Shown piece by piece: positions 1 to 64,000 of a DNA stretch of 64,000 bases (positions within the stretch are counted from its first letter, which is position 1; every line of letters begins with the position of its first letter). Both the position numbers and the translations under genes were made by a program. The stretch is from IMG/VR virus record IMGVR_UViG_2706795139_000001, one strand, 5' to 3'. The stretch comes from a virus. Its lineage: Duplodnaviria > Heunggongvirae > Uroviricota > Caudoviricetes > Demerecviridae. Below the pieces are notes generated by a model. It ran no database searches, had not been told where the DNA came from, and saw nothing but the letters and a program-made list of their open reading frames with translations.

Positions 1-150
1 ATTGCGGTCGAATGTTTCGGCGTATCATAAACAGCTTTTGAAATATCGTCGCAAACTTCCAATTTAGTAGCGCGTAAACGCTTACCGTAGAAGTTAAAAT
101 CTGCGGCCATTTTCAAAATTTGAGCTTGTTTTTCTGCGGAAATAACCATG
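1..150 (-). CDS. hypothetical protein, partial (N-terminal 50 aa; rest lies left of window)
   Basis: ATG at 150 with GGAG RBS upstream on minus strand; ORF runs off window start. Confidence 0.4.
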
Positions 151-245
151 ATAATAAAACTCCGTTAAAGGGATTAAAAACGTTTGTTATTGGCAATATT
201 GCCAGATATAACGCCGCAAATGAGTGGCGTTATAATTTGCAACAT

Positions 246-443
246 TTAACTAATCGGCATTAGGCTAGAACTAACACCACAAGCAACGGCGGCAATAAAA
301 CAAAGTAAGCCCAAACGCTTAGCTAATTTAGATTTACGTTTAAAATAATATGAATCTAAATCATTTTGAAAATAAGCGAACAATAATGAGGCCGCCATAA
401 TAAATAAGCCTAGAATTAAAGATTCAGTAGGAAAGAAAATCAT
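246..443 (-). CDS. small membrane protein (65 aa)
   Basis: ORF track; two hydrophobic segments. Confidence 0.35.
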   Translation of the reverse strand: MIFFPTESLILGLFIMAASLLFAYFQNDLDSYYFKRKSKLAKRLGLLCFIAAVACGVSSSLMPIS

Positions 444-532
444 TTTTAAAACTCCTGATTTAAGGGAAGAAAATAACTATCGCTAAACAGTTATATTATT
501 GCCCTCCCACTAGGAAGGGCAAGGTATAACTA

Positions 533-949
533 TTATTCACCTGCGGCTTGTTTTACTTCATCGGCAACGCCTAACAGTTGCGCCACGGCGTCCAGTGTTT
601 CCAATTTTGCACTTTCCAGTGATGCCAGATCGTCAACGTCTTTGATAATGCCTGAATCGATGGCATGTTTTGCAATAACACGCACATAATGCGCTTTACG
701 GATGGAACTACCACCGCCAACTTTACGCGGCTTATCGCTTTTCTGATACGCTTTCGCGCTGGTCAATTTTGAGCGAACAGACACGGGGGAGGCCGCGCCA
801 ACTGTTTTCGCAATTTCTTTCAGGCCGTCGCTGTTGGCGAACTCTAATCCGTTTTCATTAATTAGCTGTTGATACATGGTAACAGCCTGCTGGGTGTTTT
901 CTTCATTCCAAGCAAATTTTGCGGTTTTTTCGGTTTTAACGTTAGCCAT
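533..949 (-). CDS. hypothetical protein (138 aa)
   Basis: ORF track; good coding composition. Confidence 0.5.
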   Translation of the reverse strand: MANVKTEKTAKFAWNEENTQQAVTMYQQLINENGLEFANSDGLKEIAKTVGAASPVSVRSKLTSAKAYQKSDKPRKVGGGSSIRKAHYVRVIAKHAIDSGIIKDVDDLASLESAKLETLDAVAQLLGVADEVKQAAGE

Positions 950-1050
950 GATTGTAACTCCTATCGATTTAATTTAAGGGATAAGATTAACATAATGTTA
1001 ATCGTTATATACCCCGAACTACTGGGGTATATAAAAGTAACACTATAAAC

Positions 1051-1302
1051 TTATGCTACAGCTTCCCATTTTTCATTGCGCTGGGCAACCTTTACAACGT
1101 CGCCGGATTTAACCCGAACGTTATAAACGGTTTTCCCGTTGTTACTCCGTTCCGTTTCAGCGTATACCGCATCAATTACATCAAACGGCATAAGCGCCGC
1201 GCCTTTAATGCGCTCGGCCTTTCCGGTTAATTCGTCCGTTTTAGTAACGAAAGGAATAAAAACGGATTGACCAATTTTTGGCGCATTAGTAACGTTTTTC
1301 AT
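1051..1302 (-). CDS. hypothetical protein (83 aa)
   Basis: ORF track. Confidence 0.45.
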   Translation of the reverse strand: MKNVTNAPKIGQSVFIPFVTKTDELTGKAERIKGAALMPFDVIDAVYAETERSNNGKTVYNVRVKSGDVVKVAQRNEKWEAVA

Positions 1303-1530
1303 GGTATAAACTCCAATTTATTCAGTGGATTGTTCCGCATTACCTGCTAGAAAGTAACAGGTAATAAGAAAAAATCCGCTCGCCAATATAATCAATTTAA
1401 AGAACTCCACTCAGGCCGCTATATCCCAGTTAGGGGGCGGGACACATTATGGTAAGTGCCGACCGTCAAATTTTATCAAGTTATCGCTCTTATCGAACTG
1501 GGTACATCTTAAAGCCTATCGGCTAGGGTG

Positions 1531-1734
1531 TCAAACAGTTTTTTGCAGTTTTTTATGATTTTCTTTCAGGTCAATCATAATATTGCGCCAGATCATTTCT
1601 AAACCTTGCTGGCGGCCTTTCTTGTACTGCGCAAATCGGTATTTTACGGATTGCTGGGCTATTGTCAACAATTTTTTTGTTTCGCTATCTAGTGCCTTGC
1701 TAGGCTTGCCAGTTATTAAAAGCGTTTGTTTCAT
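1531..1734 (-). CDS. hypothetical basic protein (67 aa)
   Basis: ORF track. Confidence 0.35.
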   Translation of the reverse strand: MKQTLLITGKPSKALDSETKKLLTIAQQSVKYRFAQYKKGRQQGLEMIWRNIMIDLKENHKKLQKTV

Positions 1735-1911
1735 ATCGTCGATTCCTTATAATATATAAGTTTACCGCCGATAGGCTTTAAGATATACCCAATTTTTAAA
1801 GAGCGTGGCGGTAAACTTCCCGCCGTGTAGTTCGTCATTGCCGCCCTACGAGATAAATAATAGCAAATACCAAAAATGGCGCAACCTTATTTTTGTAAAG
1901 AAACGTAAGTT

Positions 1912-2253
1912 TTACGCCTTTCTATAGTCCCCCTTATTTTGGTTGTTTTCGGCTTGAGTTACTAACCGTAAGTTATCAATAAAATTATTACTAGGGTTAC
2001 GATCAATATGATCAATTACTAGTTTGCTATCTATTTTATAGTTAAATAATAACCACACAATACGATGCGCTAGGTAACGCTCTTTATTGAGCTGTACAGA
2101 CCAATAGCCATCCTTTCTTTTAGTGCCTGCTACCCCATGAAAGGCGCAACCGGGGCGGGATACTTTCCACCGTAGGCAACTGGGACTAGTTTCATCATAG
2201 TAAAGATTATCTAGCACGGTTTCTAAATCAATATCTTTTGTTAACTCAATCAT
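1912..2253 (-). CDS. HNH homing endonuclease (113 aa)
   Basis: motif HIDRNPSNNFIDNLRLVTQAENNQNK (HNH/H-N-H with AP2-like tail). Confidence 0.7.
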   Translation of the reverse strand: MIELTKDIDLETVLDNLYYDETSPSCLRWKVSRPGCAFHGVAGTKRKDGYWSVQLNKERYLAHRIVWLLFNYKIDSKLVIDHIDRNPSNNFIDNLRLVTQAENNQNKGDYRKA

Positions 2254-2817
2254 TAATATTCTCCTATTAGTTTCATTTGGTTATTATATTATACCAAAAT
2301 TATTAGCAATGTGGCTAATACAGTTTCACCGGACGCCGTCCAGCTATTGCCTAAGTTTAAAGGAAACGGGCGCGCGAATACCATAAAACCAAGCAGATAG
2401 GCAAGTAATTTTTTCATTTATATTTGCTTTGCCCTACTTGATTTTTCTAGAATCCATCAGGTGACGATAAACGGGATATCCCTTTATGATGGGATGCCTG
2501 AAAATTTTACCGCGTTAGAAAGCGTTTTAGGCGGCTTATTTTCGATTTAACAAATATTTAACAAAAGCAAAATTGAAAAATAGTTGGAAAAGGTATTGAC
2601 TTTTTAAAATCAAGACTAAACGAGTTATTTTATAAAATTAATTAATTGACTTTCGTTTACTGTTGTGTATTAGAAAGATAGCAGACTAATAATTGCTAGA
2701 ATGATAATCTTGCTGGTGGATTGTAATAGCCTGAACTATTAGCAGACTACTAATCCCGTAAAATCTCATTAGCCAACTAACTATTTCATATTATATAATA
2801 TACATATAAATTAATGA

Positions 2818-2900
2818 GAAATAATAACTATAAGAAATCGTAACCGATAGAAATAATAACTATAAAAATAATCACTACTATAATAATAACGATAAGAAAC
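2818..2900. repeat. three direct repeats of GAAATAATAACTATAAGAAAT-like 21-mer
   Basis: copies at 2818, 2850, 2878 seen directly. Confidence 0.6.
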
Positions 2901-2908
2901 TATCGGCC

Positions 2909-3047
2909 TAAGTGAGAACCACTATCATTTAAGTTATCCACAGGTTTATTAACAGCACTTTTTGACTTGACACGATAGGCGGACTTTACAACGTTTATCC
3001 ACAGACTTATCCACATGTTATCCTACTGTATAAATATACAGGGTAAA
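2909..3047. repeat. left arm of ~140-bp inverted repeat carrying DnaA boxes (TTATCCACA at 2934, 2995, 3007) and internal palindrome CTGTATAAATATACAG
   Basis: reverse complement aligns with 6376-6515 at roughly 85% identity. Confidence 0.75.
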
Positions 3048-3246
3048 AAGGTAGTGTTAACGACTGCAATTAATTTTAAGCGGCCTAAAACGCTTTCTAA
3101 CGAGCTAAACGCTGCGGGGTAATATTAAAGTAAAGCCTTCACCCGTCGCCCTGGTGGCTTCGCCGTGTTTTGCTCTTTACTATACCGCTGCGCAGTTAGC
3201 ATAAAACTAGGCGCTAGGCAAGGAAAATAAAAAGGTAAAATAAACG

Positions 3247-3276
3247 TTGCCCCTAGAAAGAAAATACCTTTATCAT
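3247..3276 (+). promoter_or_regulatory. candidate sigma70 promoter (TTGCCC-18-TATCAT) for cassette
   Basis: sequence pattern only. Confidence 0.3.
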
Positions 3277-3307
3277 TCTCCTACCGATTAACGAGGGAGG
3301 CCAACAA

Positions 3308-4294
3308 ATGAGGCTATATAAACCAGATAACGCAACCGTCTTAAAAGGTGCATTGCGCAACCTGCTGGACGGTAGCAGAACAACCAGCATTAAACACTTT
3401 GTTAACAAGGCCGAAGATATTCACCAAAATTTTTTTGATGATTTCGATGCCTATGATATGAGTAGTTTTTTGCAACTGTATAAGCAAGGGGCAACGATTA
3501 TCTTGTATAATCGGGATAATCACCTGCTTACTAGCAGGGGGCCGGATACTGATTTTATAATCGTAAAAGGTAGCACAGTAAAAGCCTATGATACTGGGGC
3601 GGGCTTAGAAGTTTTTTCAATAGAAAATTATGAAGCCAACCCCAATGATCTTTATGATATTGAGAATTTTCTTGATTCATTTTGGCGTTATTTATCCGTT
3701 GGCTGGAATCGGTCAATTGGTGACGGGTATCGTCTGGCGGCTGTAATGGCTTTTGATGATAACGGTAATTTTTTGCTACCGCCGGAATTATATGATCGTG
3801 TATATGAAGGCGATATTGTTGACGCCGGATTCTCTTTCGAAAGAGAAGAAAGTATTGGCAATATAGAAAAACATGCTGTAAATTCTAACACTCAAAGCGT
3901 TAACACTCAAATCACTGAAAACAAAGGAAAAAATACTATGACCAAGATCGCTAATATCGTTGCCGCTAATAAATCCGCTGTTGTAAATGCTGCAAAACTG
4001 GAAGCGGGTAAAATTGCATTGACTCAAATCACGAAAGTAGCGGCTAAAAAAGCGCCGTTTATGATTAAAGGTTATATTGATACGCCTATTGGTCGAGTAG
4101 TTATTGCTAACCTGCTGAGCGTAGCGGTTGACCAGTATGCCCCTAGCAACCAAAAGGCGAAAGCGGTAGCAGGTGCAGCTATGGAAGCGGCTATGTTAGA
4201 AATGGTGCAAAGTTTTAACATCGCTGAAATGATTGATGAAATGGTGAAAGGTATTGATATTTCTACTTTTACCACTAGCACCGAAAGCGAGTAA
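3308..4294 (+). CDS. hypothetical protein (328 aa), first gene of IR-flanked cassette
   Basis: ORF track; RBS GAGGGAGG upstream; no recognisable motif. Confidence 0.6.
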   Translation: MRLYKPDNATVLKGALRNLLDGSRTTSIKHFVNKAEDIHQNFFDDFDAYDMSSFLQLYKQGATIILYNRDNHLLTSRGPDTDFIIVKGSTVKAYDTGAGLEVFSIENYEANPNDLYDIENFLDSFWRYLSVGWNRSIGDGYRLAAVMAFDDNGNFLLPPELYDRVYEGDIVDAGFSFEREESIGNIEKHAVNSNTQSVNTQITENKGKNTMTKIANIVAANKSAVVNAAKLEAGKIALTQITKVAAKKAPFMIKGYIDTPIGRVVIANLLSVAVDQYAPSNQKAKAVAGAAMEAAMLEMVQSFNIAEMIDEMVKGIDISTFTTSTESE

Positions 4295-4302
4295 TAATAT
4301 TA

Positions 4303-4327
4303 AGCGGGGATTGTTACCCCGCTTTAC
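4303..4327 (+). terminator. hairpin AGCGGGGATTGTTACCCCGCT after 3308-4294
   Basis: stem-loop seen; weak T-run. Confidence 0.4.
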
Positions 4328-4359
4328 TATTCCCTTGTTAACTAATAGGAGGCTAATAA

Positions 4360-4854
4360 ATGGCTGCGGAAAAATATGGCTTCTCACTGGGAGAAGTGAG
4401 CACGGCAAAACATGATATGATCATTTTGGTCGATTGTCATACTGGCTATTGCGGAGAAGGTTGGACGGCGGAACATTTTGTTCCTGCTGGTTGTGATCTG
4501 GACGCTTTCGCTCATGAAATGGCTATTGATAATGCTTCTCGTTTTGGTAGCGATGGTTACGAAGACGAAGAAACTGGCGAATGGTATGAAAATGAAAACG
4601 TATATGCAAGCCTTTATCATTATCAGTTAAGTAAATCCGGCACATATGTAAACGGCGGCGATCCTATTAATTCCGTCATGAAATTAATTATTAAATATGG
4701 TGGCGTCGAGATAGTTGGTAACAAAGCGGTAATATACGCAAATCGATTAAAACAGCTTGTTTATATTCCTGATAATTCCCGTTGGGATGAATATGCCGTT
4801 TTACAGAAAGAACTAAAACGCTGTTTCGGCGTGGAAACATTAGAAATAGTCTAA
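4360..4854 (+). CDS. hypothetical protein (164 aa)
   Basis: ORF track; AGGAGG RBS. Confidence 0.6.
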   Translation: MAAEKYGFSLGEVSTAKHDMIILVDCHTGYCGEGWTAEHFVPAGCDLDAFAHEMAIDNASRFGSDGYEDEETGEWYENENVYASLYHYQLSKSGTYVNGGDPINSVMKLIIKYGGVEIVGNKAVIYANRLKQLVYIPDNSRWDEYAVLQKELKRCFGVETLEIV

Positions 4855-4869
4855 TGTAAAGTTTTGTAA

Positions 4870-4897
4870 AGGTCGCCTATTATGGCGGCCTTTTTTG
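4870..4897 (+). terminator. rho-independent terminator (GGTCGCC..GGCGGCC + TTTTTTG)
   Basis: hairpin plus T-run. Confidence 0.6.
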
Positions 4898-4961
4898 TTA
4901 TAATGCCTTTACACCGAAACGGTGGACTGAAAATTTTCCCTGATTTCTAGGAGGCGTTAAA

Positions 4962-5111
4962 ATGGTTATTTTTCGATCTATTCTGGCTAGTATCTTGGGC
5001 GCTATTTTATCACTGTTTGCAATAGCTTTCGGAGTTCACGTGGTTATTATTGGAGCAGGTATCGCGGGGTTTTCTTACTTGTTAGGCTGTATGACTGGTA
5101 AAGGGGAATAA
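4962..5111 (+). CDS. small hydrophobic protein (49 aa, 2 predicted TM), below ORF-track cutoff
   Basis: ATG with TAGGAGGCG RBS; translated by hand MVIFRSILASILGAILSLFAIAFGVHVVIIGAGIAGFSYLLGCMTGKGE. Confidence 0.4.
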   Translation: MVIFRSILASILGAILSLFAIAFGVHVVIIGAGIAGFSYLLGCMTGKGE

Positions 5112-5113
5112 AA

Positions 5114-5326
5114 ATGTTAAAGAATGTTTCCCTTGCCCGTTCCAAAGGTTTTAAGCTGGTGGATGTTAACACGTTCGAGCGTCCAGATTGTAAAATCGAA
5201 TATGTAGCACGCAACAAAAACGCTTTCCGTGTTACAGAAAAGAAATTTGACAAGCGCGGCAATTTGGTAGCCGAAACGGTTAAACACTTTGCCACCTTTT
5301 ACGCTGCGTTTCGTGGGGTGTTATAA
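5114..5326 (+). CDS. hypothetical protein (70 aa)
   Basis: ORF track. Confidence 0.45.
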   Translation: MLKNVSLARSKGFKLVDVNTFERPDCKIEYVARNKNAFRVTEKKFDKRGNLVAETVKHFATFYAAFRGVL

Positions 5327-5520
5327 TATGGTTACTTGTCATTTTAAAATCCGTATTAATGGGACTCCGCTTGCTGGTTGTTTTAAAGGCGAAGCTATGG
5401 GACTAGATTCTGCTTTACAAGAATTTAACAAGCGTTTACGCCATGCGGATTTTGGGGGGCTATCGAATTAGTAGCATATGGTAACGGCGTGAAAATGATT
5501 TTGAAAAGGGAGTCTAAATA

Positions 5521-5865
5521 ATGGTAATTTATGAGGGCAATCGTTTTGTTACTAATTGCCGTCCGGCATTATTAGCAAACTATTTAAACCAGCTTTCACC
5601 AGTTTATAAAGGCGTGGTTAATATCTATGAAGGCAAAGCACATTATAAAATTTCTGCCGTTGTCACCCGTGAACTAGCGTTTCAATTTTTAACTTTTGGG
5701 TCTTGTGACGTTCAGGTTATGGGGGAAGCGTTAATAGCAGAAAATGAAAATGAATTTACTGACATTTTCCGCAAAGTATGTACGGAGCGCCTGATTATGA
5801 AAGGCGCATATATTCAATCCACTGCTGAAAGTATTGAAACAGCATTTCGAAAAATTGCACAATGA
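5521..5865 (+). CDS. hypothetical protein (114 aa)
   Basis: ORF track; RBS AAGGGAG. Confidence 0.5.
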   Translation: MVIYEGNRFVTNCRPALLANYLNQLSPVYKGVVNIYEGKAHYKISAVVTRELAFQFLTFGSCDVQVMGEALIAENENEFTDIFRKVCTERLIMKGAYIQSTAESIETAFRKIAQ

Positions 5866-5908
5866 ATAGCTGGTGGCGAAAAACACAAAGCCATAAATCT
5901 AATAATAC

Positions 5909-5940
5909 CGCTGGGAAGCATTCCCAGCGTTTACGATTTG
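5909..5940 (+). terminator. hairpin CGCTGGGAAGCATTCCCAGCG + TTTACGATTT
   Basis: perfect palindromic stem. Confidence 0.5.
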
Positions 5941-5992
5941 GTAATGGCTTCACAATGATATTGATAATCATTCTCATTCTAGGAGCAATGGC

Positions 5993-6232
5993 ATGGCTGT
6001 AAGAATTTTACGATATGTAGAACGTAAAGAAACCGATATTATGCAACATCATTTAACTGATGGGCAATACGCGCAATTTTTAGAAATGCAGAAAAGCGGA
6101 GCTGATACAGCAACGCTAGGAGCGTGGATCAACTCAGTTTCAACGTGTACGCATTTTGATTCATACGGGTATACGCCAGCCGAAACCGTCCAGATCTTTG
6201 ACGACTACGAGAAAGAATACATAACAGACTAA
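5993..6232 (+). CDS. hypothetical protein (79 aa)
   Basis: ORF track; RBS TAGGAGCA. Confidence 0.45.
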   Translation: MAVRILRYVERKETDIMQHHLTDGQYAQFLEMQKSGADTATLGAWINSVSTCTHFDSYGYTPAETVQIFDDYEKEYITD

Positions 6233-6239
6233 TAATAAC

Positions 6240-6266
6240 GGGGCGCAACTATCGGCCCCGCTTTTT
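6240..6266 (+). terminator. rho-independent terminator (GGGGCGCAACTATCGGCCCC + GCTTTTT)
   Basis: GC stem plus T-run. Confidence 0.65.
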
Positions 6267-6375
6267 CTGGCCTTCCTCAAATTTCCCCTTATTAAAGTAC
6301 CTCCTCCAAAATTAAAACGCTTAGAATGCGTTTGAGAGCGTTTTAGACCTATATTAGAGTTATTCACTACGTAGG

Positions 6376-6515
6376 AATACTGTATAAATATACAGTAGGA
6401 TAACCTGTGGATAAGTCTGTTGAAAACGCCTCAAAATCGCTAGGGTTTTGTCAAGTCAAATCGTGCTGTTAATAAACCTGTGGATAACTTAAATAACAGT
6501 GTTTCTCACTTCCCT
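6376..6515. repeat. right arm of inverted repeat (DnaA boxes as TGTGGATAA at 6406, 6479)
   Basis: reverse complement of 2909-3047. Confidence 0.75.
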
Positions 6516-6690
6516 TTCTAAATGCGAATCATTCTCAGTATGTGACTCATTCGTATTCAACTCTGTAAATGATAACCGTTCTCATTCCCCTTTCTAAACG
6601 CGAATCATTATCATTCGCATTCAACTTCTCAAATGCGAATCAATCTCATTATCATTCGCATTCAGGCGAGCAGGGCAATTGCCCTGCGCT
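6505..6690. repeat. three direct repeats of CTTTCTAAAYGCGAATCA with GCGAAT..ATTCGC hairpins, then perfect palindrome GCAGGGCAATTGCCCTGC (6672-6689)
   Basis: seen directly. Confidence 0.6.
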
Positions 6691-6692
6691 TT

Positions 6693-7943
6693 TGTGCAAA
6701 TCCGACATTTGCCCCCATGGATTACGCGTGGGCGTGTATGTGCAAATCCGACCCATTTTTGGTAGTGTGCAAATCCGACCCTAAAATTTCATCCCTCCAT
6801 TTTACTAGAAATTCTAGATCATATGAACACTTAGACTGAGTACCATTACTAGTAGGAACATAAGCCCGGTAATAATCACCCTTTGAGGTAGTTCTAGCAA
6901 CACGAATATATTTTGGAAGATTGGTTGTTTTACTGTTGGTATTTTTGCGATTTCTAGCATTTTTATAGTCTGGTATTTGTCTTAGATTCTCAGGAGAGTT
7001 ATTAGTGGGATCCTGATCTATATGATCTACCTGCAACTCGGGATCAATACTGCCGTTATGCAGGCAGAAAACAATCCGAGAAACTGCTAGGGTTCCCACC
7101 CCAGATACAAAGACCACATAAGACTTCCTACCTTTTCCGTCGTCCCTTAAAGTGCCTGTATGTTTTCTTTTAGGTAATCTACTCAGCCCACTGGGACTTG
7201 ATGGGTCAATAAAAAATAAGTCTTTCATTTGTGCATATTCGATAGGTATATATCTTGACATAATAAAATTCCTCCTATGAAGTAATATTATAACAAAATT
7301 TTCGAAAGTGTGCAAGTGAAATTTTTATATTTGAAAATAACCGCCCTCCCTATAACCGCCCTATTCGAATCCTGTGGGATATGTGCAAATCCGACACGGT
7401 TTTTCTAGGATTAAGATGTGCGAATCCAATGAAATTTTTGTGACTTCGATGAGAGGGTGTGTGATTGTGTGAGTTTGGGGAGAAGTTGAGAGAGCGAGAG
7501 AAATTTAGAGGCTAGAAGGATGTGGGCGCAGGATTGGTGCGGAGCACCTGATTTGCGGGGATTTTGGGGAAGAGTTGAGATAATTTGGGAAGATTTGAGA
7601 TAGGTGCAGAAAAAGTAAAATTTTATTAGCAAAATGGGGCAAAATAGCTTGACAAGTGGAAATTCTTGTGGATCTAAAAACTCAGGCAATCATGGGCCTT
7701 CGGCCCGAAATAATGCTGCTATTTTCGGGAGATTATATGTTCCTAAAAACTTAGGCATTTGTGCAAATCCGACCAGTTTTTAAACTCCTGTCAGTGTGCA
7801 AATCCGACAGTAATTTCTGGAAATGTGTTTTGGAAAAATGTCTTCTAGAAATAACTGCCCTCCCTATAACCGCCCTGTATAGAAAACCGGCCTAAGATAT
7901 GTGACGTTGGTGAGAAACTGCCCTAGAATGCGTGCAAATCCGA
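6693..7943. repeat. dispersed array of 14-mer TGTGCAAATCCGAC (perfect at 6693, 6739, 6766, 7382, 7760, 7795; degenerate at 7418, 7932)
   Basis: exact-copy repeats counted by eye. Confidence 0.8.
6722..7315 (-). CDS. HNH homing endonuclease (197 aa) embedded in the repeat array
   Basis: motif VDHIDQDPTNNSPENLRQIP. Confidence 0.65.
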   Translation of the reverse strand: MHTFENFVIILLHRRNFIMSRYIPIEYAQMKDLFFIDPSSPSGLSRLPKRKHTGTLRDDGKGRKSYVVFVSGVGTLAVSRIVFCLHNGSIDPELQVDHIDQDPTNNSPENLRQIPDYKNARNRKNTNSKTTNLPKYIRVARTTSKGDYYRAYVPTSNGTQSKCSYDLEFLVKWRDEILGSDLHTTKNGSDLHIHAHA

Positions 7944-8295
7944 TGAATATTTTTGTGTGATCTCTAGAATTTGTGCTTATCAATTTCCTAGAAACTTAGG
8001 AGTCTAGAAGAAAGTGTTGTGCCATCCTAGCAGATGAGCGGCAACCGGTGTATCATCTTGAACGTTAATTTATCTATTCAACAGTATTAGTTTTTATATA
8101 AGTATAAGATCCCCAGGGTTCTCATATAGAGCTTTGCCCCCACCAGAAGGTCTCGTGATGTTTCTAGTAATCTTTATTAAATTACCTGTTGACTTGTCCT
8201 GTCGCTCCGTAACCTACGCTACAAGTCAGTAATTTAAGATTCCTGAACCACCACACCTTCTGTGTGGCAACTCTAAATGGTTAATTCTATTAACT

Positions 8296-8324
8296 CATAG
8301 AGTTATGATAACATACATTTAGCT
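8296..8324 (-). promoter_or_regulatory. candidate promoter TTGACA-17-TATCAT reading leftward into ORF-free 8040-8290
   Basis: minus-strand sequence ttgacagatagctaaatgtatgttatcat. Confidence 0.35.
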
Positions 8325-8389
8325 ATCTGTCAACGAGAGTTTGTATTTGAGTCTCGGTACAGGTATTGTGCACCGAGACATGCAGAGTA

Positions 8390-9274
8390 CTATAATAATT
8401 CTTGGTATGCTTTCTGATACGCCTCAGTGTCAGTAGGTGTATCTTTTGCTAACGCAATTAGTTCATCCGTTATCTGAATATTCGTATTATAACGTTGGTG
8501 GAACTCGTCTGGAATTTCTAGATATCTATTTATGAATGCTGCAGCAAGCGGTGTAACTAACCCAATTTCTAGAGATAACTTAACTTGTTTCTCATAAATT
8601 AAATATTGAGAATCAGACGGTATTGGTGGGGTTACATCAATTTTTTCTGGTTCTTTTTCTGGTAGCAATGGATTGTTATACAATGCTTCATCTGGAAGCA
8701 CAGATTTACGCTCTTTAAATATATAAGTTTCTAGATCAGATGCTTTAGACCCTGAATACACAGCAAAAACGCTAGCTTTACCTTGAGATGCCCTAACTGG
8801 TAAGTAACTAGTAGGGTAGCTCCTTAATGCATCGTGGAATGGACTTCCTGAGTATTTGTATGTATCCCCATAGAGATCATCAATATTCATTCGTTCATCT
8901 TCAAAGATATGGAAAGAGCTAAATGATGGGATAGTAAAGTATTCCATCTGTAATCCATAAACTAAGAAACGATGTGCGTATGCACTGATTTTTAAGACTG
9001 TAAATGCTTTCTCACCTTCTTTATAGGAATTGCCTTTTGAAGTAACTTGGTAACGTTTACAAAACATCTCTACTAGACGTTTCTCATTAATACCAAGAGT
9101 GGAGTACAGTCGTCCATTTAATCCTATAAGTGCATCGAACATAAATGCTAGTTTATCTTTTTCTTCTTGGGATAGTTCTGGAAATGGCAATACTTTGGCA
9201 TTAGGAACACTATTGTTCTCTTTAGGTTTTGTTTTACCAGCATTTTGTCTTAGTTTATCTTTAAAGTTATACAT
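8390..9274 (-). CDS. hypothetical protein (294 aa)
   Basis: ORF track; hairpin just downstream at about 8350-8385. Confidence 0.55.
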   Translation of the reverse strand: MYNFKDKLRQNAGKTKPKENNSVPNAKVLPFPELSQEEKDKLAFMFDALIGLNGRLYSTLGINEKRLVEMFCKRYQVTSKGNSYKEGEKAFTVLKISAYAHRFLVYGLQMEYFTIPSFSSFHIFEDERMNIDDLYGDTYKYSGSPFHDALRSYPTSYLPVRASQGKASVFAVYSGSKASDLETYIFKERKSVLPDEALYNNPLLPEKEPEKIDVTPPIPSDSQYLIYEKQVKLSLEIGLVTPLAAAFINRYLEIPDEFHQRYNTNIQITDELIALAKDTPTDTEAYQKAYQELL

Positions 9275-9353
9275 TATTATCTCCCGTTTTTAAGGTCTGG
9301 ATGACCTTCTTTTTATTTTAGAGCCTCCGTAGAGGCTCATATATTAGGAATTA

Positions 9354-9965
9354 TTAATCCTTTTTACTCTCATTAATAACAGCCCCCAATGCTTCCATAA
9401 TTGCATCTTCTAGACTTCCATGTTTATCAGGATTACTAAAATGAATAGTATAAACAGAATTCCTAGAAACTCCAGCATCCGCAGGTGCTACGCTTCGCAT
9501 ATCAGATTCAAAAGCTTCTTGGGTATGTTGCAGCTGTACAGAAGGGCCGTAATCTTCACCAAACTTATATGACTTCGTACTACTTACCACACCCCCACAA
9601 GGAACATTGTGCATATCCGATATTAATCTTTTATCGGAGTTATTCAGCATTGAGATTGTCCCTGACTGCCACGGATCTCTAATAGTCACTGGAGTACTGG
9701 GGCGGTTCACCTCAGTCTTCACAAGTTTGTACCCTGCATCGATTAGTGCATTAATCAGGTTATCCGCCGGGATGCGAGCCGTACCAAAAATCTTACGAGC
9801 ATCTTCGAGCTTACCTTCAAGATCTTTACATGCTCTAAGGTCAGTGTGTGCAAATGTTAGCTTCATAGATTTGAATTGTACAGTAGCAGTTAAATCTTTA
9901 AAGCTATAATCCCATGTGTTCAGTTCATGGTCTGGTACTACTTGAATAGGTTGTTGTGTAAACAT
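9354..9965 (-). CDS. hypothetical protein (203 aa)
   Basis: ORF track. Confidence 0.55.
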   Translation of the reverse strand: MFTQQPIQVVPDHELNTWDYSFKDLTATVQFKSMKLTFAHTDLRACKDLEGKLEDARKIFGTARIPADNLINALIDAGYKLVKTEVNRPSTPVTIRDPWQSGTISMLNNSDKRLISDMHNVPCGGVVSSTKSYKFGEDYGPSVQLQHTQEAFESDMRSVAPADAGVSRNSVYTIHFSNPDKHGSLEDAIMEALGAVINESKKD

Positions 9966-10150
9966 TATTTATTCTCCAGTTTGTCTAACAGTTTATGGGC
10001 TGCTAGGTTATATTGCTCAAGTTCACGATTAAGGATTTGGTTTTCACACTTTAGCTCTAGATTCTTATTATTAAGAATATTGCAGATCAGTAGAAGTGCT
10101 AATATAACTAGCAAGGAACCTACAAGTATTAAAAGAAAAAGAGTTTCCAT
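9965..10150 (-). CDS. small membrane protein (61 aa)
   Basis: N-terminal TM helix. Confidence 0.4.
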   Translation of the reverse strand: METLFLLILVGSLLVILALLLICNILNNKNLELKCENQILNRELEQYNLAAHKLLDKLENK

Positions 10151-10383
10151 TATTTAATTCCCATGTAACGTTTGAGATATATGACGAAGTCTTCTGCTGT
10201 ATGCTCCACACTACCTTGAGCTACAAACAACTTTAAAGCCTCACGCTGTAATTTAAGAGCAGCTAACTCACCACGTAATTTTGTTATATCTTCCGCTAGT
10301 TCTCTAGCTCTGCGCATAATAGCAAATGATACAAATGTTACAATAAATAACATAACTGCTAAAATAATTACTATGATCTCCAT
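10150..10383 (-). CDS. small membrane protein (77 aa)
   Basis: TM helix then coiled coil. Confidence 0.45.
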   Translation of the reverse strand: MEIIVIILAVMLFIVTFVSFAIMRRARELAEDITKLRGELAALKLQREALKLFVAQGSVEHTAEDFVIYLKRYMGIK

Positions 10384-10661
10384 ATTAACATCCAGCTTTT
10401 ATCATATATTTGGGCATGTTCTACTAATTCATTTATTGATGTAGAATTATCGTAGATACCCTCTAGTAAACGTTTTCTGTCAAATTTATCAACCAAATAC
10501 TCCGCGCCATTTATCACTACCATATACAGCTCTGGAACTAAGGGGTGTTTGTTTGGTATTGGACGACTACCTAAGTCTATTTCATTTTTACCCCACTCTG
10601 TTTTAAACAGTCTGTTACTAAGTGCTGCTAGTGGGTTTGACCATACAATATAGCTACTCAC
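10371..10661 (-). CDS. hypothetical protein (96 aa)
   Basis: ORF track. Confidence 0.45.
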   Translation of the reverse strand: MSSYIVWSNPLAALSNRLFKTEWGKNEIDLGSRPIPNKHPLVPELYMVVINGAEYLVDKFDRKRLLEGIYDNSTSINELVEHAQIYDKSWMLIWRS

Positions 10662-11142
10662 TACTTATCTCCATTCTTAGCTTTGAAAACTTATTATACC
10701 AAACTATATGATTATCGTCAATTACAAATTTATGGTAACATGCTGGTACGGTATAAGTTCCATAATCCGTGACACGCTGCACAACCTTGTGTGCACACAG
10801 TCGACAACCATGCCCTTCTAAATGAGATCTAGCAGTTTGCCAGTAATAACCCTTATGGTCTGGACAATAGATCTCGACTTGCTGTTGCATTGTTTTATAA
10901 TTTACACGCTCATACCCAAAGAAAGCCCCGTGAGCTGCAATGGCTTTCTTGATAAATATAAGGTTTAGCGCCTCTTGCTGAAAATCGGGATGTAGCTGTT
11001 TAATCTTAGTTCTATTAATAGATCCATCCGATTTGATGAACCTATTTATTGGAAAGTTGTTAGCTTCCTCGATTAATAGTTCATTTACTTTCTCTCTCAT
11101 ATTAGATACTCTCACAACTAAGATGGAAACATTCGTAAGCAT
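10654..11142 (-). CDS. zinc-ribbon protein (162 aa)
   Basis: CPDHKGYYWQTARSHLEGHGCRLCAH, same Cys-His ribbon as in the N-terminus of the T5orf172 endonucleases in this window. Confidence 0.5.
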   Translation of the reverse strand: MLTNVSILVVRVSNMREKVNELLIEEANNFPINRFIKSDGSINRTKIKQLHPDFQQEALNLIFIKKAIAAHGAFFGYERVNYKTMQQQVEIYCPDHKGYYWQTARSHLEGHGCRLCAHKVVQRVTDYGTYTVPACYHKFVIDDNHIVWYNKFSKLRMEISSE

Positions 11143-11380
11143 CTCCAGTAAACTCTTTATCTTGTAGTATACACTTAGCCTGGTCTTCTGGTACTACAAC
11201 ATCTAATAATTGTTGTTTACTTGGCTTTTCAGCGAATACTTTTACAAAATACTCACCATCCTGATTATACTCATTTATATCTCTAGTAAGGACATATACT
11301 TGCATTTGAAGTTCCTTGAAACATAAAAGGCCAGAACAATTAAGTCCTGGCCTCCTAAAATTAATGAAGTTGTTTACCAC
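11102..11380 (-). CDS. hypothetical protein (92 aa)
   Basis: ORF track. Confidence 0.4.
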   Translation of the reverse strand: MVNNFINFRRPGLNCSGLLCFKELQMQVYVLTRDINEYNQDGEYFVKVFAEKPSKQQLLDVVVPEDQAKCILQDKEFTGDAYECFHLSCESI

Positions 11381-11798
11381 TTCTTAACATAGTGGCCGTT
11401 TCCATAAGACCTAGCGTAGCATCACGCTTATTGATCTGTTTACCAAGTTCATCAGTACGTTTACTGATGTAAGCATTAATAGCCATATTCATAGCTGTAG
11501 CGAGATCTTCTTTGGTTATCTCTTCATCGTCTAAAGCTAATTTAGCCAAAGAATCAAATGTGCTAGAGAGTCCTATAAGATCTGAGGTTTCTCCCGCCAA
11601 AATAGGATTAATATTATCTACTGTTACTTCTAGCATGGAGTTGACAATATCTTCACCGTCTATTAGACCAGTTTCAATATTACTCTCCCACTCCTTCATC
11701 TGCTCCAATAATGGATTTTTCTTTTCTGTCATGGTAGAGGTTTCCTGTGTCAGTCGGTAAGAAGGATGATTGAGCTTTAGGCGGATGTTGCTTAGCAA
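11361..11798 (-). CDS. hypothetical acidic protein (start uncertain; longest ORF overlaps upstream gene)
   Basis: ORF track. Confidence 0.4.
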   Translation of the reverse strand: MLSNIRLKLNHPSYRLTQETSTMTEKKNPLLEQMKEWESNIETGLIDGEDIVNSMLEVTVDNINPILAGETSDLIGLSSTFDSLAKLALDDEEITKEDLATAMNMAINAYISKRTDELGKQINKRDATLGLMETATMLRSGKQLH

Positions 11799-12141
11799 TC
11801 CAGTTAAGAATCAGCACGCGACTAGGAACAATATCGGTGTTATACCAAAAATCGTGAACCCATTGACGAGCATCTTCAAACTTACCAAATTTATATGCTT
11901 TCTTAAACAATTCAAATCCAAAACAATCTGGTGTAAAGTCTACTTCGCGATATTGAATTACTTTAGAACCAGTTAGGTCTTGGATCGCTGCATTAATTTC
12001 TGTATGCGAGAACTTTGTTTCATGAAACTTATTAAAGAATCGGTAGTTGAAGCGTCCGTTCGTTTCGACAAACAACTGGATGAAAAGATCGTTAAATTGG
12101 TTATCAAACCAGTAATTCTGTAGTTGTTGTAGTGCTGTCAT
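11680..12141 (-). CDS. hypothetical protein (153 aa)
   Basis: ORF track. Confidence 0.45.
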   Translation of the reverse strand: MTALQQLQNYWFDNQFNDLFIQLFVETNGRFNYRFFNKFHETKFSHTEINAAIQDLTGSKVIQYREVDFTPDCFGFELFKKAYKFGKFEDARQWVHDFWYNTDIVPSRVLILNWIAKQHPPKAQSSFLPTDTGNLYHDRKEKSIIGADEGVGE

Positions 12142-12338
12142 TTACGAACTCCGTTAATTGCCGTGATAATGCCTTCATACATAAAAGGAAGTAACCAAGA
12201 AGTATAGAATATATTTTCCGTTATTCCTAGATGTCGAAAAAGTATATTAAATAATGCTGTTAGAAATACAATCTGAGGCAGTAATACAAAATACTCAGTT
12301 ACAATCTTTGGTGCCTGATAAACAAGACGTTTTATCAT
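12138..12338 (-). CDS. small membrane protein (66 aa)
   Basis: 2 hydrophobic helices. Confidence 0.4.
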   Translation of the reverse strand: MIKRLVYQAPKIVTEYFVLLPQIVFLTALFNILFRHLGITENIFYTSWLLPFMYEGIITAINGVRK

Positions 12339-12437
12339 TGTTTTTAAGTCTCCTTATTACTTTGGCCTGCTCCACAATAATGAAAACTGCGAGCACTAAT
12401 AGTGCTATTAGCCCCGCAGTAATTGGTACTAAATCAA

Positions 12438-12764
12438 TCATGGGAGACGCCATACGTAATTAGCTGTCTGTAGAACTTCGGAAACATCATCATGTTGCAT
12501 CACTACAGACGTTGGAGAGTAACTATTCGCCAGTTCTGTACGAACCATCTCACGTTCTTCTCCAGTTTCAATATTTTTAACAACCACCTTCATTTTGAGA
12601 GGTGTCAGTTCAGAGAGCGGTTTCCAAGAGTCCTCAATTGCAATTCCTACCTTTTTCTCGATTACCATGAGAACTTCTAGTGTGTCATCTGGAATACTAA
12701 TATTATTATTTACAAACTGTAACAGCTCATGCAAAGTATTTAATTCGTTAAAATTAAGTTTCAT
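12438..12764 (-). CDS. hypothetical protein (start moved to MKLNFNEL, GAGGA RBS)
   Basis: ORF track trimmed to avoid 74-nt overlap. Confidence 0.4.
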   Translation of the reverse strand: MKLNFNELNTLHELLQFVNNNISIPDDTLEVLMVIEKKVGIAIEDSWKPLSELTPLKMKVVVKNIETGEEREMVRTELANSYSPTSVVMQHDDVSEVLQTANYVWRLP

Positions 12765-12999
12765 CTTTAAGAATATCCTCAACCATATCACAGGACTGTT
12801 GCAATTCGTCAGCAATACGCTTAACATCGGTCTTCGTCACTTTACCAATTAACATCACCAGTAGCATAGAAAGTATAATAAGTGGAACTGGAATAACAAA
12901 TAATGCTACCTTAGCTATATTCTTCGGTGCCCATGTATGGTACTTAGTAACTAGAACTCCTACCACGATTAGGTAAAATGCTAGAATAAACATCATCAT
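12754..12999 (-). CDS. small membrane protein (81 aa)
   Basis: 2 TM helices. Confidence 0.4.
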   Translation of the reverse strand: MMMFILAFYLIVVGVLVTKYHTWAPKNIAKVALFVIPVPLIILSMLLVMLIGKVTKTDVKRIADELQQSCDMVEDILKDET

Positions 13000-13271
13000 T
13001 TTTTAATCTCCGTGATTATCTGTGTGCGCATTACTTTAGCAGGTAATTTATTATTCCCAACTATTGCTTCTATATTATTTAATTTTTCCTTAAGAATATC
13101 CGAGCGTCTTTGGGCTATTTCAATATCTTGCTCTAGCAAACGGTGGTGTAGTCCATCGTTAGTAATAAGCATATTTTCCATGCTTTTTCGTGCATTCACA
13201 ATCCCAATAACTCCGCCAATCGCTACTAGCGTAGTAAGAATTAGTAACCCAATAAGAATTTCAATCAACAT
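12996..13271 (-). CDS. small membrane protein (91 aa)
   Basis: N-terminal TM helix. Confidence 0.45.
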   Translation of the reverse strand: MLIEILIGLLILTTLVAIGGVIGIVNARKSMENMLITNDGLHHRLLEQDIEIAQRRSDILKEKLNNIEAIVGNNKLPAKVMRTQIITEIKK

Positions 13272-13434
13272 TAAATATCCTTACATTTTTCATTGTTTGG
13301 AACTAGTTTACACAACTCCACATTTAACTCGTGGATAGAATTGTCTAGTTCTTCTAAACGTGTGTGAAGAGAAACTATACTATATATTAACACTCCTAAA
13401 AGGAATGACAGCATAAAAATGGATAGTCTTTCCA

Positions 13435-13731
13435 TTATTTCTTACCTTTCAGTTGTTTAACTTCACGCTCAAAGCTAGCTGCTCGGCGTTCTGCCACTGC
13501 TTGATGCTCCTTAGCAAAGCGTGCCTCTTGTTTTGCTAAGTTAAAGGCCATAGCGTTCTTGTTAAGAGAATCGTACATCTTTTTCATTGCTGGGATGGAC
13601 ATTTTCATCAGTTGCCCCTCAAATCCTTGCATGTCGAGGAGAATTGCTAATACATTGGCCATTTCAGTCTTGGTAAGGTTAGAGGCGTCGAAGTCTTTAG
13701 TCATGTTTTCCATTAGAATTTCCTCTCTCAT
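13435..13731 (-). CDS. hypothetical protein (98 aa)
   Basis: ORF track; promoter at 13746-13774. Confidence 0.5.
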   Translation of the reverse strand: MREEILMENMTKDFDASNLTKTEMANVLAILLDMQGFEGQLMKMSIPAMKKMYDSLNKNAMAFNLAKQEARFAKEHQAVAERRAASFEREVKQLKGKK

Positions 13732-13745
13732 TAATTTATGAACTT

Positions 13746-13774
13746 ATTATACAGAATTTTAAGGCTTAAAGCAA
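13746..13774 (-). promoter_or_regulatory. T5-type promoter TTGCTT-17-TATAAT
   Basis: plus strand shows attata..17 nt..aagcaa. Confidence 0.6.
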
Positions 13775-13791
13775 CTGAATTTTTTAATTAC

Positions 13792-14223
13792 TTACCAATC
13801 GTTAACGAAACCTGAGAACTCAGAAGCAAAAACTTTTTCAAATTTTTCTGCAATTTCAGGATGATCTTTACAGATTAACTCAATACATGCTTCTGGAGCT
13901 ATTCCTTCGTCTTCAGGATCACCGTAATATTTGTCCCAAAGATCATCAGGGATGATGTGCTCTGCCAAATCTTGGAAAGAGATTAGCTGATAACGTTCTG
14001 CTTCCTCGGGGATAAGGATTTCACAAAGATCTTTATCTATATCACTACGGTAATCAGCAATTAGCAAGGCATTGCAAGCATGGCACTCCCAAACCATCAA
14101 GCGTTCAGAAATAGGATTAGACTTATCCTGAACGTAAGACTGAAACAGGGGTCGGAAAGTAGCTTTGACTTGTTCAAACTTATCTGCTGCTGCGAAAACT
14201 AGAGCCTTATCAACTTTGTTCAT
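13792..14223 (-). CDS. hypothetical protein (143 aa)
   Basis: ORF track. Confidence 0.55.
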   Translation of the reverse strand: MNKVDKALVFAAADKFEQVKATFRPLFQSYVQDKSNPISERLMVWECHACNALLIADYRSDIDKDLCEILIPEEAERYQLISFQDLAEHIIPDDLWDKYYGDPEDEGIAPEACIELICKDHPEIAEKFEKVFASEFSGFVNDW

Positions 14224-14253
14224 TTTATCTCCTTCTCATCAATTTATAGAGTA

Positions 14254-14282
14254 ATTATACAGAAACTTAGGCATTTTAGCAA
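14254..14282 (-). promoter_or_regulatory. T5-type promoter TTGCTA-17-TATAAT
   Basis: attata at 14254, tagcaa at 14277. Confidence 0.6.
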
Positions 14283-14390
14283 ATAAAACTTTTAATTAAA
14301 ATGCCTAATCCTGTACTAATAGCAATACAAATGATTATAAGTATTGCTACTGCTTGTATGATTCGTTTAATAATAGCCTCAGCTATATAC

Positions 14391-14912
14391 TTAGACATTT
14401 AACATCCAGCTAATTTTATCGTGGGAAGTATACCTACCACTCATGATGTCTTCCAGTCGTACTGGTGATTTTGCATACTCTACACAAACGTTAATATAAC
14501 GGGGATCTCCCATTAATTCAAAGTGAGTATGCCCATGTAAGTTCTTCTTACCCCTCAGCTCTCCTGGATGTACTGGAGCATGGGAAAGCCAGAAGTTTTT
14601 ATATTTAACTAGTGATTGTACATTATCTACAACTCCTGCTAAGTCTTTGAAAGATAATCCTTCTCGCTCTAAGTCGTGGTTCCCCAAAACCAGTGTAGTT
14701 CTAACATTGCTAAAGAGTTTTCCGAACTTCTCCAAACCATTTCTAGATACAAATGCATCTCCTAAAATATAAAATACTGTACGCTTATCTTTCATGGATG
14801 TAATAGTATCCATAATAAATTCATCATGCTCTTCCATAGTAGAGAAGATTGGTCTGAATTTAGTAATATTTGCATGTCCTAAATGGAGATCACTCCAAAA
14901 GCAAACTTTCAT
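14391..14912 (-). CDS. metallophosphoesterase (173 aa)
   Basis: SDLHLGH, GDAFV, GNHD calcineurin-like motifs. Confidence 0.65.
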   Translation of the reverse strand: MKVCFWSDLHLGHANITKFRPIFSTMEEHDEFIMDTITSMKDKRTVFYILGDAFVSRNGLEKFGKLFSNVRTTLVLGNHDLEREGLSFKDLAGVVDNVQSLVKYKNFWLSHAPVHPGELRGKKNLHGHTHFELMGDPRYINVCVEYAKSPVRLEDIMSGRYTSHDKISWMLNV

Positions 14913-15788
14913 TTAAAGAATCCTCTGTACACCACAGCTATTATTTTTGTCAGTGGTAAATGTTGTGATTTTGCCAGTTTCATCATTAACTTGCGCAACC
15001 GTCAACTGCCCGTTGAAAACACCGCCAGTATCTAGGTAAACACGATTCTGGTATAAAATAGGGTAAGGTACTCCAGTATGCCCATGGAACACAAAGTCTA
15101 CTCCTTTAACTGGAGGTATTTCTACTGTGTATTTTTCTTTAAACCCAGAATAACGCTGGAAATAGGGGTGTTCCTCACCATTTTTAGACAAGTGGAAGCC
15201 TATCTCTTGGATTACATCTCGATCCCATAAGTATGGTTCAACATGGTATCCAGGATGGTCATGTGGGTCTTCCTTAGCTGCTTCTACTTGTGCAATAAGG
15301 TTATCCCATACTGGGGTTTCTACCTCATTACCACATTCTTTATACGTGAATGGTACACCACCATGAACAACACCATACTTCTTACCACGATGCAGCACAG
15401 TCAGGAATACTGGAAGTTTTTCAGCCATGTCTTCGGCAATATTTTTAATGATATCTGTATCTAGTTCATTCATAGCCCACATACCACCGTTATACATCCA
15501 GTTAGCCCAATCCCCTACAATCATAAACTGGTCATGATTTCCACGAACGCTACAGAAACGTGGATTATACAGGAATTTGGCTAAAACTTGTAGGTTTTGT
15601 GTGCCTCGGTCAATTAAGTCCCCTACACATACAACGCAATCTTTCTTGCCGTTATAGCCAGCTAATTGTAGTGCATCTTCTAGTAAATCGTTGCATCCAT
15701 GAATATCACCAACAAAGAATAAGTTAACATCATCAGGTACTACTAGTGTTTTATGCACATTAAATTCTTTTTTCATAATTATTCCCAA
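14913..15788 (-). CDS. Ser/Thr protein phosphatase (PPP family, 291 aa)
   Basis: GDIHGC, GDLIDRG, GNHD motifs. Confidence 0.75.
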   Translation of the reverse strand: MGIIMKKEFNVHKTLVVPDDVNLFFVGDIHGCNDLLEDALQLAGYNGKKDCVVCVGDLIDRGTQNLQVLAKFLYNPRFCSVRGNHDQFMIVGDWANWMYNGGMWAMNELDTDIIKNIAEDMAEKLPVFLTVLHRGKKYGVVHGGVPFTYKECGNEVETPVWDNLIAQVEAAKEDPHDHPGYHVEPYLWDRDVIQEIGFHLSKNGEEHPYFQRYSGFKEKYTVEIPPVKGVDFVFHGHTGVPYPILYQNRVYLDTGGVFNGQLTVAQVNDETGKITTFTTDKNNSCGVQRIL

Positions 15789-16024
15789 ATAACATTTAAA
15801 ATAGTTGTACCATAGTTATTAGATAGTTTGAGAGTATAACCCTCTTTATAAATGGCTTTTATGGCCTCATAACTAATTTCATCACGGTTAAACTGCACAT
15901 AAGAACCACCACATTCTACAGAAGATATAATCCGTCTTTTAACGTATCTATACGGTTTCTTTCTGCTCTTGAGAAGAGCAGCTCTATTAACTCTAGCTAA
16001 ATGTTTTGCTTGCTCTGCTAACAT
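15779..16024 (-). CDS. hypothetical protein (81 aa)
   Basis: ORF track. Confidence 0.4.
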   Translation of the reverse strand: MLAEQAKHLARVNRAALLKSRKKPYRYVKRRIISSVECGGSYVQFNRDEISYEAIKAIYKEGYTLKLSNNYGTTILNVIWE

Positions 16025-16028
16025 TTAA

Positions 16029-16406
16029 TTATCTCCAATGGTTAGTATGTTTTTCAGCCTCTTCATCATTAGGCTCAAATACTACGTGGCAATCTACAGC
16101 TTCCCAAAAGGCTTCACGGATTAAGGAGTTCTTAGCTGAAATATCTAACTCTTCCCACTCCTCTAAAGTCTCTAGGTCTGTATCAACTTCGGTATCACAG
16201 CCAACCAAACCCAGAGACACAACAAGAGTAAGACGATCTTCACGTTCTTCGGGATAAACCTCAGCATACTCCCAAGCAGCTTCTTCAACATAATATTGTT
16301 GTTCCTTTTCTGGAAGTGACTTATACTTTTCCTCTGTAATACCCATCTCAACAGCGCGAGTACCACAAACTACGTTATTATTAATAATTAGATATGCATA
16401 GTTCAT
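16029..16406 (-). CDS. acidic hypothetical protein (125 aa)
   Basis: ORF track. Confidence 0.5.
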   Translation of the reverse strand: MNYAYLIINNNVVCGTRAVEMGITEEKYKSLPEKEQQYYVEEAAWEYAEVYPEEREDRLTLVVSLGLVGCDTEVDTDLETLEEWEELDISAKNSLIREAFWEAVDCHVVFEPNDEEAEKHTNHWR

Positions 16407-16463
16407 TGGAATACTCCTATTTCTTGTAGTGCGTAGATAGCCTTCTCATCAATTTATATAAGT

Positions 16464-16492
16464 ATTATACCAAAATTTTTAGCAAAAAGCAA
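16464..16492 (-). promoter_or_regulatory. T5-type promoter TTGCTT-17-TATAAT
   Basis: sequence pattern. Confidence 0.55.
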
Positions 16493-16533
16493 GTAAAATA
16501 AAAGCCTGATCCGCTAAGATCAGGCTTGGTTTA

Positions 16534-16830
16534 TTAATCCTCTGGATTATCATCCAGGAAATTTTTAATAGCTTCGTGCATAGTTTCTTTACGAAGCTGA
16601 CGTCCAATCAAAATATGGTTAGCTTCTACTCGACCATTAGGTAAGCGATCTGCCAGAACTACTACAGGAACTTGGCGTACACCAAATTTCTGCATTAATT
16701 CTGTATTATCAGTCTCTTTATGGACTTCCAAATTATATTCATTGACTACTTTATCAAACACAGGTTCGAAAAGAGCACAAGGACGACACGTGGAACCTTT
16801 TAATAAATAAATAACTTTGCTCATATACAC
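16534..16830 (-). CDS. thioredoxin/glutaredoxin-like protein (98 aa)
   Basis: CRPC redox motif, Trx-fold-like length. Confidence 0.55.
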   Translation of the reverse strand: MYMSKVIYLLKGSTCRPCALFEPVFDKVVNEYNLEVHKETDNTELMQKFGVRQVPVVVLADRLPNGRVEANHILIGRQLRKETMHEAIKNFLDDNPED

Positions 16831-16837
16831 TCCTATT

Positions 16838-17377
16838 TTACTTGTTAAGCTCTTCTAAATCTGGTATATATCCAAGAAACTCCTCAATTAAAGCGTACTC
16901 CCCAGCAATCTCCTGTCTAGACTTATTTGCTAAGTCTACTGCCAGAGCTAAGTCTTCATAATTGAAAGTTCCTTTCATACGTTTTCGGCCTGTTTCATCC
17001 GTAATTTGAACTCTCCATTTCTGCCTATCTTTAGCCCACATAACATTTGCATATCCAGATTTGGACTTTCTATGCTTCTTATTACGACAATTTTGTGGTT
17101 TAGATGCAGAACGTAAGTTTTTCCATCGGTTATTTTGTGGATTTCTATCTATGTGATCCACAAATTCAGGTATATATCCTTCCATATATAGGAAGGCCCA
17201 TCTATGGGCTCCCTGCCTCTCCCCTTCCACCATTATCATTATGTAATCATTGTTGTATAGAGTTCCAGCTTCCATTCCCCTCTTTACATACTGATTATTA
17301 CCATCTATCTTCCAGGTAAATATCCCGGTTTCTGGGTTATATTCTAGTAATTCTTTTAGTCTTTCTTGAGTAATCAC
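16838..17377 (-). CDS. HNH homing endonuclease (179 aa), MITQERLKEL family
   Basis: VDHIDRNPQNNRWKNLRSASKPQN; paralogous N-terminus to 41896-42420 and 63177-63710. Confidence 0.7.
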   Translation of the reverse strand: MITQERLKELLEYNPETGIFTWKIDGNNQYVKRGMEAGTLYNNDYIMIMVEGERQGAHRWAFLYMEGYIPEFVDHIDRNPQNNRWKNLRSASKPQNCRNKKHRKSKSGYANVMWAKDRQKWRVQITDETGRKRMKGTFNYEDLALAVDLANKSRQEIAGEYALIEEFLGYIPDLEELNK

Positions 17378-17778
17378 AATTTATTAATGGCCTCTAAGAA
17401 GTTTTTCATGCACTTAACAGTTGCGGTGCTCAGATCAAGATTTACACCCAAACACTCGGTTAATGCTTCCTGATAAGGAGCCTTTAATCTGCCTTCTGGG
17501 ACTTCTACCTTCTTATATTCTTTATTTTTGACCTTTTTAATCATAGTCTCTAGTACAAGAAGCGGTAATTTAGCACCTTCAATATCAGTACCCAAAAGTT
17601 CAGTTAAAATTTTATTAAGATCAAGACGAGTTAACTTTTTGCCCTTAGACATAGTAGTTCCTGCCTTCTTCTCAAGTTTTTTACGCTCTGGTGAATCGAG
17701 GTCACGTAATGCGATGTTCAACTCATATGGAGCCATGTTATAATGTTCCGCCATTTGAGTGTAGAAACGATCAGACAT
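17374..17778 (-). CDS. hypothetical protein (134 aa)
   Basis: ORF track. Confidence 0.5.
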   Translation of the reverse strand: MSDRFYTQMAEHYNMAPYELNIALRDLDSPERKKLEKKAGTTMSKGKKLTRLDLNKILTELLGTDIEGAKLPLLVLETMIKKVKNKEYKKVEVPEGRLKAPYQEALTECLGVNLDLSTATVKCMKNFLEAINKL

Positions 17779-17811
17779 AATATATACCTCTCTTAACTAA
17801 TTTATGTATAT

Positions 17812-17840
17812 ATTATATAATAACTAGGGCTAAAAGTCAA
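17812..17840 (-). promoter_or_regulatory. T5-type promoter TTGACT-17-TATAAT
   Basis: sequence pattern. Confidence 0.55.
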
Positions 17841-17853
17841 CTACTTTTTTATC

Positions 17854-18270
17854 TTAATCTACTACATGTATAAATCTTTTCCTAACTAGATACATAGTTA
17901 TTGGGTAAATTGAGTACATAAGTATCGGGGAGAAAAGGGTGAAATACGCTGTAACTCCCCCAGCTAACATCAAAGGTATTAATGCTAGAGTAAGGGCCAT
18001 AAGAATCATACCGAATGAAACAGCCAAAGCTATGGATATAGGATTCTCTAGTTCCATCCATAACCAACAATATTTCGTATCTCTATGGCAATTGCATTTA
18101 CAAACGCCGAATGAACCCATAATTATATACTCTAGTCCGTGAATAACCTTTATTAATAAGCTATTTCGGGTAGTTAATGCAAGGATAGTAAAGACTATCA
18201 TTAAAACGAATACTACTAGACTTATTTTCCAGATACCTAGCAGCATCATAGTGAATAGTTCTGCAAACAT
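17854..18270 (-). CDS. polytopic membrane protein (138 aa), downstream of lysis genes
   Basis: 4 hydrophobic helices; Cys-rich loop. Confidence 0.5.
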   Translation of the reverse strand: MFAELFTMMLLGIWKISLVVFVLMIVFTILALTTRNSLLIKVIHGLEYIIMGSFGVCKCNCHRDTKYCWLWMELENPISIALAVSFGMILMALTLALIPLMLAGGVTAYFTLFSPILMYSIYPITMYLVRKRFIHVVD

Positions 18271-18345
18271 GGCTTTCTCCTATCTTCAAAAATTATTAAA
18301 GCCCCCTTTGCCTAAAAAGGCGGGAATACTCCCGCCGTATCTTAC

Positions 18346-18759
18346 TTAAATCAATTCTATATGTGGGCCATCAAAAGTACCACGTTGGATTTCATCCTTA
18401 TAACTTCCGTTCTGGTTCCAATCACCACCCCATCTAATCTTTACCCCTAGCTCTTCTGCTGCCTTAAAGAAGGCATCTGCCACTAATTTGAATGATTCTA
18501 AATCATTCCAATCAATCTTCCCATTTTTAAGAGGAGCAAAGTCAACGGCCAGCCCTTGTACGTGTTTTGACTTGCTCGGGTCTTTTAAAAACGAGGTTCC
18601 ATTCTTAATATTTTGGGCGCTTTGTTCTAAGGAACGTAATCCTTCTGTAATCGTAAAATCATATGGGCTTAATTCTAAAGCTCTATGAGTTACTCTTACT
18701 AAATCTGGATGAACACCCTTTAATCTATCTAAACTTCTTTTACCAAATTTAAAACTCAT
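18346..18759 (-). CDS. endolysin, L-alanyl-D-glutamate peptidase (peptidase M15-like, 137 aa)
   Basis: matches the size and family described for the T5 endolysin. Confidence 0.75.
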   Translation of the reverse strand: MSFKFGKRSLDRLKGVHPDLVRVTHRALELSPYDFTITEGLRSLEQSAQNIKNGTSFLKDPSKSKHVQGLAVDFAPLKNGKIDWNDLESFKLVADAFFKAAEELGVKIRWGGDWNQNGSYKDEIQRGTFDGPHIELI

Positions 18760-19412
18760 ATTGATCTACCTAAAGATCTCTGTTGTGGGGAACAGAGCTT
18801 TGTTAAATACTCGTTAAATTTCTCAGAATCGGCTGCATCTACAGGATTATCTTTCCAAGCAATACCAATATATCCAGCATAGATATTGTTTAGATTGAAA
18901 TAGGGACAAGTGTATATGTAATTAAAAGTAACGTTCTTAAACGCAGGTATATTTAACCCCATGTATTTATTTACTTTTACACTTAAATCCGATGCGTAGT
19001 TAAAGCCTTCCAAGTGACGTCTATATAGCTCAGACGTTTTATTTACCGCTTTATCGGCCAAGTCAGCCCTATCTAATTGCGCATTGCTTTCCCATGCAAT
19101 AATGTTAGAATAATCATTAATGGCATCGGGTTTATACTTGACGACAAAAACAGCATCCGCACCCGTTTGAGAAAAGAGTACCATGCTCTTTTCTCTAGCT
19201 ACATTAGGAAAGTTATCTATCCTTTGAGTTTGAACATCCTGTAGAACCGCAGACGTGGAGAAAGTCTTTAAGAATGACATCACCTCGCTAGTATTACTAA
19301 CAAATAAGAAAATAATGACAGCAACTAAGATAGTTAGCAGACGTTTAAGAAGCGATGCTGGATCTTTCGCTTCTTGGAGCAGTACCGTTAATAATTGTAA
19401 GAACTTTTCCAA
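18756..19412 (-). CDS. holin-like membrane protein (218 aa)
   Basis: TM segment; directly upstream of and overlapping endolysin. Confidence 0.55.
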   Translation of the reverse strand: MEKFLQLLTVLLQEAKDPASLLKRLLTILVAVIIFLFVSNTSEVMSFLKTFSTSAVLQDVQTQRIDNFPNVAREKSMVLFSQTGADAVFVVKYKPDAINDYSNIIAWESNAQLDRADLADKAVNKTSELYRRHLEGFNYASDLSVKVNKYMGLNIPAFKNVTFNYIYTCPYFNLNNIYAGYIGIAWKDNPVDAADSEKFNEYLTKLCSPQQRSLGRSI

Positions 19413-19436
19413 TTGTAACCTCCTCTAACCAGTACC

Positions 19437-19465
19437 ATTATACTAATTTTGGAGGAAAATTACAA
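19437..19465 (-). promoter_or_regulatory. promoter TTGTAA-17-TATAAT for lysis genes
   Basis: sequence pattern. Confidence 0.5.
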
Positions 19466-19519
19466 TGTGTTTTTAAAGATCACTTCTGGAGCATAAAATT
19501 TTGTCGTTGTCAAGAAGAA

Positions 19520-19559
19520 TTTTAGATAAAAGAAAAGCCAGGGTCGTTAAACCCTGGCT
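19520..19559 (-). terminator. rho-independent terminator (AGCCAGGG..CCCTGGCT)
   Basis: hairpin plus T-run on minus strand. Confidence 0.6.
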
Positions 19560-19568
19560 TAAAACTAC

Positions 19569-20168
19569 TTACTCTTCGTTATACTCCTCGGATTGAGGTA
19601 ACTGAGCTTTATTATATTGCTCAGATCGATATTTTGCCAAGATTTCAGTACGCTTATGAATTTCCTTGCTATCTAGATAGATATTTTTGTTGTCTTTTAC
19701 CATCTCGTCGATTTCATCTATTGAGAAGAACGGATAGTAGACATCTAGCATCATATCTTCTACAAACTTGTTGTAAGATTCATAGGCTTTCTTGATTTCT
19801 TGACCTTTCTCACAGAACCCGCCAGAGAACGTGTGCCCCATTAGCGTAGCATGTGGATGTACTACCCACCCATGACAAGATAGGAAAATTGTGCAGTAAG
19901 CAGAAGCACTAGGACCAATCAGGTGTCCTATAACTGTTCCACGGCAATTAGCAATTAAGTTAGATAACTGTGCAGCAGTATCAACATAACCACCTGGACC
20001 ATTAATCATCAGATTAATTTCGTCGTCCTCATTTGCCTGCATAAGTACCATTGATAAATCACGGTATTCATCCGGTGGGCCTAATTCTTCATCAAAGAAA
20101 AAGGTATACTCGTTAGATTGGCGAATGGAGTGAAACAGGTTAGTCTTTTCTTCTTTTTTATTAGTCAT
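19569..20168 (-). CDS. ClpP-like serine protease (199 aa)
   Basis: NGPGGYV..GPSASAY resembles ClpP GxSxG core. Confidence 0.55.
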   Translation of the reverse strand: MTNKKEEKTNLFHSIRQSNEYTFFFDEELGPPDEYRDLSMVLMQANEDDEINLMINGPGGYVDTAAQLSNLIANCRGTVIGHLIGPSASAYCTIFLSCHGWVVHPHATLMGHTFSGGFCEKGQEIKKAYESYNKFVEDMMLDVYYPFFSIDEIDEMVKDNKNIYLDSKEIHKRTEILAKYRSEQYNKAQLPQSEEYNEE

Positions 20169-20180
20169 AGCGATCCTTGA

Positions 20181-20933
20181 TTATCCAACTAGTGGTTCTA
20201 GCTCTAAGTCACAGAAGTTATAAACTTCTAGTTTAAGGTTATTGATACCATCGAATTTATTAACTAATTCGTGAGTAATATATTTTGCAGGAATACCACT
20301 TTCAGATGGATGATCTGATTTAATAGTGAACTTCTGCTCAGCGGGTACTACATTTACTATCAAAGAATCCATATCTAAATGGTTTGTTTCTCTGAGTAAC
20401 TCTCCTTCATTGGGGAATCTAACATCTGTTATTACGGCGACATCTGGGTCGTCTTTAGCGATGGATTGCTCCAGAATTATGAGCCAAATGCGTTCATGCA
20501 CCAGCTGCCTTCCTAGCTCTGTCCCTACGAGCTGTAACATTTTTCTCGGAGAAATAAATAAACTATAAAGACCATCTTCTTTACTCTCTGAGATAAGTTG
20601 TTGAGGATTAAGATATTTTTCCTCAAAAATAGGCCAAACGTACGAGAAGTCTTCAAACTTATCGATACCATACTTAACCCACACATCTCTAGCTCGCTCC
20701 AACTGAGATTGTGTGACCGTAAACCATTGGTCAATTTCTTTTCCCCTGCGCTCTCCTAGAAACTCTGGAGTTACCCCGAGGATTACGGATGCAAGCTCAT
20801 AAACTGGTTTAGCAAAACTGTAACGACGGGGTAAACACGTTGGATACGTGTCATTACACCAATCGATAATTAATTTTGCAACGGTATCTTTTCCTGCACC
20901 TGCCTCGCCATGTAAACCTACTAATACTGACAT
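20181..20933 (-). CDS. deoxynucleoside monophosphate kinase (250 aa)
   Basis: P-loop GLHGEAGAGKDT; size fits phage dNMP kinase. Confidence 0.65.
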   Translation of the reverse strand: MSVLVGLHGEAGAGKDTVAKLIIDWCNDTYPTCLPRRYSFAKPVYELASVILGVTPEFLGERRGKEIDQWFTVTQSQLERARDVWVKYGIDKFEDFSYVWPIFEEKYLNPQQLISESKEDGLYSLFISPRKMLQLVGTELGRQLVHERIWLIILEQSIAKDDPDVAVITDVRFPNEGELLRETNHLDMDSLIVNVVPAEQKFTIKSDHPSESGIPAKYITHELVNKFDGINNLKLEVYNFCDLELEPLVG

Positions 20934-21286
20934 TAATCTTTCCTATTGTTAATGGGTGGATAGTAAATTAAGCAACGTTTTTCTTGTAAATCTTGGCGAT
21001 AAAAGCAAACCATACTAGTCAATCGTGAGATATATGAATATTCTGCCTCGCGGCATTTTGCCAACATATTCCAATCTTTATATGGTACGACTACTACTAC
21101 GCCATCCTCCCCATTTGTAGCTAATTTCTTTTCGAATTTGAAATCAAAGCTACAAGGTTGAAGTCCTTTAGGCCAGTCCACATGAGCTGTTGGTAGTTCA
21201 TGGGTAGGTTCTGGCTTTATTTCTTGTGCACAGCCTGTGATTGTGATTGCGGCTGCGAGCAGTATTCCAAGTTTTATTTTGTGCAT
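20933..21286 (-). CDS. lipoprotein (117 aa)
   Basis: signal peptide with lipobox ITGC. Confidence 0.5.
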   Translation of the reverse strand: MHKIKLGILLAAAITITGCAQEIKPEPTHELPTAHVDWPKGLQPCSFDFKFEKKLATNGEDGVVVVVPYKDWNMLAKCREAEYSYISRLTSMVCFYRQDLQEKRCLIYYPPINNRKD

Positions 21287-21972
21287 CTACGCACCTCATA
21301 ATGTGTTTCTATGTATTGTTCCACTTCTACTGGAGAAACATTGAAAAACTCTGTACTTCCACTAAACCCCCCATAACTGCATCTTTTATTTTTATAGACA
21401 CTATGTAGGTCAGCTTCGATCTTAGCTGTTTCTTCCTTAGAACCCTTGCCACAAATATAGTAAGATGATACTCTCAGATCTTTAAAACCACTACAAGACT
21501 TAACTTCTAGAAGTCTTTTCTGCACACTCTTACTTATACCTATTTTTATGCCTTTATCTGAAACAAATATGTATAAAAATCCTTGTGTATCCCAAGCTGT
21601 TTTGGCACAATTTGGGCACCCACTATGGTGTAAAACGTGGTTAGTGGTTGTCTCCCACTGATGGGAACATGTATTACATAAAAACTTTAGCTTAGAAGTA
21701 GAATTAGTATATTCACTTAGTAATACGATTTTTCTAGGACTGAGGAGTGAGTTAATCCTGTCTTTGGTTAACTTTTCATTGCCTGCACATTTTGGGCATC
21801 CTCTACCTTTATTTCTGACATTTGTAGGGGCTGTTAACCATGTATTAGAGCATATAAGACACTTAAATTGTGTCTTTGTCTTATTATGTTCATATTCCCC
21901 TACTAATCTTACTGTCCTACCTTGAGCTTCTAAATCTTTATTAAAGATTTCTTTATTTATTTTTACGCTCAT
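21274..21972 (-). CDS. T5orf172-domain (GIY-YIG-like) endonuclease with two Zn ribbons (232 aa)
   Basis: CxxC..CPxC x2; YLYIFVSDKGIKIGISKSVQKRL motif. Confidence 0.65.
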   Translation of the reverse strand: MSVKINKEIFNKDLEAQGRTVRLVGEYEHNKTKTQFKCLICSNTWLTAPTNVRNKGRGCPKCAGNEKLTKDRINSLLSPRKIVLLSEYTNSTSKLKFLCNTCSHQWETTTNHVLHHSGCPNCAKTAWDTQGFLYIFVSDKGIKIGISKSVQKRLLEVKSCSGFKDLRVSSYYICGKGSKEETAKIEADLHSVYKNKRCSYGGFSGSTEFFNVSPVEVEQYIETHYEVRRCTK

Positions 21973-22378
21973 CCCTACAGTACTCCAAGCTACCAGAAAG
22001 ACATGCTAATCTTTCCTCGAATTCCTTACTCTGCTTTTTAGCAATTAATGTAACCAATCCAGGCTTTGCAGCTATAATATCTTGACGACTAAGTGCTTTA
22101 TCAAGCTGATTAATTTTCTTGTCTAGATCTGCTTGCGAAACATTATTCATTGTGAAATACTGATTCATTCGAGTCTCACGAAGTTCACTCTCAGCCCTCA
22201 CATTATTAAGGGAAGTTTCTAGAGAAGAGATCTTTTTAGTAGCTACTGCAAGATCACCTGCTAGAGTCTCAACCTTATTAACTAAGTGATAAGCACCGAA
22301 TCCGATGCCTATCGCCAAACCAGCTCCCAGGATATACCACTTACCTTGCCATAGAGAACTAATAAAGTTTTTTATCAT
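21953..22378 (-). CDS. membrane-anchored coiled-coil protein (141 aa)
   Basis: N-terminal TM, then heptad-like region. Confidence 0.45.
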   Translation of the reverse strand: MIKNFISSLWQGKWYILGAGLAIGIGFGAYHLVNKVETLAGDLAVATKKISSLETSLNNVRAESELRETRMNQYFTMNNVSQADLDKKINQLDKALSRQDIIAAKPGLVTLIAKKQSKEFEERLACLSGSLEYCRDERKNK

Positions 22379-23055
22379 CTTTTCATATTCCTGAATGACG
22401 TAACCGTATCAAATCCATGTGCTGCTAGGCGGTCTTTATCAGAAATGGTAATAATATCTGGTTCTCCTGTTCCAAGTACGCCCCAGATATATTGTTCAAT
22501 TCTCTGGTGTAATCGGTATAAGTTGCTTTCAACTTCCTGCCACGGAATACCTGATAGATGTAGGCGTGGGTTAGTTATAACCTTGAAATACTTATTACTA
22601 TCTTTATCATTTGGAACTACTGAGTCTAGAACCGCTAAAGGTACTCTTAACTCAGCTAAGGCTTCTTCAGCTTTAGAGGTAACTTCTTCTTGCCAGGATA
22701 GAATAGATTCTTTTGGCTTTCCTCTATTTATATCTAGTAGAGAAAATCCCGTTGACCATCCATTCTCTTTCAAAACTTCTAATGCTTTGTCTAGGTTGAA
22801 AGTTTTTACTTGAGTATCCAATACATCAATATGGTACATCCAGTAAATCTCTCCTGCTAGGAAAAACGGTAGAATTTTAAAGTAGCCTTTCTTTTCACCA
22901 ACACGAGCAATCATACGTTCTTGCATAATCATGTAGTTGCCATCATCTGGAGCCTTTATTGTTAGCTCTTCAGTTTTACGCTCCCAAGCACGATCGGGGT
23001 CAAACAAGCTGTTCTGCAAATCGTATACATCTGCCCATTTACTAATAATTCTCAT
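22375..23055 (-). CDS. hypothetical protein (226 aa)
   Basis: ORF track. Confidence 0.55.
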   Translation of the reverse strand: MRIISKWADVYDLQNSLFDPDRAWERKTEELTIKAPDDGNYMIMQERMIARVGEKKGYFKILPFFLAGEIYWMYHIDVLDTQVKTFNLDKALEVLKENGWSTGFSLLDINRGKPKESILSWQEEVTSKAEEALAELRVPLAVLDSVVPNDKDSNKYFKVITNPRLHLSGIPWQEVESNLYRLHQRIEQYIWGVLGTGEPDIITISDKDRLAAHGFDTVTSFRNMKR

Positions 23056-23058
23056 AGT

Positions 23059-23574
23059 TTATCCTCTAAATCCCTCGTAAATAGCAAATTCACCAAAATA
23101 CTCGAATCTTAACTCATTAGCAGTTTCTACTGCTTCTTTAAGATCACTAAAGATTCCGCCATAGATTGTTTTTCTATCTTTAGTAACAGAAACTTGCCAC
23201 TTATTAGCTCTTTTATTCCAACTTACATTTTTGTAACCTGAAGTATTATTAGAGTACTTTGACTTATTGGCATTATTCTGTGATTCAGTAGACTCCCTCA
23301 AGTTATCCCAAACATTATTTGTTGGGTTAATATCTTTATGGTCTATGTTTTCTGGTATATAACCTTTCTTATATAGAAAGGCTAACTGATGAGCATAGTA
23401 AGGTTTTCCATCAATTCTTATAGAAATATACCCATTGGATTTTCCACCAGCTAAACATCCAGCATGTCTGGCATTCCATGCATTATCTAACTCTTTTCTG
23501 AACTTCCACCTAAAATTTCCAATATGTTCATCATACTCCAGAATACTTTTTAGGTATTCTTGTGTTAATTCCAT
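23059..23574 (-). CDS. HNH homing endonuclease (171 aa)
   Basis: IDHKDINPTNNVWDNLRESTESQNNANK. Confidence 0.7.
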   Translation of the reverse strand: MELTQEYLKSILEYDEHIGNFRWKFRKELDNAWNARHAGCLAGGKSNGYISIRIDGKPYYAHQLAFLYKKGYIPENIDHKDINPTNNVWDNLRESTESQNNANKSKYSNNTSGYKNVSWNKRANKWQVSVTKDRKTIYGGIFSDLKEAVETANELRFEYFGEFAIYEGFRG

Positions 23575-23610
23575 AATATAATTGATCCTTTTGCCTCAAT
23601 CTATAAACAT

Positions 23611-23639
23611 ATTATACAATACTTGTGGCATCTGAGCAA
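23611..23639 (-). promoter_or_regulatory. promoter TTGCTC-17-TATAAT
   Basis: sequence pattern. Confidence 0.5.
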
Positions 23640-23649
23640 CTGAAATTTT

Positions 23650-23689
23650 ATTACAAAAATAGCCCAGTCGCAAAATTGCAGGCTGGGCT
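23650..23689 (-). terminator. terminator AGCCCAG..CTGGGCT
   Basis: hairpin plus T-run. Confidence 0.55.
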
Positions 23690-23724
23690 TTGTCATTATT
23701 ATTCTTGCTAGGAGGTGATTATCA

Positions 23725-24072
23725 TCACTCTTGTTTACTTAATTCTCTAGCACGACGTAGCGATCCAGCGGTTCTCCATAGTTTAATGTCGTCAACAACT
23801 TCTTTGTAGGGAGCAATAGTAAGACCTAGCGGCCCCGCTACCAACAGTCCAAAGAAACCAATTACACGCATGTAAAGCAAGCATTCTTTGGGAGTCATTG
23901 ACTGGACAGCCTGTCTTTCCTCAGCACTGTCGAACTCGTGTTCTTGATAGTCTAAACGTAGGTACTTAATAAACCATTCAGCAGAATATTCATCCAGATG
24001 ACGAATAACTGCAATAGCATAGCCTAAACCAATAATAAACCATGCTGCTACAATGAATAAAATAAAGCTCAT
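23725..24072 (-). CDS. membrane protein (start moved to MSFILF, GGAG RBS)
   Basis: 3 hydrophobic helices. Confidence 0.5.
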   Translation of the reverse strand: MSFILFIVAAWFIIGLGYAIAVIRHLDEYSAEWFIKYLRLDYQEHEFDSAEERQAVQSMTPKECLLYMRVIGFFGLLVAGPLGLTIAPYKEVVDDIKLWRTAGSLRRARELSKQE

Positions 24073-24188
24073 GATATCTCCAGTTAAAGTTGAGGTCAGC
24101 GACCAACTCACCACTTACCGCACTAAGGGGCACGACTCCCTTATCCGTAACAGTTGCAGGTGACGCAACTCGGTCCTACGCGAGTTCT

Positions 24189-24473
24189 TTACTTGCTCTG
24201 CATTTCAGCGCGAAACTTTTTCATCTTACGAGTTTTACGGAAGAAGAAGTAAGTAGCTACTGGCCCGAACAAGGTGTCCATGATAAGCATACCTGACATA
24301 ATGAATTTGAACATCTTTTCATCGTCAAATTCTGCTAATTCTGGTGGACGATATTTGTTTATAACATAAAGAATAACATCTTTATTTTTAGAGATATACA
24401 GATCATCAATCAGGCTGTAAATCGCGACAACTGCACCAATAACAAACCACAAAGCAAATGGAGAGATAATCAT
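24189..24473 (-). CDS. membrane protein (94 aa)
   Basis: ORF track. Confidence 0.45.
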   Translation of the reverse strand: MIISPFALWFVIGAVVAIYSLIDDLYISKNKDVILYVINKYRPPELAEFDDEKMFKFIMSGMLIMDTLFGPVATYFFFRKTRKMKKFRAEMQSK

Positions 24474-24763
24474 TTAAGATCCTTTTCATCAATTAGAATA
24501 GTAACAAACAATGGTACACAACCTGGGCACAAATCTTTACCAAACTTTTCCATCACATCCCAAAGTGGTAAAGTAATCACACCATTCTTAACTCTAGGAT
24601 CTGTATACTCAGCTATTCGTTTATTTGCAAAATCAGTAGCTAAATCTGAGTTATGCTCGTAGCTATAATCAGTCCAGAATTTAACATGATCCTTTCTAAG
24701 ATATTCTAGTACAGCATCAGTTGCTGGAATCTGTACTAGACTGTTGAGATTTAGCTCTTTCAC
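24470..24763 (-). CDS. hypothetical protein (97 aa)
   Basis: ORF track. Confidence 0.45.
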   Translation of the reverse strand: MKELNLNSLVQIPATDAVLEYLRKDHVKFWTDYSYEHNSDLATDFANKRIAEYTDPRVKNGVITLPLWDVMEKFGKDLCPGCVPLFVTILIDEKDLK

Positions 24764-25214
24764 GTTCTTCTCTCCGACGTTTGCGTTCTTTCATCATGTA
24801 AGCTGCTACAACTTCATGGTAGTAGTCGTTAATGTTACCTTCAGGCAAGAAATGCTTAATCGTTTCTAGCTGGCAGACAACACGGTAAAGATGTTTATTT
24901 GGTAAACATAATTTCATGCCCATAACAAATCCAGAGAAGCCTGGAACACTGAACATGGGTTGGGCTTCTACGTTGCCCTCTGGATTGATACTAAGTTCAA
25001 TCGAGATGCCCATTTTCATGCTATAAAGCTGACAGCCTTCACCATTGCCAAATCTTGACCAAACAGTGAAGTCCTCATCTATCTGATCTTGGATTTCTTC
25101 GACTGCATGTTTAATTCTAGGGTCTAAATTACTCATCTTCACCTTCAAAGCCGCAGTCATAACGGCAAGTAAAAGAATCAGAACTATTAGTACGTTGAGT
25201 AGTGATTTCACCAC
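24717..25214 (-). CDS. hypothetical protein with N-terminal TM (165 aa)
   Basis: ORF track. Confidence 0.45.
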   Translation of the reverse strand: MVKSLLNVLIVLILLLAVMTAALKVKMSNLDPRIKHAVEEIQDQIDEDFTVWSRFGNGEGCQLYSMKMGISIELSINPEGNVEAQPMFSVPGFSGFVMGMKLCLPNKHLYRVVCQLETIKHFLPEGNINDYYHEVVAAYMMKERKRRREERERAKSQQSSTDSSN

Positions 25215-25494
25215 GTTTACTAACAGTAATAGCCGGAGTAGAGAAGTTTTTATTAGTATAGATTTCTACTTTGCCATTACGTTCTTTAACATCACGTACT
25301 TTACCATATTCGGTGGTAATGCCGTTCTGTTGTATCCTAACACTACCATTTTTCATAGAAACTTTGGTAGATGCCAGAGAACCGAAACTAACTGCTGAGA
25401 TTACTAGAGCAATAATAAACTTATTCATCTTCATCGTCCTCTTTACAGTCACGGCATACATCATAATCATTGAAAGAATGTTCGTGAGCTTCAC
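25129..25494 (-). CDS. secreted protein (121 aa)
   Basis: signal peptide. Confidence 0.4.
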   Translation of the reverse strand: MKLTNILSMIMMYAVTVKRTMKMNKFIIALVISAVSFGSLASTKVSMKNGSVRIQQNGITTEYGKVRDVKERNGKVEIYTNKNFSTPAITVSKRGEITTQRTNSSDSFTCRYDCGFEGEDE

Positions 25495-25702
25495 ACCACC
25501 AAGAACAAGAATCGCACAAGAAAATTTCTGTTTTCTCTATTGACTGTCCAAGCAGTTCGTCTGCTTCATCTTCTGTGATTTTCAAACTACAAACATCAGC
25601 AACACGTTTAACAATCATTTTACCTGCTTCATGATAAGACATACAAGTCCCAACAACATCATGCTCAAGTACATGAACAGCACAGTCTAAGTGAGTTTTC
25701 AT
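25421..25702 (-). CDS. Cys-rich protein (93 aa)
   Basis: CxxC pairs. Confidence 0.45.
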   Translation of the reverse strand: MKTHLDCAVHVLEHDVVGTCMSYHEAGKMIVKRVADVCSLKITEDEADELLGQSIEKTEIFLCDSCSWWCEAHEHSFNDYDVCRDCKEDDEDE

Positions 25703-25733
25703 TTCAAAGCCCTCTCTATCAATTTATATAAAT

Positions 25734-25762
25734 ATTATATCAATAAAGAGGCTCTTTAGCAA
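25734..25762 (-). promoter_or_regulatory. T5-type promoter TTGCTA-17-TATAAT
   Basis: sequence pattern. Confidence 0.6.
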
Positions 25763-25779
25763 ATGAATTATTTACGAAA

Positions 25780-26127
25780 TTAGTCGTAGCACCACCATAA
25801 ACCACGCTTACGCATGTCATGGTCGCGATTATAATCATAATTTTCTGGATCTTTCATCACGCGGTGGAGTTCTTGACGATTCCCTTGACGAACCATTTTA
25901 TTAGAATGCCACTTAACATTCTTACTAATAGAATTCCAGTTATAACCATCCTTTTTCTCATTACGAATGGTTGCTTCCTTCATTTCTTTTTTGATGTCGT
26001 CCCAAGATTTGGCATAAGTAACACGAATGTAGTAGCCACTTGCTTTGAGGAAAGTATATCCCTGGGTGTAATTAGCTTTAGACTTCCACCACTGATCACC
26101 AGTTTGTCTACGATAAGTACGGCTCAT
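25780..26127 (-). CDS. Trp-rich hypothetical protein (115 aa)
   Basis: ORF track. Confidence 0.45.
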   Translation of the reverse strand: MSRTYRRQTGDQWWKSKANYTQGYTFLKASGYYIRVTYAKSWDDIKKEMKEATIRNEKKDGYNWNSISKNVKWHSNKMVRQGNRQELHRVMKDPENYDYNRDHDMRKRGLWWCYD

Positions 26128-26194
26128 ATTACCTCCATTAAGTCTTTTAAATTAACCTAATGTGGATGAATTTTATTATACATAAACTATTTTC

Positions 26195-26240
26195 CTGTAC
26201 ACAGAAAAACCCCAGACTACTTATTCAATAGCTGGGGTTT
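26195..26240 (-). terminator. terminator AAACCCCAG..CTGGGGTTT
   Basis: hairpin. Confidence 0.55.
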
Positions 26241-26248
26241 GTTATTAA

Positions 26249-26563
26249 TTACAGATCGGGGCGTTCATCTTCGAAACAGCCTGAGCTAATTCCTTCTCCG
26301 AATCCTACAAAGCCATCAAATTCGTCATTTGAGATGCCCATAATCATTGCTTCCATTTTCCTAATCTCCGAGATTTTCATGCCTGCTTTACTATTCTTAT
26401 AGTACTTGCGAGGGTTCCCACACATCCAACAAGAACAGATGCAAGGAGTAGTAGTGATAATACCTAACCGTTTAGGGCTTTCTTCATGTGGGAAGACTGT
26501 CCAATACTTTTTGCGATTGTTCTTCACACGTTGCCGGTGATGGCGTCTCAATGCTCGATCCAC
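26249..26563 (-). CDS. hypothetical protein (104 aa)
   Basis: ORF track. Confidence 0.45.
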   Translation of the reverse strand: MDRALRRHHRQRVKNNRKKYWTVFPHEESPKRLGIITTTPCICSCWMCGNPRKYYKNSKAGMKISEIRKMEAMIMGISNDEFDGFVGFGEGISSGCFEDERPDL

Positions 26564-26644
26564 ACATTTCTCCTAAAACTTGGGAGATAAATGGAGTTTG
26601 CTCGACTACCTTGCGTAGCTGGGAGAAATCGTATCCAAACCCCA

Positions 26645-27013
26645 TTACATCGCCTGAGTAAATGTACGACTAATAACGTCGTTCTGTTGTTCACGAGTCA
26701 GTGCGTTAAAACGTACAGCGTACCCTGAAACACGGATAGTTAATTGAGGGTATTTTTCAGGATGTTTCTGTGCATCCAAAAGCTGATCACGACTTAACAC
26801 ATTGACATTTAGGTGCTGACCTCCCTCGATTTGAGGAACTACTTCCACCTTGACTTCACGGAAGGATTCGGGGTCAAAATGTGGTGTGATACCTTCTAGA
26901 TCCTCAACCAGAACTTTTTGTTTAAGTTCACCATCTTTAGAGTACAGTTGAATAATCTGATTATCATGAACAAGATTAATTACGCCAGACTTAAGATTTT
27001 GATATGCTTTCAT
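26645..27013 (-). CDS. GrcA/YfiD-like autonomous glycyl-radical cofactor (start moved to MKAYQN, AGGAG RBS)
   Basis: C-terminus [48 protein letters not shown] is near-identical to the E. coli GrcA glycyl-radical domain. Confidence 0.75.
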
Positions 27014-27026
27014 TAGCTCTCCTGTT

Positions 27027-27102
27027 TGGTAGTTAGTAGTGGATTTGAACCACTGTAGTCGCTCCGTATGAAGGAGGTGCATAACCACTCTGCCAACTAA
27101 CT
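27027..27102 (-). tRNA. tRNA-Met/Ile2 (anticodon CAT), elongator-type
   Basis: hand-folded cloverleaf; 7-bp acceptor, T-loop GGTTCAAATCC, encoded CCA. Confidence 0.7.
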
Positions 27103-27198
27103 ATTATGTTTTACTAGGCTAAGTAAGTATTCTTTATACTCTTTAGACCAACTAGCTTTTTTAAACTTTCCTGGACGCATAGCCTTAATTCCTAGATT

Positions 27199-27275
27199 TG
27201 GTACTCCGGGAGGGATTTAAACCCCCGATCTCTCGGTTATCAGCCGAGTGCTTTAGATCGCTAAGCTACCGAAGC
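27199..27275 (-). tRNA. tRNA-Ile (GAT)
   Basis: cloverleaf; anticodon loop CTGATAA; CCA encoded. Confidence 0.7.
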
Positions 27276-27290
27276 ATTAAAATATTTACA

Positions 27291-27581
27291 TCACACACTG
27301 TCTAAGTAAGAAGTATAGTGGAATTTAGTTTCTCCAGTATTATCTACTTCTACCTCAGTTCGTGGTACTTGACGAACCACACCATGAATCATCTTATATC
27401 GGATGCCTCTAGCTGGTTCATGATCTTTTGGAAATACTTGTTTAACCGTCACTACTTTATATTCTTCACGCGGTGTTAGCACTACTACTTGATCACCCTC
27501 TTTGATTTTCCAAGAAGATGGAAATTCATAGGTGTATCTTTGACCACCGGTAAGGAATATAACAGAAAGATAACGTTTCAT
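27291..27581 (-). CDS. hypothetical protein (96 aa)
   Basis: ORF track. Confidence 0.45.
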   Translation of the reverse strand: MKRYLSVIFLTGGQRYTYEFPSSWKIKEGDQVVVLTPREEYKVVTVKQVFPKDHEPARGIRYKMIHGVVRQVPRTEVEVDNTGETKFHYTSYLDSV

Positions 27582-27611
27582 TTGGTTTCCCTCTCATTAA
27601 TTTATATAAAT

Positions 27612-27640
27612 ATTATAGCAATAAATAAGAGAGAAAGCAA
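27612..27640 (-). promoter_or_regulatory. T5-type promoter TTGCTT-17-TATAAT
   Basis: sequence pattern. Confidence 0.55.
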
Positions 27641-27987
27641 ATGAGTTTTTCTTGAAATTGGTAGCGGGTTCCAGTACTGCCCTGGACTTACTTAGCTTAT
27701 GAGACTAAGAAGAACTCTATGCCTCCCACCCGCAATTGTTTGGTCATTCTAGGCAGGACTCGAACCTGCTATCACTTGTGCGGACTTACGAGAACCATTC
27801 TTTCACTCGAATCGAACGAGCTTCTGCCCTCGCCAAGTTGGTTTCCCCATCAACCACGCTAGAATGTTAGATTGTTTTCAGTGCAAGAGTCCGAGTCTTG
27901 GACACGACCGCTTCGCAAGTACATAGGCAGCTTATCATGAGTCAGCACTTCCGAATTGCTAGCTCCGTGTTCTGCACTGAAATTCTG

Positions 27988-28335
27988 TTAGTTTAATCGT
28001 AAAGTATTATCTACTTCACCATTAATTGTTCGGCATTCCTCTGGGATTGCCGGGGTGGCCTTGTATTCCCACCACTCAGCACCATCATATTCCCCACGTT
28101 CTAGCCAAGTTCCATCGGCAAACCATACATTACCATAAAGTAATTGTCCACCGTATCCAGAATCATATTCAAAGTCTAGGTTATTAAGAAAATCCTCAAT
28201 GTATTCTTCTGTATAACCTAAAGGTAATACCCAAACTTTTTTATCCCCATAATACCCGAATTCTATTTTAATACACTTAACTTTAGAATTGGTATTTTTT
28301 AAGGCGAGTAACAGCTCTTCTTTAGCATTACGCAT
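27988..28335 (-). CDS. hypothetical protein (115 aa)
   Basis: ORF track. Confidence 0.45.
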   Translation of the reverse strand: MRNAKEELLLALKNTNSKVKCIKIEFGYYGDKKVWVLPLGYTEEYIEDFLNNLDFEYDSGYGGQLLYGNVWFADGTWLERGEYDGAEWWEYKATPAIPEECRTINGEVDNTLRLN

Positions 28336-28360
28336 AGTATATTCTCATACTGAATTATTT

Positions 28361-28437
28361 TGGCGCGACCGATGGGATTTGAACCCACATTCCCTCCCGT
28401 GACAGGGGAGTACCATTACCAAGCCAGCCCCGGTCGC
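28361..28437 (-). tRNA. tRNA-Asp (GTC)
   Basis: cloverleaf; anticodon loop CTGTCAC; T-loop GGGTTCAAATCC; CCA. Confidence 0.75.
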
Positions 28438-28446
28438 ATAATTTAT

Positions 28447-28632
28447 TTACTCAGCTTTGAGTTTTTCAATAGCTGCATTAAGTTCTTTAAGAAACTCTTT
28501 TCGTACATTAAGACGATTGAGACTTACTAGTATATCATGTTTAAGTTCTTCGATGTATTTCTTCTCAACTTCAATATTGTTGATAGTGCTATCACGATGA
28601 ACTTCTAGCTGCGCAATCACATTCTTGGACAT
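28447..28632 (-). CDS. hypothetical coiled-coil protein (61 aa)
   Basis: ORF track. Confidence 0.35.
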   Translation of the reverse strand: MSKNVIAQLEVHRDSTINNIEVEKKYIEELKHDILVSLNRLNVRKEFLKELNAAIEKLKAE

Positions 28633-28734
28633 GCTTGTTTCCTCAGTTATTAATGAAAATGGTATCTGTGGCTGAATTCGATGTCAGCAATGATAGCTGG
28701 TTGGCTACCGGTTTACTTAACTCTACACAGAATT

Positions 28735-28817
28735 TGGCGGGCCGTGTAGGATTCGAACCTACGTTGTCTTTCGACACGGATTAACAATCCGCCGCCAAAC
28801 CGCTTGGCTAACGACCC
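28735..28817 (-). tRNA. tRNA-Asn (GTT) with unusually long variable arm (83 nt)
   Basis: anticodon arm CGGATTGTTAATCCG nearly identical to E. coli tRNA-Asn; extra GTCGAAAGAC hairpin. Confidence 0.6.
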
Positions 28818-28969
28818 TAAATTTATATTGCTGACTAGGATTTTCACCTAGACGGAGTTAGCACCGTAGCGTGTAGCGGCATACCTCTCCAAACCGTGCC
28901 TCATCTTTCAATTACGGAGACAGTGTTCCTACGCGTGCCTGAATTGATTTAACAATTCTTTCAGCAAAT

Positions 28970-29045
28970 TGGACGACCGCATGAGATTTGAACTCACATA
29001 AAAAGGATTTGCAATCCTTCGCCTAAGCCATTCAGCCAACGGTCG
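28970..29045 (-). tRNA. tRNA-Cys (GCA)
   Basis: cloverleaf; anticodon loop TTGCAAA; CCA. Confidence 0.7.
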
Positions 29046-29223
29046 ATTTATCTTGTTTTTCGAGATCTTCAAATTCTAAATCATTGAAGTTCCCTAGAGT
29101 ACGGGAGTAGAGCCCGTCTCCTGAGTCATAGCCTGATTTACCACAATCATACATTTTAAATTCACGAAGAGGTGTGAAAATGTGTTCAGAACCACAACAC
29201 TTAAATCTAACTAATCGTTTCAT
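29032..29223 (-). CDS. hypothetical protein (63 aa); 3' end overlaps tRNA-Cys
   Basis: ORF track. Confidence 0.3.
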   Translation of the reverse strand: MKRLVRFKCCGSEHIFTPLREFKMYDCGKSGYDSGDGLYSRTLGNFNDLEFEDLEKQDKSTVG

Positions 29224-29272
29224 TAGCTTCTCCAGTTCAATTTATGTAATTATTATATAGAACTTTTGGAAA

Positions 29273-29551
29273 CTAAGCGACTACATTTTTTAAGAATTTG
29301 ATGCCTTTCTTTTTCTTCTTATATTTCCACGTTAATGGATTTTGTCGATTATGAGCGCTTGAGATCTTTGTCTCGTCAAAGTTCTTCAATATCATGTAAT
29401 CACAGGATAATTGTTCTAGTGGAATGTGATCACCGTCAAAAGCGTATACATAAGGCTGTTGACTAGCACGATAATGATAGACTTTGTTAATTCTACGTTT
29501 CAGCGACTTATCCGCGCAGTAAATAAAGAAGTTTTCAGGATGCATCAGCAT
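29273..29551 (-). CDS. hypothetical protein (92 aa)
   Basis: ORF track. Confidence 0.4.
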   Translation of the reverse strand: MLMHPENFFIYCADKSLKRRINKVYHYRASQQPYVYAFDGDHIPLEQLSCDYMILKNFDETKISSAHNRQNPLTWKYKKKKKGIKFLKNVVA

Positions 29552-29562
29552 CTACTTCAATT

Positions 29563-29646
29563 TGGTGCATCGTGATGGATTTGAACCACCAACCCCGAAG
29601 GGCACGGATTTACAGACCGCTGCAATAGACATTCTGCCAACGATGC
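29563..29646 (-). tRNA. tRNA-Tyr (GTA), class II
   Basis: anticodon loop CTGTAAA; variable arm GCCCTTCGGGG; CCA. Confidence 0.65.
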
Positions 29647-29717
29647 ACATTTAAAAGTATTCAAATACTAGTTTAAACACTTTTAAATATGTTTCCAAAT
29701 TAGATAACTATTATACC

Positions 29718-29746
29718 AAGTTTTAAGGCACTGAGCAAGTCAAATT
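29718..29746 (-). promoter_or_regulatory. promoter TTGCTC-17-TATAAT upstream of tRNA-Tyr (overlaps terminator hairpin 29729-29766)
   Basis: sequence pattern. Confidence 0.45.
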
Positions 29747-29774
29747 TCGAAGAACTTGCTCAGTGCTGTATTAG

Positions 29775-30050
29775 TTAGTCGAACTTAGGAGTGACAGTTA
29801 AGGAGAACGGAAGTTCAAAAACTTCTTCCCCCTCATTACTAACTGTAACTACACGACCTTTAAGTTCAGACATTAAAATATCAATATCAGCTTTTGCATC
29901 TGGAGCCATGCCAGCTTCAACACATTTAGCTTTAACTTCCGGAAGGAGTTCTACATCGTAGAAATAAAGCCATTCAATCTCACCTTCCCAGCCTTCCCAG
30001 GATTTACAGATTGCACTTTCAATACCAGTTGCTATAACACGATTTTGCAT
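29775..30050 (-). CDS. hypothetical protein (91 aa)
   Basis: ORF track. Confidence 0.45.
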   Translation of the reverse strand: MQNRVIATGIESAICKSWEGWEGEIEWLYFYDVELLPEVKAKCVEAGMAPDAKADIDILMSELKGRVVTVSNEGEEVFELPFSLTVTPKFD

Positions 30051-30080
30051 TCGTTAACTCCTTCATCAATTTATATAACT

Positions 30081-30110
30081 ATTATATCAGAAATTTAAAG
30101 TAAAAGGCAA
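30081..30110 (-). promoter_or_regulatory. promoter (TTGCCT-18-TATAAT)
   Basis: sequence pattern. Confidence 0.45.
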
Positions 30111-30140
30111 GTACATTTTTAAAAATTCTATTCGGAGGAG

Positions 30141-30347
30141 CTAAACTCCAGATTCTTCGGCCAAGTCTAGACTAATAAGAGTTATAGCCATAATTGCCGC
30201 ACCATGTTCTTTTTCCCCGGTGTTTTTAGCAGAGTCTATAATATCCTTAATCTGTTCGTAATAACTTTTTACTTCTTGTTCAATACCTGCCTCGGCTATC
30301 ATGCCTTTAGTCATGATTCGTTGCATAGTAATTTCACGGTTAGCCAT
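30141..30347 (-). CDS. hypothetical protein (68 aa)
   Basis: ORF track. Confidence 0.4.
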   Translation of the reverse strand: MANREITMQRIMTKGMIAEAGIEQEVKSYYEQIKDIIDSAKNTGEKEHGAAIMAITLISLDLAEESGV

Positions 30348-30522
30348 GATGTTTCTCCAGCTTCATTTTTAATAGTTTACAAATGAAGTCAACGTCTTCA
30401 TCTGTGCCTAGATCTCTATCTTCAAGAGTTGCCTTGAAGTTTTTCGTTAGTTCCATAAGAACTACTTCTCTAGAACGACGTGTTGGCGGGGGTGGATGTC
30501 TATACATCTTATTTCCTTAATT

Positions 30523-30597
30523 TGGTGGGTCGGAGGAGAATCTAACTCCTACTCGTTAGCTTATGAGGCCACCGCTTTAACTTTAAGCTACCGACCC
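30523..30597 (-). tRNA. tRNA with anticodon CAT (Met/Ile2), second copy type
   Basis: 7-bp acceptor GGGTCGG/CCGACCC, T-stem AGGAG/CTCCT, CCA; anticodon stem only 4 bp. Confidence 0.55.
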
Positions 30598-30603
30598 TAT
30601 GTT

Positions 30604-30692
30604 TGGCGGAAGAAGGGGGAATCGAACCCACAAGGCTATATTTCAAACCGACAGATTAGCAATCTGCTGCAATACCGTTATGCTATTCTTCC
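30604..30692 (-). tRNA. tRNA-Ser (GCT), class II
   Basis: anticodon loop TTGCTAA, 19-nt variable arm, T-loop GGGTTCGATTCC, CCA. Confidence 0.65.
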
Positions 30693-30713
30693 GAATTTAT
30701 AAGATATATTATA

Positions 30714-31283
30714 TTAGAAATTTAGCTTCATGGCAAGAAAATTTTTCAAGTTTTCGGTAGACATCTCATCCACATCTATAGGAGAAACAAACCCATTTAA
30801 TTGTCTAGCAAACTTTTCGCCAGCAGGATCATTATCCCCAACAGCTACCAATTTAAAAGGTAGTAATTTCAATTGCTTTAATAGCGGTTTTCCTGGAGAA
30901 GAACCCAACATTGCTAGAGCAGGATACCCAGCATTATGTAATGCTACAGCCTTAAATACAGATTCAGCAATTAATACTACTTTTTCATCCCCATTGAGAG
31001 TTTCTAGTCCCCATACACACTGTGTAGTAGAATAAGTAAAATATCTAGCTTCAAAGGGGCACTTACCATGACCTTTTGGAGCAGAAGGATTATAAGTCTG
31101 ATAGCCTCTCAACATTCCAGAGAAGTCATACAATGGGACTGTTAGCCATCCTTCTGGGCTTAACCAGCAGTGATATTTATCTGTATCAAACCCTCTAGAT
31201 AAGAGATGTTCTGTTAGTTCATCAATAGTCATACTAGATTCCTCTCTCAAATTTATAAATATATTATGCAGAGAATTTAGCAT
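30714..31283 (-). CDS. Toprim-domain protein (189 aa)
   Basis: GYPALAMLG..VAVGDNDPAGEKFARQL resembles DnaG-type Toprim (DxD) core. Confidence 0.45.
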   Translation of the reverse strand: MLNSLHNIFINLREESSMTIDELTEHLLSRGFDTDKYHCWLSPEGWLTVPLYDFSGMLRGYQTYNPSAPKGHGKCPFEARYFTYSTTQCVWGLETLNGDEKVVLIAESVFKAVALHNAGYPALAMLGSSPGKPLLKQLKLLPFKLVAVGDNDPAGEKFARQLNGFVSPIDVDEMSTENLKNFLAMKLNF

Positions 31284-31291
31284 TCAAGCAA
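31263..31291 (-). promoter_or_regulatory. promoter TTGCTT-17-CATAAT
   Basis: sequence pattern. Confidence 0.5.
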
Positions 31292-31452
31292 TTGAATTTT
31301 TTAACTTTTTAGAGGAAAATCACAGGATGCTTAAGGGTAGCAGGTAAGTGGGTAGACCCCAAAATTGTTATCCCCACTTGATTTTCAATGTGATATAGTG
31401 TAAAGTATTTGTCATAGCTGAGTGACCAAAGAGACACACTTATCCTCTACCT

Positions 31453-31493
31453 TAAAACAGAAAAGCCCTGCGCTCTCCAGGGAACACAGGGCT
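31453..31493 (-). terminator. terminator AGCCCTG..CAGGGCT + T-run
   Basis: hairpin after SPFH gene. Confidence 0.55.
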
Positions 31494-31517
31494 TACTTCG
31501 AATATTACGTGTGGGAA

Positions 31518-32465
31518 TTACTTGTTACGCATATCCATAATCATCTGGCCATCGTAACCAGTGCCAACTACTGTTTGAGGTACACCGCCTTGATATTTCT
31601 GAGCACGAATCATTTCAACTTCTAGTTGTTTCCAGCGAATCATCTCAGGAGTAATAGTACGTTGCAGAGCGGCGTTAGCTTCGGCTTCCTTCTTAGCTGC
31701 GTACAGTTTAGCATCTGCATCACGTTCGTTTGCAATAGCTTGGTTGTTACGAGCTTCACGATCTGCTTCTGCTTGTTTAACCTTCTGCTGTGCTTCTTGT
31801 TCAACACGAGCCAACTCAGCTTTCGCAGCATTAACTTGTTCCTCACGAACTTTGGTATTCTGTACCTGTTCCATGATTACAGGCGGCAAAGTAATATCCT
31901 GAAGGAACACTTGCTTAACTGTGTAACCATAAGGGCGTGCATACTCTTCAACTTCCTGTTGAATTGCGGTTTGTAATTGAGCCTGGATTTTAGCATCAAA
32001 CAAATCTTGTGCTTTAGGAACAGACTTACCGAACTCACGAATAGTGGACAGTAATTTTTCAGTTACATATTTGTCTAATGCTTGATCCTGGGTACCTGCG
32101 TTAATACGGTTAATCGGTGCCTTAGAACCATCAAACTGCAACATAACAGTCAGGTCAACAGTGGATTTAAACTTATCCTGACTAGGAACCTGAAGTTTAT
32201 CTAATTTTACAGCAATGTCTTTTGTACTAAAAGTATCGAAAGATGCAAATGGGTTTACAAGATGAAAACCAGGTAATACAGGATTAGGGTCTACTTTACC
32301 CAGAAATGTTTGGGTTTTAACCGTACCATCAGAAACAATAGTATATGAATTAAAAGCTAGGATTAAACCTGCTAAACCAACTACAGCACCAATACCCCAA
32401 CGTTTAATAGTGCGAATTACTTTTTGCTCAGAAGTCAGTTCTTTCATATTTTTAGTATTAAACAT
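31518..32465 (-). CDS. SPFH/band-7 (HflC/prohibitin-like) membrane protein (315 aa)
   Basis: N-terminal TM, SPFH core, long Ala/Gln/Glu-rich coiled coil. Confidence 0.7.
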   Translation of the reverse strand: MFNTKNMKELTSEQKVIRTIKRWGIGAVVGLAGLILAFNSYTIVSDGTVKTQTFLGKVDPNPVLPGFHLVNPFASFDTFSTKDIAVKLDKLQVPSQDKFKSTVDLTVMLQFDGSKAPINRINAGTQDQALDKYVTEKLLSTIREFGKSVPKAQDLFDAKIQAQLQTAIQQEVEEYARPYGYTVKQVFLQDITLPPVIMEQVQNTKVREEQVNAAKAELARVEQEAQQKVKQAEADREARNNQAIANERDADAKLYAAKKEAEANAALQRTITPEMIRWKQLEVEMIRAQKYQGGVPQTVVGTGYDGQMIMDMRNK

Positions 32466-32476
32466 ATATTTCCTTA

Positions 32477-32677
32477 TTATTTAGAAGAGTTAGCTACTAC
32501 AGTTACTTTAGTTGCAGAAATAAACAGGCTAGCATCCACAGCAAATTCAGGAGCTTTGATATCTCCATTATGAAATATGACTATACCGGAGACTACTTCA
32601 AATGCTAGTGCTGTAACATCGGTGGTATTTACTTGTGAATGTTCACCCACTACTTTTACTATATATCGTGTTTTCAC
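32477..32677 (-). CDS. hypothetical protein (66 aa)
   Basis: ORF track. Confidence 0.35.
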   Translation of the reverse strand: MKTRYIVKVVGEHSQVNTTDVTALAFEVVSGIVIFHNGDIKAPEFAVDASLFISATKVTVVANSSK

Positions 32678-32703
32678 TTTATTTTCCTAGCAGTTAATAA
32701 AAT

Positions 32704-32778
32704 TGGCCGAGGTGACAGGATTCGAACCTGCATAAAGGAATTTAGAAGACTCCTGCCTCTCCCTTAGACTACACCCCG
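32704..32778 (-). tRNA. tRNA-Arg (TCT)
   Basis: cloverleaf; anticodon loop CTTCTAA; T-loop GGTTCGAATCC; CCA. Confidence 0.7.
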
Positions 32779-33427
32779 TTTAAGTATTTTTAAGAACTCT
32801 CGTAAAAACTCTTAAAAATACAGACGATACCGGGAGAGTCATAAGTCTCACTCATTAAGTATTTCAAGACAAAATACAGTAACGTCTATTATTTTCCAGT
32901 TTAAGTCAAGGTGACTTAGTGGTTATGTCCTGCGGTATACTGAGGACTCGGTTAGGTTAGGGTCATGACTCCCCACCTTTTGCTGCTACTCAACAGGAGT
33001 TATCGCGAATTACCTGTGCTATTGTGCACCATTAGTGACATCTCTCATGTCAGCATTTCCCACTTTGTGGATAGCTTGAAAAACTACTCCGATATGGAGA
33101 AAGAACTTCACTATCCTAGAATACCTTCTAAAGTTCTTCTTTAGCCTGGACATAGTTAAATCGTAATAAAACTATTCAGCAGACTGGTTGGTTAGTCTGG
33201 AACCAACTACCGCGTGGTTTAGGCAGTGCGCAACTAACCTCGGAAGCTTTTACGTTAAAAGCACCAGTTATCCAGTTCTTACCGACCGTAGGATTCGAAC
33301 CTACATCTTCCACCAGTTACGGCTTGATAATACCGTTTATACTAGATCGGCAGTGTTACTACATAAGTGATTTCCACACCCCACTATTCATAAATTAGAG
33401 AAGAATTACTCTCTAATTTATGAATAT

Positions 33428-33456
33428 ATTATACAGAATTTATAAGCATTTAGCAA
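33428..33456 (-). promoter_or_regulatory. T5-type promoter TTGCTA-17-TATAAT heading the tRNA/small-gene cluster
   Basis: attata at 33428, tagcaa at 33451; 11-bp perfect hairpin (33391-33420) immediately downstream. Confidence 0.55.
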
Positions 33457-33464
33457 ATGAATTT

Positions 33465-33899
33465 TTAGAAAAACTCGCTAGCAATCAAGGCGGCTGTTTT
33501 ACCATCATAACGCCCTGTAAACTCTGCCTTAATAGTTTTCATTAAGAGAGCTTTGGTAATACTTGGGTTTAGCTTAACCAATTCTGCAAAGTATTTACGA
33601 ATTTCAGTTTCAGTTAACTGTTGCAGCGCATAATCATGCTCTAAACGCGCTAAAAGATCTAAGTATTCAGCATCAGGAGTATAGTCAACATTCGATTTTT
33701 CAGCGGCAATCCGTGTATTCTCAATTGCTTTGAGTTGTGATTTCAACCAGTTAGTAAACTCCAGCTCAGTTACGCAATCTTTATCAATACGTTGCAGGTC
33801 TCCTAGAACCGTACTTAGATGCTTAACTGATACAGCGTCACCACTTTTGCGAGCAGCTTCAATCAACTCTCGCAGTACATAAAGCATATTCATGCCCAT
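33465..33899 (-). CDS. hypothetical protein (144 aa)
   Basis: ORF track. Confidence 0.5.
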   Translation of the reverse strand: MGMNMLYVLRELIEAARKSGDAVSVKHLSTVLGDLQRIDKDCVTELEFTNWLKSQLKAIENTRIAAEKSNVDYTPDAEYLDLLARLEHDYALQQLTETEIRKYFAELVKLNPSITKALLMKTIKAEFTGRYDGKTAALIASEFF

Positions 33900-34069
33900 T
33901 ATTTCATCCCCAATGCTTGGTTGAAAGATTGTTCCGTCATAACTGCTGAGACTTTGGCGAAATCAAACTTTTTAGGGTTCGTAGTGATTTCAGCAACGTT
34001 GGAAGTTTTAACAGTTTTCGTAGTACGAATACCGCGAGTGTTAACACCAATGACGATCAAGTTTTTCAT
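33899..34069 (-). CDS. small protein (56 aa), missed by 60-aa cutoff
   Basis: ATG at 34069 with GAGGAAG RBS and T5-type promoter 34100-34128; stop TAA overlaps next ATG (TAATG). Confidence 0.45.
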   Translation of the reverse strand: MKNLIVIGVNTRGIRTTKTVKTSNVAEITTNPKKFDFAKVSAVMTEQSFNQALGMK

Positions 34070-34099
34070 ATTTCGCTTCCTCTCATTAATTTATGAGAG

Positions 34100-34128
34100 T
34101 ATTATACAGAAGTTTAAGTATTTAAGCA
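34100..34128 (-). promoter_or_regulatory. T5-type promoter TTGCTT-17-TATAAT
   Basis: sequence pattern. Confidence 0.55.
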
Positions 34129-34137
34129 AATAAATTT

Positions 34138-34587
34138 TTAAGTTTTAGTGACAACAGGCTTATAAAATGTATGTCCCTTAATCTTAGTTGTTTTCTTAAA
34201 CTTCTTTGTCCAGTACGGTTTATCTTTACCACTATGGAAGTATAAGGCTCCATATGTAGGATCTTGTGGTAAATCAACGTAGTATATCACTCTAGCTAAA
34301 TTCTTGGCGGTTTGCCAAGCCTTATCGGTTTTATCAACTTTTGGTCTCTTAGATACCCAAGAGAACTGGTTAGACTGATATACTACTTTACAGTAGGAAT
34401 CTGGAAATTTGCCGGAGTTTACACGGTTTTTAGTAACCTGTGCAACCGCCATCATTCCCTTTATGCCCTCACCACGACTCTCAAAATAGATATTTTTAGC
34501 AATGCAATCTATTTCTTTTGCATCGTGCGATGCCTGACTACTAAAGCTGAAGGTAAGGGCAGCTACTAAAAGCAAAGCTGCCTTCAT
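34138..34587 (-). CDS. secreted SleB/CwlJ-like cell-wall hydrolase (149 aa)
   Basis: signal peptide; YFESRGE..AVAQVTKNRVNSGKFP..VVYQSNQFSW matches Hydrolase_2 hallmarks. Confidence 0.6.
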   Translation of the reverse strand: MKAALLLVAALTFSFSSQASHDAKEIDCIAKNIYFESRGEGIKGMMAVAQVTKNRVNSGKFPDSYCKVVYQSNQFSWVSKRPKVDKTDKAWQTAKNLARVIYYVDLPQDPTYGALYFHSGKDKPYWTKKFKKTTKIKGHTFYKPVVTKT

Positions 34588-34599
34588 TCTTTTTACTCC

Positions 34600-35421
34600 T
34601 TAAAATAGATCATATTCTAATCTATTGGGATTTTCTCGGTATCCATAAGACGTAAGAGTACCCCTCATATACTCTGCGTCAACAGGATTAGATGTTACTA
34701 GAACCACTTTTAGTGGTCTTTGACCTAAAAATAGTATATGATCTAATAAGTCTTTTCCTTGTACCTCTGGATCTCCTAAATCTGAGTCCATAAATAAATA
34801 GGATCCTGTGAAACTAAATATATCTGATAGCTCCAGCGCACCTATAACTGTACGACAAATAATGGACATTTCAGGTAGATCTCTAACATCGTCTATTAGA
34901 ATATTGGTCTGCTTCCCAATTTCTGCATTACATAAACCATTTACTAGTTTTTCTCTTTCCCCTTTAGCTTGTTCGAAAGTGGTGAAGCCAGGAGATACGA
35001 AAAACTTTCCACCTAATGTAATGCTATACACAAAACCCTCGGGGAGGAGTTCTACACCTACGGTTTTATTAGTATTAATCCTATTTAACTTAAAATTTGT
35101 CTCTCTTAGATTAATAATTCTGTTATCCCACGGTATAGTATTTATATGGTCGATCATATCAGGCGGCTCTTCACCATAATGGAGCAACCACGCTATTCGG
35201 TGTCCATAAATAATTGTGGGTTTATTATCTAAGAGCAAACTAACTCTGATGTACCCATCAGAGTTCTTACTACATATTTCTCTCCCAGCATATAGGGTGT
35301 GCCAAGTTTTATTCTTGTATTTATTAGGCCTATAAAATAATTTACCGGTATAAGGATTATACTCTATAATTTCTCGAATATAATCTATATATGGTAGTAT
35401 TTGTTTTTGTAATTTACCCAT
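34600..35421 (-). CDS. HNH homing endonuclease-like (273 aa)
   Basis: IDHINTIPWDNRIINLRETNFKLNRIN; tyrosine-rich N-terminus. Confidence 0.6.
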   Translation of the reverse strand: MGKLQKQILPYIDYIREIIEYNPYTGKLFYRPNKYKNKTWHTLYAGREICSKNSDGYIRVSLLLDNKPTIIYGHRIAWLLHYGEEPPDMIDHINTIPWDNRIINLRETNFKLNRINTNKTVGVELLPEGFVYSITLGGKFFVSPGFTTFEQAKGEREKLVNGLCNAEIGKQTNILIDDVRDLPEMSIICRTVIGALELSDIFSFTGSYLFMDSDLGDPEVQGKDLLDHILFLGQRPLKVVLVTSNPVDAEYMRGTLTSYGYRENPNRLEYDLF

Positions 35422-35451
35422 AATAGCCTCGTTTCATCAATTTAAAAATAT

Positions 35452-35480
35452 ATTATACAGATAACTTAATAAATTAGCAA
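35452..35480 (-). promoter_or_regulatory. T5-type promoter TTGCTA-17-TATAAT
   Basis: sequence pattern. Confidence 0.55.
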
Positions 35481-35863
35481 ATACATTTTTAAATTGTGAA
35501 ACTAGTAAACCGATAAACAGCCTAGAGGCGCCACAGGCCATATCTTATGAGCCATGTACCTTTGATCTAGGGTTTGAATCATCAACGAATACTTTGCATC
35601 TTTTAGCTTTAGAAGTTTAGAAGTTTGAGTTCTTTAAACTTTTCAGCTTTCATACTTAAATGTTGATCTTTGAAGTTGTGTCGGTAATATCAACGACGCT
35701 TTGTTCTTACGTGTCAGCTTAAAAGGCTGGTGTAATAAACATAATCTCCAATAGATTATACTTTATAGTATGGTCAGCGGTCTTATTTAACCTCGTATTT
35801 CAACCGCTGCTGCGAGGTAAGATGCTTGGGCTTTCGTCTACCGATTTACTAGCTTTTAAATTA

Positions 35864-36502
35864 TTACTCTACTTCAATGAAGGTAGAGGCGTTAGACTCG
35901 GACAGAACAAAGTCAACATTTGTTGCAAAGTCCTGGTATTCCTCGTCATGCTGCTTAATCAGCTTCTCCAGTTCCAGCGGATCAATCAAGAATGGAGTAT
36001 TCTTGAGTTCCAGCAGGTTGAGCTGCATTTTAACTTCATCTTCGGAAGTTTTCTTATCGCGGGTAGCCATGCTATCCTGCAAACGCTCATATTTAGCATC
36101 AAACTGTGCTTTCTGCGTATTAAACTTAACTGTAGCGGCATGGAACTGCTTACGCATATTAGCCAGCAACTGAGCTTTAAGCTCCATAGAACGCTTAGCT
36201 TCAATTGCTTCTGCAACAGTCATTCTACGAGAACCGATCTCAACGATCGTTTCTGCGTTGCTCTTAATCAGGGCAGCTTTGATACGATCACGCTGGGACA
36301 TCATATCCAGCAGAGACTGGAAATCAGTCTTAATACGAGTAGACAGGTCATCTACTTCGATTGCAGCGCCAACTACAACCTGGTTTTTATCCTTACCTTC
36401 ACCAACAGCGATCAAAAGCTGTTGTTCAGTAGCTTTACGGATTTTAGCTTCCAGAGATTTGATGGTTGCCAGAGCACGAGTTTTAGAAATACGAGTGGTC
36501 AT
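35864..36502 (-). CDS. hypothetical coiled-coil protein (212 aa)
   Basis: AAGGAAG RBS; preferred over antisense ORF 35822-36520. Confidence 0.55.
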   Translation of the reverse strand: MTTRISKTRALATIKSLEAKIRKATEQQLLIAVGEGKDKNQVVVGAAIEVDDLSTRIKTDFQSLLDMMSQRDRIKAALIKSNAETIVEIGSRRMTVAEAIEAKRSMELKAQLLANMRKQFHAATVKFNTQKAQFDAKYERLQDSMATRDKKTSEDEVKMQLNLLELKNTPFLIDPLELEKLIKQHDEEYQDFATNVDFVLSESNASTFIEVE

Positions 36503-36554
36503 TGTTTCTTCCTTATATGAAGTTTAAGATTTGAATTTGTTTAAAGTTGGTCTA

Positions 36555-36737
36555 TTACAGACCAATTGCCAGCAGAGTGCGTAGAACAGTATCGTTACTG
36601 TTATCAATTTTAGGGTTAGCACGATTTAGCAGATCAAAGATTTTCTGGATACCTGATTGACGTTCAGCCATACGACGGATACCCAGATTACGAGTAGCTT
36701 TCTTACCATTTTTACGAACATTTTTAGATACTGGCAT
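36555..36737 (-). CDS. small basic protein (60 aa)
   Basis: ORF track; promoter 36778-36806. Confidence 0.4.
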   Translation of the reverse strand: MPVSKNVRKNGKKATRNLGIRRMAERQSGIQKIFDLLNRANPKIDNSNDTVLRTLLAIGL

Positions 36738-36777
36738 ATTTGTTTTCCTTTTATTGTTTTCTCAAATTTATGAATAT

Positions 36778-36806
36778 ATTATACAGAATTTTGGAGCCGG
36801 AAGCAA
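36778..36806 (-). promoter_or_regulatory. T5-type promoter TTGCTT-17-TATAAT
   Basis: sequence pattern. Confidence 0.55.
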
Positions 36807-36807
36807 A

Positions 36808-37509
36808 TCAAATTTTCATTTTTTCGATCATAGCTGCAACACAATAGCTCTCAACTAAGGCATCGAATGCTGGGTCATGTTTAACTGGGTAGATTCCATA
36901 ACGAATGGTATCCATCTTCTCCATCTTAGCTTTTGCCCAGCTAATCCCCTCTGCTTCTAGGTCTTTGTAACTATAACCAGCCTGCATCCAGAGATTGCGG
37001 AGAGATCGAACATTACCCAAATTCCAGAATTTCCACGGAACTATTTCTTCATTGGTTCCAGCATGGAAAGTGTTTGCAGAGTAGATAGTCATATCAAACT
37101 CTGGGCCGTTGCCATAATACAAAGCATTCTCTCCTAGAGCCAACTCCATAATGTTTTGAGCCATAGAGTAAGCAGCATAATTAGAGCCGAGTTTATTAGT
37201 ACAATGATGTTTACCGTTTTGGAATGCAATCAGCTTTGGATTACGATCGTTCATAGCTTCCATAATGTGGAGAGCTGATGGGCTATTTTTAGCTTGATCC
37301 ATCCAGAATGCTAGAGTAGATGCCGTAACTTTAGCTCCAGAATTAAGCTGATCTTGTACATCCAAAGTAACAAACACTAGATCAGGATCTTTATCAATTC
37401 CGTGCATAGCCACAAAAGCGAAAGAAGGCATTACGATATGAGTAGTACCACAATCTCCCGGAGTTCCTAGAGATTCAATATCTAACATACCAAATGGTTT
37501 TACTTTCAT
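36808..37509 (-). CDS. DnaQ-like (DEDD) 3'-5' exonuclease candidate (233 aa)
   Basis: N-terminal MLDIESLGT resembles Exo I motif D-x-E. Confidence 0.45.
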   Translation of the reverse strand: MKVKPFGMLDIESLGTPGDCGTTHIVMPSFAFVAMHGIDKDPDLVFVTLDVQDQLNSGAKVTASTLAFWMDQAKNSPSALHIMEAMNDRNPKLIAFQNGKHHCTNKLGSNYAAYSMAQNIMELALGENALYYGNGPEFDMTIYSANTFHAGTNEEIVPWKFWNLGNVRSLRNLWMQAGYSYKDLEAEGISWAKAKMEKMDTIRYGIYPVKHDPAFDALVESYCVAAMIEKMKI

Positions 37510-37537
37510 AACTTATCCTTTATTGTGTAGAAAACTA

Positions 37538-37774
37538 TTAAAGAGCTGTCTCTTTAATAGACTCCCACTTCTTGGGGTCTTTAAAACCAGGAAGCATATC
37601 CTCACTGACATCCCAGTTCTCTTCCATAGAGAAGTCAGGCCATTCATTCCAGCTACCTTCCAGCTCTTCATAATAGGTATTCATTACCTCATGACTAGAA
37701 AGTCGTGTATAATCTCTAGCGGATTTATGAGTGCTAGCACGGTTAAAATCATTCTTTGCTACAAAATTACGCAT
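37538..37774 (-). CDS. hypothetical acidic protein (78 aa)
   Basis: ORF track. Confidence 0.4.
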   Translation of the reverse strand: MRNFVAKNDFNRASTHKSARDYTRLSSHEVMNTYYEELEGSWNEWPDFSMEENWDVSEDMLPGFKDPKKWESIKETAL

Positions 37775-37817
37775 AGTTTCTCCAAAATATGAGGGGCTTT
37801 CGCCCCCTATTTATCTA

Positions 37818-38333
37818 TTACTTCGCTTTACGCTTGCGAGCTGGTTTAGCGGATTTACGAGCGGAATCACCCGTGAACTTAATGCCTACACCGTAACACA
37901 GAGCACGAACATTATCTTTACTATACTCTACGCCAAAGATATTTGGCTTAACAGAACCAAACTGTCCACGAGTATCACGCAATACATCTGCTGTTGGTTT
38001 ACGCTTCTGGTTAACTGCCTTCTCATAGTCTTTCATAGACATACCATTACGAGAGAACAATTCAGCCCCAGCGTTGAAGCTCAGAGAAACTGGGACAGAT
38101 TTGTGGCCATAACCCTGTACATAGGTCACAAGGCGGGCTACAGAACGAGTAGCATTCTTAGCCTTCGGCTTTTGACGAATCGTAGCCGGACGATTCAGTG
38201 CCTGTGCAGCTTGAGCATCAGTAGGATGCTTGCGCAGGTGGCGTTCCAGACGAGCTTTGCGGTTAGCCTCAGTCTGCGGGAAAGTTTTAACTGTAGTAGC
38301 TGCTTGAGTTTTTGCGTTTTTCTGCTTAGCCAT
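37818..38333 (-). CDS. basic Lys/Arg-rich protein, possible DNA-binding (171 aa)
   Basis: pI clearly high; KR-rich termini. Confidence 0.5.
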   Translation of the reverse strand: MAKQKNAKTQAATTVKTFPQTEANRKARLERHLRKHPTDAQAAQALNRPATIRQKPKAKNATRSVARLVTYVQGYGHKSVPVSLSFNAGAELFSRNGMSMKDYEKAVNQKRKPTADVLRDTRGQFGSVKPNIFGVEYSKDNVRALCYGVGIKFTGDSARKSAKPARKRKAK

Positions 38334-38371
38334 TATTTGTTTTCCTTTTTGTTTATTAATTTATGAAGTAT

Positions 38372-38400
38372 ATTATACGGTAATTTGAAGCGTTTAGCAA
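38372..38400 (-). promoter_or_regulatory. T5-type promoter TTGCTA-17-TATAAT
   Basis: sequence pattern. Confidence 0.55.
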
Positions 38401-38416
38401 CTGAATTTTTTAAAAA

Positions 38417-38695
38417 TTATCTACCAACCATCTTGGCTTGTTCTGCATCGGAAACATATTGATACGCTCCTTTATTATACGCTGGAGCAGTACACATTTT
38501 CTTACGCTCAATCTCTTCTTGAGCTTTTCTTTCGCGTTCAGCTAATTCTTCATCCAGATAAACTAAACGTTGTTCTGGAGGAGGTGGAAGACGTGTTTCT
38601 GGCTCACCAATATTAGCCTTTCTTATTTGACGAGGTGATTGTGCACGTTTTCTCAATGGTTTAAATCCTAATGAATTTGAGTTATAAATTCGCAT
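38417..38695 (-). CDS. hypothetical protein (92 aa)
   Basis: ORF track. Confidence 0.4.
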   Translation of the reverse strand: MRIYNSNSLGFKPLRKRAQSPRQIRKANIGEPETRLPPPPEQRLVYLDEELAERERKAQEEIERKKMCTAPAYNKGAYQYVSDAEQAKMVGR

Positions 38696-38771
38696 AAAGC
38701 CCTCCTCACTTTCAATGCGAATATTATACTAAATTAGAGGGCTTTAAGCAAGAAGATTTTTAATTTATTTA

Positions 38772-39260
38772 TCACATCTCGGCAAGTTCTTGCTCAGTAA
38801 TAACAGTATTACATAATGCATCTACAGCTTCATTACCACTAATACCAGAATGTCCTTTAACCTTAATAAAGGTAGGGTTAGTATTATGAAAGTTGATATA
38901 CTGCTGTGTTAATTTAAATGCTTCCTGCCAAAGTTCTAGATTAAGAGGAACTTCACCATCTGCTTTCTTCCAGCCTTTCCTTTGCCAAGAAAACATCCAA
39001 CTTTCCATACCATTTTTGCAATAAGCAGAATCAGTATAGATAACAATTGGCCTATTATCTTTTTTAACTGACCAACGTAGAGCCTCTACAATAGCCGTGA
39101 GTTCCATCTCATTATTTGTAGTTTTAGGACTATATCCAGATTTAGAACCTAAACGATCGTCGTTATCATCATAGACAATAAAACCCCAAGCACCTAAACC
39201 AGGATTACCCTTACAAGCGCCATCTGTATAAACATGGAAAACTGACATTATTTGCTCCAA
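38772..39260 (-). CDS. rnhA: ribonuclease HI
   Basis: VYTDGACKGNPG..GWG start typical of RNase H1; 162 aa. Confidence 0.75.
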   Translation of the reverse strand: MEQIMSVFHVYTDGACKGNPGLGAWGFIVYDDNDDRLGSKSGYSPKTTNNEMELTAIVEALRWSVKKDNRPIVIYTDSAYCKNGMESWMFSWQRKGWKKADGEVPLNLELWQEAFKLTQQYINFHNTNPTFIKVKGHSGISGNEAVDALCNTVITEQELAEM

Positions 39261-39381
39261 TTAATAGTTACCCAATAGCTTTCACGTTGATTATGATCAA
39301 GTAAAATATATTATATTTGAGATTATACCTAATAAGCAAGTACAATTTCAAATATAATAGCCCCCGAAAGGGCTATTTGAG

Positions 39382-40221
39382 TTAAGAGGACATTTTAGCT
39401 TTAAGAGCTGGATGAGGATCGTACCCCTCTAAATGGAATGACCAAGCCGCAGTATTATTCTCTAATAAATCATAGAGATCTACAAATTCTGGCATTACTA
39501 GAGTTGGCAAAGGACGTGGTTTGCGTTTCATTTGCTCCTCTACTTGCTCTATATGATCATTATAGATATGAGTATCACCGCCACTAAAGATAAGATAACG
39601 AGGTTTTAATCCTGTCAGTTTTGCTAATATGTGCGTTAATAAAGCATAACTAGCAATATTGAAAGGTAGGCCTAGAAAACAGTCTACAGAACGTTGTGTC
39701 CATTTAAGATCTAAGTATCCATCATTACTTACGTAACACTGAAAACCATAATGACATGGTGGTAGTGCCATCTTATCCAGTTCAGCAACGTTCCATGCGG
39801 ATACTAGGTGTCTACGACCATGTGGATTATTCTTGAGTCCCTCAATGAGTTCTAAAATCTGATCTCGTCCGCCAAAGTTGCGCCATTGTTTACCATATAC
39901 TGGTCCTAGATTACCATTGTCATAACCCATGCTTATAGCTTGGTCTTCATAATTTGGGGTCCAGATAGTCCACTGTCCTTCGTCACGCCCAAATGTGAAT
40001 ACACGCAGATCATGGAGATTTGTAGACCCAGATAGGAACCATAAGAGTTCTCCAACTACCGATTTCCAAGCTAGACGTTTAGTGGTTACGGCAGGGAATC
40101 CCTCACGTAGATCGAACTTAGCATAGGAATCAAAAATTGAAACTGTGCCTGTTCCTGTACGGTCATTACGGGGTTCACCTAGTAAAATTACATCTGTCAA
40201 AATTTTTAAGTATTGTTGCAT
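39382..40221 (-). CDS. thyA: thymidylate synthase
   Basis: RTGTGT, FPAVTTKRLAWK, LWFLSG motifs; 279 aa. Confidence 0.85.
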   Translation of the reverse strand: MQQYLKILTDVILLGEPRNDRTGTGTVSIFDSYAKFDLREGFPAVTTKRLAWKSVVGELLWFLSGSTNLHDLRVFTFGRDEGQWTIWTPNYEDQAISMGYDNGNLGPVYGKQWRNFGGRDQILELIEGLKNNPHGRRHLVSAWNVAELDKMALPPCHYGFQCYVSNDGYLDLKWTQRSVDCFLGLPFNIASYALLTHILAKLTGLKPRYLIFSGGDTHIYNDHIEQVEEQMKRKPRPLPTLVMPEFVDLYDLLENNTAAWSFHLEGYDPHPALKAKMSS

Positions 40222-40754
40222 TAATAAGTAACCAATTCCTGTACAAATCGCAGGCTGTTATCACTGTTTGCGCCAACTGCATAGACTAATCGAGTGGATT
40301 CATAGTTATAATCCAGTATCATACTATCTAGGTGTGTATCTGCCTCTAGCTTCTGCTCGCTAAAAATTGTAGATACAAAAGCACTTTCAATATGTCCATG
40401 TTGGTACATTTCTAGAAGAAGATTAGCTCCACCTAGAACTAATGTTTGCTGATCTTTTAGGAAAGTAGGTAATGTATCACCTATCATTGATATGGGAGTG
40501 TAAATATCGTGTGTAATATCATCTGGCAGTGGACGATCAGCACGAATAAATAGGTCAGAAGCTCCAATCATACGTTCTCTAACGGCGTATGGAAGAGCTA
40601 AATAAGTACCAGCACCAATGATGATGTTATCTGGATTCAACACGTCCAGTTGAGAATAGAAAGCATCTAGTTCTTCTTTGAAGGAACCCCAGGGAAGTTT
40701 ACCTCGGAGGCCGAACTCCCCATTCGGCCCAACTGCATACATTGCTGTAATCAT
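40221..40754 (-). CDS. folA: dihydrofolate reductase
   Basis: MITAMYAVGPNGEFG..LPW N-terminal DHFR signature; 177 aa. Confidence 0.8.
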   Translation of the reverse strand: MITAMYAVGPNGEFGLRGKLPWGSFKEELDAFYSQLDVLNPDNIIIGAGTYLALPYAVRERMIGASDLFIRADRPLPDDITHDIYTPISMIGDTLPTFLKDQQTLVLGGANLLLEMYQHGHIESAFVSTIFSEQKLEADTHLDSMILDYNYESTRLVYAVGANSDNSLRFVQELVTY

Positions 40755-41896
40755 AAGAAATCTCCAAATTCATTACCCAGATCTTTCAGAGTATCAGTAG
40801 AGGTTTCGGTGACTTGACCTACACGATATGCTGCACCAATCTGAATCTCTTGCGGAGCAGGTTGTAAGGAAGTAGTATCCAGCCAGTTCATAATCCACGG
40901 AATAGGGTTCTTAGTAATTACAGGTAAGTGGCTTGGCCATTCTACACCAATGTGCATAAATGCGTTACGTCCTACAAAGTAAAGGTATTCTTCAAGCAAT
41001 TCTGCGTTCAAACCAATCAGACTGCGGCCTTTAAAGATAAAGTGGCCCCATTCAATCTCAGTTTTCAGAGTTTTTAGGAGTTGTGCTGGTGCTTTAGCTA
41101 ATGCTTCGTCTACCAGATCTTTATCAAACTGCTGGAACATAATCTGGATGATAGCTTTAGACATTTGAGTATGTAGAGCTTCATCTTTAGCGATTAATTG
41201 CAGGTTCTTAGCAATACCTTGCAGAATATCGTTCTCTGCTAGAGCAAAGGTACATGCAAAGGATGCGTAGAACTGCATTGCTTCCAGACCGTAGATTGCA
41301 AAGTAAGCGTCTAACAGTTTAGCCTGAGTTTCACGTTTAACTTCAGGGAACTCAGTTTCTGGATAAGTATTATCACCACGATGATCACGTACTGCAAGGA
41401 AATACTGGCCTAACAGATACAATTCATCAAACAGTTCAACAGAATCTGCGATGCGTGCAAATGCTTCTTGGTTTTTAGTTACAGAATCAATAAATTCTGC
41501 TGGATCAGTCAGAACGTTACGAATAATGTTACTATATGCACGGCTGTGCAGATCTTCGAAGTAGCTCCACTGCTTGAGCATACCCTCCAATTCAGGACGG
41601 CTTACAAGCGGCATAATAGCTGCTTCAGGAGCACGGCTAATGAAAGAATCTGTTTGGGTCTGCCATGCTAAGTTCAGGAGAGTAATTTCCTGAATATCAC
41701 GCGGGAGGTTTGGCCATTGTTTCTTATCGGCTTCCAGACTGATTTCAGTTTCAGTCCAAAATTGAGAGCGAGCTAATAACGCCAGCCTTTCTAGCTCTGG
41801 ATGGGCTACCCTTACATAGTCTGCAATACCAAGTGAATCACCCAGGAAAAGATCTGGATTAGTATGATCCCATTTTAAATTAAGTAAAGTTGTCAT
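40751..41896 (-). CDS. nrdB: ribonucleotide reductase class Ia beta subunit
   Basis: di-iron and Tyr-radical motifs (E..H, FACTFALAE); 381 aa. Confidence 0.85.
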   Translation of the reverse strand: MTTLLNLKWDHTNPDLFLGDSLGIADYVRVAHPELERLALLARSQFWTETEISLEADKKQWPNLPRDIQEITLLNLAWQTQTDSFISRAPEAAIMPLVSRPELEGMLKQWSYFEDLHSRAYSNIIRNVLTDPAEFIDSVTKNQEAFARIADSVELFDELYLLGQYFLAVRDHRGDNTYPETEFPEVKRETQAKLLDAYFAIYGLEAMQFYASFACTFALAENDILQGIAKNLQLIAKDEALHTQMSKAIIQIMFQQFDKDLVDEALAKAPAQLLKTLKTEIEWGHFIFKGRSLIGLNAELLEEYLYFVGRNAFMHIGVEWPSHLPVITKNPIPWIMNWLDTTSLQPAPQEIQIGAAYRVGQVTETSTDTLKDLGNEFGDFL

Positions 41897-42420
41897 TAGT
41901 TCTCCTGTTTATCTGTGTTTCTAAGTAGTGTTGGGTCTTTGGTTATAGAGAGAATTAAAGAATCTCGATACTCTATCGCCTCTTCTAGAGTTGGGAGAGT
42001 TTTCACATATTCTTTTCCGTTAATGTATTTTCTAACTTGAAATCCAGACCCTTTCTTCCGAATATTCTTAGTACCCAATATATTGTTTTTACTGGTTTTT
42101 CTATTTTGACTATTTAACTGCCAGTCTGCTTCTCTTAGATTAGTCCACTTATAGTTTAGTGAATCTCCATCTATATGGTCAACCATAATTTTAGGTAAGT
42201 TTCCTGTCATGTACAGGAAAGCAATATTTTGTGCGGGATACTTCTTACCCTTGATTTGTATTACTAAGTCTTTTCGGTTAGGATCTACTGAGTGTGGTTT
42301 TAAACAGCCAGCAGGTAGTCCTCTTACTTTATTATGTACTTCCTGGTTATTTAACCAAGTAAATGTTCCTTCATCTGGATTATACTCCAGAATCCTTTTT
42401 AATTCATCTTGTGTTATCAA
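41896..42420 (-). CDS. HNH homing endonuclease between nrdA and nrdB (MITQ..ELK family)
   Basis: VDHIDGDSLNYKWTNLREADWQLNSQN. Confidence 0.7.
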   Translation of the reverse strand: MITQDELKRILEYNPDEGTFTWLNNQEVHNKVRGLPAGCLKPHSVDPNRKDLVIQIKGKKYPAQNIAFLYMTGNLPKIMVDHIDGDSLNYKWTNLREADWQLNSQNRKTSKNNILGTKNIRKKGSGFQVRKYINGKEYVKTLPTLEEAIEYRDSLILSITKDPTLLRNTDKQEN

Positions 42421-42446
42421 AATTAATCTCCTTAACTAATGGAGAT

Positions 42447-42475
42447 ATTATAGCAAATCAGGTAGCGATTAGCAA
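42447..42475 (-). promoter_or_regulatory. T5-type promoter TTGCTA-17-TATAAT
   Basis: sequence pattern. Confidence 0.55.
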
Positions 42476-42522
42476 GTAAAATTTCAAAGAAAAAAGGAGA
42501 CCCGAAGATCTCCTTGTTTTTA

Positions 42523-45500
42523 TTATAACTGACAGCCTCCTGATGCACAGCCTACTGCTTCTTCACCAGCTCCACCACCATTTTCAGTATTAAAATTAGC
42601 ATAATACCAAGTTTTTATACCATACTTAACAGCGATCATGAAGTCACGAACTACTACTGGGCCTGGAATGATTTCATTCTCGAATTTAGAGTAGTCATAA
42701 TACGACTGGAAGCTTGAAGACTGATTCAGGAACTTCTGGTAAACAGCATTCCACTTAATATACTCTACCCTATCAATGTCATAAGCCAGTTTATAGCTCA
42801 TTAATGTATCCCAATCAGTTGCACCTGGAGCAATTGCAATTACTTTATTCACTGCACTACCCTTGATAGATACGATCTTACGGGGCGGTTCGATAGAGTT
42901 AGTAACACCTAGCAGTACAGAGGAACTTTCACCTGGCATCTGAGCAGTCAGAACAGAGTTGCGCATACCATATTTCAGAATATCTGCACGCAGAGATTCC
43001 CAATCCATTTCTAGACCTACAGTTACCAGTTCATCAACAGTTTTCTTGTACGTGTCGATTACCAGAGTTCCTTGCGAAGGCTTAGTACGATTAAACCAGT
43101 CACATGCACCTTGTTCTTTAGCCAGACGTACAGAGGCTTTATGTAGGAAGTAGGACAGCTTTTCAGCTTCACGGTGAATCCAGTTACGGGCTTCAACACC
43201 TTCGTAAGCCAAACCTTCTGCTGCCATTGCACCTGCTGCGTTCATCAGACCAATACCAACGTTACGACGTTTCTTAGCCGTGTACTCCATAGTTGGGAAT
43301 GGGTAATCCTGAATCTCGATGATTGTATCAACGAATTTCAGAAGAATGTAGCAAGTTTTCTCCCATTCAGCCAGAGATTCCATACGACCTAGTACAACAC
43401 CACCTAAGTTACACAGAGATACTTCACCAATATCTTCTGGACGCATATCGTCTAACTGATCTTGGGTCTTATACAGCTCCATAATGTGATGGAATGGACG
43501 GGTTGGCTGAGTAATTTCAACACAAAGGTTGGTCATACGAATCGGGTCAAGGAAGTTACCATGACGGTTAGATTCACCAATGTGATGAGCATACATACGC
43601 CCTGTTTCCATACGGATACGTAACCAAGTATCTAGGATTTCTTTTGCAGAGATTCTAGGAGCTGCTGGAATTGTTTTTCCTTCGTGGTCGATCTTTGTAA
43701 GAGATGCCACACGTTTCTCCGCTGCCACGTAGATTTCTTCAAACTTAGCCTCATCTTCGCCATAAAACGCTTCATGAACTTCTGGTGCGTAGAAGTATGA
43801 CATTAGCGTAATATCTTCATTTTTCAGATAACGTTTTAACAAAAGATTGTTGAAGCTCAGAGAATAATCCATCTTATCGATTTTATTCTCGTCTGTAGCA
43901 CGTTGTTGCTTAACCTGCATCAACTGGATGATTTCAGGGTCAAAGTAAGGATAGGATACAGTAGCAGAACCACCACGGCTATTACCACAGACTATGGTAT
44001 GCCCGTTACGGCGCACTACTAACTTATTGGTGGGTACTTCCACACAATAAACTTTACCAATATACTCAACTTCAGTTTCCTTGATACCCTCTGCTGTCAT
44101 ATCTAGTTGGTCAAAATAGACATAGCAACGGTCTTTAGTGCTTGTATTTGAGCGTAATCCAGCAATTGCTGCTAGAGCCTGCACCACATGTTGTTGCCCT
44201 GCGTGGCTTGAGTATTCTCCAACATTTTCGGATTTCCAGTACCCATCCCACTCCATGATTTCTTTCAATGCTTCTTTCGCAGCATTAGATGTTAAATCCT
44301 TCTCTAGCAGGAAAGATAAGTCTTTCGAATAGTATAGCTGCCCATGCCCAATATGAATGGTAGTTACACCTTGTTCATTTAGCTTCTTAGAATATTTAAG
44401 ACCTAAATCATCTAGGATATGTACTAAACGATCTACCTTGCGTTGCTTTTTAAATCCGAAACGATACGCTCTACCTGTATTTGTTTCTACGATTGAACCA
44501 TCAGCCTGCAATGCAATACGGAAGCGGTCTAGCATGGTGATAGTATCAGTACCATTTGTTTTCTGCGCTGAACCAAAATCTAGTGCATGGGTTCTTTTTG
44601 GTTGCCAATCTTCTGCTAGGATTTTCTGATACCCAGGTTTACGTTGGATATTCTTATTATTATACGATACTTGACGGTATACCATAGTATGGTTAGGGGT
44701 TACTAGAAGATCTACCCCTCTTTTCTCGAAACGTAACATTGTACCTTCGTAATCATACTCGAACACATTAAGAGGTAATACCCATTCTAACCCCCTACTA
44801 TCAGTAATCTGAGCGACTAACTCATCTCCAGTAAGTTCTGAGAATAACTTCCAACCATTCTTAGTTAAGACTTCAGTATCCTCGGAGTAGCACTGTTGGG
44901 TATTTGCCTTTACTGATCGGTCAATGTGTCGATAATATGGCAGTTTTCCGGAATGCGGGAATGCCCCATTTCGCACCGGATCAGCAATTGATCGGCTTTC
45001 AAGATGATACCCGATTCCCGCTCTGGCTGCGACCATTTTGAAGACGATGTGCTCGGCTGTGTCGATTGAATCCAACGTGTCAGTGGAATCCACGAGGCAG
45101 CAACTAGCAAATCCACGGTCACTAGAACGCAAACCAACCAGTGGCGGCGTAGGAACGTTGATTTTGTGGAGCGACATTGCATTGTAGAGATCGATTGCAT
45201 CTAGAATTGTCCAGTTGGGTTGAGATAACATCGCCATTGCCATGCCCATATAGGCAAATTGCGGGGTTTCGTAAATTTCACCAGTGGCTATATTACGACG
45301 GGAATATTTATCAAAGAACTGTTTCAGTCCACCACTAGTAAAAAGACGGTCACGATCGTGGTCTATAACCTGATTCAGAGCTTCAAATTGCTCATCGGTA
45401 ATCCATGCACTCATGTCTTCCCATGCACCTACACTAACCATATGATCGTGGAAGAAGCGTAGAGAAGGTGGTTCGAAGGAATCATAAAGGCGTTTACGCA

Positions 45501-45765
45501 TCTGCGCAAGACGTAATTCCTTTGCTGGCACGTCGTATGCTGGATTATCTTTAATAAGACTTTCGGCAGCTTTAATTAACGCATCCATCAGAGTATCGGA
45601 ATCTACAACCCCTTTAGGCAGAGTTTTTTGAGCAGCCATAGTAATGGCTGACCAACTTACATCAACTGTTTTGCAGCCATACTCTGCCCAACCATTGAGT
45701 TTTTCAGGAGCAAAGTCTTCTACAGTACCGTCACGTTTAATTACTTTTTCAATGCGATGGCTCAT
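42523..45765 (-). CDS. nrdA: ribonucleotide reductase class Ia alpha subunit with in-frame intein (start moved to MSHRIEK, AAGGAAAA RBS)
   Basis: aligns with E. coli NrdA start to end (SCCLVDSTDTLDSI, NLCVEI, C-terminal CxxC); about 300 aa longer than NrdA. Confidence 0.85.
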   Translation of the reverse strand: MSHRIEKVIKRDGTVEDFAPEKLNGWAEYGCKTVDVSWSAITMAAQKTLPKGVVDSDTLMDALIKAAESLIKDNPAYDVPAKELRLAQMRKRLYDSFEPPSLRFFHDHMVSVGAWEDMSAWITDEQFEALNQVIDHDRDRLFTSGGLKQFFDKYSRRNIATGEIYETPQFAYMGMAMAMLSQPNWTILDAIDLYNAMSLHKINVPTPPLVGLRSSDRGFASCCLVDSTDTLDSIDTAEHIVFKMVAARAGIGYHLESRSIADPVRNGAFPHSGKLPYYRHIDRSVKANTQQCYSEDTEVLTKNGWKLFSELTGDELVAQITDSRGLEWVLPLNVFEYDYEGTMLRFEKRGVDLLVTPNHTMVYRQVSYNNKNIQRKPGYQKILAEDWQPKRTHALDFGSAQKTNGTDTITMLDRFRIALQADGSIVETNTGRAYRFGFKKQRKVDRLVHILDDLGLKYSKKLNEQGVTTIHIGHGQLYYSKDLSFLLEKDLTSNAAKEALKEIMEWDGYWKSENVGEYSSHAGQQHVVQALAAIAGLRSNTSTKDRCYVYFDQLDMTAEGIKETEVEYIGKVYCVEVPTNKLVVRRNGHTIVCGNSRGGSATVSYPYFDPEIIQLMQVKQQRATDENKIDKMDYSLSFNNLLLKRYLKNEDITLMSYFYAPEVHEAFYGEDEAKFEEIYVAAEKRVASLTKIDHEGKTIPAAPRISAKEILDTWLRIRMETGRMYAHHIGESNRHGNFLDPIRMTNLCVEITQPTRPFHHIMELYKTQDQLDDMRPEDIGEVSLCNLGGVVLGRMESLAEWEKTCYILLKFVDTIIEIQDYPFPTMEYTAKKRRNVGIGLMNAAGAMAAEGLAYEGVEARNWIHREAEKLSYFLHKASVRLAKEQGACDWFNRTKPSQGTLVIDTYKKTVDELVTVGLEMDWESLRADILKYGMRNSVLTAQMPGESSSVLLGVTNSIEPPRKIVSIKGSAVNKVIAIAPGATDWDTLMSYKLAYDIDRVEYIKWNAVYQKFLNQSSSFQSYYDYSKFENEIIPGPVVVRDFMIAVKYGIKTWYYANFNTENGGGAGEEAVGCASGGCQL
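43981..44892 (-). mobile_element. intein (304 aa) with LAGLIDADG-like homing endonuclease core inserted in NrdA
   Basis: CYSEDTEVLTKNGW (block A), LLVTPNHT (block B TxxH), ALQADGS, ..TIVCGN followed by S; extein junction VKANTQQ|SRGGSATVSYP matches E. coli VKSCSQGGVRGGAATLFYP. Confidence 0.7.
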
Positions 45766-46107
45766 TTGGTTTTCCTTTTTATAGTTATCAGGATTTAGGA
45801 AATAGTTTACTTTATTCTCAGTCATTTGGCAAATAAAATTTCTGATAGAAAAGGCCCGAGTATTTTCATACCCAGGCCTCCTGTGTTGTCAGTCTAGTTT
45901 TTGGCCACTTAAGTTCTCAGCAGAATATCTATTGAGGTACTTAGTTCATTATAATTGAAGGGCCGATTTGGATTTGAGGTTACAATTTTCCACGCTAGGG
46001 TAGTCTTAGGACTTTCTTCCCCTTCCTTACGTGTAATCATATTAGCAGCACTCAGTGAAGTACGATGTATTTTAGTTTTACGGTGTAGATGTACGACGTT
46101 TCCCATA

Positions 46108-46869
46108 TTACACCTTCCCCATGTCTTTAAAAATATCGTAGAATGCTTTAGACTCAGCAGAACGAACGTTATCAATCAATTCGATCATAGAGAAAGGAGA
46201 GTTTTCATACTTCTCATAGACTTCCATAAGAAGTGCTAGACCTGAGTCACCTTTAATGTCTTTCTGAGCTATATCCCCGCAGATAATTAAACGGCAGTCT
46301 TGTCCTACACGAGTTAGGAGACAAACCATTGCCTCAACGGAAATATTCTGAGCTTCATCGACAATTACATAGGAGTTGTTGAAAGTTCTGCCACGAGCAT
46401 GTTCTATAGCCAAAAATTTAATTTTCTGACGTTCGACATATCCCTTATAGGCATGATCACCGATGGCCCATTTCATACCATCAGCTATTGGCTCTAACCA
46501 AGGCTCTAGCTTTTCTGCTAGATCACCAGGAAGCATACCAAGAGACTTACCTAGAGGTTCATTAGGACGTACGAGGATCACTTGCTCAATATCTGAGTGA
46601 ATGTCTACGAGTTCCTGAGCTGCAAGAACAGACGGGATAAAGGTTTTACCAGTACCCGGCTCACCGATACCCACAGTCACTGTGTTGTTCTTGATCATAT
46701 TAATATATGATTTTTGCTCTCGGTTTTTACCTACTAGGGATTTAGCAACTGGGTTAGCGTAATCATTAGAAAAATCAGCCTGAATTACGTTACTCCCATA
46801 TTTGTTGCCACGCTTTCTTGAACCATTGCGGTTCTCTCTTTTTTGACGTGCTTTTCCCATAAATAACAC
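46108..46869 (-). CDS. phoH: PhoH-like ATPase
   Basis: GIGEPGTGKTF Walker A; 253 aa. Confidence 0.8.
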   Translation of the reverse strand: MLFMGKARQKRENRNGSRKRGNKYGSNVIQADFSNDYANPVAKSLVGKNREQKSYINMIKNNTVTVGIGEPGTGKTFIPSVLAAQELVDIHSDIEQVILVRPNEPLGKSLGMLPGDLAEKLEPWLEPIADGMKWAIGDHAYKGYVERQKIKFLAIEHARGRTFNNSYVIVDEAQNISVEAMVCLLTRVGQDCRLIICGDIAQKDIKGDSGLALLMEVYEKYENSPFSMIELIDNVRSAESKAFYDIFKDMGKV

Positions 46870-46936
46870 TCCTATAGTGTACTTCGCTTCTAACAGAGGA
46901 TCAACAAAGAGATCTTGTTTATCAACTTACAAATAT

Positions 46937-46965
46937 ATTATAACAAGGTTTACAGCAAAAAGCAA
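46937..46965 (-). promoter_or_regulatory. T5-type promoter TTGCTT-17-TATAAT for phoH (and probably nrdA)
   Basis: sequence pattern. Confidence 0.55.
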
Positions 46966-47102
46966 GTATAATTTTAAATAAACCTATGATATTGCTTTTA
47001 AGTAAAAAATTTACTTGCTTATAAAGGTAGAAATATGATACTAGATAATCATTTATTTATATGCGAAATATTACAGTATTAGATGGCGAAAGAAAATTTT
47101 AA

Positions 47103-47131
47103 TTGACATAGTGGATAATGTTTAGTATAAT
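47103..47131 (+). promoter_or_regulatory. consensus promoter TTGACA-17-TATAAT, divergent from phoH promoter
   Basis: exact consensus hexamers. Confidence 0.7.
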
Positions 47132-47159
47132 AGGTGTAAAAATTCTGTGGAGAAGTGGA

Positions 47160-48023
47160 ATGCCGAAAAAATTAACTCAAGAAGAAGTAGATAAATGCCT
47201 AGCCGAGCGTGGTTTTACTATGGTGGATAAGCCATATCAAAATTCTAGGTATAGGCATACGTATCAGTGTGAATACGGTCACCAATGGACAGCTAAATTT
47301 GACGCTATTAGGAATGGAAAGACCAATTGTCCTACTTGCTCTATTAGTAGCCGTAAACTAGATATTGATAAAATTAATACTATATTACAGGACAGAGGTA
47401 TTACATTGTTGAACGGCTATAAAAATAGTGCCGATATAAATACTAAATTTAGGTGTGTTTGTGGTCATGAGTGGGCTACTACACTTAATAGTATAATTAA
47501 TAGAGGTAGTGGCTGCCCATCTTGTGCTGCTAATAAACAGAAACTTAGTGTTAATACTATAAATGATCGTCTTGCTGCCAGAAATATCAGAATAGTGGGT
47601 GAGTATAGTAATGCGAATACTAAGACCGCCTTTCTTTGTGGTGCAGGGCATAGGTGGGAAGCTACTCCAGGGTCTGTATTAAGGGGGAACGGTTGTCCTT
47701 ACTGTAGTTATAGAGATTTAGAAAGTACTAGGATATATGTTATGTATAGCCCCTCACATGGGGTTAAAATAGGTAGGTCTAACAATCCAGAGCGTAGACT
47801 TCTACATATTAGATCTAGTAGCCACCTTATTGATTTGGAAATAATTAAAGTATTTGAAATTGGGGAATATAGTAGTGCAGTTCGAATAGAAAAATTAGCC
47901 CATAACTACTTTAAAGAGCAGAATTGCCAGTACAAAGATTTTGACGGCGCTACGGAATTCTTCAATATTGAACCAAAAGTAGCTATAAAGTTTATCGAGG
48001 AAATAATCAATGACAGAGAATGA
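47160..48023 (+). CDS. T5orf172-domain endonuclease with three Zn ribbons (start moved to MPKKLTQ, GGAGAAG RBS)
   Basis: CPTCS, CPSCA, CPYCS ribbons; IYVMYSPSHGVKIGRSNNPERRL motif. Confidence 0.6.
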   Translation: MPKKLTQEEVDKCLAERGFTMVDKPYQNSRYRHTYQCEYGHQWTAKFDAIRNGKTNCPTCSISSRKLDIDKINTILQDRGITLLNGYKNSADINTKFRCVCGHEWATTLNSIINRGSGCPSCAANKQKLSVNTINDRLAARNIRIVGEYSNANTKTAFLCGAGHRWEATPGSVLRGNGCPYCSYRDLESTRIYVMYSPSHGVKIGRSNNPERRLLHIRSSSHLIDLEIIKVFEIGEYSSAVRIEKLAHNYFKEQNCQYKDFDGATEFFNIEPKVAIKFIEEIINDRE

Positions 48024-49836
48024 ATTAATTGAGAATTGCAAAGGTCTGCTCACTCTAACTGCGGATAAGGACTTACAGCATAATAATGCTAATAAGCCTA
48101 GTGAGATGTTCCATACTCAAAGAGACTTATTGGCCGGAGAAATCAACAAATATTTAGTATCGCAGGAATTACCCAAACATCTATTAGACGCCCATAATCT
48201 AGGTAAGATACACATTCATGATATGGATTACAGGGCGCAGGGGTACACTAACTGTTGCTTAGTAGACCTTGGTGGCATGCTGAAGAATGGTACTAAAATT
48301 GGTAATGCAAATATTGAAACTCCTAAATCCATAACTACTGCATGTGCAATCACTGCTCAGATTATTGCCCAAGTATCTGGTGCTCAGTATGGTGGCACCT
48401 CTATTGATCGTATCGACGAGGTTCTAGCCCCGTATGTCAGAAAGTCTTACAATAAACATCTGGGTCGTGGGCTACGTTGGCTCAAGGATGAAAGAAAAGC
48501 TGCTGTGTATGCTACTGAGCTTACTGAAAAAGAGTGTTATGATGCATTCCAAGCTCTAGAGTATGAAACTAATTCATTATTTAACTCTAATGGGCAGACC
48601 CCTTTTGTTACGCATGGCTTTGGATTAGGTCAGGAGTGGGAGGAAAGGATGATTCAGAAAGCCATCCTCCAAAATCGTATTAAAGGTTTAGGTGCTGCTG
48701 AGTCAACCCCTATCTTCCCTAAACTAGTATTCTCAGTTAAAGAAGGGTTAAATAAAAATCCAGGCGATCCTAACTACGATATAAAACAGCTAGCACTTGA
48801 GTGTTCTGCTACCCGTATGTACCCAGACTATTTAAGCTATGAGAAAGTTGTAGCTGTTACTGGTGATTTTAAAGCCCCTATGGGTTGTCGTAGCTTTTTA
48901 TCTGCTATCCCCTCCGGAGAAATTGCAGGGCGCAATAATTTAGGTGTAGTGTCTATTAATCTACCTATGGTTGCTGCTGAGGCAGATGGGGTTTTTGAAG
49001 ATTTCTGGGATATTCTGGACAAATATGTGGATGAGGCTTTTGAAGCTCATGATTTTTTCTTGGATAGACTTAAGAAAGTGAAGGCTAAACAAGCCCCTAT
49101 TCTTTATATGCACGGTGGTTTTGGTGTGCGTTTAGATGGGGAAGAGTATGTATGGCCTATTTTTGAGGGTAGATCTTCTGTATCTCTTGGATACATTGGG
49201 GTCTATGAGATGTGCCAAATAATGTTTAGTCTACCACAAACCCATAGGGATTGTATTGAATTTACAGAAGAAGTTCTTACTCACCTAAAAAATCGTTGCG
49301 AAGTTAAAGCTAATGAGACTAATCTTGGATTTAGCTTATACGCTACCCCTAGTGAGTCTCTATGTAATCGTTTTAATAAATTACTAGAACGTAGATTCCC
49401 AGAGTATTCTTGGTTAACAGACAAAGGCTATCTTACTAATAGTCACCATTTGGACGTAAGAGAGAAGGTAGCCCCAGATACTAAATTTGAGTACGAAGCT
49501 CATTTTACCAAAATAGCTAATGGTGGTAATATATCGTTTGTGGAATTACCACAAATGAAAAAATTCCATAAAGCTCTTGAATACGTAGTAGATAAGGGAC
49601 TAGAGTGTAGCCATTATATCGGTGTTAATATACCGATTGACGAGTGTTTCAACTGTGGATATATGGGTGAATCTATTGCCTCTGAGCGTGGGTTTGTATG
49701 TCCAAGTTGTGGGTCTGAAGAAATAGAGGTTACACGTAGGGTTTGCGGGTACCTGGGATCCCCGGGCAGTAGGCCTTTCAATTCTGGGAAACAAAAAGAA
49801 GTGCTTGGTAGAGTAAAACACTTAAATCTTAAGTAA
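48010..49836 (+). CDS. nrdD: anaerobic ribonucleoside-triphosphate reductase
   Basis: C-terminal Zn ribbon CxxC..CxxC and glycyl-radical RVCGYLG; 608 aa. Confidence 0.85.
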   Translation: MTENELIENCKGLLTLTADKDLQHNNANKPSEMFHTQRDLLAGEINKYLVSQELPKHLLDAHNLGKIHIHDMDYRAQGYTNCCLVDLGGMLKNGTKIGNANIETPKSITTACAITAQIIAQVSGAQYGGTSIDRIDEVLAPYVRKSYNKHLGRGLRWLKDERKAAVYATELTEKECYDAFQALEYETNSLFNSNGQTPFVTHGFGLGQEWEERMIQKAILQNRIKGLGAAESTPIFPKLVFSVKEGLNKNPGDPNYDIKQLALECSATRMYPDYLSYEKVVAVTGDFKAPMGCRSFLSAIPSGEIAGRNNLGVVSINLPMVAAEADGVFEDFWDILDKYVDEAFEAHDFFLDRLKKVKAKQAPILYMHGGFGVRLDGEEYVWPIFEGRSSVSLGYIGVYEMCQIMFSLPQTHRDCIEFTEEVLTHLKNRCEVKANETNLGFSLYATPSESLCNRFNKLLERRFPEYSWLTDKGYLTNSHHLDVREKVAPDTKFEYEAHFTKIANGGNISFVELPQMKKFHKALEYVVDKGLECSHYIGVNIPIDECFNCGYMGESIASERGFVCPSCGSEEIEVTRRVCGYLGSPGSRPFNSGKQKEVLGRVKHLNLK

Positions 49837-49843
49837 GCTAATC

Positions 49844-49878
49844 AGCCAGGTTGCTAGTCGACCTGGCTTTTATTTTAT
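49844..49878 (+). terminator. terminator GCCAGG..CCTGGC + T-run
   Basis: hairpin after nrdD. Confidence 0.6.
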
Positions 49879-49907
49879 TTGCTTTCAGCTAAAAATATAT
49901 GTATAAT
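49879..49907 (+). promoter_or_regulatory. T5-type promoter TTGCTT-17-TATAAT
   Basis: sequence pattern plus ATAAATTTGAGAGGAG leader. Confidence 0.6.
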
Positions 49908-49935
49908 AGATTTATAAATTTGAGAGGAGAAAGCT

Positions 49936-50217
49936 ATGAGAGAGTTGCTTCCTAAAGTAGATGTCTCCCATCTTGGAGAGCCTAGTGAAGAACGTAAGGC
50001 TCTAGATTGGTTGGGTGGATTTGATTATCGTCGTGTTGTTGCAACATGGAATGATAAGAAAGTTAAGAAGTTTCGGGTACATTATGTAGGTAAAGACAAG
50101 TGGCTCTGGATTGATTATGAAGAATCGAAGGGGTCTACTAAGGCTGTGAAAATTTATTGTATGTATGGGTATTATTATGCTCACTGTGACAAGAATGAAT
50201 TTACAGTACAGAACTAA
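49936..50217 (+). CDS. hypothetical protein (93 aa)
   Basis: ORF track. Confidence 0.45.
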   Translation: MRELLPKVDVSHLGEPSEERKALDWLGGFDYRRVVATWNDKKVKKFRVHYVGKDKWLWIDYEESKGSTKAVKIYCMYGYYYAHCDKNEFTVQN

Positions 50218-50226
50218 GGAACAAGA

Positions 50227-50430
50227 ATGAAAAACGTAAAACACCTTAAATATCGCTTAATTTACAACGGACGTATGGAAACAGAAGACCTAGCTCAATT
50301 AGCTATTAATTCTAATGAGGTCACGGTACGTGCGTTAGCTATTGAAAAGTTGCGGGCTTCTTATGAAAGTCGTATTATGGAACTAGAGGAGAAACTTTAT
50401 GGCATTCTCGAAGCCGATGCTACCAGATAA
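50227..50430 (+). CDS. hypothetical protein (67 aa)
   Basis: ORF track. Confidence 0.4.
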   Translation: MKNVKHLKYRLIYNGRMETEDLAQLAINSNEVTVRALAIEKLRASYESRIMELEEKLYGILEADATR

Positions 50431-50788
50431 GGGTTTAAACGCCGCTTTGGAAAACGCATTAATGCAGCACTGGTTCTCTGTCAGGAATGAGATGGAGAAC
50501 GTTCAGATTATGACCGGATTAGATCTTATCGATCGTTTTCTTGGTACAACGGATTTTACTGGTGGTGGGCTATCTAGGGGTAATTCTGTTCTTCGCTTCG
50601 TTGAAAAGCATAAGCTCAAACATTGGTGTGTGCTGGATGATGCTGGTGCTATGATGTATCAGTACCCAACGGTTATAGTCAACGGTAGAACTGGAATAAA
50701 TCTTCAAGATTTAAGAGCTGTTAGCTATATGCTAGAATTTAGCCCAGATCTTGAAATGTGTAAATCCTTACAACAATTTAAGGTGTAA
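50399..50788 (+). CDS. hypothetical protein (129 aa)
   Basis: ORF track. Confidence 0.45.
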   Translation: MAFSKPMLPDKGLNAALENALMQHWFSVRNEMENVQIMTGLDLIDRFLGTTDFTGGGLSRGNSVLRFVEKHKLKHWCVLDDAGAMMYQYPTVIVNGRTGINLQDLRAVSYMLEFSPDLEMCKSLQQFKV

Positions 50789-50790
50789 AT

Positions 50791-51219
50791 ATGTTCAATA
50801 ATGTATTCTCTAAAGAAGCTAACCCAATTTTGGTTAACTTTTGGCGTACTCTCCCGGCTAGCCTGTATAATGAGGCTATTAATGCTCTGAAAATATGGTG
50901 TGAAAATAATGAAATCTCCTTTGCTTTTAAAGATGATATTGATGAGGCCCCCTGTATTGGTTTAGTTGTGCAGGTAGAGGATGGTCTTGAAGAGATTGTG
51001 GGCTGGAAAGAGTTGGATGAAATGGGGCTGGTTTTTGCATTAAACTATAAGCTATTTATGCCCAATAAACACCGTATTGTTGTTAACTATAAAACCAGTG
51101 AATCTCCGGGCTTTCAAGTTAATGAACATTACGGTTGGTCTTACTCACCGGAAGAAGTAAATGATGGTATCCAAAAACTTCGTCGTTTTGGTTATCAAAT
51201 TCCCGGTTTAACTGCCTAA
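50791..51219 (+). CDS. hypothetical protein, paralog A of tandem pair (142 aa)
   Basis: shares W..ELDEMGLVFALNYKLF..PGL with the next ORF. Confidence 0.5.
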   Translation: MFNNVFSKEANPILVNFWRTLPASLYNEAINALKIWCENNEISFAFKDDIDEAPCIGLVVQVEDGLEEIVGWKELDEMGLVFALNYKLFMPNKHRIVVNYKTSESPGFQVNEHYGWSYSPEEVNDGIQKLRRFGYQIPGLTA

Positions 51220-51228
51220 GGGGACACA

Positions 51229-51621
51229 ATGGAACAAGTATATTGGCGTCAGATTGATCCTAGTTTGGTGAATCGTGCGGAGAAGCTGCTACAACGTTGG
51301 TTGGGGGTAAGACAAGCCTCCTTCACTTTTCCAGAGCAGCAAATAGATGATCCCTGTGTTGATGTTTTCCTATCAGGCTACGCTAGGGAATGGGAATTGG
51401 ATTGGAATGAGTTGTCTGCTATGGGTTTAATTGTTGCCCTAAATTTCTCTTTGTTCCATCCACGTGGTTTGGCCATATGTCGTGTGCCTGATGACGGTTG
51501 TTCGCCCCATCTTTTACAGGTGGAAGATGATATTTGGGAGTACACTCCAGATATTCTCAAAGAAGCCAAAGAACAATTAAACCGTGTTGGAATTTATATT
51601 CCAGGCCTGAATGATGAATGA
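51229..51621 (+). CDS. hypothetical protein, paralog B of tandem pair (130 aa)
   Basis: W..ELSAMGLIVALNFSLF..IYIPGL. Confidence 0.5.
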   Translation: MEQVYWRQIDPSLVNRAEKLLQRWLGVRQASFTFPEQQIDDPCVDVFLSGYAREWELDWNELSAMGLIVALNFSLFHPRGLAICRVPDDGCSPHLLQVEDDIWEYTPDILKEAKEQLNRVGIYIPGLNDE

Positions 51622-51760
51622 TTTTTATTAGCTGAAATTTGTAATCCGGGCTATTAGTGCTCGGATTATTACATAATCTTTCCAGTCGATTGACAGTCAA
51701 AATAAAATGTCGTTGACAATTTGGATGGATTATGTAATAATATATGTATTGGAGGTGAGG

Positions 51761-52213
51761 ATGTCATTCACACAGCAAGAACTTTTAGATAACTTCCGAT
51801 ATGAAGATGGTAAGTTATTTAGAACTACAGGAAGAAATGCAGGGAAAGAATGTTGTGTTTCTACGGGTAACGGATATTATCGTATATCTCTAGGGAATAG
51901 GACTATGCTTCGGCATAGAGCAATATTTTTAATGCATCATGGATACTTACCTGATTTAGTAGATCATGTGAATACTATAAAAGGTGATGATCGTATTGAA
52001 AATCTTAGAGAGCAGACAGTGTCCGGTAATCTAAGAAATATCAAATATAAGAAAGGAATGCATGTTTACCCTTCTGGTAGTAAGAACTGGCAAGTAGTAT
52101 TTACTATTAACCGTAAACGTATAGTTAAAGGAACATATGACAACTATGAGGTTGCATGTTCTATGGCCAAGATGTTTAGAGGTCAATTATACGGTAGGGA
52201 ATCAATCCAGTAA
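51761..52213 (+). CDS. HNH homing endonuclease (start moved to MSFTQQ, GGAGGTGAGG RBS)
   Basis: VDHVNTIKGDDRIENLREQT. Confidence 0.7.
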   Translation: MSFTQQELLDNFRYEDGKLFRTTGRNAGKECCVSTGNGYYRISLGNRTMLRHRAIFLMHHGYLPDLVDHVNTIKGDDRIENLREQTVSGNLRNIKYKKGMHVYPSGSKNWQVVFTINRKRIVKGTYDNYEVACSMAKMFRGQLYGRESIQ

Positions 52214-52221
52214 AATTTCAT

Positions 52222-52424
52222 TTGCAAGGGAGTATTATTTTATAGTATAATATTCCCATAAATGAGAGACATTAGTAAAAATTGATTTTGCTAATTTTTC
52301 TCTATGTTCAAAGACACTGGTAGCAGCCCCGGGAAAAATTTACTTGCATGATGCCCAAAATCTTGATATAATATTTATATTGAATTGAGAGACATTAGTA
52401 AAAATTGATTTTGCTAATTTTTCT
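52222..52424 (+). promoter_or_regulatory. two tandem promoter + 38-bp conserved-leader units (promoters 52222-52251 and 52344-52372; repeats GAGAGACATTAGTAAAAATTGATTTTGCTAATTTTTCT at 52264-52301 and 52387-52424)
   Basis: TTGCAA-18-TATAAT and TTGCAT-17-TATAAT each followed by identical 38-mer; no ORF downstream for about 450 bp. Confidence 0.55.
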
Positions 52425-52869
52425 TGTTTACAATCCGCGATACGGAACAGTTAGGCTGCCCCATTAAGGGTTGTTTTAACTATTACTAGTGTTTATATTG
52501 CATTAGTTAATCTTCAATTAAGTGATCTGTGTACCCTGAATTCGGAAAGGTAAATCCAAACCGTGCATATTTAGCTCGTTATATAGGCAGAGCTTTATAT
52601 GGGGGTGCGAACGAAAAGAGCAGCGAATGGCGGCACGTACAGTAGTCACCTACCAATAGGATAGTGAGGACAAATAGAATCGGCTTAGCGGCCAATGACC
52701 TAGGTTCTATTCTGTATAAGAGCGAAGAGAGCACAGCACTGAGATATGATAACTTATTCATATTGTTTGATGATAATTGATGTTTACGTAAATAGTAGTA
52801 ATAGTTGTTCTATTCTTTCTGAATAGTCCTAAAGAAAACTTATTTCATTTCCAACACAGGAGTATTGTT

Positions 52870-55659
52870 GTGTTTTCAATCCTACAAGGTCATGCAGGAT
52901 TTCATCGCGATTTAGCCACAGGCAATTGGCGAGAAATCAAAGCGGAAGATTATACCTTTGCCAAGCGATTCTCGAAAGAGCATCCAGAAGGTAAACCAGC
53001 TTCTATGCCCTTCAAATTTGATGTAATAGAAGAGCACGACCCACAAAGCCTGGCCGAAATGTTACCCCTTATGAGACGTTTAACGTCTGACCCTCATATC
53101 GTTGCGGTACGAGGTCGATGTCTTGCACCTAAAAATAATGTGCGGCGTAAGAAAGGTAACTTTAATGTATCTAATCCTAGTAATATTATTGCTATGGACG
53201 TGGATGGTATCCTAGATACCGGTGGGTACGACAAATTTAATCTTGTTGGTATGGCCCGCCACATTATTAAGATGTTGAATAGTATTAGTGAGGATATGTT
53301 TCCTCTTAATGCAGGCTTTATAGCTCATGCATCGTCTTCGGCTGGGCTAAAACCAGGTATCCGAATGCACTTAATGCTAGAATCTAACGTCAAGGTAACT
53401 CAGGGTCAGCTAAAGTTCTTATTTACATCTATCAACGATAGTAGTAAGCAAAAATTTGGTTTTGATATTGCCGACCTAGCTTATTATTCATCTGTCCAGC
53501 TCCACTATTTTGCCGACCCCTTATTTAGCGATGGTATTGTTGATCCGTTTAAAGCGGAGAGTAAGCCACGTCTGGTGTATGTTAAAGGTTCGAAAGTAAA
53601 TTTGCCCAATAATCTGGTTGACTATGAAACAACTAGAGGGGAGTTTAAGGAAGAGTTTTATTCTTTACTTGATCAAATTAAAGGCAAAAAGATTGCTTCT
53701 GATAAAGTAGAAGAAACCATCAGCGAGTTAGAAGAAGCTGATGATGGAGTGTATTTGCGTATTATCCCCAAACTATACCATAGGGCATTAGAGGATGGTG
53801 TTGATTTTGCATGGCTAGAACGTGAGATTAAACCAGCTTTATCTGAATATATTGCAACTAAAGATAACAGTCGTAACATTCAAGATTACTTTAATAACGG
53901 TCGTAAGCAGGCTCTCAAAGCGTTTGTTAATAATTCTAAACGTGAGATTCCATTAAATCTGAAAGGTGTTCCACTTAAGAAATTAGAAGTGGATTCTCCA
54001 CCAGAAGTTCCATACCTGAAGATTAACATTGTGCCACCAAAAGGCCATATAACATTTGTTAAGGCAAGTCTTGGTACTGGTAAAACTACGGCAGTAACTA
54101 AATGGCTGGACGCAGGTGTTCTTCCGGGCAACTTTTTAGCAGTTACAAATACTAGAGCACTGGTATCTTCAAATGCCAAGAAATTTAGTGCAGGACAATA
54201 CGATAAGTCTGTAGATATGCTCAACTTTAAACGTGGAGCTATTGATCGTATGTCCACAACTATTCACTCTTTGCATAAGTTCAAAAGTTTTATTGGTCAA
54301 ATAGACACCATTTTTATTGACGAATGTGACGCTGTAATGAATGATCTATTATTCGCCCCTGTTGTTAAACAACGCCGCGAGTGTATTCAAGTTCTACGTG
54401 ACATCCTCATGACAGCTAAGACTGTAATTTTATCCGATGGTGATATTAGTGCTGAGACGATTGAAGCATATGGTTCTCTAATTGATTTTGATAAACCAGT
54501 AGCATTTTATAATCATCACCGTAAAATGCTGTCAAAAGCTCATGCTTATGAGTTCCCTGACGAATCCAGTATTTGGGTTGCACTTCAGACTTCTCTAGAG
54601 ATGGGTGAGAAATCTATTCTAGTATCTGATTGTGGCCCAGATGAGCTGAATGAGAAAGGTATGGCATTACGTCGTAATACTGGTGCGTTAGTTAAAGAAA
54701 TCCATTCAAACTCCACTTCAGATGTGGATATTCGACGTATTCTGGATTACACGACTAATGAGCTAATTGATCAACAAATTGATTGCTTATTATGTAGTCC
54801 ATCCGTAACGAGTGGTGTTGACTTCAATTACTTTGATAACGTATTTGTTATTACTAGAACTAGTAATCAAGCGCCAAACATGCGTTTTCAAGCAATCAGG
54901 CGCGACCGTGGTGCTCAGAATATCTATTATTTTATTGATAAATCCACTAGTGGGTTCTCCGCAGGTTCTGAACAATATAATATTGATGAAGGTTGGCTGG
55001 AGTTAGCACAGCAATTATATGCACGTCGTAGGGAATTAGAATCTAGGAACTATACTAGTACCTTACGTTATTACTTGCTTGATCAGGGTGCAACTATTGA
55101 TATTTTCAGTGAAAGCTGGGGAACTATTGAAGGTGCTGGTAAAGAGTACACAGAAGAGCGAATAAAAGCTATTCTGCACTCAACTCCTGATTATTGTGCT
55201 CCACGTCATGCGGATGCGTATGAAGCTAAACTACTTCTTGTTCGCTATTATCATCTTGAGTCTATTAAAGATGTAACAGTTGAGCATGTTGAACAATATA
55301 TCAAAGATAAACCGAATGATCGAGCTGCATTCTTCCATAAGATGCACGAGATGTTCTGGGAAGATATTAAGAAGTGTTCAAACGTCACTATCAAACCATT
55401 CATAGAAGCTCTGAAAGGTAAGAAGAAAGATTTCTTCCTTAAAACAGGTCAGAGTGCTAATCCAAAATATGCTAGAATGTATCTTGGTATGATGGGTATT
55501 GGTAAGGATATGAACACTGAAAATATCGTAGACTGGTATAGAACCTACTGCAAAATCGAATGTATGCCGATTCCTTATAAGTTTATGACTGATGAGGAGA
55601 AACATATGCATGATGAAGCAATGTCAGAGCTAGGTGCTAGAAATGACAGTGAAGAATAA
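52870..55659 (+). CDS. SF2 helicase-like ATPase, candidate replication-origin-binding protein (929 aa)
   Basis: Walker A KASLGTGKTTAV, Walker B IFIDECD; AGGAG RBS; GTG start. Confidence 0.55.
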   Translation: MFSILQGHAGFHRDLATGNWREIKAEDYTFAKRFSKEHPEGKPASMPFKFDVIEEHDPQSLAEMLPLMRRLTSDPHIVAVRGRCLAPKNNVRRKKGNFNVSNPSNIIAMDVDGILDTGGYDKFNLVGMARHIIKMLNSISEDMFPLNAGFIAHASSSAGLKPGIRMHLMLESNVKVTQGQLKFLFTSINDSSKQKFGFDIADLAYYSSVQLHYFADPLFSDGIVDPFKAESKPRLVYVKGSKVNLPNNLVDYETTRGEFKEEFYSLLDQIKGKKIASDKVEETISELEEADDGVYLRIIPKLYHRALEDGVDFAWLEREIKPALSEYIATKDNSRNIQDYFNNGRKQALKAFVNNSKREIPLNLKGVPLKKLEVDSPPEVPYLKINIVPPKGHITFVKASLGTGKTTAVTKWLDAGVLPGNFLAVTNTRALVSSNAKKFSAGQYDKSVDMLNFKRGAIDRMSTTIHSLHKFKSFIGQIDTIFIDECDAVMNDLLFAPVVKQRRECIQVLRDILMTAKTVILSDGDISAETIEAYGSLIDFDKPVAFYNHHRKMLSKAHAYEFPDESSIWVALQTSLEMGEKSILVSDCGPDELNEKGMALRRNTGALVKEIHSNSTSDVDIRRILDYTTNELIDQQIDCLLCSPSVTSGVDFNYFDNVFVITRTSNQAPNMRFQAIRRDRGAQNIYYFIDKSTSGFSAGSEQYNIDEGWLELAQQLYARRRELESRNYTSTLRYYLLDQGATIDIFSESWGTIEGAGKEYTEERIKAILHSTPDYCAPRHADAYEAKLLLVRYYHLESIKDVTVEHVEQYIKDKPNDRAAFFHKMHEMFWEDIKKCSNVTIKPFIEALKGKKKDFFLKTGQSANPKYARMYLGMMGIGKDMNTENIVDWYRTYCKIECMPIPYKFMTDEEKHMHDEAMSELGARNDSEE

Positions 55660-55876
55660 AAAATGGGAAACAAGGAAGTTTCCAGTAAAAGAACGTAAAG
55701 TTCCTGTTTATGATACTTCGGAAAAGCTATGTAGGGTGGTTCCTGCTAGACTAGCTGGTATCCCTAACATATCCGAGTGGTTACTTAAACAACGGAGGAC
55801 TAACGTATCCCTTCGCATAGGGTTTGAGTTAGATAAAGTATATGCTGAGCTTTCTTCTTTGCTCAAAGAATCATAA
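55634..55876 (+). CDS. hypothetical protein (80 aa)
   Basis: ORF track. Confidence 0.35.
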   Translation: MLEMTVKNKKWETRKFPVKERKVPVYDTSEKLCRVVPARLAGIPNISEWLLKQRRTNVSLRIGFELDKVYAELSSLLKES

Positions 55877-55885
55877 AAAATTTAT

Positions 55886-55914
55886 TTGCTTTCAGGAAAA
55901 ATTTTCTGTATAAT
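55886..55914 (+). promoter_or_regulatory. T5-type promoter TTGCTT-17-TATAAT
   Basis: sequence pattern plus leader ATAAATTTGAGAGAGGAG. Confidence 0.6.
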
Positions 55915-55945
55915 AGATTCATAAATTTGAGAGAGGAGTTTAAAT

Positions 55946-56650
55946 ATGGCTGGTTCTCGCAGAAAGAAACATATCCATGAAATCCCGGATGAAGTCTTTA
56001 AAAAAGTTATAGAGCATCTGGAAAACGGTGGTACTAAGAAAGCAGCATGCGAAATGCTCGGCGTATCATCCAACCCAACTATGGAAAGGATGATAGAAGA
56101 GTGGCAAGACCGTCAGATCCAAGTTGCCGAGATGAAGAAAAAGAAACGTGGTACACTCATTGAAGGTATTGAGTTGGCCAACGTTATTGAACAGTATCTA
56201 TCTGGTGATTCTTTTGAAGAGATTGCCGATCGTAATTACCGCTCCGTAGCAATGGTTAAATCTGTTCTGGAACGCTATGGTGCTCTGCTTCGTTTGAACG
56301 ATATTGTAGATCCATTGAATCCACCAATTATTCCTGATGATGCTGTAGCAGAAGAATTTGAGGTAGGTGAGCTTGTTTGGGTTCCTGGATACCAGTGTAT
56401 CGGTGAAATCAAAAAAGCAATGGATAACCCTGTTGGTTGTTACCGTGTATGGCTTCTATCAGAAGGCAAACAACAGAACGTTCATTATATGAATTATGAG
56501 TTGGCTTCTGTAAAGCATTTGGAAAAGCTAGGGGTAGACGTAAAATCTCTGGGGTACAAGTGGACTCGTGAAGAAGTTATTACGTTGATTAACGAAGCTG
56601 TTAAGGCTGCCCTGAAACTTGATAAAGAAAAAGGAAAACGCCGTGAGTAG
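55946..56650 (+). CDS. HTH DNA-binding protein (234 aa)
   Basis: N-terminal GGTKKAACEMLGVSSNPT helix-turn-helix-like. Confidence 0.5.
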   Translation: MAGSRRKKHIHEIPDEVFKKVIEHLENGGTKKAACEMLGVSSNPTMERMIEEWQDRQIQVAEMKKKKRGTLIEGIELANVIEQYLSGDSFEEIADRNYRSVAMVKSVLERYGALLRLNDIVDPLNPPIIPDDAVAEEFEVGELVWVPGYQCIGEIKKAMDNPVGCYRVWLLSEGKQQNVHYMNYELASVKHLEKLGVDVKSLGYKWTREEVITLINEAVKAALKLDKEKGKRRE

Positions 56651-56879
56651 ACTAACTGACTTACTTAAAGATGGGGAAGTAAAATATCTCCAGCGGGATA
56701 GCTGGGAAAATAATAAAGAGTATACTGTATTATTGAAATTTGACGTATACAGCAATACTGTACGCCAATACGTGTGGATGCCTTCAGATACTACGCTGCT
56801 GCCTAGTGATGAAGAGGTTGAATTAACACTAGACGAAGCTCTAGCGGATGATTGGGAGATTGTTGAGCTAGATGTGTAG
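56619..56879 (+). CDS. hypothetical protein (86 aa)
   Basis: ORF track. Confidence 0.4.
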   Translation: MIKKKENAVSRLTDLLKDGEVKYLQRDSWENNKEYTVLLKFDVYSNTVRQYVWMPSDTTLLPSDEEVELTLDEALADDWEIVELDV

Positions 56880-56899
56880 CAATTACCGAAAAATTTCAG

Positions 56900-56928
56900 T
56901 TGCTTAATCCTACAATTCTTGATATAAT
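56900..56928 (+). promoter_or_regulatory. T5-type promoter TTGCTT-17-TATAAT
   Basis: sequence pattern. Confidence 0.55.
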
Positions 56929-56985
56929 ATTCTCATAGTTTGAAAGAACTATTCTGTTTAATTCTTAATTAAGGAAATATAAAAT

Positions 56986-57396
56986 ATGACTACTCCAACT
57001 CAGTGGACTGATGAACTGTTCGAAAAAATGTCTTCCGAATACGTTGCTCGTATGGAGCAATTCCCAGAGGATGAACGTCCGGGTGTTAGCATGGAAATTG
57101 TTAGCGAAATTGCCCAGGAAAATGGTGTAACTCCGAACGGTTTTCGTATGAAGCTGACTAAAGCAGGTTTGTATATCAAGAAAGCTGCTGGCTCTGCTTC
57201 TAAATCTAGCGCATCTACTGGAGAAAAAGCTTCTGGTGGTTCTCGTACTTCCAAAGCCCAAGCTCATGCCGATCTTCGTTCAGCATTCTCTGATGCTGGC
57301 CTAGCACCAGATTTTCTGGATGATGCAATTATCGACAAACTGACCGGTAAAGCAGCTGCTCATCTGGCAGAAGCAATCCGAGCTATCACTAAGTAA
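56986..57396 (+). CDS. hypothetical protein (136 aa)
   Basis: ORF track; codon usage like highly expressed genes. Confidence 0.5.
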   Translation: MTTPTQWTDELFEKMSSEYVARMEQFPEDERPGVSMEIVSEIAQENGVTPNGFRMKLTKAGLYIKKAAGSASKSSASTGEKASGGSRTSKAQAHADLRSAFSDAGLAPDFLDDAIIDKLTGKAAAHLAEAIRAITK

Positions 57397-57432
57397 TTCT
57401 TAGATAAATCCACCAACACAAGGAATACAGTT

Positions 57433-57729
57433 ATGACCAAAGCTGAAATTATCGCACAATGTGAAAAATTTGGTGAGTTTTATCTTCATTACGAGAAACT
57501 TCGTCAGAAAGGAACCACGTACCTTCAGGGTACAATGGAATTTGATCCAGCCCAAGATAAATATCTGGCTGAGCGTATTAAACGTGAACGTATTCGTAAA
57601 GCGAAAGATGATGAAATCCTTGTCTTCTCTCGTACTAATGATAGCTTCCGTTTCATTCCTGTTGCGAAAGTTCGCCGTGTGACGAGCCTCCAGTCAGAGT
57701 TAGATCGTGCTTCTCCAGTAGGCCGATAA
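57433..57729 (+). CDS. hypothetical protein (98 aa)
   Basis: ORF track. Confidence 0.5.
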   Translation: MTKAEIIAQCEKFGEFYLHYEKLRQKGTTYLQGTMEFDPAQDKYLAERIKRERIRKAKDDEILVFSRTNDSFRFIPVAKVRRVTSLQSELDRASPVGR

Positions 57730-57779
57730 GAAACCAATTAGCCCCTATATGGGGCTTTTTGTGTATTTGGGATATGTAA

Positions 57780-58088
57780 ATGAGCGATCAGGTAAATCAA
57801 AACTATGAAGGACACGTTGACGACCAGTCCATCATGCTTTGGGAGAAGGAGGGAGAACAAGTAAGACTAACCGTATCTGAATTTCGTGGGAATCTATACA
57901 TGGGAATTCGTTACTGGCTCCAAGATATTACTGGAGAGTGGTTTCCAACGAAATCCGGCTTCTCTTTTCCTTATACCCTAGAAACTACGTCACAGCTATT
58001 CTACGCTTTTACGCAAATCCTCAGTGAATCCGAGGTCTTGCATGAAGTACAGAAACGAGCTGAAGAACTCAAAGCCAAGAATGCCTAG
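57780..58088 (+). CDS. hypothetical protein (102 aa)
   Basis: ORF track. Confidence 0.5.
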   Translation: MSDQVNQNYEGHVDDQSIMLWEKEGEQVRLTVSEFRGNLYMGIRYWLQDITGEWFPTKSGFSFPYTLETTSQLFYAFTQILSESEVLHEVQKRAEELKAKNA

Positions 58089-58101
58089 TTCTTGGCTTTT
58101 T
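58073..58101 (+). terminator. terminator GCCAAGAA..TTCTTGGC + TTTTTC
   Basis: 8-bp stem and T-run. Confidence 0.6.
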
Positions 58102-58115
58102 CTTTATAAATGTAC

Positions 58116-58144
58116 TTGCTTTCGACTCAGTTTTCATATATAAT
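58116..58144 (+). promoter_or_regulatory. T5-type promoter TTGCTT-17-TATAAT
   Basis: followed by ATAAATTGATGAGAGG leader. Confidence 0.6.
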
Positions 58145-58155
58145 ATTTATATAAA

Positions 58156-58374
58156 TTGATGAGAGGATCAATTATGGCAATGACAATAACACTTCCAAAG
58201 ATTCAAGCAAAACTTAATTTGCTCTCCATAGCAAGAATCAATTACCAGGATAGTATCGGCACTCCAAACCAGAAAGCGTACAAAGATGCGTGGTTGAAAG
58301 AAGCTGCTGATTTAGCTGGTATGGCTGCGCAGTATAGTAAAGAACTCAAAATGGAAATCGCAGATGATGAATAA
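58156..58374 (+). CDS. hypothetical protein (72 aa)
   Basis: ORF track. Confidence 0.45.
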   Translation: MMRGSIMAMTITLPKIQAKLNLLSIARINYQDSIGTPNQKAYKDAWLKEAADLAGMAAQYSKELKMEIADDE

Positions 58375-59338
58375 TGTAAAAGACTTTATTAAACGTTGTC
58401 AAGAAGCGTACTACCAGGGAATGAGTCTTATTTCCGATGAAGAATATGATCGTCTGATTAAAAGATTCCCACTAGAGGAAGAAATCGGACCGAAAGGTGA
58501 TATCCCTCATTTGTATCGTATGTATTCTTTGCAGAAAGTCTATTACGATCGTGGTGATAAAGCTCCATTCAACCCACTTGGTCAGGTTGAAACTGATAAG
58601 TTAGATGGTTGTGCAATTTCTCTGTTATATATTAATGGTGAATTTGTTCAAGCGTTAACTCGTGGTAACGGTATTCTAGGGAATGATGTAACGCATAATG
58701 TTAAAATGCTAAACATCCCCAAAACTATTTCCCAAAAAGTACCAACTCAAATCACTGGTGAAGTTCTCATTACTAAAGAAGTAGAGAACAAACGTAACTA
58801 CGCTTCGGGTGCTATTAACCTGAAAGACAGCGATGATTTCATGCAACGTATTGGTGAAGGTGGTTTAATCTTCGTTGCATATGGTATCCAGTGTTCAGCG
58901 GAAACAGTCGGTATTACAGAAGCCTATTTAAAAGATATGCTTTGGCTAGAGAATGAGAACTTCTTGACAGTTGTTAATGTTCGTTCCTTCTTTAAGTGGA
59001 TTCCGACGGATGGTAAAGTTGTTCGTATTAATGATAACAACAAATTCTTCCGTGAAGGTTGGACTAATAAATTTCCTCGTGGTGCATTTGCTATTAAAGA
59101 GGATGAAGAAGGCGAAATTACCACACTTGTTAAAGTTGAATGGCAAGTAGGGGCTTCTGGTAAAGTAACTCCAGTTGGTTATTTCGAACCGGTAATTATT
59201 GATGATGCTACGATTGTTAAAGCGACTCTTAATAACGTTGATTATATTAACTCTCTCGATCTAGAGATCGGTTGCCAGATTCGAGTGATTCGTGCCGGTG
59301 GTGTAATCCCGTGCATAGTAGAGCGAGTATACGATTAA
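58364..59338 (+). CDS. ligA: NAD-dependent DNA ligase, N-terminal part (Ia + adenylation + OB domains)
   Basis: KxDG adenylation motif ETDKLDGCAISLLY, TRGNGILGNDVT. Confidence 0.8.
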   Translation: MMNNVKDFIKRCQEAYYQGMSLISDEEYDRLIKRFPLEEEIGPKGDIPHLYRMYSLQKVYYDRGDKAPFNPLGQVETDKLDGCAISLLYINGEFVQALTRGNGILGNDVTHNVKMLNIPKTISQKVPTQITGEVLITKEVENKRNYASGAINLKDSDDFMQRIGEGGLIFVAYGIQCSAETVGITEAYLKDMLWLENENFLTVVNVRSFFKWIPTDGKVVRINDNNKFFREGWTNKFPRGAFAIKEDEEGEITTLVKVEWQVGASGKVTPVGYFEPVIIDDATIVKATLNNVDYINSLDLEIGCQIRVIRAGGVIPCIVERVYD

Positions 59339-59481
59339 TACATAACCCTTTGCTACCCATCTACCATATCGGAATTATAAAGTGGTTATTGACATTTTCG
59401 CCGCTTAGGTATATACTATTATCATTCAGTTGAGGGATAGAAAGTTATGGCGAGGGTAAGCAAAGTTAGTTAAAATTGTAG

Positions 59482-59510
59482 TTGCTAAATGCTTAAATAC
59501 TTGCTATAAT
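59482..59510 (+). promoter_or_regulatory. T5-type promoter TTGCTA-17-TATAAT between ligase halves
   Basis: exact hexamers. Confidence 0.6.
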
Positions 59511-59537
59511 ATTTATATAAATTGATAAGGAAGAAAT

Positions 59538-60320
59538 TTGATGAAAATCGAAATTCCAACACAATGTCCCTCTTGTGGTTCTAAGCTAGATCTTGTCAAC
59601 GGACAATTATTCTGCCGTAATAAGTCCAACTGTCCAGCGCAATCAAGTAAGTTAATCGAGAACTTCTGCACAAAAATGAAGTTAAAGGGCTTTGGCCCGA
59701 AAACTATTGAGAAGCTGGAGCTGACTAAGATCTCAGAACTGTTTTACCTGACCGAAGAAGATTTGGTAGGAGCTGTGGGTAGCAAGGTTGCCGCTAAGTT
59801 AATTAGCGAATTAAATACTAAAGTTCGCGGAGACATTGACTTTGGTTCAGTTCTCGGTTCTTTAGGAATTCCTCTTATTGGAGAGGTTGCAGCAAAGAAA
59901 CTGTCCCAAAATTGCACTAGCTTCCACGATGTGAAGGCTGACGGCAAGGCTGGAGAAAATTACAAAACCTGGCTAAATTCCCCACAAGGCAAGGATGTTA
60001 TTGAACTACCGTGGAAATTCTCAACTGGTATTAAAGGTGCTAAAGCTGAGGTCATCATTACTGATGGTCTAGTAGCCCAACCAAACGGAATAACGGTATG
60101 TATTACCGGATCTTTGCAAGATTTTGCAAATAGAACGGATGCAACAAACTATTTAGAAGGTCTAGGATATACGGTTAAGAAATCCGTTACCAAAGACGTC
60201 AAATACCTAATCTGTGAGGATGAATCGAAGCGTTCTTCCTCATCTTATAAGAAAGCCGAAACGAATGGGATAGAAATCCTGTCGATTAAAGAACTATTGG
60301 AGAAAAATAATAATGTCTAA
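59538..60320 (+). CDS. ligA: NAD-dependent DNA ligase, C-terminal part (Zn finger, HhH, BRCT)
   Basis: CPSCGS..CRNKSNCPAQ zinc finger; GFGPKTIEKL HhH; C-terminal BRCT-like. Confidence 0.75.
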   Translation: MMKIEIPTQCPSCGSKLDLVNGQLFCRNKSNCPAQSSKLIENFCTKMKLKGFGPKTIEKLELTKISELFYLTEEDLVGAVGSKVAAKLISELNTKVRGDIDFGSVLGSLGIPLIGEVAAKKLSQNCTSFHDVKADGKAGENYKTWLNSPQGKDVIELPWKFSTGIKGAKAEVIITDGLVAQPNGITVCITGSLQDFANRTDATNYLEGLGYTVKKSVTKDVKYLICEDESKRSSSSYKKAETNGIEILSIKELLEKNNNV

Positions 60321-61080
60321 ACTGAACTGGAACGTAGAAGGTGTAACCGAGTCTCTGAAAGCAAAAGCCACTGCTCTGGGTGTTGCTGTAATCTCTCAAG
60401 AACAAGTAGCTGCTATCGCTGCTGAACTGGCTGCTGAAACTGGCAAAGACGTTACCGCTCGCTCTGTTGGCTCTAAGCTGCGTAAAGAAGGTTTCGAAGT
60501 ACAGAAAGCTAACGAAGTACAGAAATCTCCGTGGACTCCTGAGCAGGAAGCTGAGCTGGTTGATTTCCTGAACGCTCATGCTGGTCAGTATACTTATGCT
60601 GAAATCGCTGCTGCTGTAGCTGGTGGTCAGTTCGGTGCTAAACAGGTACAGGGTAAGATCCTGAGTCTGGAAATGACCGCTTCTGTTAAACCAACTGAAA
60701 AAGCTGCTGCTGTTCGTTCCTTCACTCCGGATGAAGAAACTGATTTTGTTAATCAGGTTGTTGCTGGTGCTACTATTGAAGCTATCGCTGCTCACTTCGG
60801 TCGTAATATCAAACAGATCCGTGGTAAAGCTCTGAGTCTGCTTCGTGAAGGTCGTATTGCTGCTATGCCGGTACAGGAAACTTCAAGTGCTAAAACTCGT
60901 GAAGATCTGTTAGAAGGTCTGGATCTGGCTAACATGACCGTTGCTGAGATCGCTGAGAAAACTGGTAAGTCTGAGCGTGGTGTTAAATCTATGCTGTCTC
61001 GTCGTGGTCTGGTTGCTAAGGACTATGATGGTGCCGCTAAGCGTGCTAAACTGGATGCAAAAGCTGCGGCTGCTGAATAA
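60313..61080 (+). CDS. Ala-rich, codon-optimised abundant protein (255 aa), possibly DNA-binding
   Basis: strong bias to CTG/GCT/CGT codons unlike neighbours. Confidence 0.55.
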   Translation: MSKLNWNVEGVTESLKAKATALGVAVISQEQVAAIAAELAAETGKDVTARSVGSKLRKEGFEVQKANEVQKSPWTPEQEAELVDFLNAHAGQYTYAEIAAAVAGGQFGAKQVQGKILSLEMTASVKPTEKAAAVRSFTPDEETDFVNQVVAGATIEAIAAHFGRNIKQIRGKALSLLREGRIAAMPVQETSSAKTREDLLEGLDLANMTVAEIAEKTGKSERGVKSMLSRRGLVAKDYDGAAKRAKLDAKAAAAE

Positions 61081-61139
61081 TTAGAAGGCAGATAAGGAGA
61101 ACTTCGGTTCTCCTTTCTTGTATATTAGAAGGCTACATA

Positions 61140-61721
61140 ATGGGGGAGATTACCCAGCAGTATCTTAAAACATTATTAAGATATGAGCCTGATACTGGAA
61201 ATTTTTACTGGCTACCTAGAGAAAATAATCCTGCGTTCAATGCTAAGCACGCTAACAAACCTGCAGGCTATATGCATTCATCAGGCTATATTTATATAAA
61301 GATAACCTTAGAGTCAGGTATACAAAAATCTATGGGAGCACATAGGTGGGCCTTTCTATATATGGAAGGAGAAATCCCTGACAAGGTTGATCATAAAAAT
61401 AGAATTAAAACTGATAATACTTGGAATAACTTACGTGAAGTTACTTCCTCTCAAAATTCCGCTAATAGCTTTATAGGTAACAAGCTAGGCATTCGTAACA
61501 TAGAAGTAACAAAAAATAACACATTTAAAGTAACCATATCTAAAAACTCCAAAGTATTTAGAAAAACCCTAAAAACTCTAGGAGAAGCTCTGTGGTATAG
61601 AGATAAGCTGCTTTTAGCCTTGTACGGAGATTTCGCAGCCCTAGATGCTCTAGATATAGAGAGGGTTAAACCGCAGAATATAGTGGATAACTTTACAGAG
61701 GAGTTGCTAGATAATGTTTAA
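61140..61721 (+). CDS. HNH homing endonuclease (193 aa)
   Basis: VDHKNRIKTDNTWNNLREVTSSQN. Confidence 0.7.
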   Translation: MGEITQQYLKTLLRYEPDTGNFYWLPRENNPAFNAKHANKPAGYMHSSGYIYIKITLESGIQKSMGAHRWAFLYMEGEIPDKVDHKNRIKTDNTWNNLREVTSSQNSANSFIGNKLGIRNIEVTKNNTFKVTISKNSKVFRKTLKTLGEALWYRDKLLLALYGDFAALDALDIERVKPQNIVDNFTEELLDNV

Positions 61722-63180
61722 CGTGCAAGCTGTAGTGTTGAAGATGCTTCTAGCTTCCGAACAGAAGCAAATAGCATTGGAAACATTCTCAAAACTGCAT
61801 AAAGATCATTTTAATGACGCTTTCTCCTCAATTTACCAAGCCGTCCAGAATTATTATAAAAAATATAACACAATGCCGTCCATTGACGCACTGATGCTTG
61901 AGGCTAATAGGAACGCCCGCCTTTCTCAAGCTCTAGTCGTTTTAGCTAACACTCAAATTCCAGAAGTTAGCATGGAACAGGCACTTGAAGTCCTAGAGGC
62001 CGAGTATACGCAGGATTTATTCCTGAAGCTTCTAGAAACAGACGTGCTTCAAGATTTAACAATGCTGGATCAGGGAGAAATTCTTAACCGAGTTGCCTCC
62101 CTTCACTTAAAATTAGAAGAGAAAGTAACGAATACTGGAAAAGTATTCAACGCAGATAACATGCGTATTTTCCAGAGAGAAGAAGATACCAAACTGAATT
62201 TAATCGCTCTTGGTATTTGTAATGAGTTCGACGCTCAAATTGGTTTAGCTCGCACAGAAACGTTACTGCTTGGTGGTTGGCGTGGTACTGGTAAATCCAT
62301 TATCTGTTCAAACATACAGGTTCAGCAATATTTGAATGGAGATATTGCTCCATACTTCTCAATTGAGATGAAAGAACATGAAGTATTTAGACGTAATCTA
62401 GCCATGTTAGCTGGTGTATCAGCACTAGCAATGCGTAATAATACTCTAGAAGGTGCAGCTCTGTTGAGATTAGCCAGAACTAGAGCTAGGATGTTTAATG
62501 GTGGTGAAGAGCTTTTCGATAACTTCGTTAAACAGTACACAATGGCTAAGATGAGTGATTTCTACGATATGGAAAGTAAGCTAATAGAAGGGTATGAACT
62601 ACATACTCCTATGATCATCGTTTACGATCCTGAACTGTCTATTACAACAGTTGACGTAGAATTAAATAAATTAGTTGCTAGATATGGGGATAAAGTTACA
62701 GTAGCTTTACTTGACTATATTAACCAAACCCGACTTCCAGATTCTAAAACCATTGATATGTATGACTGGAAAGAACAGATGGTTGTTAGCTCGTCTTTCA
62801 AATCCCTCTGCCAGAAACATAACGTGGCTGGTGTAGCTCCTTACCAGATTGATCAAGATGGTAGAACACGTATGTCAAAAGGGATTCTTGATTCCGCAGA
62901 CATGGCTGCTAATCTTAATGCTGCAAAAGCTGATAATGGTCAAGGTGCTATTATGTTTGACTTCGTTAAGACCCGTTCTTCTGATAGCGTGAAGTTTATG
63001 CCTAAAATGAACTGGGAAACCCTGCGGATGGATAACACTACCAACCTAGCAATGGAAGATATATCTCAAATGGAAGCTGAGTTCGTTATCCCTATTGAGA
63101 AGGATAAGCCAGCTCAATCTAAACGTGCTAAGAAAGACAAAGCTGAAAATTCAACAGGTGAACAGGCCAGCGATATATGA
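61714..63180 (+). CDS. RecA-fold replicative helicase candidate (DnaB-like C-terminal domain, 488 aa)
   Basis: Walker A GGWRGTGKS; position between ligase and primase. Confidence 0.55.
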   Translation: MFNVQAVVLKMLLASEQKQIALETFSKLHKDHFNDAFSSIYQAVQNYYKKYNTMPSIDALMLEANRNARLSQALVVLANTQIPEVSMEQALEVLEAEYTQDLFLKLLETDVLQDLTMLDQGEILNRVASLHLKLEEKVTNTGKVFNADNMRIFQREEDTKLNLIALGICNEFDAQIGLARTETLLLGGWRGTGKSIICSNIQVQQYLNGDIAPYFSIEMKEHEVFRRNLAMLAGVSALAMRNNTLEGAALLRLARTRARMFNGGEELFDNFVKQYTMAKMSDFYDMESKLIEGYELHTPMIIVYDPELSITTVDVELNKLVARYGDKVTVALLDYINQTRLPDSKTIDMYDWKEQMVVSSSFKSLCQKHNVAGVAPYQIDQDGRTRMSKGILDSADMAANLNAAKADNGQGAIMFDFVKTRSSDSVKFMPKMNWETLRMDNTTNLAMEDISQMEAEFVIPIEKDKPAQSKRAKKDKAENSTGEQASDI

Positions 63181-63710
63181 TAACACAGGAACGACTAAAA
63201 GAACTGTTTGACTACTCCCCAGAGACTGGGGAGTTTATTAGAAAAGTATCTAGAGGCAACCAGAAAGCCGGGAGTATAGTAACTAGAAAGGATTCAAACG
63301 GTTATATAATTATCGGTATAGATGGTAGGGATTATAAAGCCCATCGTATGGCCTTCCTATTTATGGAAAACACGTTACCTGAAAAAGTAGACCATATAAA
63401 CCGTATACGAAGTGATAATCGATGGTGTAATCTAAGAGACGCCACAGCCCAGGAAAATAGTAGAAATAAAACCGCATGTAGTAAGTCTGGATATTTGGGA
63501 GTTGCTTGGGATATAGAAAAACAAAGATGGAGAGTTCAAGTAAGAGACTCTAATAGCACTCTTAAAAATGGTGGCAGATTTAAGTATGAAGAGCTAGAGC
63601 TAGCTGTAAATTCAGCAAATATATTAAGGACTAAGTTACATGGGGAAAATGCTATTCAAGAAATATTCGACCCATCTAATTATCCTGCATTAGAGGAGTT
63701 AAATTCATGA
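63177..63710 (+). CDS. HNH homing endonuclease (177 aa, MITQERLKEL family)
   Basis: VDHINRIRSDNRWCNLRDATAQEN. Confidence 0.7.
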   Translation: MITQERLKELFDYSPETGEFIRKVSRGNQKAGSIVTRKDSNGYIIIGIDGRDYKAHRMAFLFMENTLPEKVDHINRIRSDNRWCNLRDATAQENSRNKTACSKSGYLGVAWDIEKQRWRVQVRDSNSTLKNGGRFKYEELELAVNSANILRTKLHGENAIQEIFDPSNYPALEELNS

Positions 63711-64000
63711 GTAGAATAACAGAGTTACTTGATCTAAAAGGAATTGAGTACAAGGATACAGGCGGGGATATTCTTATATGCTGCCTGAATCCTGAACACG
63801 AGGATAAACACCCAAGTTTGCGTATTGATCCTGAAACCGGGATTATGCACTGCTTGAGTTGCGGTTTTGGCAAAGGTATACCTAGTATTTATCATTATTT
63901 TAATGAGACTCAATATAGACAATCTCCAAGACTATCCCAAGTACGTAAAAAAATTTCTGAGATTAGAAATGGATCTACGAATCTTGCAATCCCAGAATCT
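63707..64000 (+). CDS. DnaG-like DNA primase, N-terminal zinc-binding domain (partial, continues right of window)
   Basis: CCLNPEHEDKHPSLRID..CLSCGFGK resembles CHC2 primase Zn finger; ATGA overlap with HNH stop. Confidence 0.6.
   Translation, partial: MSRITELLDLKGIEYKDTGGDILICCLNPEHEDKHPSLRIDPETGIMHCLSCGFGKGIPSIYHYFNETQYRQSPRLSQVRKKISEIRNGSTNLAIPES

Follow-up and report, generated by a model that had tools for sequence, protein, structure and literature searches.

The inverted-repeat arms that bracket positions 2909-6515 of the window (the whole 64,000-nucleotide stretch of DNA analysed) belong to the already known repeat architecture with which every T5-like phage flanks accessory early genes in the DNA it injects first, and what lies between them is the rightward-transcribed right-hand pre-early operon of Salmonella phage Shivani, in the terminal repeat that is injected first. 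Read by sequence, the arms are ordered arrays of host-protein binding motifs. While the region is thus known and ordinary for T5-like phages, a LexA-type box predicted in each arm provides a new testable lead.

The arm-bracketed region in phage Shivani

The window is 100% identical to the T5-like phage Shivani (record positions 3450-67449). Positions 2909-6515 correspond to record 6358-9964, within the 11,123-bp terminal repeat (1-11123), and dmp, A1 and A2 lie to their left: the region is found on the distal side of dmp-A1-A2, in the long terminal repeat of this Demerecviridae genome. The preliminary description had drawn an analogy to the T5 injection-stop region, and the region turns out to be the ortholog itself; the cassette does stand, as proposed, at the far end of the DNA that is injected first.

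The two arms (Table 1) align as reverse complements most closely in two blocks, 2910-2972 with 6449-6511 (92% complementary over 63 nt) and 2995-3056 with 6365-6426 (81% over 62 nt). Global alignment of 2909-3047 and 6376-6515 gave 79% including gaps, and the arms plus flanks gave 82% (MAFFT), so that the original figure of about 85% was a fair estimate and the measured range of 79-92% lies above the 70% below which the preliminary description would have given up the resemblance. The T5 arms, at 6098-6234 and 9411-9542, show 79-80% identity to the Shivani left arm (blastn). Shivani has two inverted ~131 bp copies around its second pre-early operon that are homologous to the T5 copies, and when compared with the IRC-spacer-IRD and IRD'-spacer-IRC' of T5 the element is the same, in an orthologous position flanking rightward pre-early genes, with no structural difference. 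Heusterspreute et al. 1987, Wang et al. 2005 and Davison 2015 reportedly dealt with the T5 repeats and injection stop signal before that. The novelty implied by the preliminary description does not hold up: the inverted repeats stand at the same place across T5-like genomes, the arms being present in 543 phage records, typically at two places per record, and they have already been described in detail, Shivani included (Davison 2020, bioRxiv 10.1101/866236).

Beyond the right arm, GCGAATCATTNTCA occurs three times at 6524-6648 and GTGCAAATCCGA seven times at 6694-7943, in an array that is broken by a minus-strand gene for an HNH homing endonuclease (6722-7261). These direct repeats cross the end of the terminal repeat at window position 7674. 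The T5 homologue of this right-hand region is annotated as iss (misc_feature).

Table 1. Features of the arm-bracketed region and its right flank, in window coordinates.
Feature	Position	Strand	Details	Basis
Left arm	2909-3047	+	T5 IRC-spacer-IRD, Repeat Region 2	Inverted-repeat alignment, published name, 19-arm alignment
Outer DnaA pair, left	2934-2954	+	TTATCCACA 2934-2942, 3 bp, TTATTAACA 2946-2954 (2 mismatches)	
Inner DnaA pair, left	2995-3015	+	TTATCCACA 2995-3003, GAC, TTATCCACA 3007-3015	
Left LexA-type box	3024-3043		TACTGTATAAATATACAGGG; core CTGT-N8-ACAG 3026-3041	Heterology index 3.81, runner-up in the 64 kb
Leader and rightward pre-early operon promoter	3048-3307	+	-35 TTGCCC 3247-3252, -10 TATCAT 3271-3276	
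gp10	3308-4294	+	328 aa; T5.011 orthologue (77% aa identity); Pfam DUF7566	
gp11	4360-4854	+	164 aa; no counterpart in T5	
Intrinsic-terminator-like hairpin	4868-4903	+	Past gp11	
gp12	4962-5111	+	49-aa membrane protein; T5.013 orthologue (63%)	
gp13	5114-5326	+	70 aa; T5.014 orthologue (93%)	
gp14	5328-5471	+	47 aa; annotated	
gp15	5521-5865	+	114 aa; T5.015 orthologue (86%)	
gp16	5993-6232	+	79 aa	
Rightward operon end	6239-6266		GC-rich hairpin, then T run	Sequence; Shivani terminator at record 9688-9709
Right arm	6376-6515	-	T5 IRD'-spacer-IRC', first element of Repeat Region 3 (injection stop signal)	Alignment, published name
Right LexA-type box	6378-6397		TACTGTATAAATATACAGTA	Heterology index 0.94, best in window
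Inner DnaA pair, right	6406-6426	-	TTATCCACA 6406-6414, TTTTCAACA 6418-6426 (2 mismatches)	
Outer DnaA pair, right	6467-6487	-	TTATTAACA 6467-6475 (2 mismatches), TTATCCACA 6479-6487	
Rest of injection-stop repeat region	6490-7952	+		

DnaA boxes and a LexA-type palindrome in each arm

In the left arm, an outer conserved block and the first DnaA pair are followed by a spacer, in which TTGAC is conserved, and then by the second DnaA pair and the LexA-type box. Perfect copies of TTATCCACA occur five times in the 64-kb window, all within the arms (three in the left and two in the right, in keeping with the two or three per arm first reported), as against 0.69 expected by chance, and five were reached in none of 100 shuffles. 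Three more boxes with two mismatches each bring the total to four per arm, arranged on the same strand within each arm as two pairs, and every pair is spaced by 3 bp. Chromosomal DnaA-box clusters (oriC, datA, DARS) also contain close boxes in one orientation, 2-3 bp apart, and two opposed arrays; the Shivani arms share both traits, but their arrays are 3.3 kb apart and no origin has been mapped there. The T5-like element has been described as an inverted repeat of ~131-140 bp with four DnaA/DnaA* boxes per arm, and its eight boxes, in pairs 3 bp apart, have been compared across 25 phages including Shivani (Davison 2020, bioRxiv 10.1101/866236).

Each arm also carries one copy of the palindrome CTGTATAAATATACAG, at 3026 and 6380, as the preliminary description had it. 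In both arms it lies at the cassette-proximal end, and 9-11 nt separate it from the inner DnaA pair. The E. coli LexA-box consensus is TACTG(TA)5CAGTA, which the right box matches at 19/20 positions and the left box at 17/20, and each palindrome appears to be a near-consensus LexA box abutting a DnaA-box pair. Nowhere else in the non-coding DNA of the 64 kb is there an AT-rich LexA-type match. The heterology indices of the two boxes compare with 0.3-9.3 for the 19 training sites and a window median of 32.8; on this matrix, which was built from known SOS boxes, both fall among the scores of genuine E. coli operators. The boxes share CTGT-N8-ACAG, an AT-rich spacer and TA flanks with the LexA operators of Gammaproteobacteria, including those of temperate phages and colicin plasmids, and differ from them in belonging to a strictly virulent phage, in being fused to a DnaA-box pair with constant spacing, and in overlapping no conserved promoter. 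Neither overlaps or adjoins a promoter (~205 bp separate the left box from the mapped -35 downstream of it, and the right box lies past the terminator), and a weak leftward promoter-like match at 3060-3033 is not kept in T5. Because the boxes overlap no conserved promoter, a classical operator role is unsupported. LexA and SOS are not mentioned in the detailed account of the arms (Davison 2020, bioRxiv 10.1101/866236), and we found no paper in the searchable literature that links LexA with T5-like phages; the proposed LexA-box reading of the palindrome is hence our addition, and the preliminary description contained neither it nor the dispensability of the left arm and cassette in T5.

In an alignment of 19 arms from 10 genera, the best conserved part is DnaA-3-DnaA-2-TTATCC-TACTGTATAWWTATACAGTA. 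Among 67 arms, which were located without use of the palindrome, 62 keep CTG[TG]-N8-[AC]CAG, including all iss-proximal arms; the half-sites are 98% conserved, compared with 69% in the DNA just beyond the box, and variation falls within the spacer rather than in CTGT or ACAG. The LexA-type box is conserved from Escherichia phages to Vibrio and Proteus phages, the composite of box and DnaA pair keeping its 9-11 nt spacing in Proteus and Vibrio Demerecviridae whose A1 is only 32-42% identical. Judging from database matches, the composite is not host-derived: none was found in bacterial chromosomes, the one match in 185,579 species genomes being a mis-binned T5-like fragment, and all matches in IMG/VR lie within contigs of 103-123 kb.

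The two arms do not appear to be equivalent. A T5 deletion of ~5394-9160, which loses the left arm and cassette and retains the right arm, is viable (viability was the phenotype scored for the T5 dLdR mutant). Because T5 survives deletion of the left arm, and because Klebsiella and Pectobacterium phages have a shortened left arm and ACAG is lost from left arms only, we infer that the right arm is the functionally important copy and the left arm a dispensable duplicate.

Possible roles of the arms

Two-step transfer has been demonstrated by experiment for T5 and BF23 only. Because injection halts without phage protein synthesis, a cis-acting stop or hold element must use proteins that pre-exist in the cell. 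The arms would most likely recruit pre-existing DnaA, which is largely membrane-associated, together with LexA onto newly injected DNA, building up, where the first-step DNA ends distally, a nucleoprotein complex; it would keep the DNA held or organised where it enters and the pre-early operon insulated for as long as A1 and A2 have not triggered the second step, and the left-arm duplicate would have allowed inversion of the cassette and exchange of gene content over evolution. We see about an even chance that host DnaA and LexA on the arms hold the first-step DNA and insulate the operon in this way. A counterpoint is that it is not obvious how proteins on DNA already inside could arrest the DNA still on its way in under pressure from behind. 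The DnaA boxes as a pause element, along with a DnaA-membrane model, had been put forward previously (Davison, bioRxiv 10.1101/866236).

We advance more tentatively the specific suggestion that the palindrome is a genuine high-affinity LexA operator fused to the DnaA pair, such that DnaA and LexA are loaded onto the injection-stop region. LexA is destroyed once DNA damage activates RecA, and the phage A1 nuclease shreds the host chromosome within minutes, so that a LexA-type box would sense the state of the host. A2 mutants degrade host DNA and still fail in second-step transfer, and therefore loss of LexA after damage is insufficient for restart. If the suggestion is right, a strictly virulent phage carries a host-state sensor, and the long-unexplained two-step injection gains a concrete molecular handle.

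The arms could instead be transcriptional control or insulator elements of the two divergent pre-early operons, at which DnaA and/or LexA act as repressors or roadblocks (for example, blocking read-through by RNA polymerase from the rightward operon into the injection-stop DNA) with no role in injection. The left arm does lie between divergent pre-early units and the right arm just past the operon terminator, the LexA-type box is always cassette-proximal, and A1 is known to shut off pre-early promoters. We nevertheless regard this explanation as unlikely, given the distance of the boxes from the mapped promoter, the deletability of the left arm, and the concentration of the strongest constraint on the right arm, which adjoins iss repeats rather than a promoter. 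The palindrome and neighbouring repeats might also be recognised by an A2 dimer or an A1/A2 complex, as the site of second-step release or cutting, in which case the likeness to LexA boxes would be coincidental. All members of the family have A2, a dimeric DNA-binding protein that second-step transfer requires, and Davison's restriction model has cleavage at palindromes in this region (bioRxiv 10.1101/866236). However, the 16-mer is identical across phages whose A2 is only ~40% identical, and therefore an invariant host factor fits better than a co-evolving phage protein; a varying spacer between unvarying half-sites, as expected for LexA, and the closeness of the right-arm site to the LexA consensus also make recognition by A2 rather improbable.

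Recombination alone accounts poorly for the arms. As homologous anchors for inversion or exchange of the cassette among co-infecting T5-like phages, with no binding function of their own, they would fit an inter-arm segment that ranges from 1.6 to 4.6 kb, in which genes come and go among close relatives and which is reversed in Klebsiella and Pectobacterium relatives. Sugarlandvirus and Hongcheonvirus have the 011-to-gp11 gene pair in the opposite orientation with respect to A1/A2, and the AA/TT core, the asymmetric part of the palindrome, changes orientation as one block. Yet recombination needs neither DnaA pairs of conserved, fixed spacing nor a consensus LexA box, and the non-coding conservation exceeds that of the flanking genes. 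Moreover, a single copy cannot mediate inversion, and single-copy relatives exist: Type 4 phages have one recognisable copy (Davison, bioRxiv 10.1101/866236), and scans of Vibrio phages SJ1 and Chester showed one composite each. We consider anchoring as the sole function very unlikely, and give least credence to the arms being a DnaA-dependent replication origin or a titrating sink for host DnaA, both of which the preliminary description had offered. The two opposed arrays, with their eight DnaA-type boxes, do recall oriC, but an origin is unlikely because T5 origins map near the genome centre; the phage replication genes enter only after the first step, and non-systematic inspection noticed no obvious AT-rich 13-mer unwinding element. 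For a sink, eight boxes per terminal repeat are a small number beside the sites that the host itself has, and the host's DNA is in any case undergoing destruction.

Genes between the arms

The arms bracket seven or eight rightward genes, a variable accessory host-takeover set with its own promoter and terminator, in which orthologues of T5.011, 013, 014 and 015 are combined with accessory genes. The leader and promoter have their T5 homologue in the promoter annotated there at 6411-6489 and are 94% identical across Shivani, T5 and Bf23, and the promoter upstream of 011 has been characterised experimentally. The six rightward genes and the leftward flanking genes of the preliminary description are all present, along with the 47-aa gp14, which was not found in 37 other cassettes compared; a possible additional 46-aa ORF lies at 5862-6002. 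The earlier statement that the products have no recognisable domains nearly holds, since DUF7566 is the one Pfam match of gp10 and the other products have none; the model of gp10 was only moderate (pLDDT 62), and a fold search with it gave no informative match. Homologues of gp11 are found in Bf23 and in Klebsiella, Pectobacterium and Pantoea phages, and gp16 is common to Seafire-type phages and missing in T5. That the products are pre-early host-takeover proteins agrees with the toxicity to E. coli of the T5 orthologues 011, which disorganises the nucleoid, 013, which causes lysis, and 015.

We also considered an invertible segment, an IS and a composite transposon, and rejected all three. 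As previously stated, there is no recombinase or transposase among the seven proteins inside, nor is there one adjacent (Pfam, PHROGs), the neighbours being HNH homing endonucleases, and the flanks, ATCGGCCT on the left and CCCTTTCT on the right, are unrelated, with no target-site duplication. The likeness to such elements and to Hin/Gin/Cin segments consists of genes bracketed by inverted repeats and found in both orientations across the family; in contrast to the Hin/Gin/Cin switches, the Shivani-type inversion lies between subfamilies. As an addition to Davison's account, our comparisons show that inverted homologues of 011 and gp11 are among the 'replacement' genes of the Klebsiella and Pectobacterium phages.

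Finally, gp13 is labelled an Ung-dependent endonuclease in RefSeq and PHROGs. This label is probably an off-by-one transfer: in the papers, the Ung-dependent nickase is T5.015.

A T5-like injection stop region

Megablast matched positions 2700-6800 at 100% over their full length to Salmonella phage Shivani (KP143763.1, genus Tequintavirus, T5-like), and we regard the identity of the region as near certain; a Shivani record position minus 3449 gives the window position. In the Shivani annotation, dmp, A1 and A2 run leftward to the left of the arms (two inverted copies of a repeat of about 140 bp), seven rightward hypothetical genes (CPT_Shivani10-16, here gp10-gp16, the cassette) lie between the arms, and the terminal repeat is given as record 1-11123, so that it ends at window position 7674.

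The inverted repeat reported in the preliminary description is real: two stretches of 63 and 62 nt are 92% and 81% complementary, respectively, and the exact arm coordinates used there align at 79%, gaps included. All five perfect TTATCCACA DnaA boxes in the 64-kb window fall within the arms (0.69 expected; no shuffle contained five), and when variants with two mismatches are counted each arm carries four same-strand boxes, arranged as two pairs with 3 bp within each pair. The palindrome CTGTATAAATATACAG is likewise found in both arms. The set of ORFs between them is as described, with the addition of an annotated 47-aa gene and a possible 46-aa ORF. We found neither a recombinase nor a target duplication, and on those grounds reject an IS element or an invertase-driven switch.

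Most of this architecture has been described before. Davison ("Phage T5 two-step injection", 10.1101/866236) divided each arm into two repeat elements and a spacer, reported that nearly all of the 25 T5-like phages compared (Shivani is among those listed) have eight DnaA/DnaA* boxes arranged in pairs with a 3-bp gap, noted that the genes enclosed by the repeats vary greatly, and proposed that membrane-bound DnaA on these boxes halts injection. Papers from 2023 and 2026 give this description again and treat the role of the sites as a proposal only. In the GenBank and RefSeq entries for T5, 9140-10149 is labelled "injection stop signal (iss)", and promoters are annotated on both sides of the left arm. 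Our search returned 543 phage records with the arm, typically in two copies, or in four where the record holds both terminal repeats. Given the published description and this recurrence at the same place in T5-like genomes, the feature is ordinary first-step transfer (FST)/iss architecture of Demerecviridae and therefore already known; the preliminary description had itself given such recurrence as grounds for calling it ordinary, and the interpretation offered there is essentially the published one, with no new kind of element. To this we make two modest additions, a LexA-operator reading and an inversion of the inter-arm segment. The arms bear on how T5 stops after 8% of its genome has been injected.

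Features of the inter-arm region and its surroundings (window positions)
Feature	Position	Strand	Remarks
Homing endonuclease gene (HNH)	1912-2253	-	Left of the left arm
Left arm	2909-3047		IRC-spacer-IRD, T5 6022-6152, Repeat Region 2 (Davison, 10.1101/866236)
Complementary segments, 63 nt	2910-2972/6449-6511		
Complementary segments, 62 nt	2995-3056/6365-6426		
LexA-type palindrome, left	3024-3043		Core 3026-3041
Leader of gp10	3048-3307		Non-coding
gp13	5114-5326	+	T5.014 family, 70 aa
gp15	5521-5865	+	114 aa
Unannotated ORF	5862-6002	+	46 aa, hydrophobic C-terminus
Right arm	6376-6515		IRD'-spacer-IRC', T5 9332-9462, start of Repeat Region 3 (Davison, 10.1101/866236)
LexA-type palindrome, right	6378-6397		TACTGTATAAATATACAGTA; core 6380-6395
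Homing endonuclease gene (HNH)	6722-7261	-	Within the iss repeat array
CTGT-N8-ACAG match	62302-62319		Heterology index 10.1
CTGT-N8-ACAG match	62633-62652		Heterology index 7.0

A LexA-type palindrome beside the DnaA boxes

The SOS box of E. coli has the consensus TACTG(TA)5CAGTA. The right-arm 20-mer departs at one position from this consensus, and with a heterology-index matrix trained on 19 E. coli operators the right- and left-arm sites score 0.94 and 3.81, the best two values in a window whose median is 32.8; the training sites themselves span 0.3-9.3. Judged by its sequence, the arm palindrome thus reads as a LexA-type operator candidate. Neither box overlaps a conserved promoter, which leads us to reject the role of a classical operator. 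Two further CTGT-N8-ACAG matches, 330 bp apart, both lie within a DNA helicase gene; they are probably due to chance, and we do not consider them operators. LexA and SOS are never mentioned in Davison's text (10.1101/866236), and in the literature searched we found no link between LexA and T5-like phages, with an earlier mention possible in papers of 1987, 2005 and 2015 (Davison, PMC4743489).

When 19 arms from ten genera are aligned, the best-conserved block is TTATCCACA-GAC-TTATCCACA-GG-TTATCC-TACTGTATAWWTATACAGTA, that is, a composite of a DnaA-box pair and the LexA-type box. To avoid circularity, we gathered 39 further loci through the A2 protein and searched for arms with a query not containing the palindrome. 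CTG[TG]-N8-[AC]CAG is kept in 62 of 67 arms, including every iss-proximal one; the five exceptions are left arms in which ACAG has become ACAA. Across 48 distinct sequences, conservation is 98% in the half-sites and 94% in the spacer, compared with 69% in the DNA just outside the box. The most distant family members, which we reached through A1 at 32-42% identity, are Proteus phage Stubb and Vibrio phages Chester, pVp-1, SJ1 and 70E34-1b. The composite is present in the first four, with CTGT 9-11 nt from the DnaA pair, and the 16-mer itself is unchanged in several of these distant phages; 70E34-1b differs in having an inverted pair of boxes, each adjoining a single TTATCCACA.

Within IMG/VR, the composite occurs only in contigs of 103-123 kb, and none of 185,579 bacterial and archaeal species genomes contains it, barring one 3-kb T5-like contig. 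That contig (RZZU01000077.1, 3015 bp, "MAG: Clostridia bacterium") shares 80-93% identity with the FST region of Shivani; it has the two arms and a short cassette from which the 011 and gp11 genes are missing, and is a piece of T5-like phage DNA wrongly binned with a Clostridia MAG. With this phage fragment as the sole match, we reject a host origin of the composite.

The centre of the palindrome (ATAAATAT) is asymmetric and, despite the inversion of the arms, points the same way in absolute terms in the two Shivani copies; across phages, the AA/TT pair at its middle is reversed as a whole in some relative to others (38 to 10). These two observations suggest that gene conversion or repeated inversion acts on the core.

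Possible roles of the arms

Injection stops without phage protein synthesis, and a cis element acting there is therefore limited to pre-existing proteins. The arms appear to be loading sites for two such host proteins, DnaA and LexA, and we favor a model in which a nucleoprotein complex of these would hold or organize the distal end of the FST DNA and would also insulate the pre-early operon until A1 and A2 act, with the right arm, at the start of the iss, as the constrained copy. Taken as a whole, this statement seems to us evenly poised between right and wrong. The putative LexA operator, which is retained alongside the DnaA pair in phages ranging from those of Escherichia to those of Vibrio, would supply a second candidate host factor that is specific and cheap to test. 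A simple timer based on LexA cleavage is unlikely to be sufficient on its own, because A2 mutants degrade host DNA and still fail in second-step transfer (Davison, 10.1101/866236; 2026 preprint from the Boulanger/Rossier laboratory).

Several rival roles have to be set beside this host-protein complex. The arms might be purely a transcriptional insulator or roadblock. The palindrome might be recognized by A2/A1 rather than by LexA. The arms might also be mere recombination anchors, or serve as an origin or a DnaA sink. The 2026 preprint describes a viable, small-plaque T5 mutant deleted "from hegG to 017"; its junction primers map the deletion to about 5394-9160 in T5, so the left arm, the 011 promoter and the whole cassette are gone, and the right arm and the remaining iss are kept. 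The left arm and the cassette are thus dispensable in T5, and the mutant provides a clean background for altering the single remaining copy.

Our second addition is that the inter-arm segment has been inverted. In Markadamsvirinae the gene pair from 011 to gp11 runs opposite to A1/A2. Its homologues in Sugarlandvirus (Klebsiella) and Hongcheonvirus (Pectobacterium) share the strand of A1/A2 and remain between the two arms; of these arms, the one nearer A2 is cut down to the part with the DnaA pair and LexA-type box. Davison (10.1101/866236) treated these genes as unrelated replacements with an opposite reading direction; we find instead that they are in part inverted homologues, and the inverted segment is most simply reached through recombination between the oppositely oriented arms.

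Cassette genes, leader and neighboring inserts

By tblastn, gp10 (328 aa) is orthologous to T5.011, with 77% identity, and has recognizable counterparts in Pantoea, Erwinia, Klebsiella and Pectobacterium phages; gp12, gp13 and gp15 correspond to T5.013, T5.014 and T5.015, gp11 (164 aa) has no T5 counterpart, and gp16 is common only to Seafire-type phages. Among 38 distinct versions, the inter-arm segment measures 1.6-4.6 kb, and genes of the 011 and gp11 types are variably present. The only domain match of gp10 is Pfam DUF7566, and its predicted model is mediocre (pLDDT 62), with uninformative structural matches. The gp11 model is confident (pLDDT 85) and has no meaningful neighbor in the PDB; its viral structural neighbors are all uncharacterized phage proteins, mostly from Demerecviridae. 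In T5, 011, 013 and 015 are toxic in E. coli: 011 disorganizes the nucleoid, 013 causes lysis, and 015 is an Ung-dependent nickase (2026 preprint, Boulanger/Rossier laboratory).

The name "endonuclease nicking abasic sites generated by host Ung" is attached in RefSeq (T5 YP_006842.1, Shivani YP_009194657.1, Seafire gp014) and in PHROG 4227 to the T5.014 family, represented here by gp13. The papers assign the nickase to T5.015, and the "015" cloning primers match the 114-aa protein, gp15. The label on the T5.014 family probably goes back to an off-by-one error in annotation transfer, since propagated across databases. The unannotated 46-aa ORF is 82-98% conserved in seven other compared cassettes, and may mark a gene for a small membrane protein that was overlooked when Shivani was annotated; alternatively, the match may reflect DNA conservation alone.

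The non-coding leader that separates gp10 from the left arm shows 94% identity among Shivani, T5 and Bf23, with long invariant stretches, and is conserved far better than the 011 protein; the constraint also covers DNA upstream of the promoter. We sought a structured RNA in its near-invariant 230 bp and found no Rfam match in 1-12000, folding z-scores of +1.0 and +0.8 on the two strands, and, beyond Tequintavirus, conservation of only the promoter, RBS and a short hairpin motif. For these reasons we reject an RNA gene and conclude that the segment is a promoter/leader.

Both HNH homing endonuclease genes lie in repeat regions. The one to the right interrupts the iss array of GTGCAAATCCGA repeats, three of which precede it and four follow, and it places the right arm farther from the terminal-repeat end than in T5. 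T5-like FST DNA or an A1 gene, 80-92% identical to Shivani, also turns up in records labelled as Campylobacter phages C13 and A148 and as Listeria phage LM 4-11-1; these host labels, or the records themselves, look doubtful. A recent preprint calls A1 a hallmark of Demerecviridae; our search with A1 (record 1931-3598) found A1-like proteins, at 28-40% identity across some 85% of the length, in phages of Rhizobium, Agrobacterium, Caulobacter, Rhodobacter, Nostoc, Flavobacterium and Cellulophaga, including phages whose genomes span just 36-60 kb. A1 is therefore not confined to that family.

What the first reader, a model, noticed from the sequence alone, without database searches (positions are those of the whole stretch)
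6693..7943. Eight-copy dispersed array of TGTGCAAATCCGAC wrapped around an HNH gene
Six perfect and two degenerate copies of one 14-mer sit at irregular spacing (30-620 bp) and in the same orientation. They flank, and one copy precedes, the HNH endonuclease 6722-7315. The array is followed by a GA-rich GAGTTGAGA-type repeat tract (7440-7640). Spacing rules out CRISPR. The regular 14-mer looks like an array of protein-binding sites (a pre-early protein or host factor) or an injection-pause element.
Basis: seen in the sequence. Interest (0 to 1): 0.6.

Follow-up and report, generated by a model that had tools for sequence, protein, structure and literature searches.

The report
T5 "direct repeat D" array
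The repeated 14-mer is real, but it is the already catalogued "direct repeat D" array that all T5-like phages carry at the inner end of their long terminal repeat; it is probably a set of docking sites for a phage protein, its function has never been tested, and the HNH gene is a later mobile insertion into it.

Summary
The window is Salmonella phage Shivani, a T5-like phage. In detail: six perfect and two degenerate TGTGCAAATCCGAC copies, all on the + strand, against about 0.0005 perfect copies expected.

They are copies 1-3 and 5-9 of T5's annotated "direct repeat D" (DRD). The HNH gene is a mobile cassette, present in 25 of 531 related phage records. It replaced DRD4, and its ORF reads into DRD3 and DRD2.

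Comparison adds three points:
- Copy order and spacing are nearly fixed across T5-like genomes.
- The 13-bp core GTGCAAATCCGAC is unchanged in Klebsiella, Pectobacterium, Yersinia and Vibrio relatives whose proteins are only 40-65% identical. It drifts in the most distant relatives.
- The array brackets the physical end of the terminal repeat (window 7674), across a G-rich, C-poor tract.

No function is published. My reading is an array of sites for a conserved phage DNA-binding protein. A2 capturing DNA at second-step transfer is my first choice (about 0.3). Terminase recognition of the genome end is close behind (about 0.25).

The feature is already known. Interest is modest, apart from giving a testable cis-element for T5's unsolved two-step injection.

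The parts
6693..6706 (+). DRD1, perfect copy. It starts 6 bp after the terminator hairpin, which is T5 'palindrome J' and the site of the 7.9% nick in T5.
6739..6752 (+). DRD2, perfect copy. It lies inside the 3' end of the HNH ORF.
6766..6779 (+). DRD3, perfect copy. It lies inside the 3' end of the HNH ORF.
6790..7365 (-). Mobile HNH cassette (approximate limits). It replaces T5's DRD4 and about 60 bp around it. It carries the HNH_3 CDS (6722-7261, minus strand), its promoter (7314-7287) and an extra copy (7335-7362) of a 28-bp repeat.
7309..7315 (+). Truncated remnant of DRD4 (TGTGCAA). Its complement supplies the -35 hexamer of the HNH promoter.
7382..7395 (+). DRD5, perfect copy.
7417..7430 (+). 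DRD6, degenerate copy (TGTGCGAATCCAAT).
7431..7650 (+). G/A-rich, C-poor tract, equivalent to the T5 direct repeat A region. It is the lowest-C 200 nt of the whole window and holds seven runs of three or more G. It fills the large gap in the array up to the terminal-repeat end.
7649..7681 (+). Conserved terminal-repeat end block, TTGACA-N-TGTGG(A/C)TC|TAAAAAC. The repeat ends after base 7674.
7760..7773 (+). DRD7, perfect copy. It is the first copy outside the terminal repeat, 86 bp beyond its end.
7795..7808 (+). DRD8, perfect copy.
7931..7944 (+). DRD9, degenerate copy (CGTGCAAATCCGAT).
9608..9621 (+). DRD10, a distal copy (TGTGCATATCCGAT here, perfect in many relatives). It lies inside the minus-strand ORF 9354-9965.
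6402..6664 (+). Neighbouring iss-type elements left of the array: two AACCTGTGGATAA DnaA-box units (6402-6414 and 6475-6487) and the GCGAATCATT...TCATTCGCATTC repeats (6490-6664).

Best explanation
Shown: this is the 'direct repeat D' (DRD) array of T5-like phages. It consists of about nine to twelve same-orientation copies of a 13-14-bp asymmetric word, with core GTGCAAATCCGAC. It lies in the 2-kb non-coding stretch between the rightward pre-early genes and the leftward early genes. It sits immediately right of the injection-stop repeats and brackets the physical end of the terminal repeat.

Inferred: each copy is a docking site for one conserved, phage-encoded, sequence-specific DNA-binding protein. 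About half the copies have a T-run roughly 6-9 bp downstream. Together the sites would nucleate a polar nucleoprotein complex.

Most likely partner and process: A2. It is the only DNA-binding protein among the three pre-early proteins shared across the family (dmp, A1, A2), and it is essential for second-step transfer. A2 is made from the first-step DNA. It would load on the DRD copies as the DNA just beyond the stop point becomes accessible. With membrane-associated A1, it would hold or draw this segment in and so restart transfer. The copies that lie inside the terminal repeat are duplicated at the right genome end as a by-product.

The HNH gene is an unrelated homing-type insertion that the array tolerates.
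For: Identity with T5 DRD:
- The same 14-mer is annotated as direct repeat D copies 1-9 in AY587007.1.
- Copy order and spacing (46, 26, 31, 81 or 71, 25 or 35, about 343, 35, about 137 bp) are conserved in most of the 28 multi-copy IMG/VR T5-like loci. No minus-strand copy is found.

Protein-site character:
- Information content is about 2 bits per position over exactly 14 bp, with flat flanks apart from a T-run. That logo is inflated, because copies were selected by match to the motif.
- The region does not behave as a promoter array or as a known RNA.

Family-wide conservation:
- Klebsiella IME260 has 11 copies, Pectobacterium DU_PP_V has 9 and Yersinia phiR2-01 has 8.
- Vibrio Chazly21 and River4 have about 8 copies reading GGTGCAAATCCGAC, although A2 is only 41% identical there.
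- In IME260 the array holds the only copies in the whole genome.

A2 specifically:
- Only about 55 proteins are shared between Shivani and Chazly21. Among pre-early proteins only dmp, A1 and A2 are shared.
- The A2 segments VRSKL, YQKxD and RKxHYVR are invariant across genera that have an identical DRD core.
- In the distant loci L168 and L169 these segments read (A/V)RQKL, Y(I/V)SP(E/D) and RKIEVV(K/N), and there the DRD 5' half has changed from TGTGC to AGTAC.
- The literature describes A2 as a DNA-binding dimer essential for second-step transfer, with no known target (bioRxiv 10.1101/866236; bioRxiv 10.64898/2026.04.02.716235).
- DRD1 starts about 54 bp right of Davison's estimated first-step shear point.
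Against: - No binding data exist for any protein.
- The A2 hypothesis gives no reason why the terminal-repeat end should always fall in the large gap of the array.
- If the shear point marks the cell surface, the DRD copies are still outside the cytoplasm during the pause and A2 cannot reach them.
- A2 is reported to be a dimer, yet the site has no dyad symmetry.
- The A2 model gave no significant structural match to any DNA-binding fold. The best Foldseek E-value was 0.9.
- The co-variation rests on a single divergent lineage.
- A2 and the small terminase have the same phyletic distribution, so their distribution cannot separate them.
- Extra copies inside genes (DRD10; DRD11-12 in the exo2/D13 gene) are not explained.
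Confidence: 0.3

Rival explanations
1. The array is a terminase recognition (pac-like) site. The DRD groups on either side of the cut site are bound by the small terminase or the terminase holoenzyme. T5 injects its left end first, so by the last-in-first-out rule packaging should start at the right end. The inner end of the terminal repeat would then be the initiation cut. DRD1-6 plus the G-rich tract would occupy the position of lambda cosB or SPP1 pacL, and DRD7-9 that of pacR.
For: - The terminal-repeat end falls in the largest gap of the array in every genome where both repeats are recorded. Eight Tequintavirus/Epseptimavirus-type contigs share the same end block...TGTGG(C/A)TC|TAAAAAC (with small variants), and Shivani's own end reads TGTGGATC. 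The end lies about 245-257 bp after DRD6 and 86 bp before DRD7.
- phiR2-01 shows the same arrangement.
- IME260 has 5 copies to the left and 6 to the right, with quite different spacing but the same conserved cut block.
- The Thalassavirus record starts all fall in or next to the array.
- The left junction of the repeat has no such array, as expected for a one-sided pac site.
- T-runs after many copies suggest bent DNA.
Against: - The putative N-terminal helix-turn-helix of the small terminase (residues 26-55) is poorly conserved between Shivani, IME260 and Chazly21, although their DRD cores are identical.
- pac sites usually evolve fast, whereas this core is fixed across subfamilies.
- The iss and the terminal-repeat end must share this one intergenic region anyway, so some co-location is expected without any functional link.
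- The Thalassavirus boundaries are only approximate. River4 and Thalassa differ by 20 bp, and Bennett starts outside the array.
- The packaging direction is inferred, not measured.
Confidence: 0.25
2. The copies are iterons of a replication or recombination element. They would bind an early phage protein, for example the D2 helicase annotated as 'origin-binding' or an HTH protein of the D region. With the adjacent DnaA boxes and the G-rich tract, which could form an R-loop or G-quadruplex, they would form an origin at the repeat/unique junction. The DRD11-12 pair near 65% of the genome would be a second site.
For: - The layout is a set of direct repeats next to DnaA boxes and a strongly strand-asymmetric tract.
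- T5 annotates DRD copies 11-12 inside exo2 at 79019-79048, and Shivani has the equivalent pair.
- Chazly21 has a one-mismatch copy in the same orientation in the neighbouring D14 gene.
- A 929-aa protein with a Herpes_ori_bp helicase match and several HTH proteins are encoded in the window.
Against: - Spacing is irregular and not helically phased, unlike classical iterons.
- IME260 has no copy outside the array.
- The Herpes_ori_bp match covers only helicase motifs, not a DNA-binding domain.
- Published EM mapping places T5 origins near the middle of the genome, and Davison argues against a replication role for this region.
Confidence: 0.1
3. The copies are weak binding sites for a host factor, most obviously low-affinity DnaA boxes. 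They would extend the DnaA-box cluster of the injection-stop region, as in Davison's membrane-DnaA model.
For: - The complement of the first nine bases, ATTTGCACA, differs from the DnaA-box consensus TTWTNCACA at one position (read directly from the sequence; the consensus is as quoted).
- Strong DnaA boxes lie 200-300 bp to the left.
- Near-identity of the motif in phages of Enterobacterales and Vibrio would fit a conserved host protein.
Against: - The five further bases CCGAC are as conserved as the box-like part, and DnaA does not read them.
- In distant relatives it is the box-like 5' half that changes (TGTGC to GGTGC to AGTAC), while AAATCCGAC stays.
- I could match no other host-factor consensus (IHF, Fis, CRP). 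That was a comparison from memory, not a test.
Confidence: 0.08

Closest known systems
T5 'direct repeat D' (DRD) of Repeat Region 3 in the left terminal repeat (GenBank AY587007.1; Davison 2020, bioRxiv 10.1101/866236)
   Same: The 14-mer is identical. The strand, copy order, flanking elements (palindrome J terminator, DRC/DRE repeats, DnaA boxes, DRA tract, terminal-repeat end) and spacing are the same for all copies except DRD4.
   Different: Shivani carries an HNH cassette in place of DRD4. DRD6, DRD9 and DRD10 are more degenerate than in T5.
Small-terminase binding arrays around a cleavage site (SPP1 pacL-pacC-pacR; lambda cosB R sites). Compared from general knowledge.
   Same: Short repeated sites lie on both sides of, or next to, the exact genome-end cut, in DNA that is probably bent by A/T tracts.
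   Different: The array is much longer (about 740 bp). All sites point the same way. The motif is far more conserved than the putative TerS helix-turn-helix. No binding has been shown.
T7/T3 SRL and SRR short-repeat arrays flanking the terminal repeat. Compared from general knowledge.
   Same: These are arrays of short imperfect direct repeats abutting a direct terminal repeat, with no firmly assigned function.
   Different: The T7 repeats are 7-mers in tight tandem at both borders. DRD is a dispersed 14-mer found at only one border.
Plasmid and phage origin iterons with adjacent DnaA boxes (for example P1 incC/incA). Compared from general knowledge.
   Same: Asymmetric direct repeats are all in one orientation and lie next to DnaA boxes.
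   Different: Spacing is irregular and unphased. No adjacent initiator gene is found, and no evidence points to an origin here.

Membership tests
T5-type DRD array (Repeat Region 3 of Demerecviridae terminal repeats) | Repeat unit identical to the annotated T5 direct repeat D | tested here: met
   TGTGCAAATCCGAC matches the nine T5 features 'direct repeat D copy 1-9' with 0-1 mismatches.
T5-type DRD array (Repeat Region 3 of Demerecviridae terminal repeats) | Position: right end of the left terminal repeat running into unique DNA, to the right of the DnaA-box inverted repeats, the DRC/DRE repeats and the palindrome J terminator | tested here: met
   The Shivani repeat ends at window 7674, with five complete copies and the DRD4 remnant before it and three copies after it. 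The flanking elements align with T5.
T5-type DRD array (Repeat Region 3 of Demerecviridae terminal repeats) | Conserved copy order, orientation and spacing | tested here: met
   The Shivani spacings 46, 27, 35, 343, 35 and 136 match the family pattern. Only the DRD3-DRD5 interval differs, because of the HNH insertion.
CRISPR array | Regularly spaced repeats of about 28-37 bp, with unique spacers of similar length | tested here: not met
   The unit is 14 bp and the spacing ranges from 27 to 616 bp. The same 'spacers' are conserved between phages.
Terminase pac/cos recognition site | Lies next to the exact genome-end cleavage site | tested here: met
   The terminal-repeat end lies in the array's large gap in T5-like phages, phiR2-01 and IME260.
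Terminase pac/cos recognition site | Bound by the small terminase and required for packaging | not testable with these tools
   The only evidence is indirect. The TerS N-terminal helix-turn-helix is poorly conserved where the DRD core is identical.
Origin iterons | Regular, helically phased spacing next to an unwinding element and a cognate initiator gene | tested here: not met
   Spacing is irregular. No initiator gene is adjacent, since the flanking ORFs are an HNH gene and proteins of unknown function.
DnaA box | Match to the 9-mer TTWTNCACA, with no sequence requirement beyond it | tested here: inconclusive
   The match is 8 of 9 (ATTTGCACA). However, five further bases are equally conserved, and the box-like half is the part that varies in distant relatives.
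T5 injection stop signal (iss) | A cis-acting sequence that halts DNA entry at about 8% of the genome (a functional definition) | not testable with these tools
   Only position can be assessed. The array begins about 54 bp right of Davison's estimated shear point.

The most novel reading that the evidence does not exclude
The DRD array is the missing cis-partner of an essential T5 process. Either it is the specific loading platform of A2 that restarts DNA entry (second-step transfer), or it is the terminase recognition site that defines the inner end of the 10-kb terminal repeat. Its 13-bp core has been held fixed across Demerecviridae subfamilies for that reason. Either reading would turn a 50-year-old descriptive problem (Lanni's two-step injection, and the origin of long exact terminal repeats) into a defined protein-DNA interaction.
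Probability: 0.5. Interest if true: 0.6.

Novelty: already known. Interest (0 to 1): 0.3.

Why it matters
T5's two-step DNA injection, and the way phages with long exact terminal repeats cut and duplicate their ends, are both old unsolved problems. [quoted passage not shown]

This analysis gives a concrete, cheap hypothesis to test, resting on three results:
- The DRD core is invariant from coliphages to Vibrio phages.
- The array is always unidirectional.
- It always straddles the terminal-repeat end.

As a scan finding, however, it rediscovers an annotated feature.

Tried and rejected
- **CRISPR.** Rejected on unit length and spacing.
- **Array of promoters.** The complement contains TTGCAC, which resembles a -35 hexamer. 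No -10 follows at the right distance, except at the HNH promoter, which re-uses the DRD4 remnant (plus reading the sequence).
- **Structured RNA.** The only Rfam hit is a sub-threshold PrrF match, which lies left of the array.
- **Link to the T5 strand nicks.** Nick 1 abuts DRD1, and nick 4 lies 362 bp from DRD11. No DRD-like word lies near the expected positions of the 18.5% and 32.6% nicks in the window. I dropped this as a general rule.
- **Base-exact cut inside a DRD copy in Vibrio phages.** Chazly21 and River4 appeared to show it. It was rejected once four more Thalassavirus records showed inconsistent start points.
- **Phyletic profiling to separate A2 from TerS.** Both families (PF26822 and PF26823) are confined to T5-like contigs.
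- **A2 fold.** The model is confident and helical, but it has no significant PDB match.
- **Literature.** A literal search for the 14-mer found no paper. Davison 2015 is not held in the library. I did not look up Wang 2005 (a subscription journal). Their descriptions are therefore known to me only through the GenBank features and Davison 2020.
- **Host-factor consensus matches (IHF, Fis, CRP, dif, SlmA).** Checked by eye only; none was convincing.

Full report
**Source of the window.** The 2-kb region is 100% identical to Salmonella phage Shivani KP143763.1, a Tequintavirus of the Demerecviridae. Window coordinate equals record coordinate minus 3449. The record annotates a terminal repeat at 1-11123, so the left terminal repeat ends at window 7674.

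**The observation.**
- TGTGCAAATCCGAC occurs perfectly six times: at 6693, 6739, 6766, 7382, 7760 and 7795.
- Degenerate copies lie at 7417 and 7931. All eight are on the + strand.
- A perfect 14-mer is expected about 5e-4 times in 64 kb. None of 100 shuffles reached the observed count at up to 3 mismatches.
- Elsewhere in the Shivani record from position 2749 to 117000 there are only three other credible copies. One is a two-mismatch copy at window 9608. The others are a tandem pair at record positions 77029 and 77044. The word is therefore not frequent genome-wide.

**It is a known element.**
- In T5 (AY587007.1) the same 14-mer is annotated as 'direct repeat D', copies 1-9, at 9672-10409. 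The same record lists the neighbouring palindromes, DRB/DRC/DRA repeats and 'major single-stranded nick 1, 7.9%'. Copies 11-12 are annotated at 79019-79048, inside exo2.
- Davison's comparison of 25 T5-like phages lists 'nine DRD repeats' as one of three repeat classes of Repeat Region 3. It notes that the region overruns the terminal repeat by 270 bp. It states that the model 'assigns no role' to these repeats.
[quoted passage not shown] It describes A2 as a DNA-binding protein that acts in second-step transfer by 'an as-yet-unknown mechanism'.

**The HNH gene is secondary.**
- Alignment with T5 and an HNH-less relative shows that Shivani has about 575 bp (roughly 6790-7365) in place of T5's DRD4 and its surroundings. 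A remnant, TGTGCAA, is left at 7309-7315.
- The CDS (6722-7261, minus strand) matches Pfam HNH_3.
- Its last 24 codons are read out of DRD3 and DRD2, giving ...LGSDLHTTKNGSDLHIHAHA.
- Its predicted promoter takes its -35 hexamer from the DRD4 remnant.
- The cassette is found in 25 phage records, at 97-100% identity in all but phage NR01 (two records, 87%). In contrast, 531 records match the surrounding region, many at only 86-93% identity. This is the signature of a recently spreading homing element.
- The array therefore tolerates a 0.5-kb insertion, and the loss of one copy, between DRD3 and DRD5.

**Anatomy across relatives.**
- Twenty-eight IMG/VR loci from T5-like genomes carry three or more perfect copies. 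In most of them the start-to-start spacings are 46, 26, 31, 81 or 71, 25 or 35, about 343, 35 and about 137 bp.
- Many also carry a further copy 1.7-2.1 kb to the right. None has a minus-strand copy.
- A logo from 121 distinct copies with flanks shows about 2 bits per position over exactly 14 bp, TGTGC(A/g)AATCCGA(C/t). Information drops abruptly on both sides, apart from a T-run 6-9 bp downstream. The copies were selected by match to the motif, which inflates the core.

**Deep conservation.**

| Phage (group) | A2 identity to Shivani | Copies and form |
|---|---|---|
| Klebsiella IME260 (Sugarlandvirus) | 65% | 11 copies of (A)TGTGCAAATCCGAC; the only copies in its 123-kb genome |
| Pectobacterium DU_PP_V | 57% | 9 copies, TGTGCAAA(T/A)CCGAT, with a 355-bp gap |
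| Yersinia phiR2-01 | 75% | T5-like layout |
| Vibrio Chazly21 and River4 (Ermolyevavirinae) | about 41% | about 8 copies of GGTGCAAATCCGAC, followed by DnaA boxes |
| Metagenomic L168 and L169 | 31-34% | the 3' half AAATCCGAC persists; the 5' half reads AGTAC |

The neighbouring GCGAATCATT...CATT repeats persist in all of these as well.

**Relation to the genome end.**
- Eight IMG/VR genomes recorded with both repeats share essentially the same end block...TTGACAAGTGAAAATTTCTGTGG(C/A)TC|TAAAAACTCAGG, with small variants. One further contig has a discordant recorded end. Shivani's own end reads TGTGGATC.
- In these genomes the end lies about 245-257 bp right of DRD6 and 86 bp left of DRD7.
- phiR2-01 shows the same arrangement.
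- IME260 keeps the same block, with its annotated end 22 bp further on. It has five copies to the left and six to the right.
- The gap is filled by a G/A-rich, C-poor tract. This is the lowest-C 200 nt of the entire window (6.5% C) and holds seven G3-4 runs. IME260 has eleven G3-5 runs there.
- The left junction of the repeat has no comparable array.
- Thalassavirus record starts fall in or beside the array but are mutually inconsistent, so they count only as approximate support.

**What it is not.**
- It is not a CRISPR array.
- It is not a promoter array or a known RNA.
- It is not obviously a set of DnaA boxes. It matches the box at 8 of 9 positions, but five extra bases are equally conserved, and the box-like half is the part that drifts.

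**Mechanism (inference).** A sharp, asymmetric, orientation-fixed 13-14-bp word repeated about ten times is best read as an array of sites for one sequence-specific protein. Because the 5' half changes in the most distant lineage, the protein is more likely phage-encoded than host-encoded. It must belong to the roughly 55 proteins shared by Shivani and Chazly21. Two candidates stand out.

*A2 (about 0.3).*
- It is the only DNA-binding protein among the three shared pre-early proteins.
- It is essential for second-step transfer.
- Its segments VRSKL, YQKxD and RKxHYVR are invariant wherever the DRD core is identical. They are altered in L168 and L169, where the core differs.
- DRD1 starts just beyond the estimated first-step shear point.
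- This supports a model in which A2, made during the pause, loads on the first DNA to follow the stop and, with A1, restarts entry.
- Weaknesses: there are no binding data, the site has no dyad symmetry to suit a dimer, the sites may not be accessible during the pause, and the model gives no reason for the array to bracket the repeat end.

*Small terminase (about 0.25).*
- The bracket around the cut site resembles SPP1 pacL/pacR or lambda cosB.
[quoted passage not shown] By the last-in-first-out rule, the inner repeat end should then be the packaging initiation cut (inference from general phage biology).
- Against this, the TerS N-terminal helix-turn-helix is poorly conserved where the DRD core is identical.

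The phyletic distributions of the two proteins are the same. The A2 model is helical but matches no solved DNA-binding fold significantly. An origin-iteron role (about 0.1) and a host DnaA role (about 0.08) are less well supported.

**Verdict.**
It is wrong about the HNH relationship and about novelty.
- The feature is already known and annotated. Its function is open.
- The comparative points added here sharpen the experiment that should be done: an invariant core across subfamilies, a constant bracket of the repeat end, and the HNH gene as an insertion.

Noticed in passing
window 7431-7650: The G/A-rich tract between DRD6 and the terminal-repeat end is the most C-poor 200 nt of the whole 64-kb window (6.5% C, 37% G). 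It has seven G3-4 runs on the strand that runs 5'->3' towards the right genome end, which is a telomere-like polarity. Klebsiella phage IME260 has eleven G3-5 runs at the same place. G-quadruplex or R-loop potential was not examined.
   Followed up: partly
window 7649-7681: The exact terminal-repeat end sits in a block conserved from T5 to IME260, TTGACA-N(17-18)-TGTGG(A/C)TC|TAAAAAC. The block looks like a -35 hexamer plus a weak -10, so the cut lies within or just after the -10-like hexamer of a promoter-like sequence. A GGGCCTTCGGCCC hairpin follows within 30 bp.
   Followed up: partly
window 6722-6790 and 7287-7314: The HNH ORF borrows its last 24 codons from DRD3 and DRD2 (GSDLH is encoded twice). 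It borrows its -35 hexamer from the DRD4 remnant. The mobile gene has therefore co-opted array sequence at both ends.
   Followed up: yes
window 7335-7362 and 7849-7876: A 28-bp repeat, AAATAAC(C/T)GCCCTCCCTATAACCGCCCT, occurs twice. T5 has only the copy between DRD8 and DRD9. The extra copy travels with the HNH cassette, which hints that the cassette was assembled or moved by recombination with that spacer.
   Followed up: partly
window 9608-9621 (ORF 9354-9965, minus strand): DRD copy 10 lies inside a conserved gene of unknown function (phrog_5271) and encodes SD(M/L)HNVPCGG. Four synonymous positions within the motif are invariant in 25 distinct sequences, while neighbouring third positions vary. 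This suggests selection on the DNA word itself. The copy is absent from IME260.
   Followed up: partly
Shivani record 77029-77057 (outside the window; L170 9630-9658); T5 AY587007.1 79019-79048: A tandem DRD-like pair (TGTGCAGATCCTAC and GGTGCAAATCCGAC, 15 bp apart) lies inside the exo2/D13 gene. In T5 it is 362 bp right of the annotated 64.7% major nick. Vibrio phage Chazly21 has a one-mismatch copy in the same orientation in the neighbouring D14 gene. Its meaning is unknown.
   Followed up: partly
window 6490-6664; L168/L169 about 3550-3680; L176 1564-1695: The GCGAATCATT(A/C)TCATTCGCATTC-type repeats and palindromes left of the array (T5 DRC/DRE) are recognisable even in relatives whose A2 is only 31-34% identical. 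These non-coding words are as deeply conserved as DRD.
   Followed up: no
L124, L166, L179-L182 (Thalassavirus record starts): Deposited terminal-repeat boundaries of closely related Vibrio phages differ. River4 and Thalassa are 20 bp apart, and Bennett starts in the 15-bp tandem repeats. The boundaries are probably coverage-based approximations, so base-level conclusions from them are unsafe.
   Followed up: yes
window 52870-55659: A 929-aa early protein (annotated 'replication origin binding' in IME260) matches Pfam Herpes_ori_bp only over helicase motifs (positions 46-197 of the 820-position model). The 'origin-binding' label is therefore not supported for its DNA-binding part.
   Followed up: partly

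What the first reader, a model, noticed from the sequence alone, without database searches (positions are those of the whole stretch)
27741..27866. Oversized (126 nt) tRNA-like element with perfect 7-bp terminal acceptor pairing and two T-arm motifs
Reading the minus strand, the element begins CATTCTA and ends TAGAATG-A-CCA (perfect 7-bp acceptor, discriminator, encoded CCA). It contains a canonical T-arm GCAGGTTCGAGTCCTGC next to the 3' end, and also a second T-arm-like hairpin GCTCGTTCGATTCGAGT in the middle. It is 50 nt too long for any tRNA. It could be a tRNA interrupted by an insert, two fused degenerate tRNA halves, or a distinct structured RNA processed from the tRNA operon.
Basis: seen in the sequence. 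Interest (0 to 1): 0.6.

Follow-up and report, generated by a model that had tools for sequence, protein, structure and literature searches.

The report
T5-type rna2 tRNA-like RNA gene
This is the phage T5-family "rna2" gene: a tRNA-shaped RNA whose anticodon loop is replaced by a highly conserved 55-base module. It has been annotated in T5 and BF23 for about twenty years, its function is still unknown, and here it turns out to be shared by unrelated large phages.

Summary
On the minus strand of 27741-27866 there is a 126-nt element with a perfect terminal acceptor pairing, discriminator A, an encoded CCA and two T-arm hairpins.

The window is Salmonella phage Shivani, a T5-like phage. The element is 97.6% identical to the misc_RNA "rna2 / RNA2, tRNA-like RNA with unknown functions" annotated in BF23, T5 and Salmonella phage 5. 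The gene is therefore already known, although it is unannotated in Shivani and absent from Rfam.

About 480 phage records carry it.

Compensatory changes support the acceptor, the D arm, the T arm, a 5-bp stem "P" in place of the anticodon stem, and the inner T-like hairpin. Inside P lies a near-invariant 55-nt module.

- It is not an intron, because no anticodon loop is left once it is removed.
- It is not two fused tRNA halves.
- It is not tmRNA.

Best reading: a non-decoding stable RNA carried on a tRNA scaffold and processed from the tRNA operon. The conserved module probably binds a conserved tRNA-handling factor, but that target is a guess.

The parts
27741..27866 (-). Whole element: the Shivani ortholog of the T5/BF23 rna2 gene (126 nt including CCA). 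Numbering used below: nt 1 = 27866 and nt 126 = 27741.
   Evidence: 97.6% identical to BF23 misc_RNA rna2, AJ604530 5701-5825. (T5 AY692264 misc_RNA rna2). (model hit, 157.5 bits; by construction, since the model was built from this sequence).
27859..27866 (-). Acceptor stem, 5' strand (nt 1-8, CAUUCUAG).
   Evidence: All 8 pairs show changes on both sides across 32 distinct sequences; 92.5% of cells are paired. Seen independently in the hand alignment.
27744..27752 (-). Acceptor stem, 3' strand (nt 115-122, CUAGAAUG) plus discriminator A123.
27741..27743 (-). Encoded CCA, followed by AA as in the nine ordinary tRNA genes of the window. Not conserved in T5 or BF23.
27839..27856 (-). D arm (stem nt 11-15/24-28, loop GAUGGGGA with the conserved GG).
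   Evidence: All 5 pairs have double changes; 94.6% paired. GG is conserved in 28-29 of 32 sequences.
27834..27838 (-). Stem P, 5' strand (nt 29-33). It takes the place of the anticodon stem.
   Evidence: All 5 pairs have double changes; 99.4% paired. Many different pair combinations appear in the hand alignment. The single-sequence MFE mispairs this strand with nt 79-83.
27774..27778 (-). Stem P, 3' strand (nt 89-93).
27779..27833 (-). Conserved 55-nt inner module (nt 34-88), which replaces the anticodon loop. It comprises J1 (GCGAGGGCAGAA, with invariant GG at nt 39-40), the T' hairpin, J2 (GAAAGA), and AUGGUU-CUCGUAA-GUCCGC-A.
   Evidence: Column conservation is: nearly all unpaired positions are invariant across T5-like phages, Acinetobacter T4-like phages and metagenomic phages. 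Pairing inside the module, other than T', is unresolved.
27805..27821 (-). T' hairpin (nt 46-62): a 5-bp stem with an invariant T-loop UUCGAUU.
   Evidence: 4 of 5 pairs have double changes; 97.5% paired..
27780..27798 (-). Third conserved hairpin-like segment (nt 69-87, AUGGUUCUCGUAAGUCCGC). It contains the anticodon-like heptamer C-N-Y-R-U-A-A at nt 75-81 (27786-27792).
   Evidence: G71G72/C84C85 are invariant and U70 faces R86 (helix 5). Only nt 76 is free in the heptamer, and it partly covaries with nt 37.
27753..27769 (-). T arm (nt 98-114, GCAGG-UUCGAGU-CCUGC).
   Evidence: 4 of 5 pairs have double changes; 97.5% paired..

Best explanation
The element is the Shivani copy of the T5-group gene rna2. 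It is a stable, non-decoding RNA built on a tRNA scaffold.

Shown:
- It has a complete tRNA-like shell: an acceptor of 7-8 bp, a D arm with GG, a T arm, and here a discriminator plus CCA.
- A 5-bp stem P sits where the anticodon stem would be.
- P encloses a 55-nt module, almost invariant in sequence, which contains a second true T-loop hairpin and the conserved stretch AAUGGUUC-N-YRUAA-N-UCC.
- It lies in the minus-strand tRNA cluster.

Inferred:
- It is co-transcribed with the neighbouring tRNAs and small ORFs. This rests only on the absence of a convincing promoter or terminator next to it.
- It is cut at its 5' end by RNase P and trimmed at its 3' end like a tRNA. CCA is encoded here; in T5 and BF23 it would have to be added.
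- It accumulates as a species of about 123-126 nt.
- The shell provides processing and stability, and the inner module is the working part.

The RNA cannot decode, for two reasons. Its anticodon-like heptamer has a free 'position 33' and sits at the end of, or is paired into, an extra domain. The Acinetobacter-phage versions have no acceptor stem at all.

My best guess for its action, with low confidence, is that the module presents tRNA-like surfaces: a second elbow and a loop with the C32/U36-A37-A38 signature. These would bind or titrate a conserved host tRNA-handling factor during infection. The target is unknown.
For: Identity:
- The window is 100% identical to Salmonella phage Shivani.
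- The element is 97.6% identical to BF23 'rna2, tRNA-like RNA with unknown functions'.
- It is also annotated in T5 AY692264 and Salmonella phage 5 AJ604531.

Conservation:
- 481 phage records match, 418 of them over at least 80% of the length.
- Distant members were found by pattern scans and a covariance model. They are Pectobacterium My1, Klebsiella Sugarland and phiKp_27, Serratia Kamaji, Acinetobacter ZZ1 and Acj9, a 159,801-bp contig I take to be phage 133 by its length, 164-247 kb contigs, and a 1.46-Mb contig.
- Members score 42-157 bits and ordinary tRNAs at most 27 bits.

Structure:
- 93.7% of cells are paired, and 26 of 32 pairs show double changes.
- The covariation score is 0.654, against 0.185 when shuffled and at most 0.115 when slid.
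- RNAalifold predicts the same helices. The hand-anchored alignment shows the same compensations.

Context:
- Almost all members lie inside tRNA arrays.
- All nine ordinary tRNAs of the window, and this element, end in CCA-AA.
- There is no promoter or terminator beyond chance next to it.

Not decoding:
- nt 76 takes U, C, A or G.
- The Acinetobacter-phage copies show no convincing acceptor pairing on inspection. In the contig taken to be phage 133 the element is packed directly between tRNA-Gly and tRNA-Cys.

No linked protein: no ORF is shared by all lineages within 4 kb. This favours a host target or an RNA-only role.
Against: - I found no expression or processing data for rna2. The GenBank notes call it 'tRNA-like', whereas RNAI, RNAIII and RNAIV are called 'stable RNA'. 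Literature searches found nothing specific.
- The MFE z-score is only -1.53.
- A viable T5 strain (T5Mos, deletion 30661-38625) should lack the gene by coordinates. rna2 lies at about 32,882-33,007 in AY587007. It is therefore dispensable in laboratory hosts.
- The fold of the inner module beyond the T' hairpin is unresolved. Three exclusive helices are each 71-99% paired with little covariation.
- The partial 37-76 covariation suggests the anticodon-like loop is paired rather than displayed. This weakens the mimicry idea.
- The covariation alignment was fitted to the model.
Confidence: 0.72

Rival explanations
1. Decoy or sponge (a specific version of the function). The inner module mimics the anticodon arm and elbow of ANN-decoding tRNAs (Thr, Met, Ile type). 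It would soak up a host tRNA-targeting factor. Candidates are an anticodon nuclease or another tRNA-directed defence effector, or an enzyme such as the t6A synthase. This would protect or tune the tRNA pool during infection.
For: - The heptamer C-N-Y-R-U-A-A keeps exactly C32, U36, A37 and A38, with triplets CGU, UGU, CAU and UAU.
- 36-UAA-38 plus position 32 are the reported t6A determinants, while positions 34 and 35 are neutral.
- T5 tRNAs are already known to counter a tRNA-cleaving defence, PARIS.
- The element is conserved in nature yet apparently dispensable in the laboratory, which is typical of counter-defence genes.
Against: - E. coli TsaBCDE rejects C33, and D-stem contacts are needed.
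- Many members have A, G or C at that position.
- nt 76 partly covaries with nt 37, so the loop may be paired.
- No known nuclease is reported to target these loops.
- No experiment exists.
Confidence: 0.2
2. Processing punctuation only. The tRNA-like shape exists to recruit RNase P and 3' processing enzymes, which separate and stabilise neighbouring tRNAs and small mRNAs of the polycistronic early transcript. The released RNA itself would have no function.
For: It lies between an ORF and a tRNA-like gene with no promoter or terminator of its own. In the contig taken to be phage 133, and in Acj9, it abuts tRNAs directly.
Against: Punctuation needs only the shell. It does not explain a 55-nt module whose unpaired nucleotides are nearly invariant across T5-like phages, T4-like phages and jumbo-phage contigs. 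The Acinetobacter versions keep the module but lose the acceptor stem that RNase P would use.
Confidence: 0.12
3. An intron-containing tRNA gene. The insert would be removed to give a functional decoding tRNA.
For: The outer cloverleaf is complete. ARAGORN with -i and -ps90 reports 'tRNA-Arg(CCG)' with a 48-nt intron.
Against: - ARAGORN finds nothing at its default threshold.
- The proposed loop GUCCGCA has C at position 37. In relatives the same residues become CCA with U37, which would change the amino-acid identity.
- 48-55 nt is too short for the group I introns known in bacterial tRNA genes (from my own knowledge).
- Rfam finds no intron or ribozyme at E<=10.
- The insert, not the exons, is the most conserved part.
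Confidence: 0.03
4. A decayed relic: two fused or partly duplicated tRNA halves, or a tRNA pseudogene without function.
For: There are two T arms. In T5-likes an internal AGAAUG (nt 66-71) repeats the 3' acceptor strand. ARAGORN at -ps80 draws two overlapping weak half-tRNAs.
Against: - Compensatory changes maintain every outer helix and T'.
- The internal AGAAUG does not track the acceptor sequence. My1 has the same acceptor and no AGAAUG. L048 has another acceptor and the same motif.
- The element is retained in about 480 genomes and in unrelated phage families.
Confidence: 0.04
5. The region is protein-coding: the 47-aa ORF on the plus strand (27719-27862), which several GenBank records annotate as a hypothetical protein.
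For: The ORF exists. 'Hypothetical protein' is annotated over the homologous place in several records.
Against: The substitution pattern is that of paired RNA helices with both sides changing. The acceptor, D and P sequences are completely different in Sugarland, L048 and others, while the unpaired nucleotides are invariant. That is the opposite of codon-wise conservation.
Confidence: 0.02

Closest known systems
rna2 / RNA2 of phages T5, BF23 and Salmonella phage 5 (GenBank AY692264, AJ604530, AJ604531; misc_RNA, 'tRNA-like RNA with unknown functions')
   Same: It is the same gene: 97.6% identity over 124 nt, the same strand, and the same place downstream of tRNA-Asp and ORF trn2.10.
   Different: The Shivani copy encodes CCA, whereas T5 and BF23 do not. 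It is followed by a different tRNA-like gene instead of tRNA-Gly (BF23) or RNAIV (T5). It is unannotated in the Shivani record.
Phage T4 species 1 and species 2 RNAs (rnaC, rnaD)
   Same: These are small stable RNAs of unknown function encoded at the end of a phage tRNA cluster. rnaC also ends in a T-arm-like hairpin.
   Different: The rna2 covariance model does not hit them; in the T4 locus only tRNAs score, at no more than 18 bits. They have no P stem with the 55-nt module. The Acinetobacter T4-like phages carry the rna2-type module instead.
tRNA-like domain of tmRNA
   Same: The topology is shared: an acceptor and T arm, with a helix in place of the anticodon stem leading to an extra domain (from my own knowledge of tmRNA).
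   Different: ARAGORN finds no tmRNA and Rfam gives no hit. The extra domain is only 55 nt. There is no conserved reading frame or pseudoknot series and no G3-U70. Some members lack the acceptor.
Bacterial Y RNA (YrlA) tRNA-like module, and viral 3' tRNA-like structures
   Same: These are non-decoding RNAs that imitate the tRNA elbow (T loop plus D-loop GG) to engage tRNA-handling proteins. Background comes from the review read; the YrlA paper was only listed and not read.
   Different: The topology differs. In YrlA the termini are in the Ro-binding stem and the acceptor is capped (from my own knowledge). There is no Rfam match. Here the shell is a full cloverleaf with free 5' and 3' ends.
Engineered 'tRNA scaffold' RNAs (a payload inserted in place of the anticodon loop)
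   Same: The design is the same: an intact acceptor, D and T shell with the payload closed by the anticodon stem. This gives tRNA-like processing and stability (from my own knowledge).
   Different: This one is natural and conserved in phages, and the target of its payload is unknown.

Membership tests
T5-group rna2 (annotated misc_RNA) | Sequence homology to the annotated rna2 of BF23 and T5 | tested here: met
   97.6% identity over 124 of 126 nt to AJ604530 rna2. T5 AY692264 rna2 covers the homologous place.
T5-group rna2 (annotated misc_RNA) | Same genomic position and strand within the tRNA gene region | tested here: met
   It lies downstream of tRNA-Asp and the ORF trn2.10 homolog (Shivani gp169) and upstream of the next tRNA-type gene.
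T5-group rna2 (annotated misc_RNA) | Expressed as a discrete RNA in infected cells | not testable with these tools
   No expression data were found.
Canonical tRNA (Rfam RF00005) | Acceptor stem, D arm with GG, and T arm with a T-loop | tested here: met
   Ordinary tRNAs score 12-27 bits against the rna2 model by matching this shell.
Canonical tRNA (Rfam RF00005) | 5-bp anticodon stem closing a 7-nt loop with U33 and an anticodon; total length about 70-95 nt | tested here: not met
   Stem P closes 55 nt and the element is 126 nt long. The only heptamer that looks like an anticodon loop has a free position 33.
Canonical tRNA (Rfam RF00005) | Reaches the detection thresholds of tRNA finders | tested here: not met
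   ARAGORN at default, Rfam at gathering threshold and Rfam at E<=10 all find nothing.
Intron-containing tRNA | Removing the insert leaves a canonical anticodon loop whose identity is conserved among relatives | tested here: not met
   ARAGORN -i finds nothing at default. At -ps90 it gives Arg-CCG with C37. Relatives read CCA with U37 at the same residues.
Intron-containing tRNA | The insert belongs to a known self-splicing or enzyme-spliced intron class | tested here: not met
   There is no Rfam intron or ribozyme match at E<=10. The insert is 48-55 nt.
tmRNA | tRNA-like domain plus a tag reading frame and pseudoknots | tested here: not met
   ARAGORN -m finds nothing and Rfam finds nothing.
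T4 rnaC / rnaD | Detectable homology in sequence and structure | tested here: not met
   Model R1 does not hit rnaC or rnaD in the T4 locus L128 at E<=1. Only a short shared word, GGUUGAGAUA, is seen by eye, with Sugarland-type members.
t6A-substrate anticodon loop (ANN-decoding tRNAs) | 36-UAA-38 with C or U at position 32 | tested here: met
   C75, U79, A80 and A81 are invariant in 32 distinct sequences.
t6A-substrate anticodon loop (ANN-decoding tRNAs) | U33 (C33 is an anti-determinant for E. coli TsaBCDE), and the loop presented on an anticodon stem stacked under the D stem | tested here: not met
   nt 76 is U in 22, A in 6, C in 2 and G in 2 sequences. The supporting stem is only G71G72/C84C85 plus a wobble pair, and it lies beyond stem P.
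Interdigitated double T-loop (elbow-docking motif of RNase P, T-box and the L1 stalk) | Two pentanucleotide T-loops that intercalate head to tail | not testable with these tools
   One true T-loop (T') is present in the module. A second (UGAAA at nt 62-66, or the UUC... loop at 73-83) is only conjecture. A 3D structure is needed (background).

The most novel reading that the evidence does not exclude
rna2 may be the founding member of a widespread, undescribed family of phage RNAs. The family is absent from Rfam and is present in Demerecviridae, Acinetobacter Straboviridae, jumbo-phage contigs and a 47-tRNA array.

In this family a tRNA shell delivers an invariant 55-nt module that carries a second tRNA elbow. 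In the most novel reading the module acts in trans on the tRNA machinery. It could be a decoy for tRNA-targeting immune effectors, or a binder of a tRNA-processing or tRNA-modifying factor. That would be an RNA-based counter-defence or a takeover device.
Probability: 0.2. Interest if true: 0.8.

Novelty: already known. Interest (0 to 1): 0.42.

Why it matters
T5 and T4 have carried small tRNA-cluster RNAs of unknown function in their annotations for decades. Phage tRNA clusters are now understood partly as counter-measures to tRNA-cleaving defences.

This work adds three things:
- rna2 has a structure proven by covariation.
- Its working part is a 55-nt module that is almost invariant across unrelated large phages of different hosts.
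- The acceptor end is dispensable in some lineages.

Together these turn an old 'unknown function' annotation into a defined and testable object, with precise mutations to make and a module to use as bait. If the module proves to bind a host tRNA-handling or immune factor, it would be a new class of RNA effector. If not, it remains a well-defined orphan RNA family that should be added to Rfam, so that it stops being annotated as a hypothetical protein.

Tried and rejected
- ARAGORN at default and Rfam at gathering threshold and at E<=10 gave no call.
- The single-sequence MFE pairs nt 29-33 with 79-83. Covariation shows the real partner is 89-93, so that pairing is rejected.
- The first 14-mer scan of IMG/VR gave almost only chance hits. 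A longer gapped pattern was needed.
- The idea that the internal AGAAUG gives an alternative acceptor pairing is a T5-lineage coincidence.
- I looked for a J1 GCG / 85-87 CGC extension of stem P by eye. It is not conserved.
- I searched for a protein gene co-inherited with the RNA. None is shared across lineages; only synteny within a group is seen.
- Homology to T4 rnaC/rnaD and to BF23 RNA1 was not detected by the model.
- tmRNA was not found.
- BLAST with the AT-rich member L251 found nothing in GenBank phages.
- A resemblance of 'AAAGAA...CGUAA' to the 23S rRNA L11-binding region occurred to me from memory. I did not pursue it because I had no means to test it.
- Literature searches for expression or function of rna2 found nothing specific.

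Full report
**What is there**

Read on the minus strand, window 27866 to 27741 is:

CAUUCUAGCGUGGUUGAUGGGGAAACCAACUUGGCGAGGGCAGAAGCUCGUUCGAUUCGAGUGAAAGAAUGGUUCUCGUAAGUCCGCACAAGUGAUAGCAGGUUCGAGUCCUGCCUAGAAUGACCA.

G8-C115 extends the terminal pairing to 8 bp.
- A scan for such T-arm hairpins finds nine in the 64-kb window. All lie on the minus strand of the tRNA region. Seven belong to ARAGORN-called tRNAs (six ordinary ones plus the odd 'Ser(act)' call) and two to this element. Shuffled sequence gives a mean of 0.3.
- ARAGORN and Rfam do not call the element.
- Its MFE is unremarkable, with z = -1.53.

**Where it comes from and whether it is known**

- The window is 100% identical to Salmonella phage Shivani (Tequintavirus, T5-like). 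Shivani's record annotates nothing at this place.
- The element is 97.6% identical to a feature of the BF23 tRNA-region record AJ604530: misc_RNA rna2, 'RNA2, tRNA-like RNA with unknown functions', 125 nt.
- The same feature is annotated in T5 AY692264 and in Salmonella phage 5 AJ604531.
- BF23 also lists the tRNA-like RNA1 and RNA3 and the stable RNAs I, III, IV and 2H. Of these, only RNA2 and RNA3 have counterparts in this window.
- The finding is therefore a rediscovery of an annotated gene of unknown function.

**How widely it is conserved**

- BLAST finds it in 481 phage records. Most are T5-like phages of Salmonella, Escherichia and Klebsiella.
- Weaker matches led outside the genus, to Pectobacterium My1, Klebsiella Sugarland and phiKp_27, and the T4-like Acinetobacter phage ZZ1.
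- Pattern scans built on the conserved core recovered further members in IMG/VR, JGI metagenomes and GTDB genomes.
- A covariance model built from seven T5-like copies separates members (42-157 bits) from ordinary tRNAs (at most 27 bits). The tRNAs match only the outer shell.
- Members include:
  - Serratia phage Kamaji;
  - Acinetobacter phages Acj9 (confirmed) and ZZ1, and a 159,801-bp contig that I take to be phage 133 by its length;
  - contigs of 164, 167 and 247 kb;
  - a 1.46-Mb metagenome contig where the element sits inside an array of 47 tRNA genes in 8.3 kb.
- Almost every member lies within or next to a tRNA cluster.

**Structure that is proven**

I used a hand-anchored alignment of 26 members and the model-fitted alignment of 32 distinct sequences. 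Five helices keep pairing through changes on both sides:

| Helix | Pairs with double changes |
|---|---|
| Acceptor | 8 of 8 |
| D stem | 5 of 5 |
| Stem P (nt 29-33 with 89-93) | 5 of 5 |
| Inner T' hairpin (nt 46-50 with 58-62) | 4 of 5 |
| T stem | 4 of 5 |

- Overall 93.7% of cells pair.
- The covariation score is 0.654, against 0.185 for shuffles and at most 0.115 for slid partners.
- RNAalifold predicts the same helices.
- Examples for stem P are ACUUG/CAAGU, GCUGU/GCAGU, CCCAU/AUGGG, UCACU/AGUGA and CCGCA/UGCGG.
- The single-sequence MFE mispairs nt 29-33 with 79-83.
- The molecule is thus a complete cloverleaf in which stem P occupies the place of the anticodon stem and closes 55 nt instead of a 7-nt loop.

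**The inner module**

- The unpaired nucleotides of nt 34-88 are almost invariant from T5 to the Acinetobacter phages and the metagenomic contigs. They are G39 G40, G43, A45, the T' loop UUCRAUU, G63-A-A-A-G-A-A-U-G-G-U-U-C75, Y77 R78 U79 A80 A81, U83 C84 C85 and A88.
- How this module folds beyond T' is not settled. Three mutually exclusive helices are each possible:
  - **A**, nt 70-72 with 84-86: 99% paired, but invariant;
  - **B**, nt 36-41 with 82-87: 71% paired, and pair 41-82 is C-G 15 times, U-A 9 times, U·U 7 times and C·A once;
  - **C**, nt 35-41 with 72-78: 84% paired, pair 37-76 is A-U 21 times and U-A 3 times, and pair 41-72 is C-G or U·G in all sequences.
- On Shivani's sequence the proven core alone is worth -27.7 kcal/mol. 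Model A gives -28.1, model B gives -33.5, and the core-constrained optimum (which includes helix C) gives -37.2.

**The anticodon-like heptamer**

- Nucleotides 75-81 read C-N-Y-R-U-A-A. In T5-likes this is CUCGUAA; elsewhere the triplets are CGU, UGU, CAU or UAU.
- The invariant positions (32, 36, 37, 38) coincide with the reported determinants of t6A37 formation in ANN-decoding tRNAs.
- 'Position 33' is U, A, C or G and partly covaries with nt 37.
- C33 is an anti-determinant for the E. coli enzyme.
- The loop therefore cannot be a working anticodon loop, and it may not even be exposed.

**What it is not**

- *Not an intron-containing tRNA.* ARAGORN with introns finds nothing at its default threshold. 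At a relaxed threshold it reports 'Arg-CCG' with C37. The same residues read CCA/U37 in relatives. No Rfam intron or ribozyme matches.
- *Not two fused halves.* The internal AGAAUG that repeats the 3' acceptor strand is missing in My1, which has the same acceptor. It is kept in L048, which has another acceptor.
- *Not tmRNA*.
- *Not detectably related to T4 rnaC/rnaD*.
- *Not coding.* Several records place a 'hypothetical protein' over it, and a 47-aa plus-strand ORF exists. The substitution pattern, however, is that of RNA helices.

**Clues to function**

- All nine ordinary tRNA genes of the window, and this element, end in CCA followed by AA. No promoter or terminator beyond chance flanks it. 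Maturation by the tRNA pathway is the natural inference, but the CCA is absent in T5 and BF23.
- The Acinetobacter T4-like phages keep the D-loop-like GG segment, P, the module and the T arm. On inspection they show no convincing acceptor pairing.
- In the contig taken to be phage 133, about 104 nt are wedged directly between the CCA of tRNA-Gly and the first base of tRNA-Cys. Aminoacylation therefore cannot be the family-wide function. The constant parts are the two T-loop 'elbows' and the module.
- No protein gene travels with the RNA across lineages. This points to a host partner or an RNA-only role.
- A viable T5 strain with deletion 30661-38625 should lack rna2 by coordinates (about 32,882-33,007 in AY587007). 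The gene would then be dispensable in laboratory hosts. Its retention in hundreds of natural isolates suggests a conditional benefit. The same tRNA region is known to supply a tRNA that neutralises the PARIS defence.

**Verdict**

- The gene is already known as rna2, so novelty for this locus is low.
- The following appear undescribed in the sources I could search:
  - the covariation-backed structure;
  - the recognition that the anticodon loop is replaced by an invariant 55-nt module with a second T-loop;
  - the spread of the family to unrelated large phages;
  - the loss of the acceptor in some lineages.
- The mechanism I commit to is a tRNA-scaffolded, non-decoding stable RNA whose module engages a conserved tRNA-handling factor. 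Identity and architecture are well supported. Processing is inferred. The target is a guess.

Noticed in passing
window 27659-27733 (-): A second non-canonical tRNA-like gene lies directly downstream of rna2: GCGGGUG...ACCCGC-U-ACCA, with a perfect CUCAUAA anticodon loop (CAU) but a non-T-loop 'T arm' (CCAG-GGCAGUA-CUGG). ARAGORN at default and Rfam miss it; ARAGORN at -ps80 calls tRNA-Met(cat) there. BF23 has tRNA-Gly at this place and T5 has RNAIV.
   Followed up: partly
window 28660-28732 (-): This is the homolog of BF23 'RNA3, tRNA-like RNA with unknown functions' (98.6% identity), abutting tRNA-Asn. It is also missed by ARAGORN and Rfam, and no RNA feature is listed there in the Shivani table.
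   Followed up: no
window 33279-33352 (-): ARAGORN calls 'tRNA-Ser(act)' with the anticodon at position 36. It has the lowest Rfam tRNA score in the window (36.8 bits) and is the only tRNA call without an encoded CCA, ending ...GGTCGGTAAG. It may be another tRNA-like RNA rather than a decoder.
   Followed up: no
window 27796-27801 (-) (nt 66-71) versus 27745-27750: In T5-likes the module contains AGAAUG, a copy of the 3' acceptor strand that could pair with nt 1-6. It does not track the acceptor in other lineages, so it is probably a coincidence. An alternative fold specific to T5-likes is not excluded.
   Followed up: yes
window 27826/27785 (nt 41/82) and 27830/27791 (nt 37/76): Two long-range covariations occur inside the module that no single nested model explains. 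Pair 41-82 is C-G, U-A or U·U and never U-G. Pair 37-76 is A-U or U-A, with purine-purine in the 'CCAUA' subclass. This may reflect a pseudoknot, a base triple or a conformational switch.
   Followed up: partly
L248 1-8283 (metagenome contig Ga0308158_10000004, 1.46 Mb): There are 47 tRNA genes in 8.3 kb, with an rna2-type element at 6022-6139 between tRNA-Gly and tRNA-Pro. It is unclear whether this contig is cellular or viral.
   Followed up: no
L140 5451-5523, L207 6751-6823, L267 7053-7127, L251 205-276: ARAGORN calls 'tRNA-Pyl(cta)', meaning amber-suppressor-type tRNAs, in the tRNA clusters that carry rna2-type elements. These are Acinetobacter T4-like phage loci (L140 = Acj9, L207, L267) and an AT-rich contig (L251). 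In L267 the suppressor abuts the element.
   Followed up: no
L002 5446-5589 (BF23 RNA1), L128 2909-3047 (T4 rnaC), L125 about 620-635 (Sugarland): BF23 RNA1, T4 rnaC and the Sugarland/My1-type rna2 share the word GGUUGAGAUA (GGUUGAGGUA in My1) just before a hairpin. The rna2 model does not detect RNA1 or rnaC. A deeper relationship among phage tRNA-cluster RNAs is possible but untested.
   Followed up: partly
window 27719-27862 (+), and homologous places in other records: Several GenBank phage records (for example NBSal003, Tennessee, WP85 and Acj9) annotate a 'hypothetical protein' across the rna2 locus. A 47-aa plus-strand ORF exists here. This is probably a propagated mis-annotation of an RNA gene.
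   Followed up: partly
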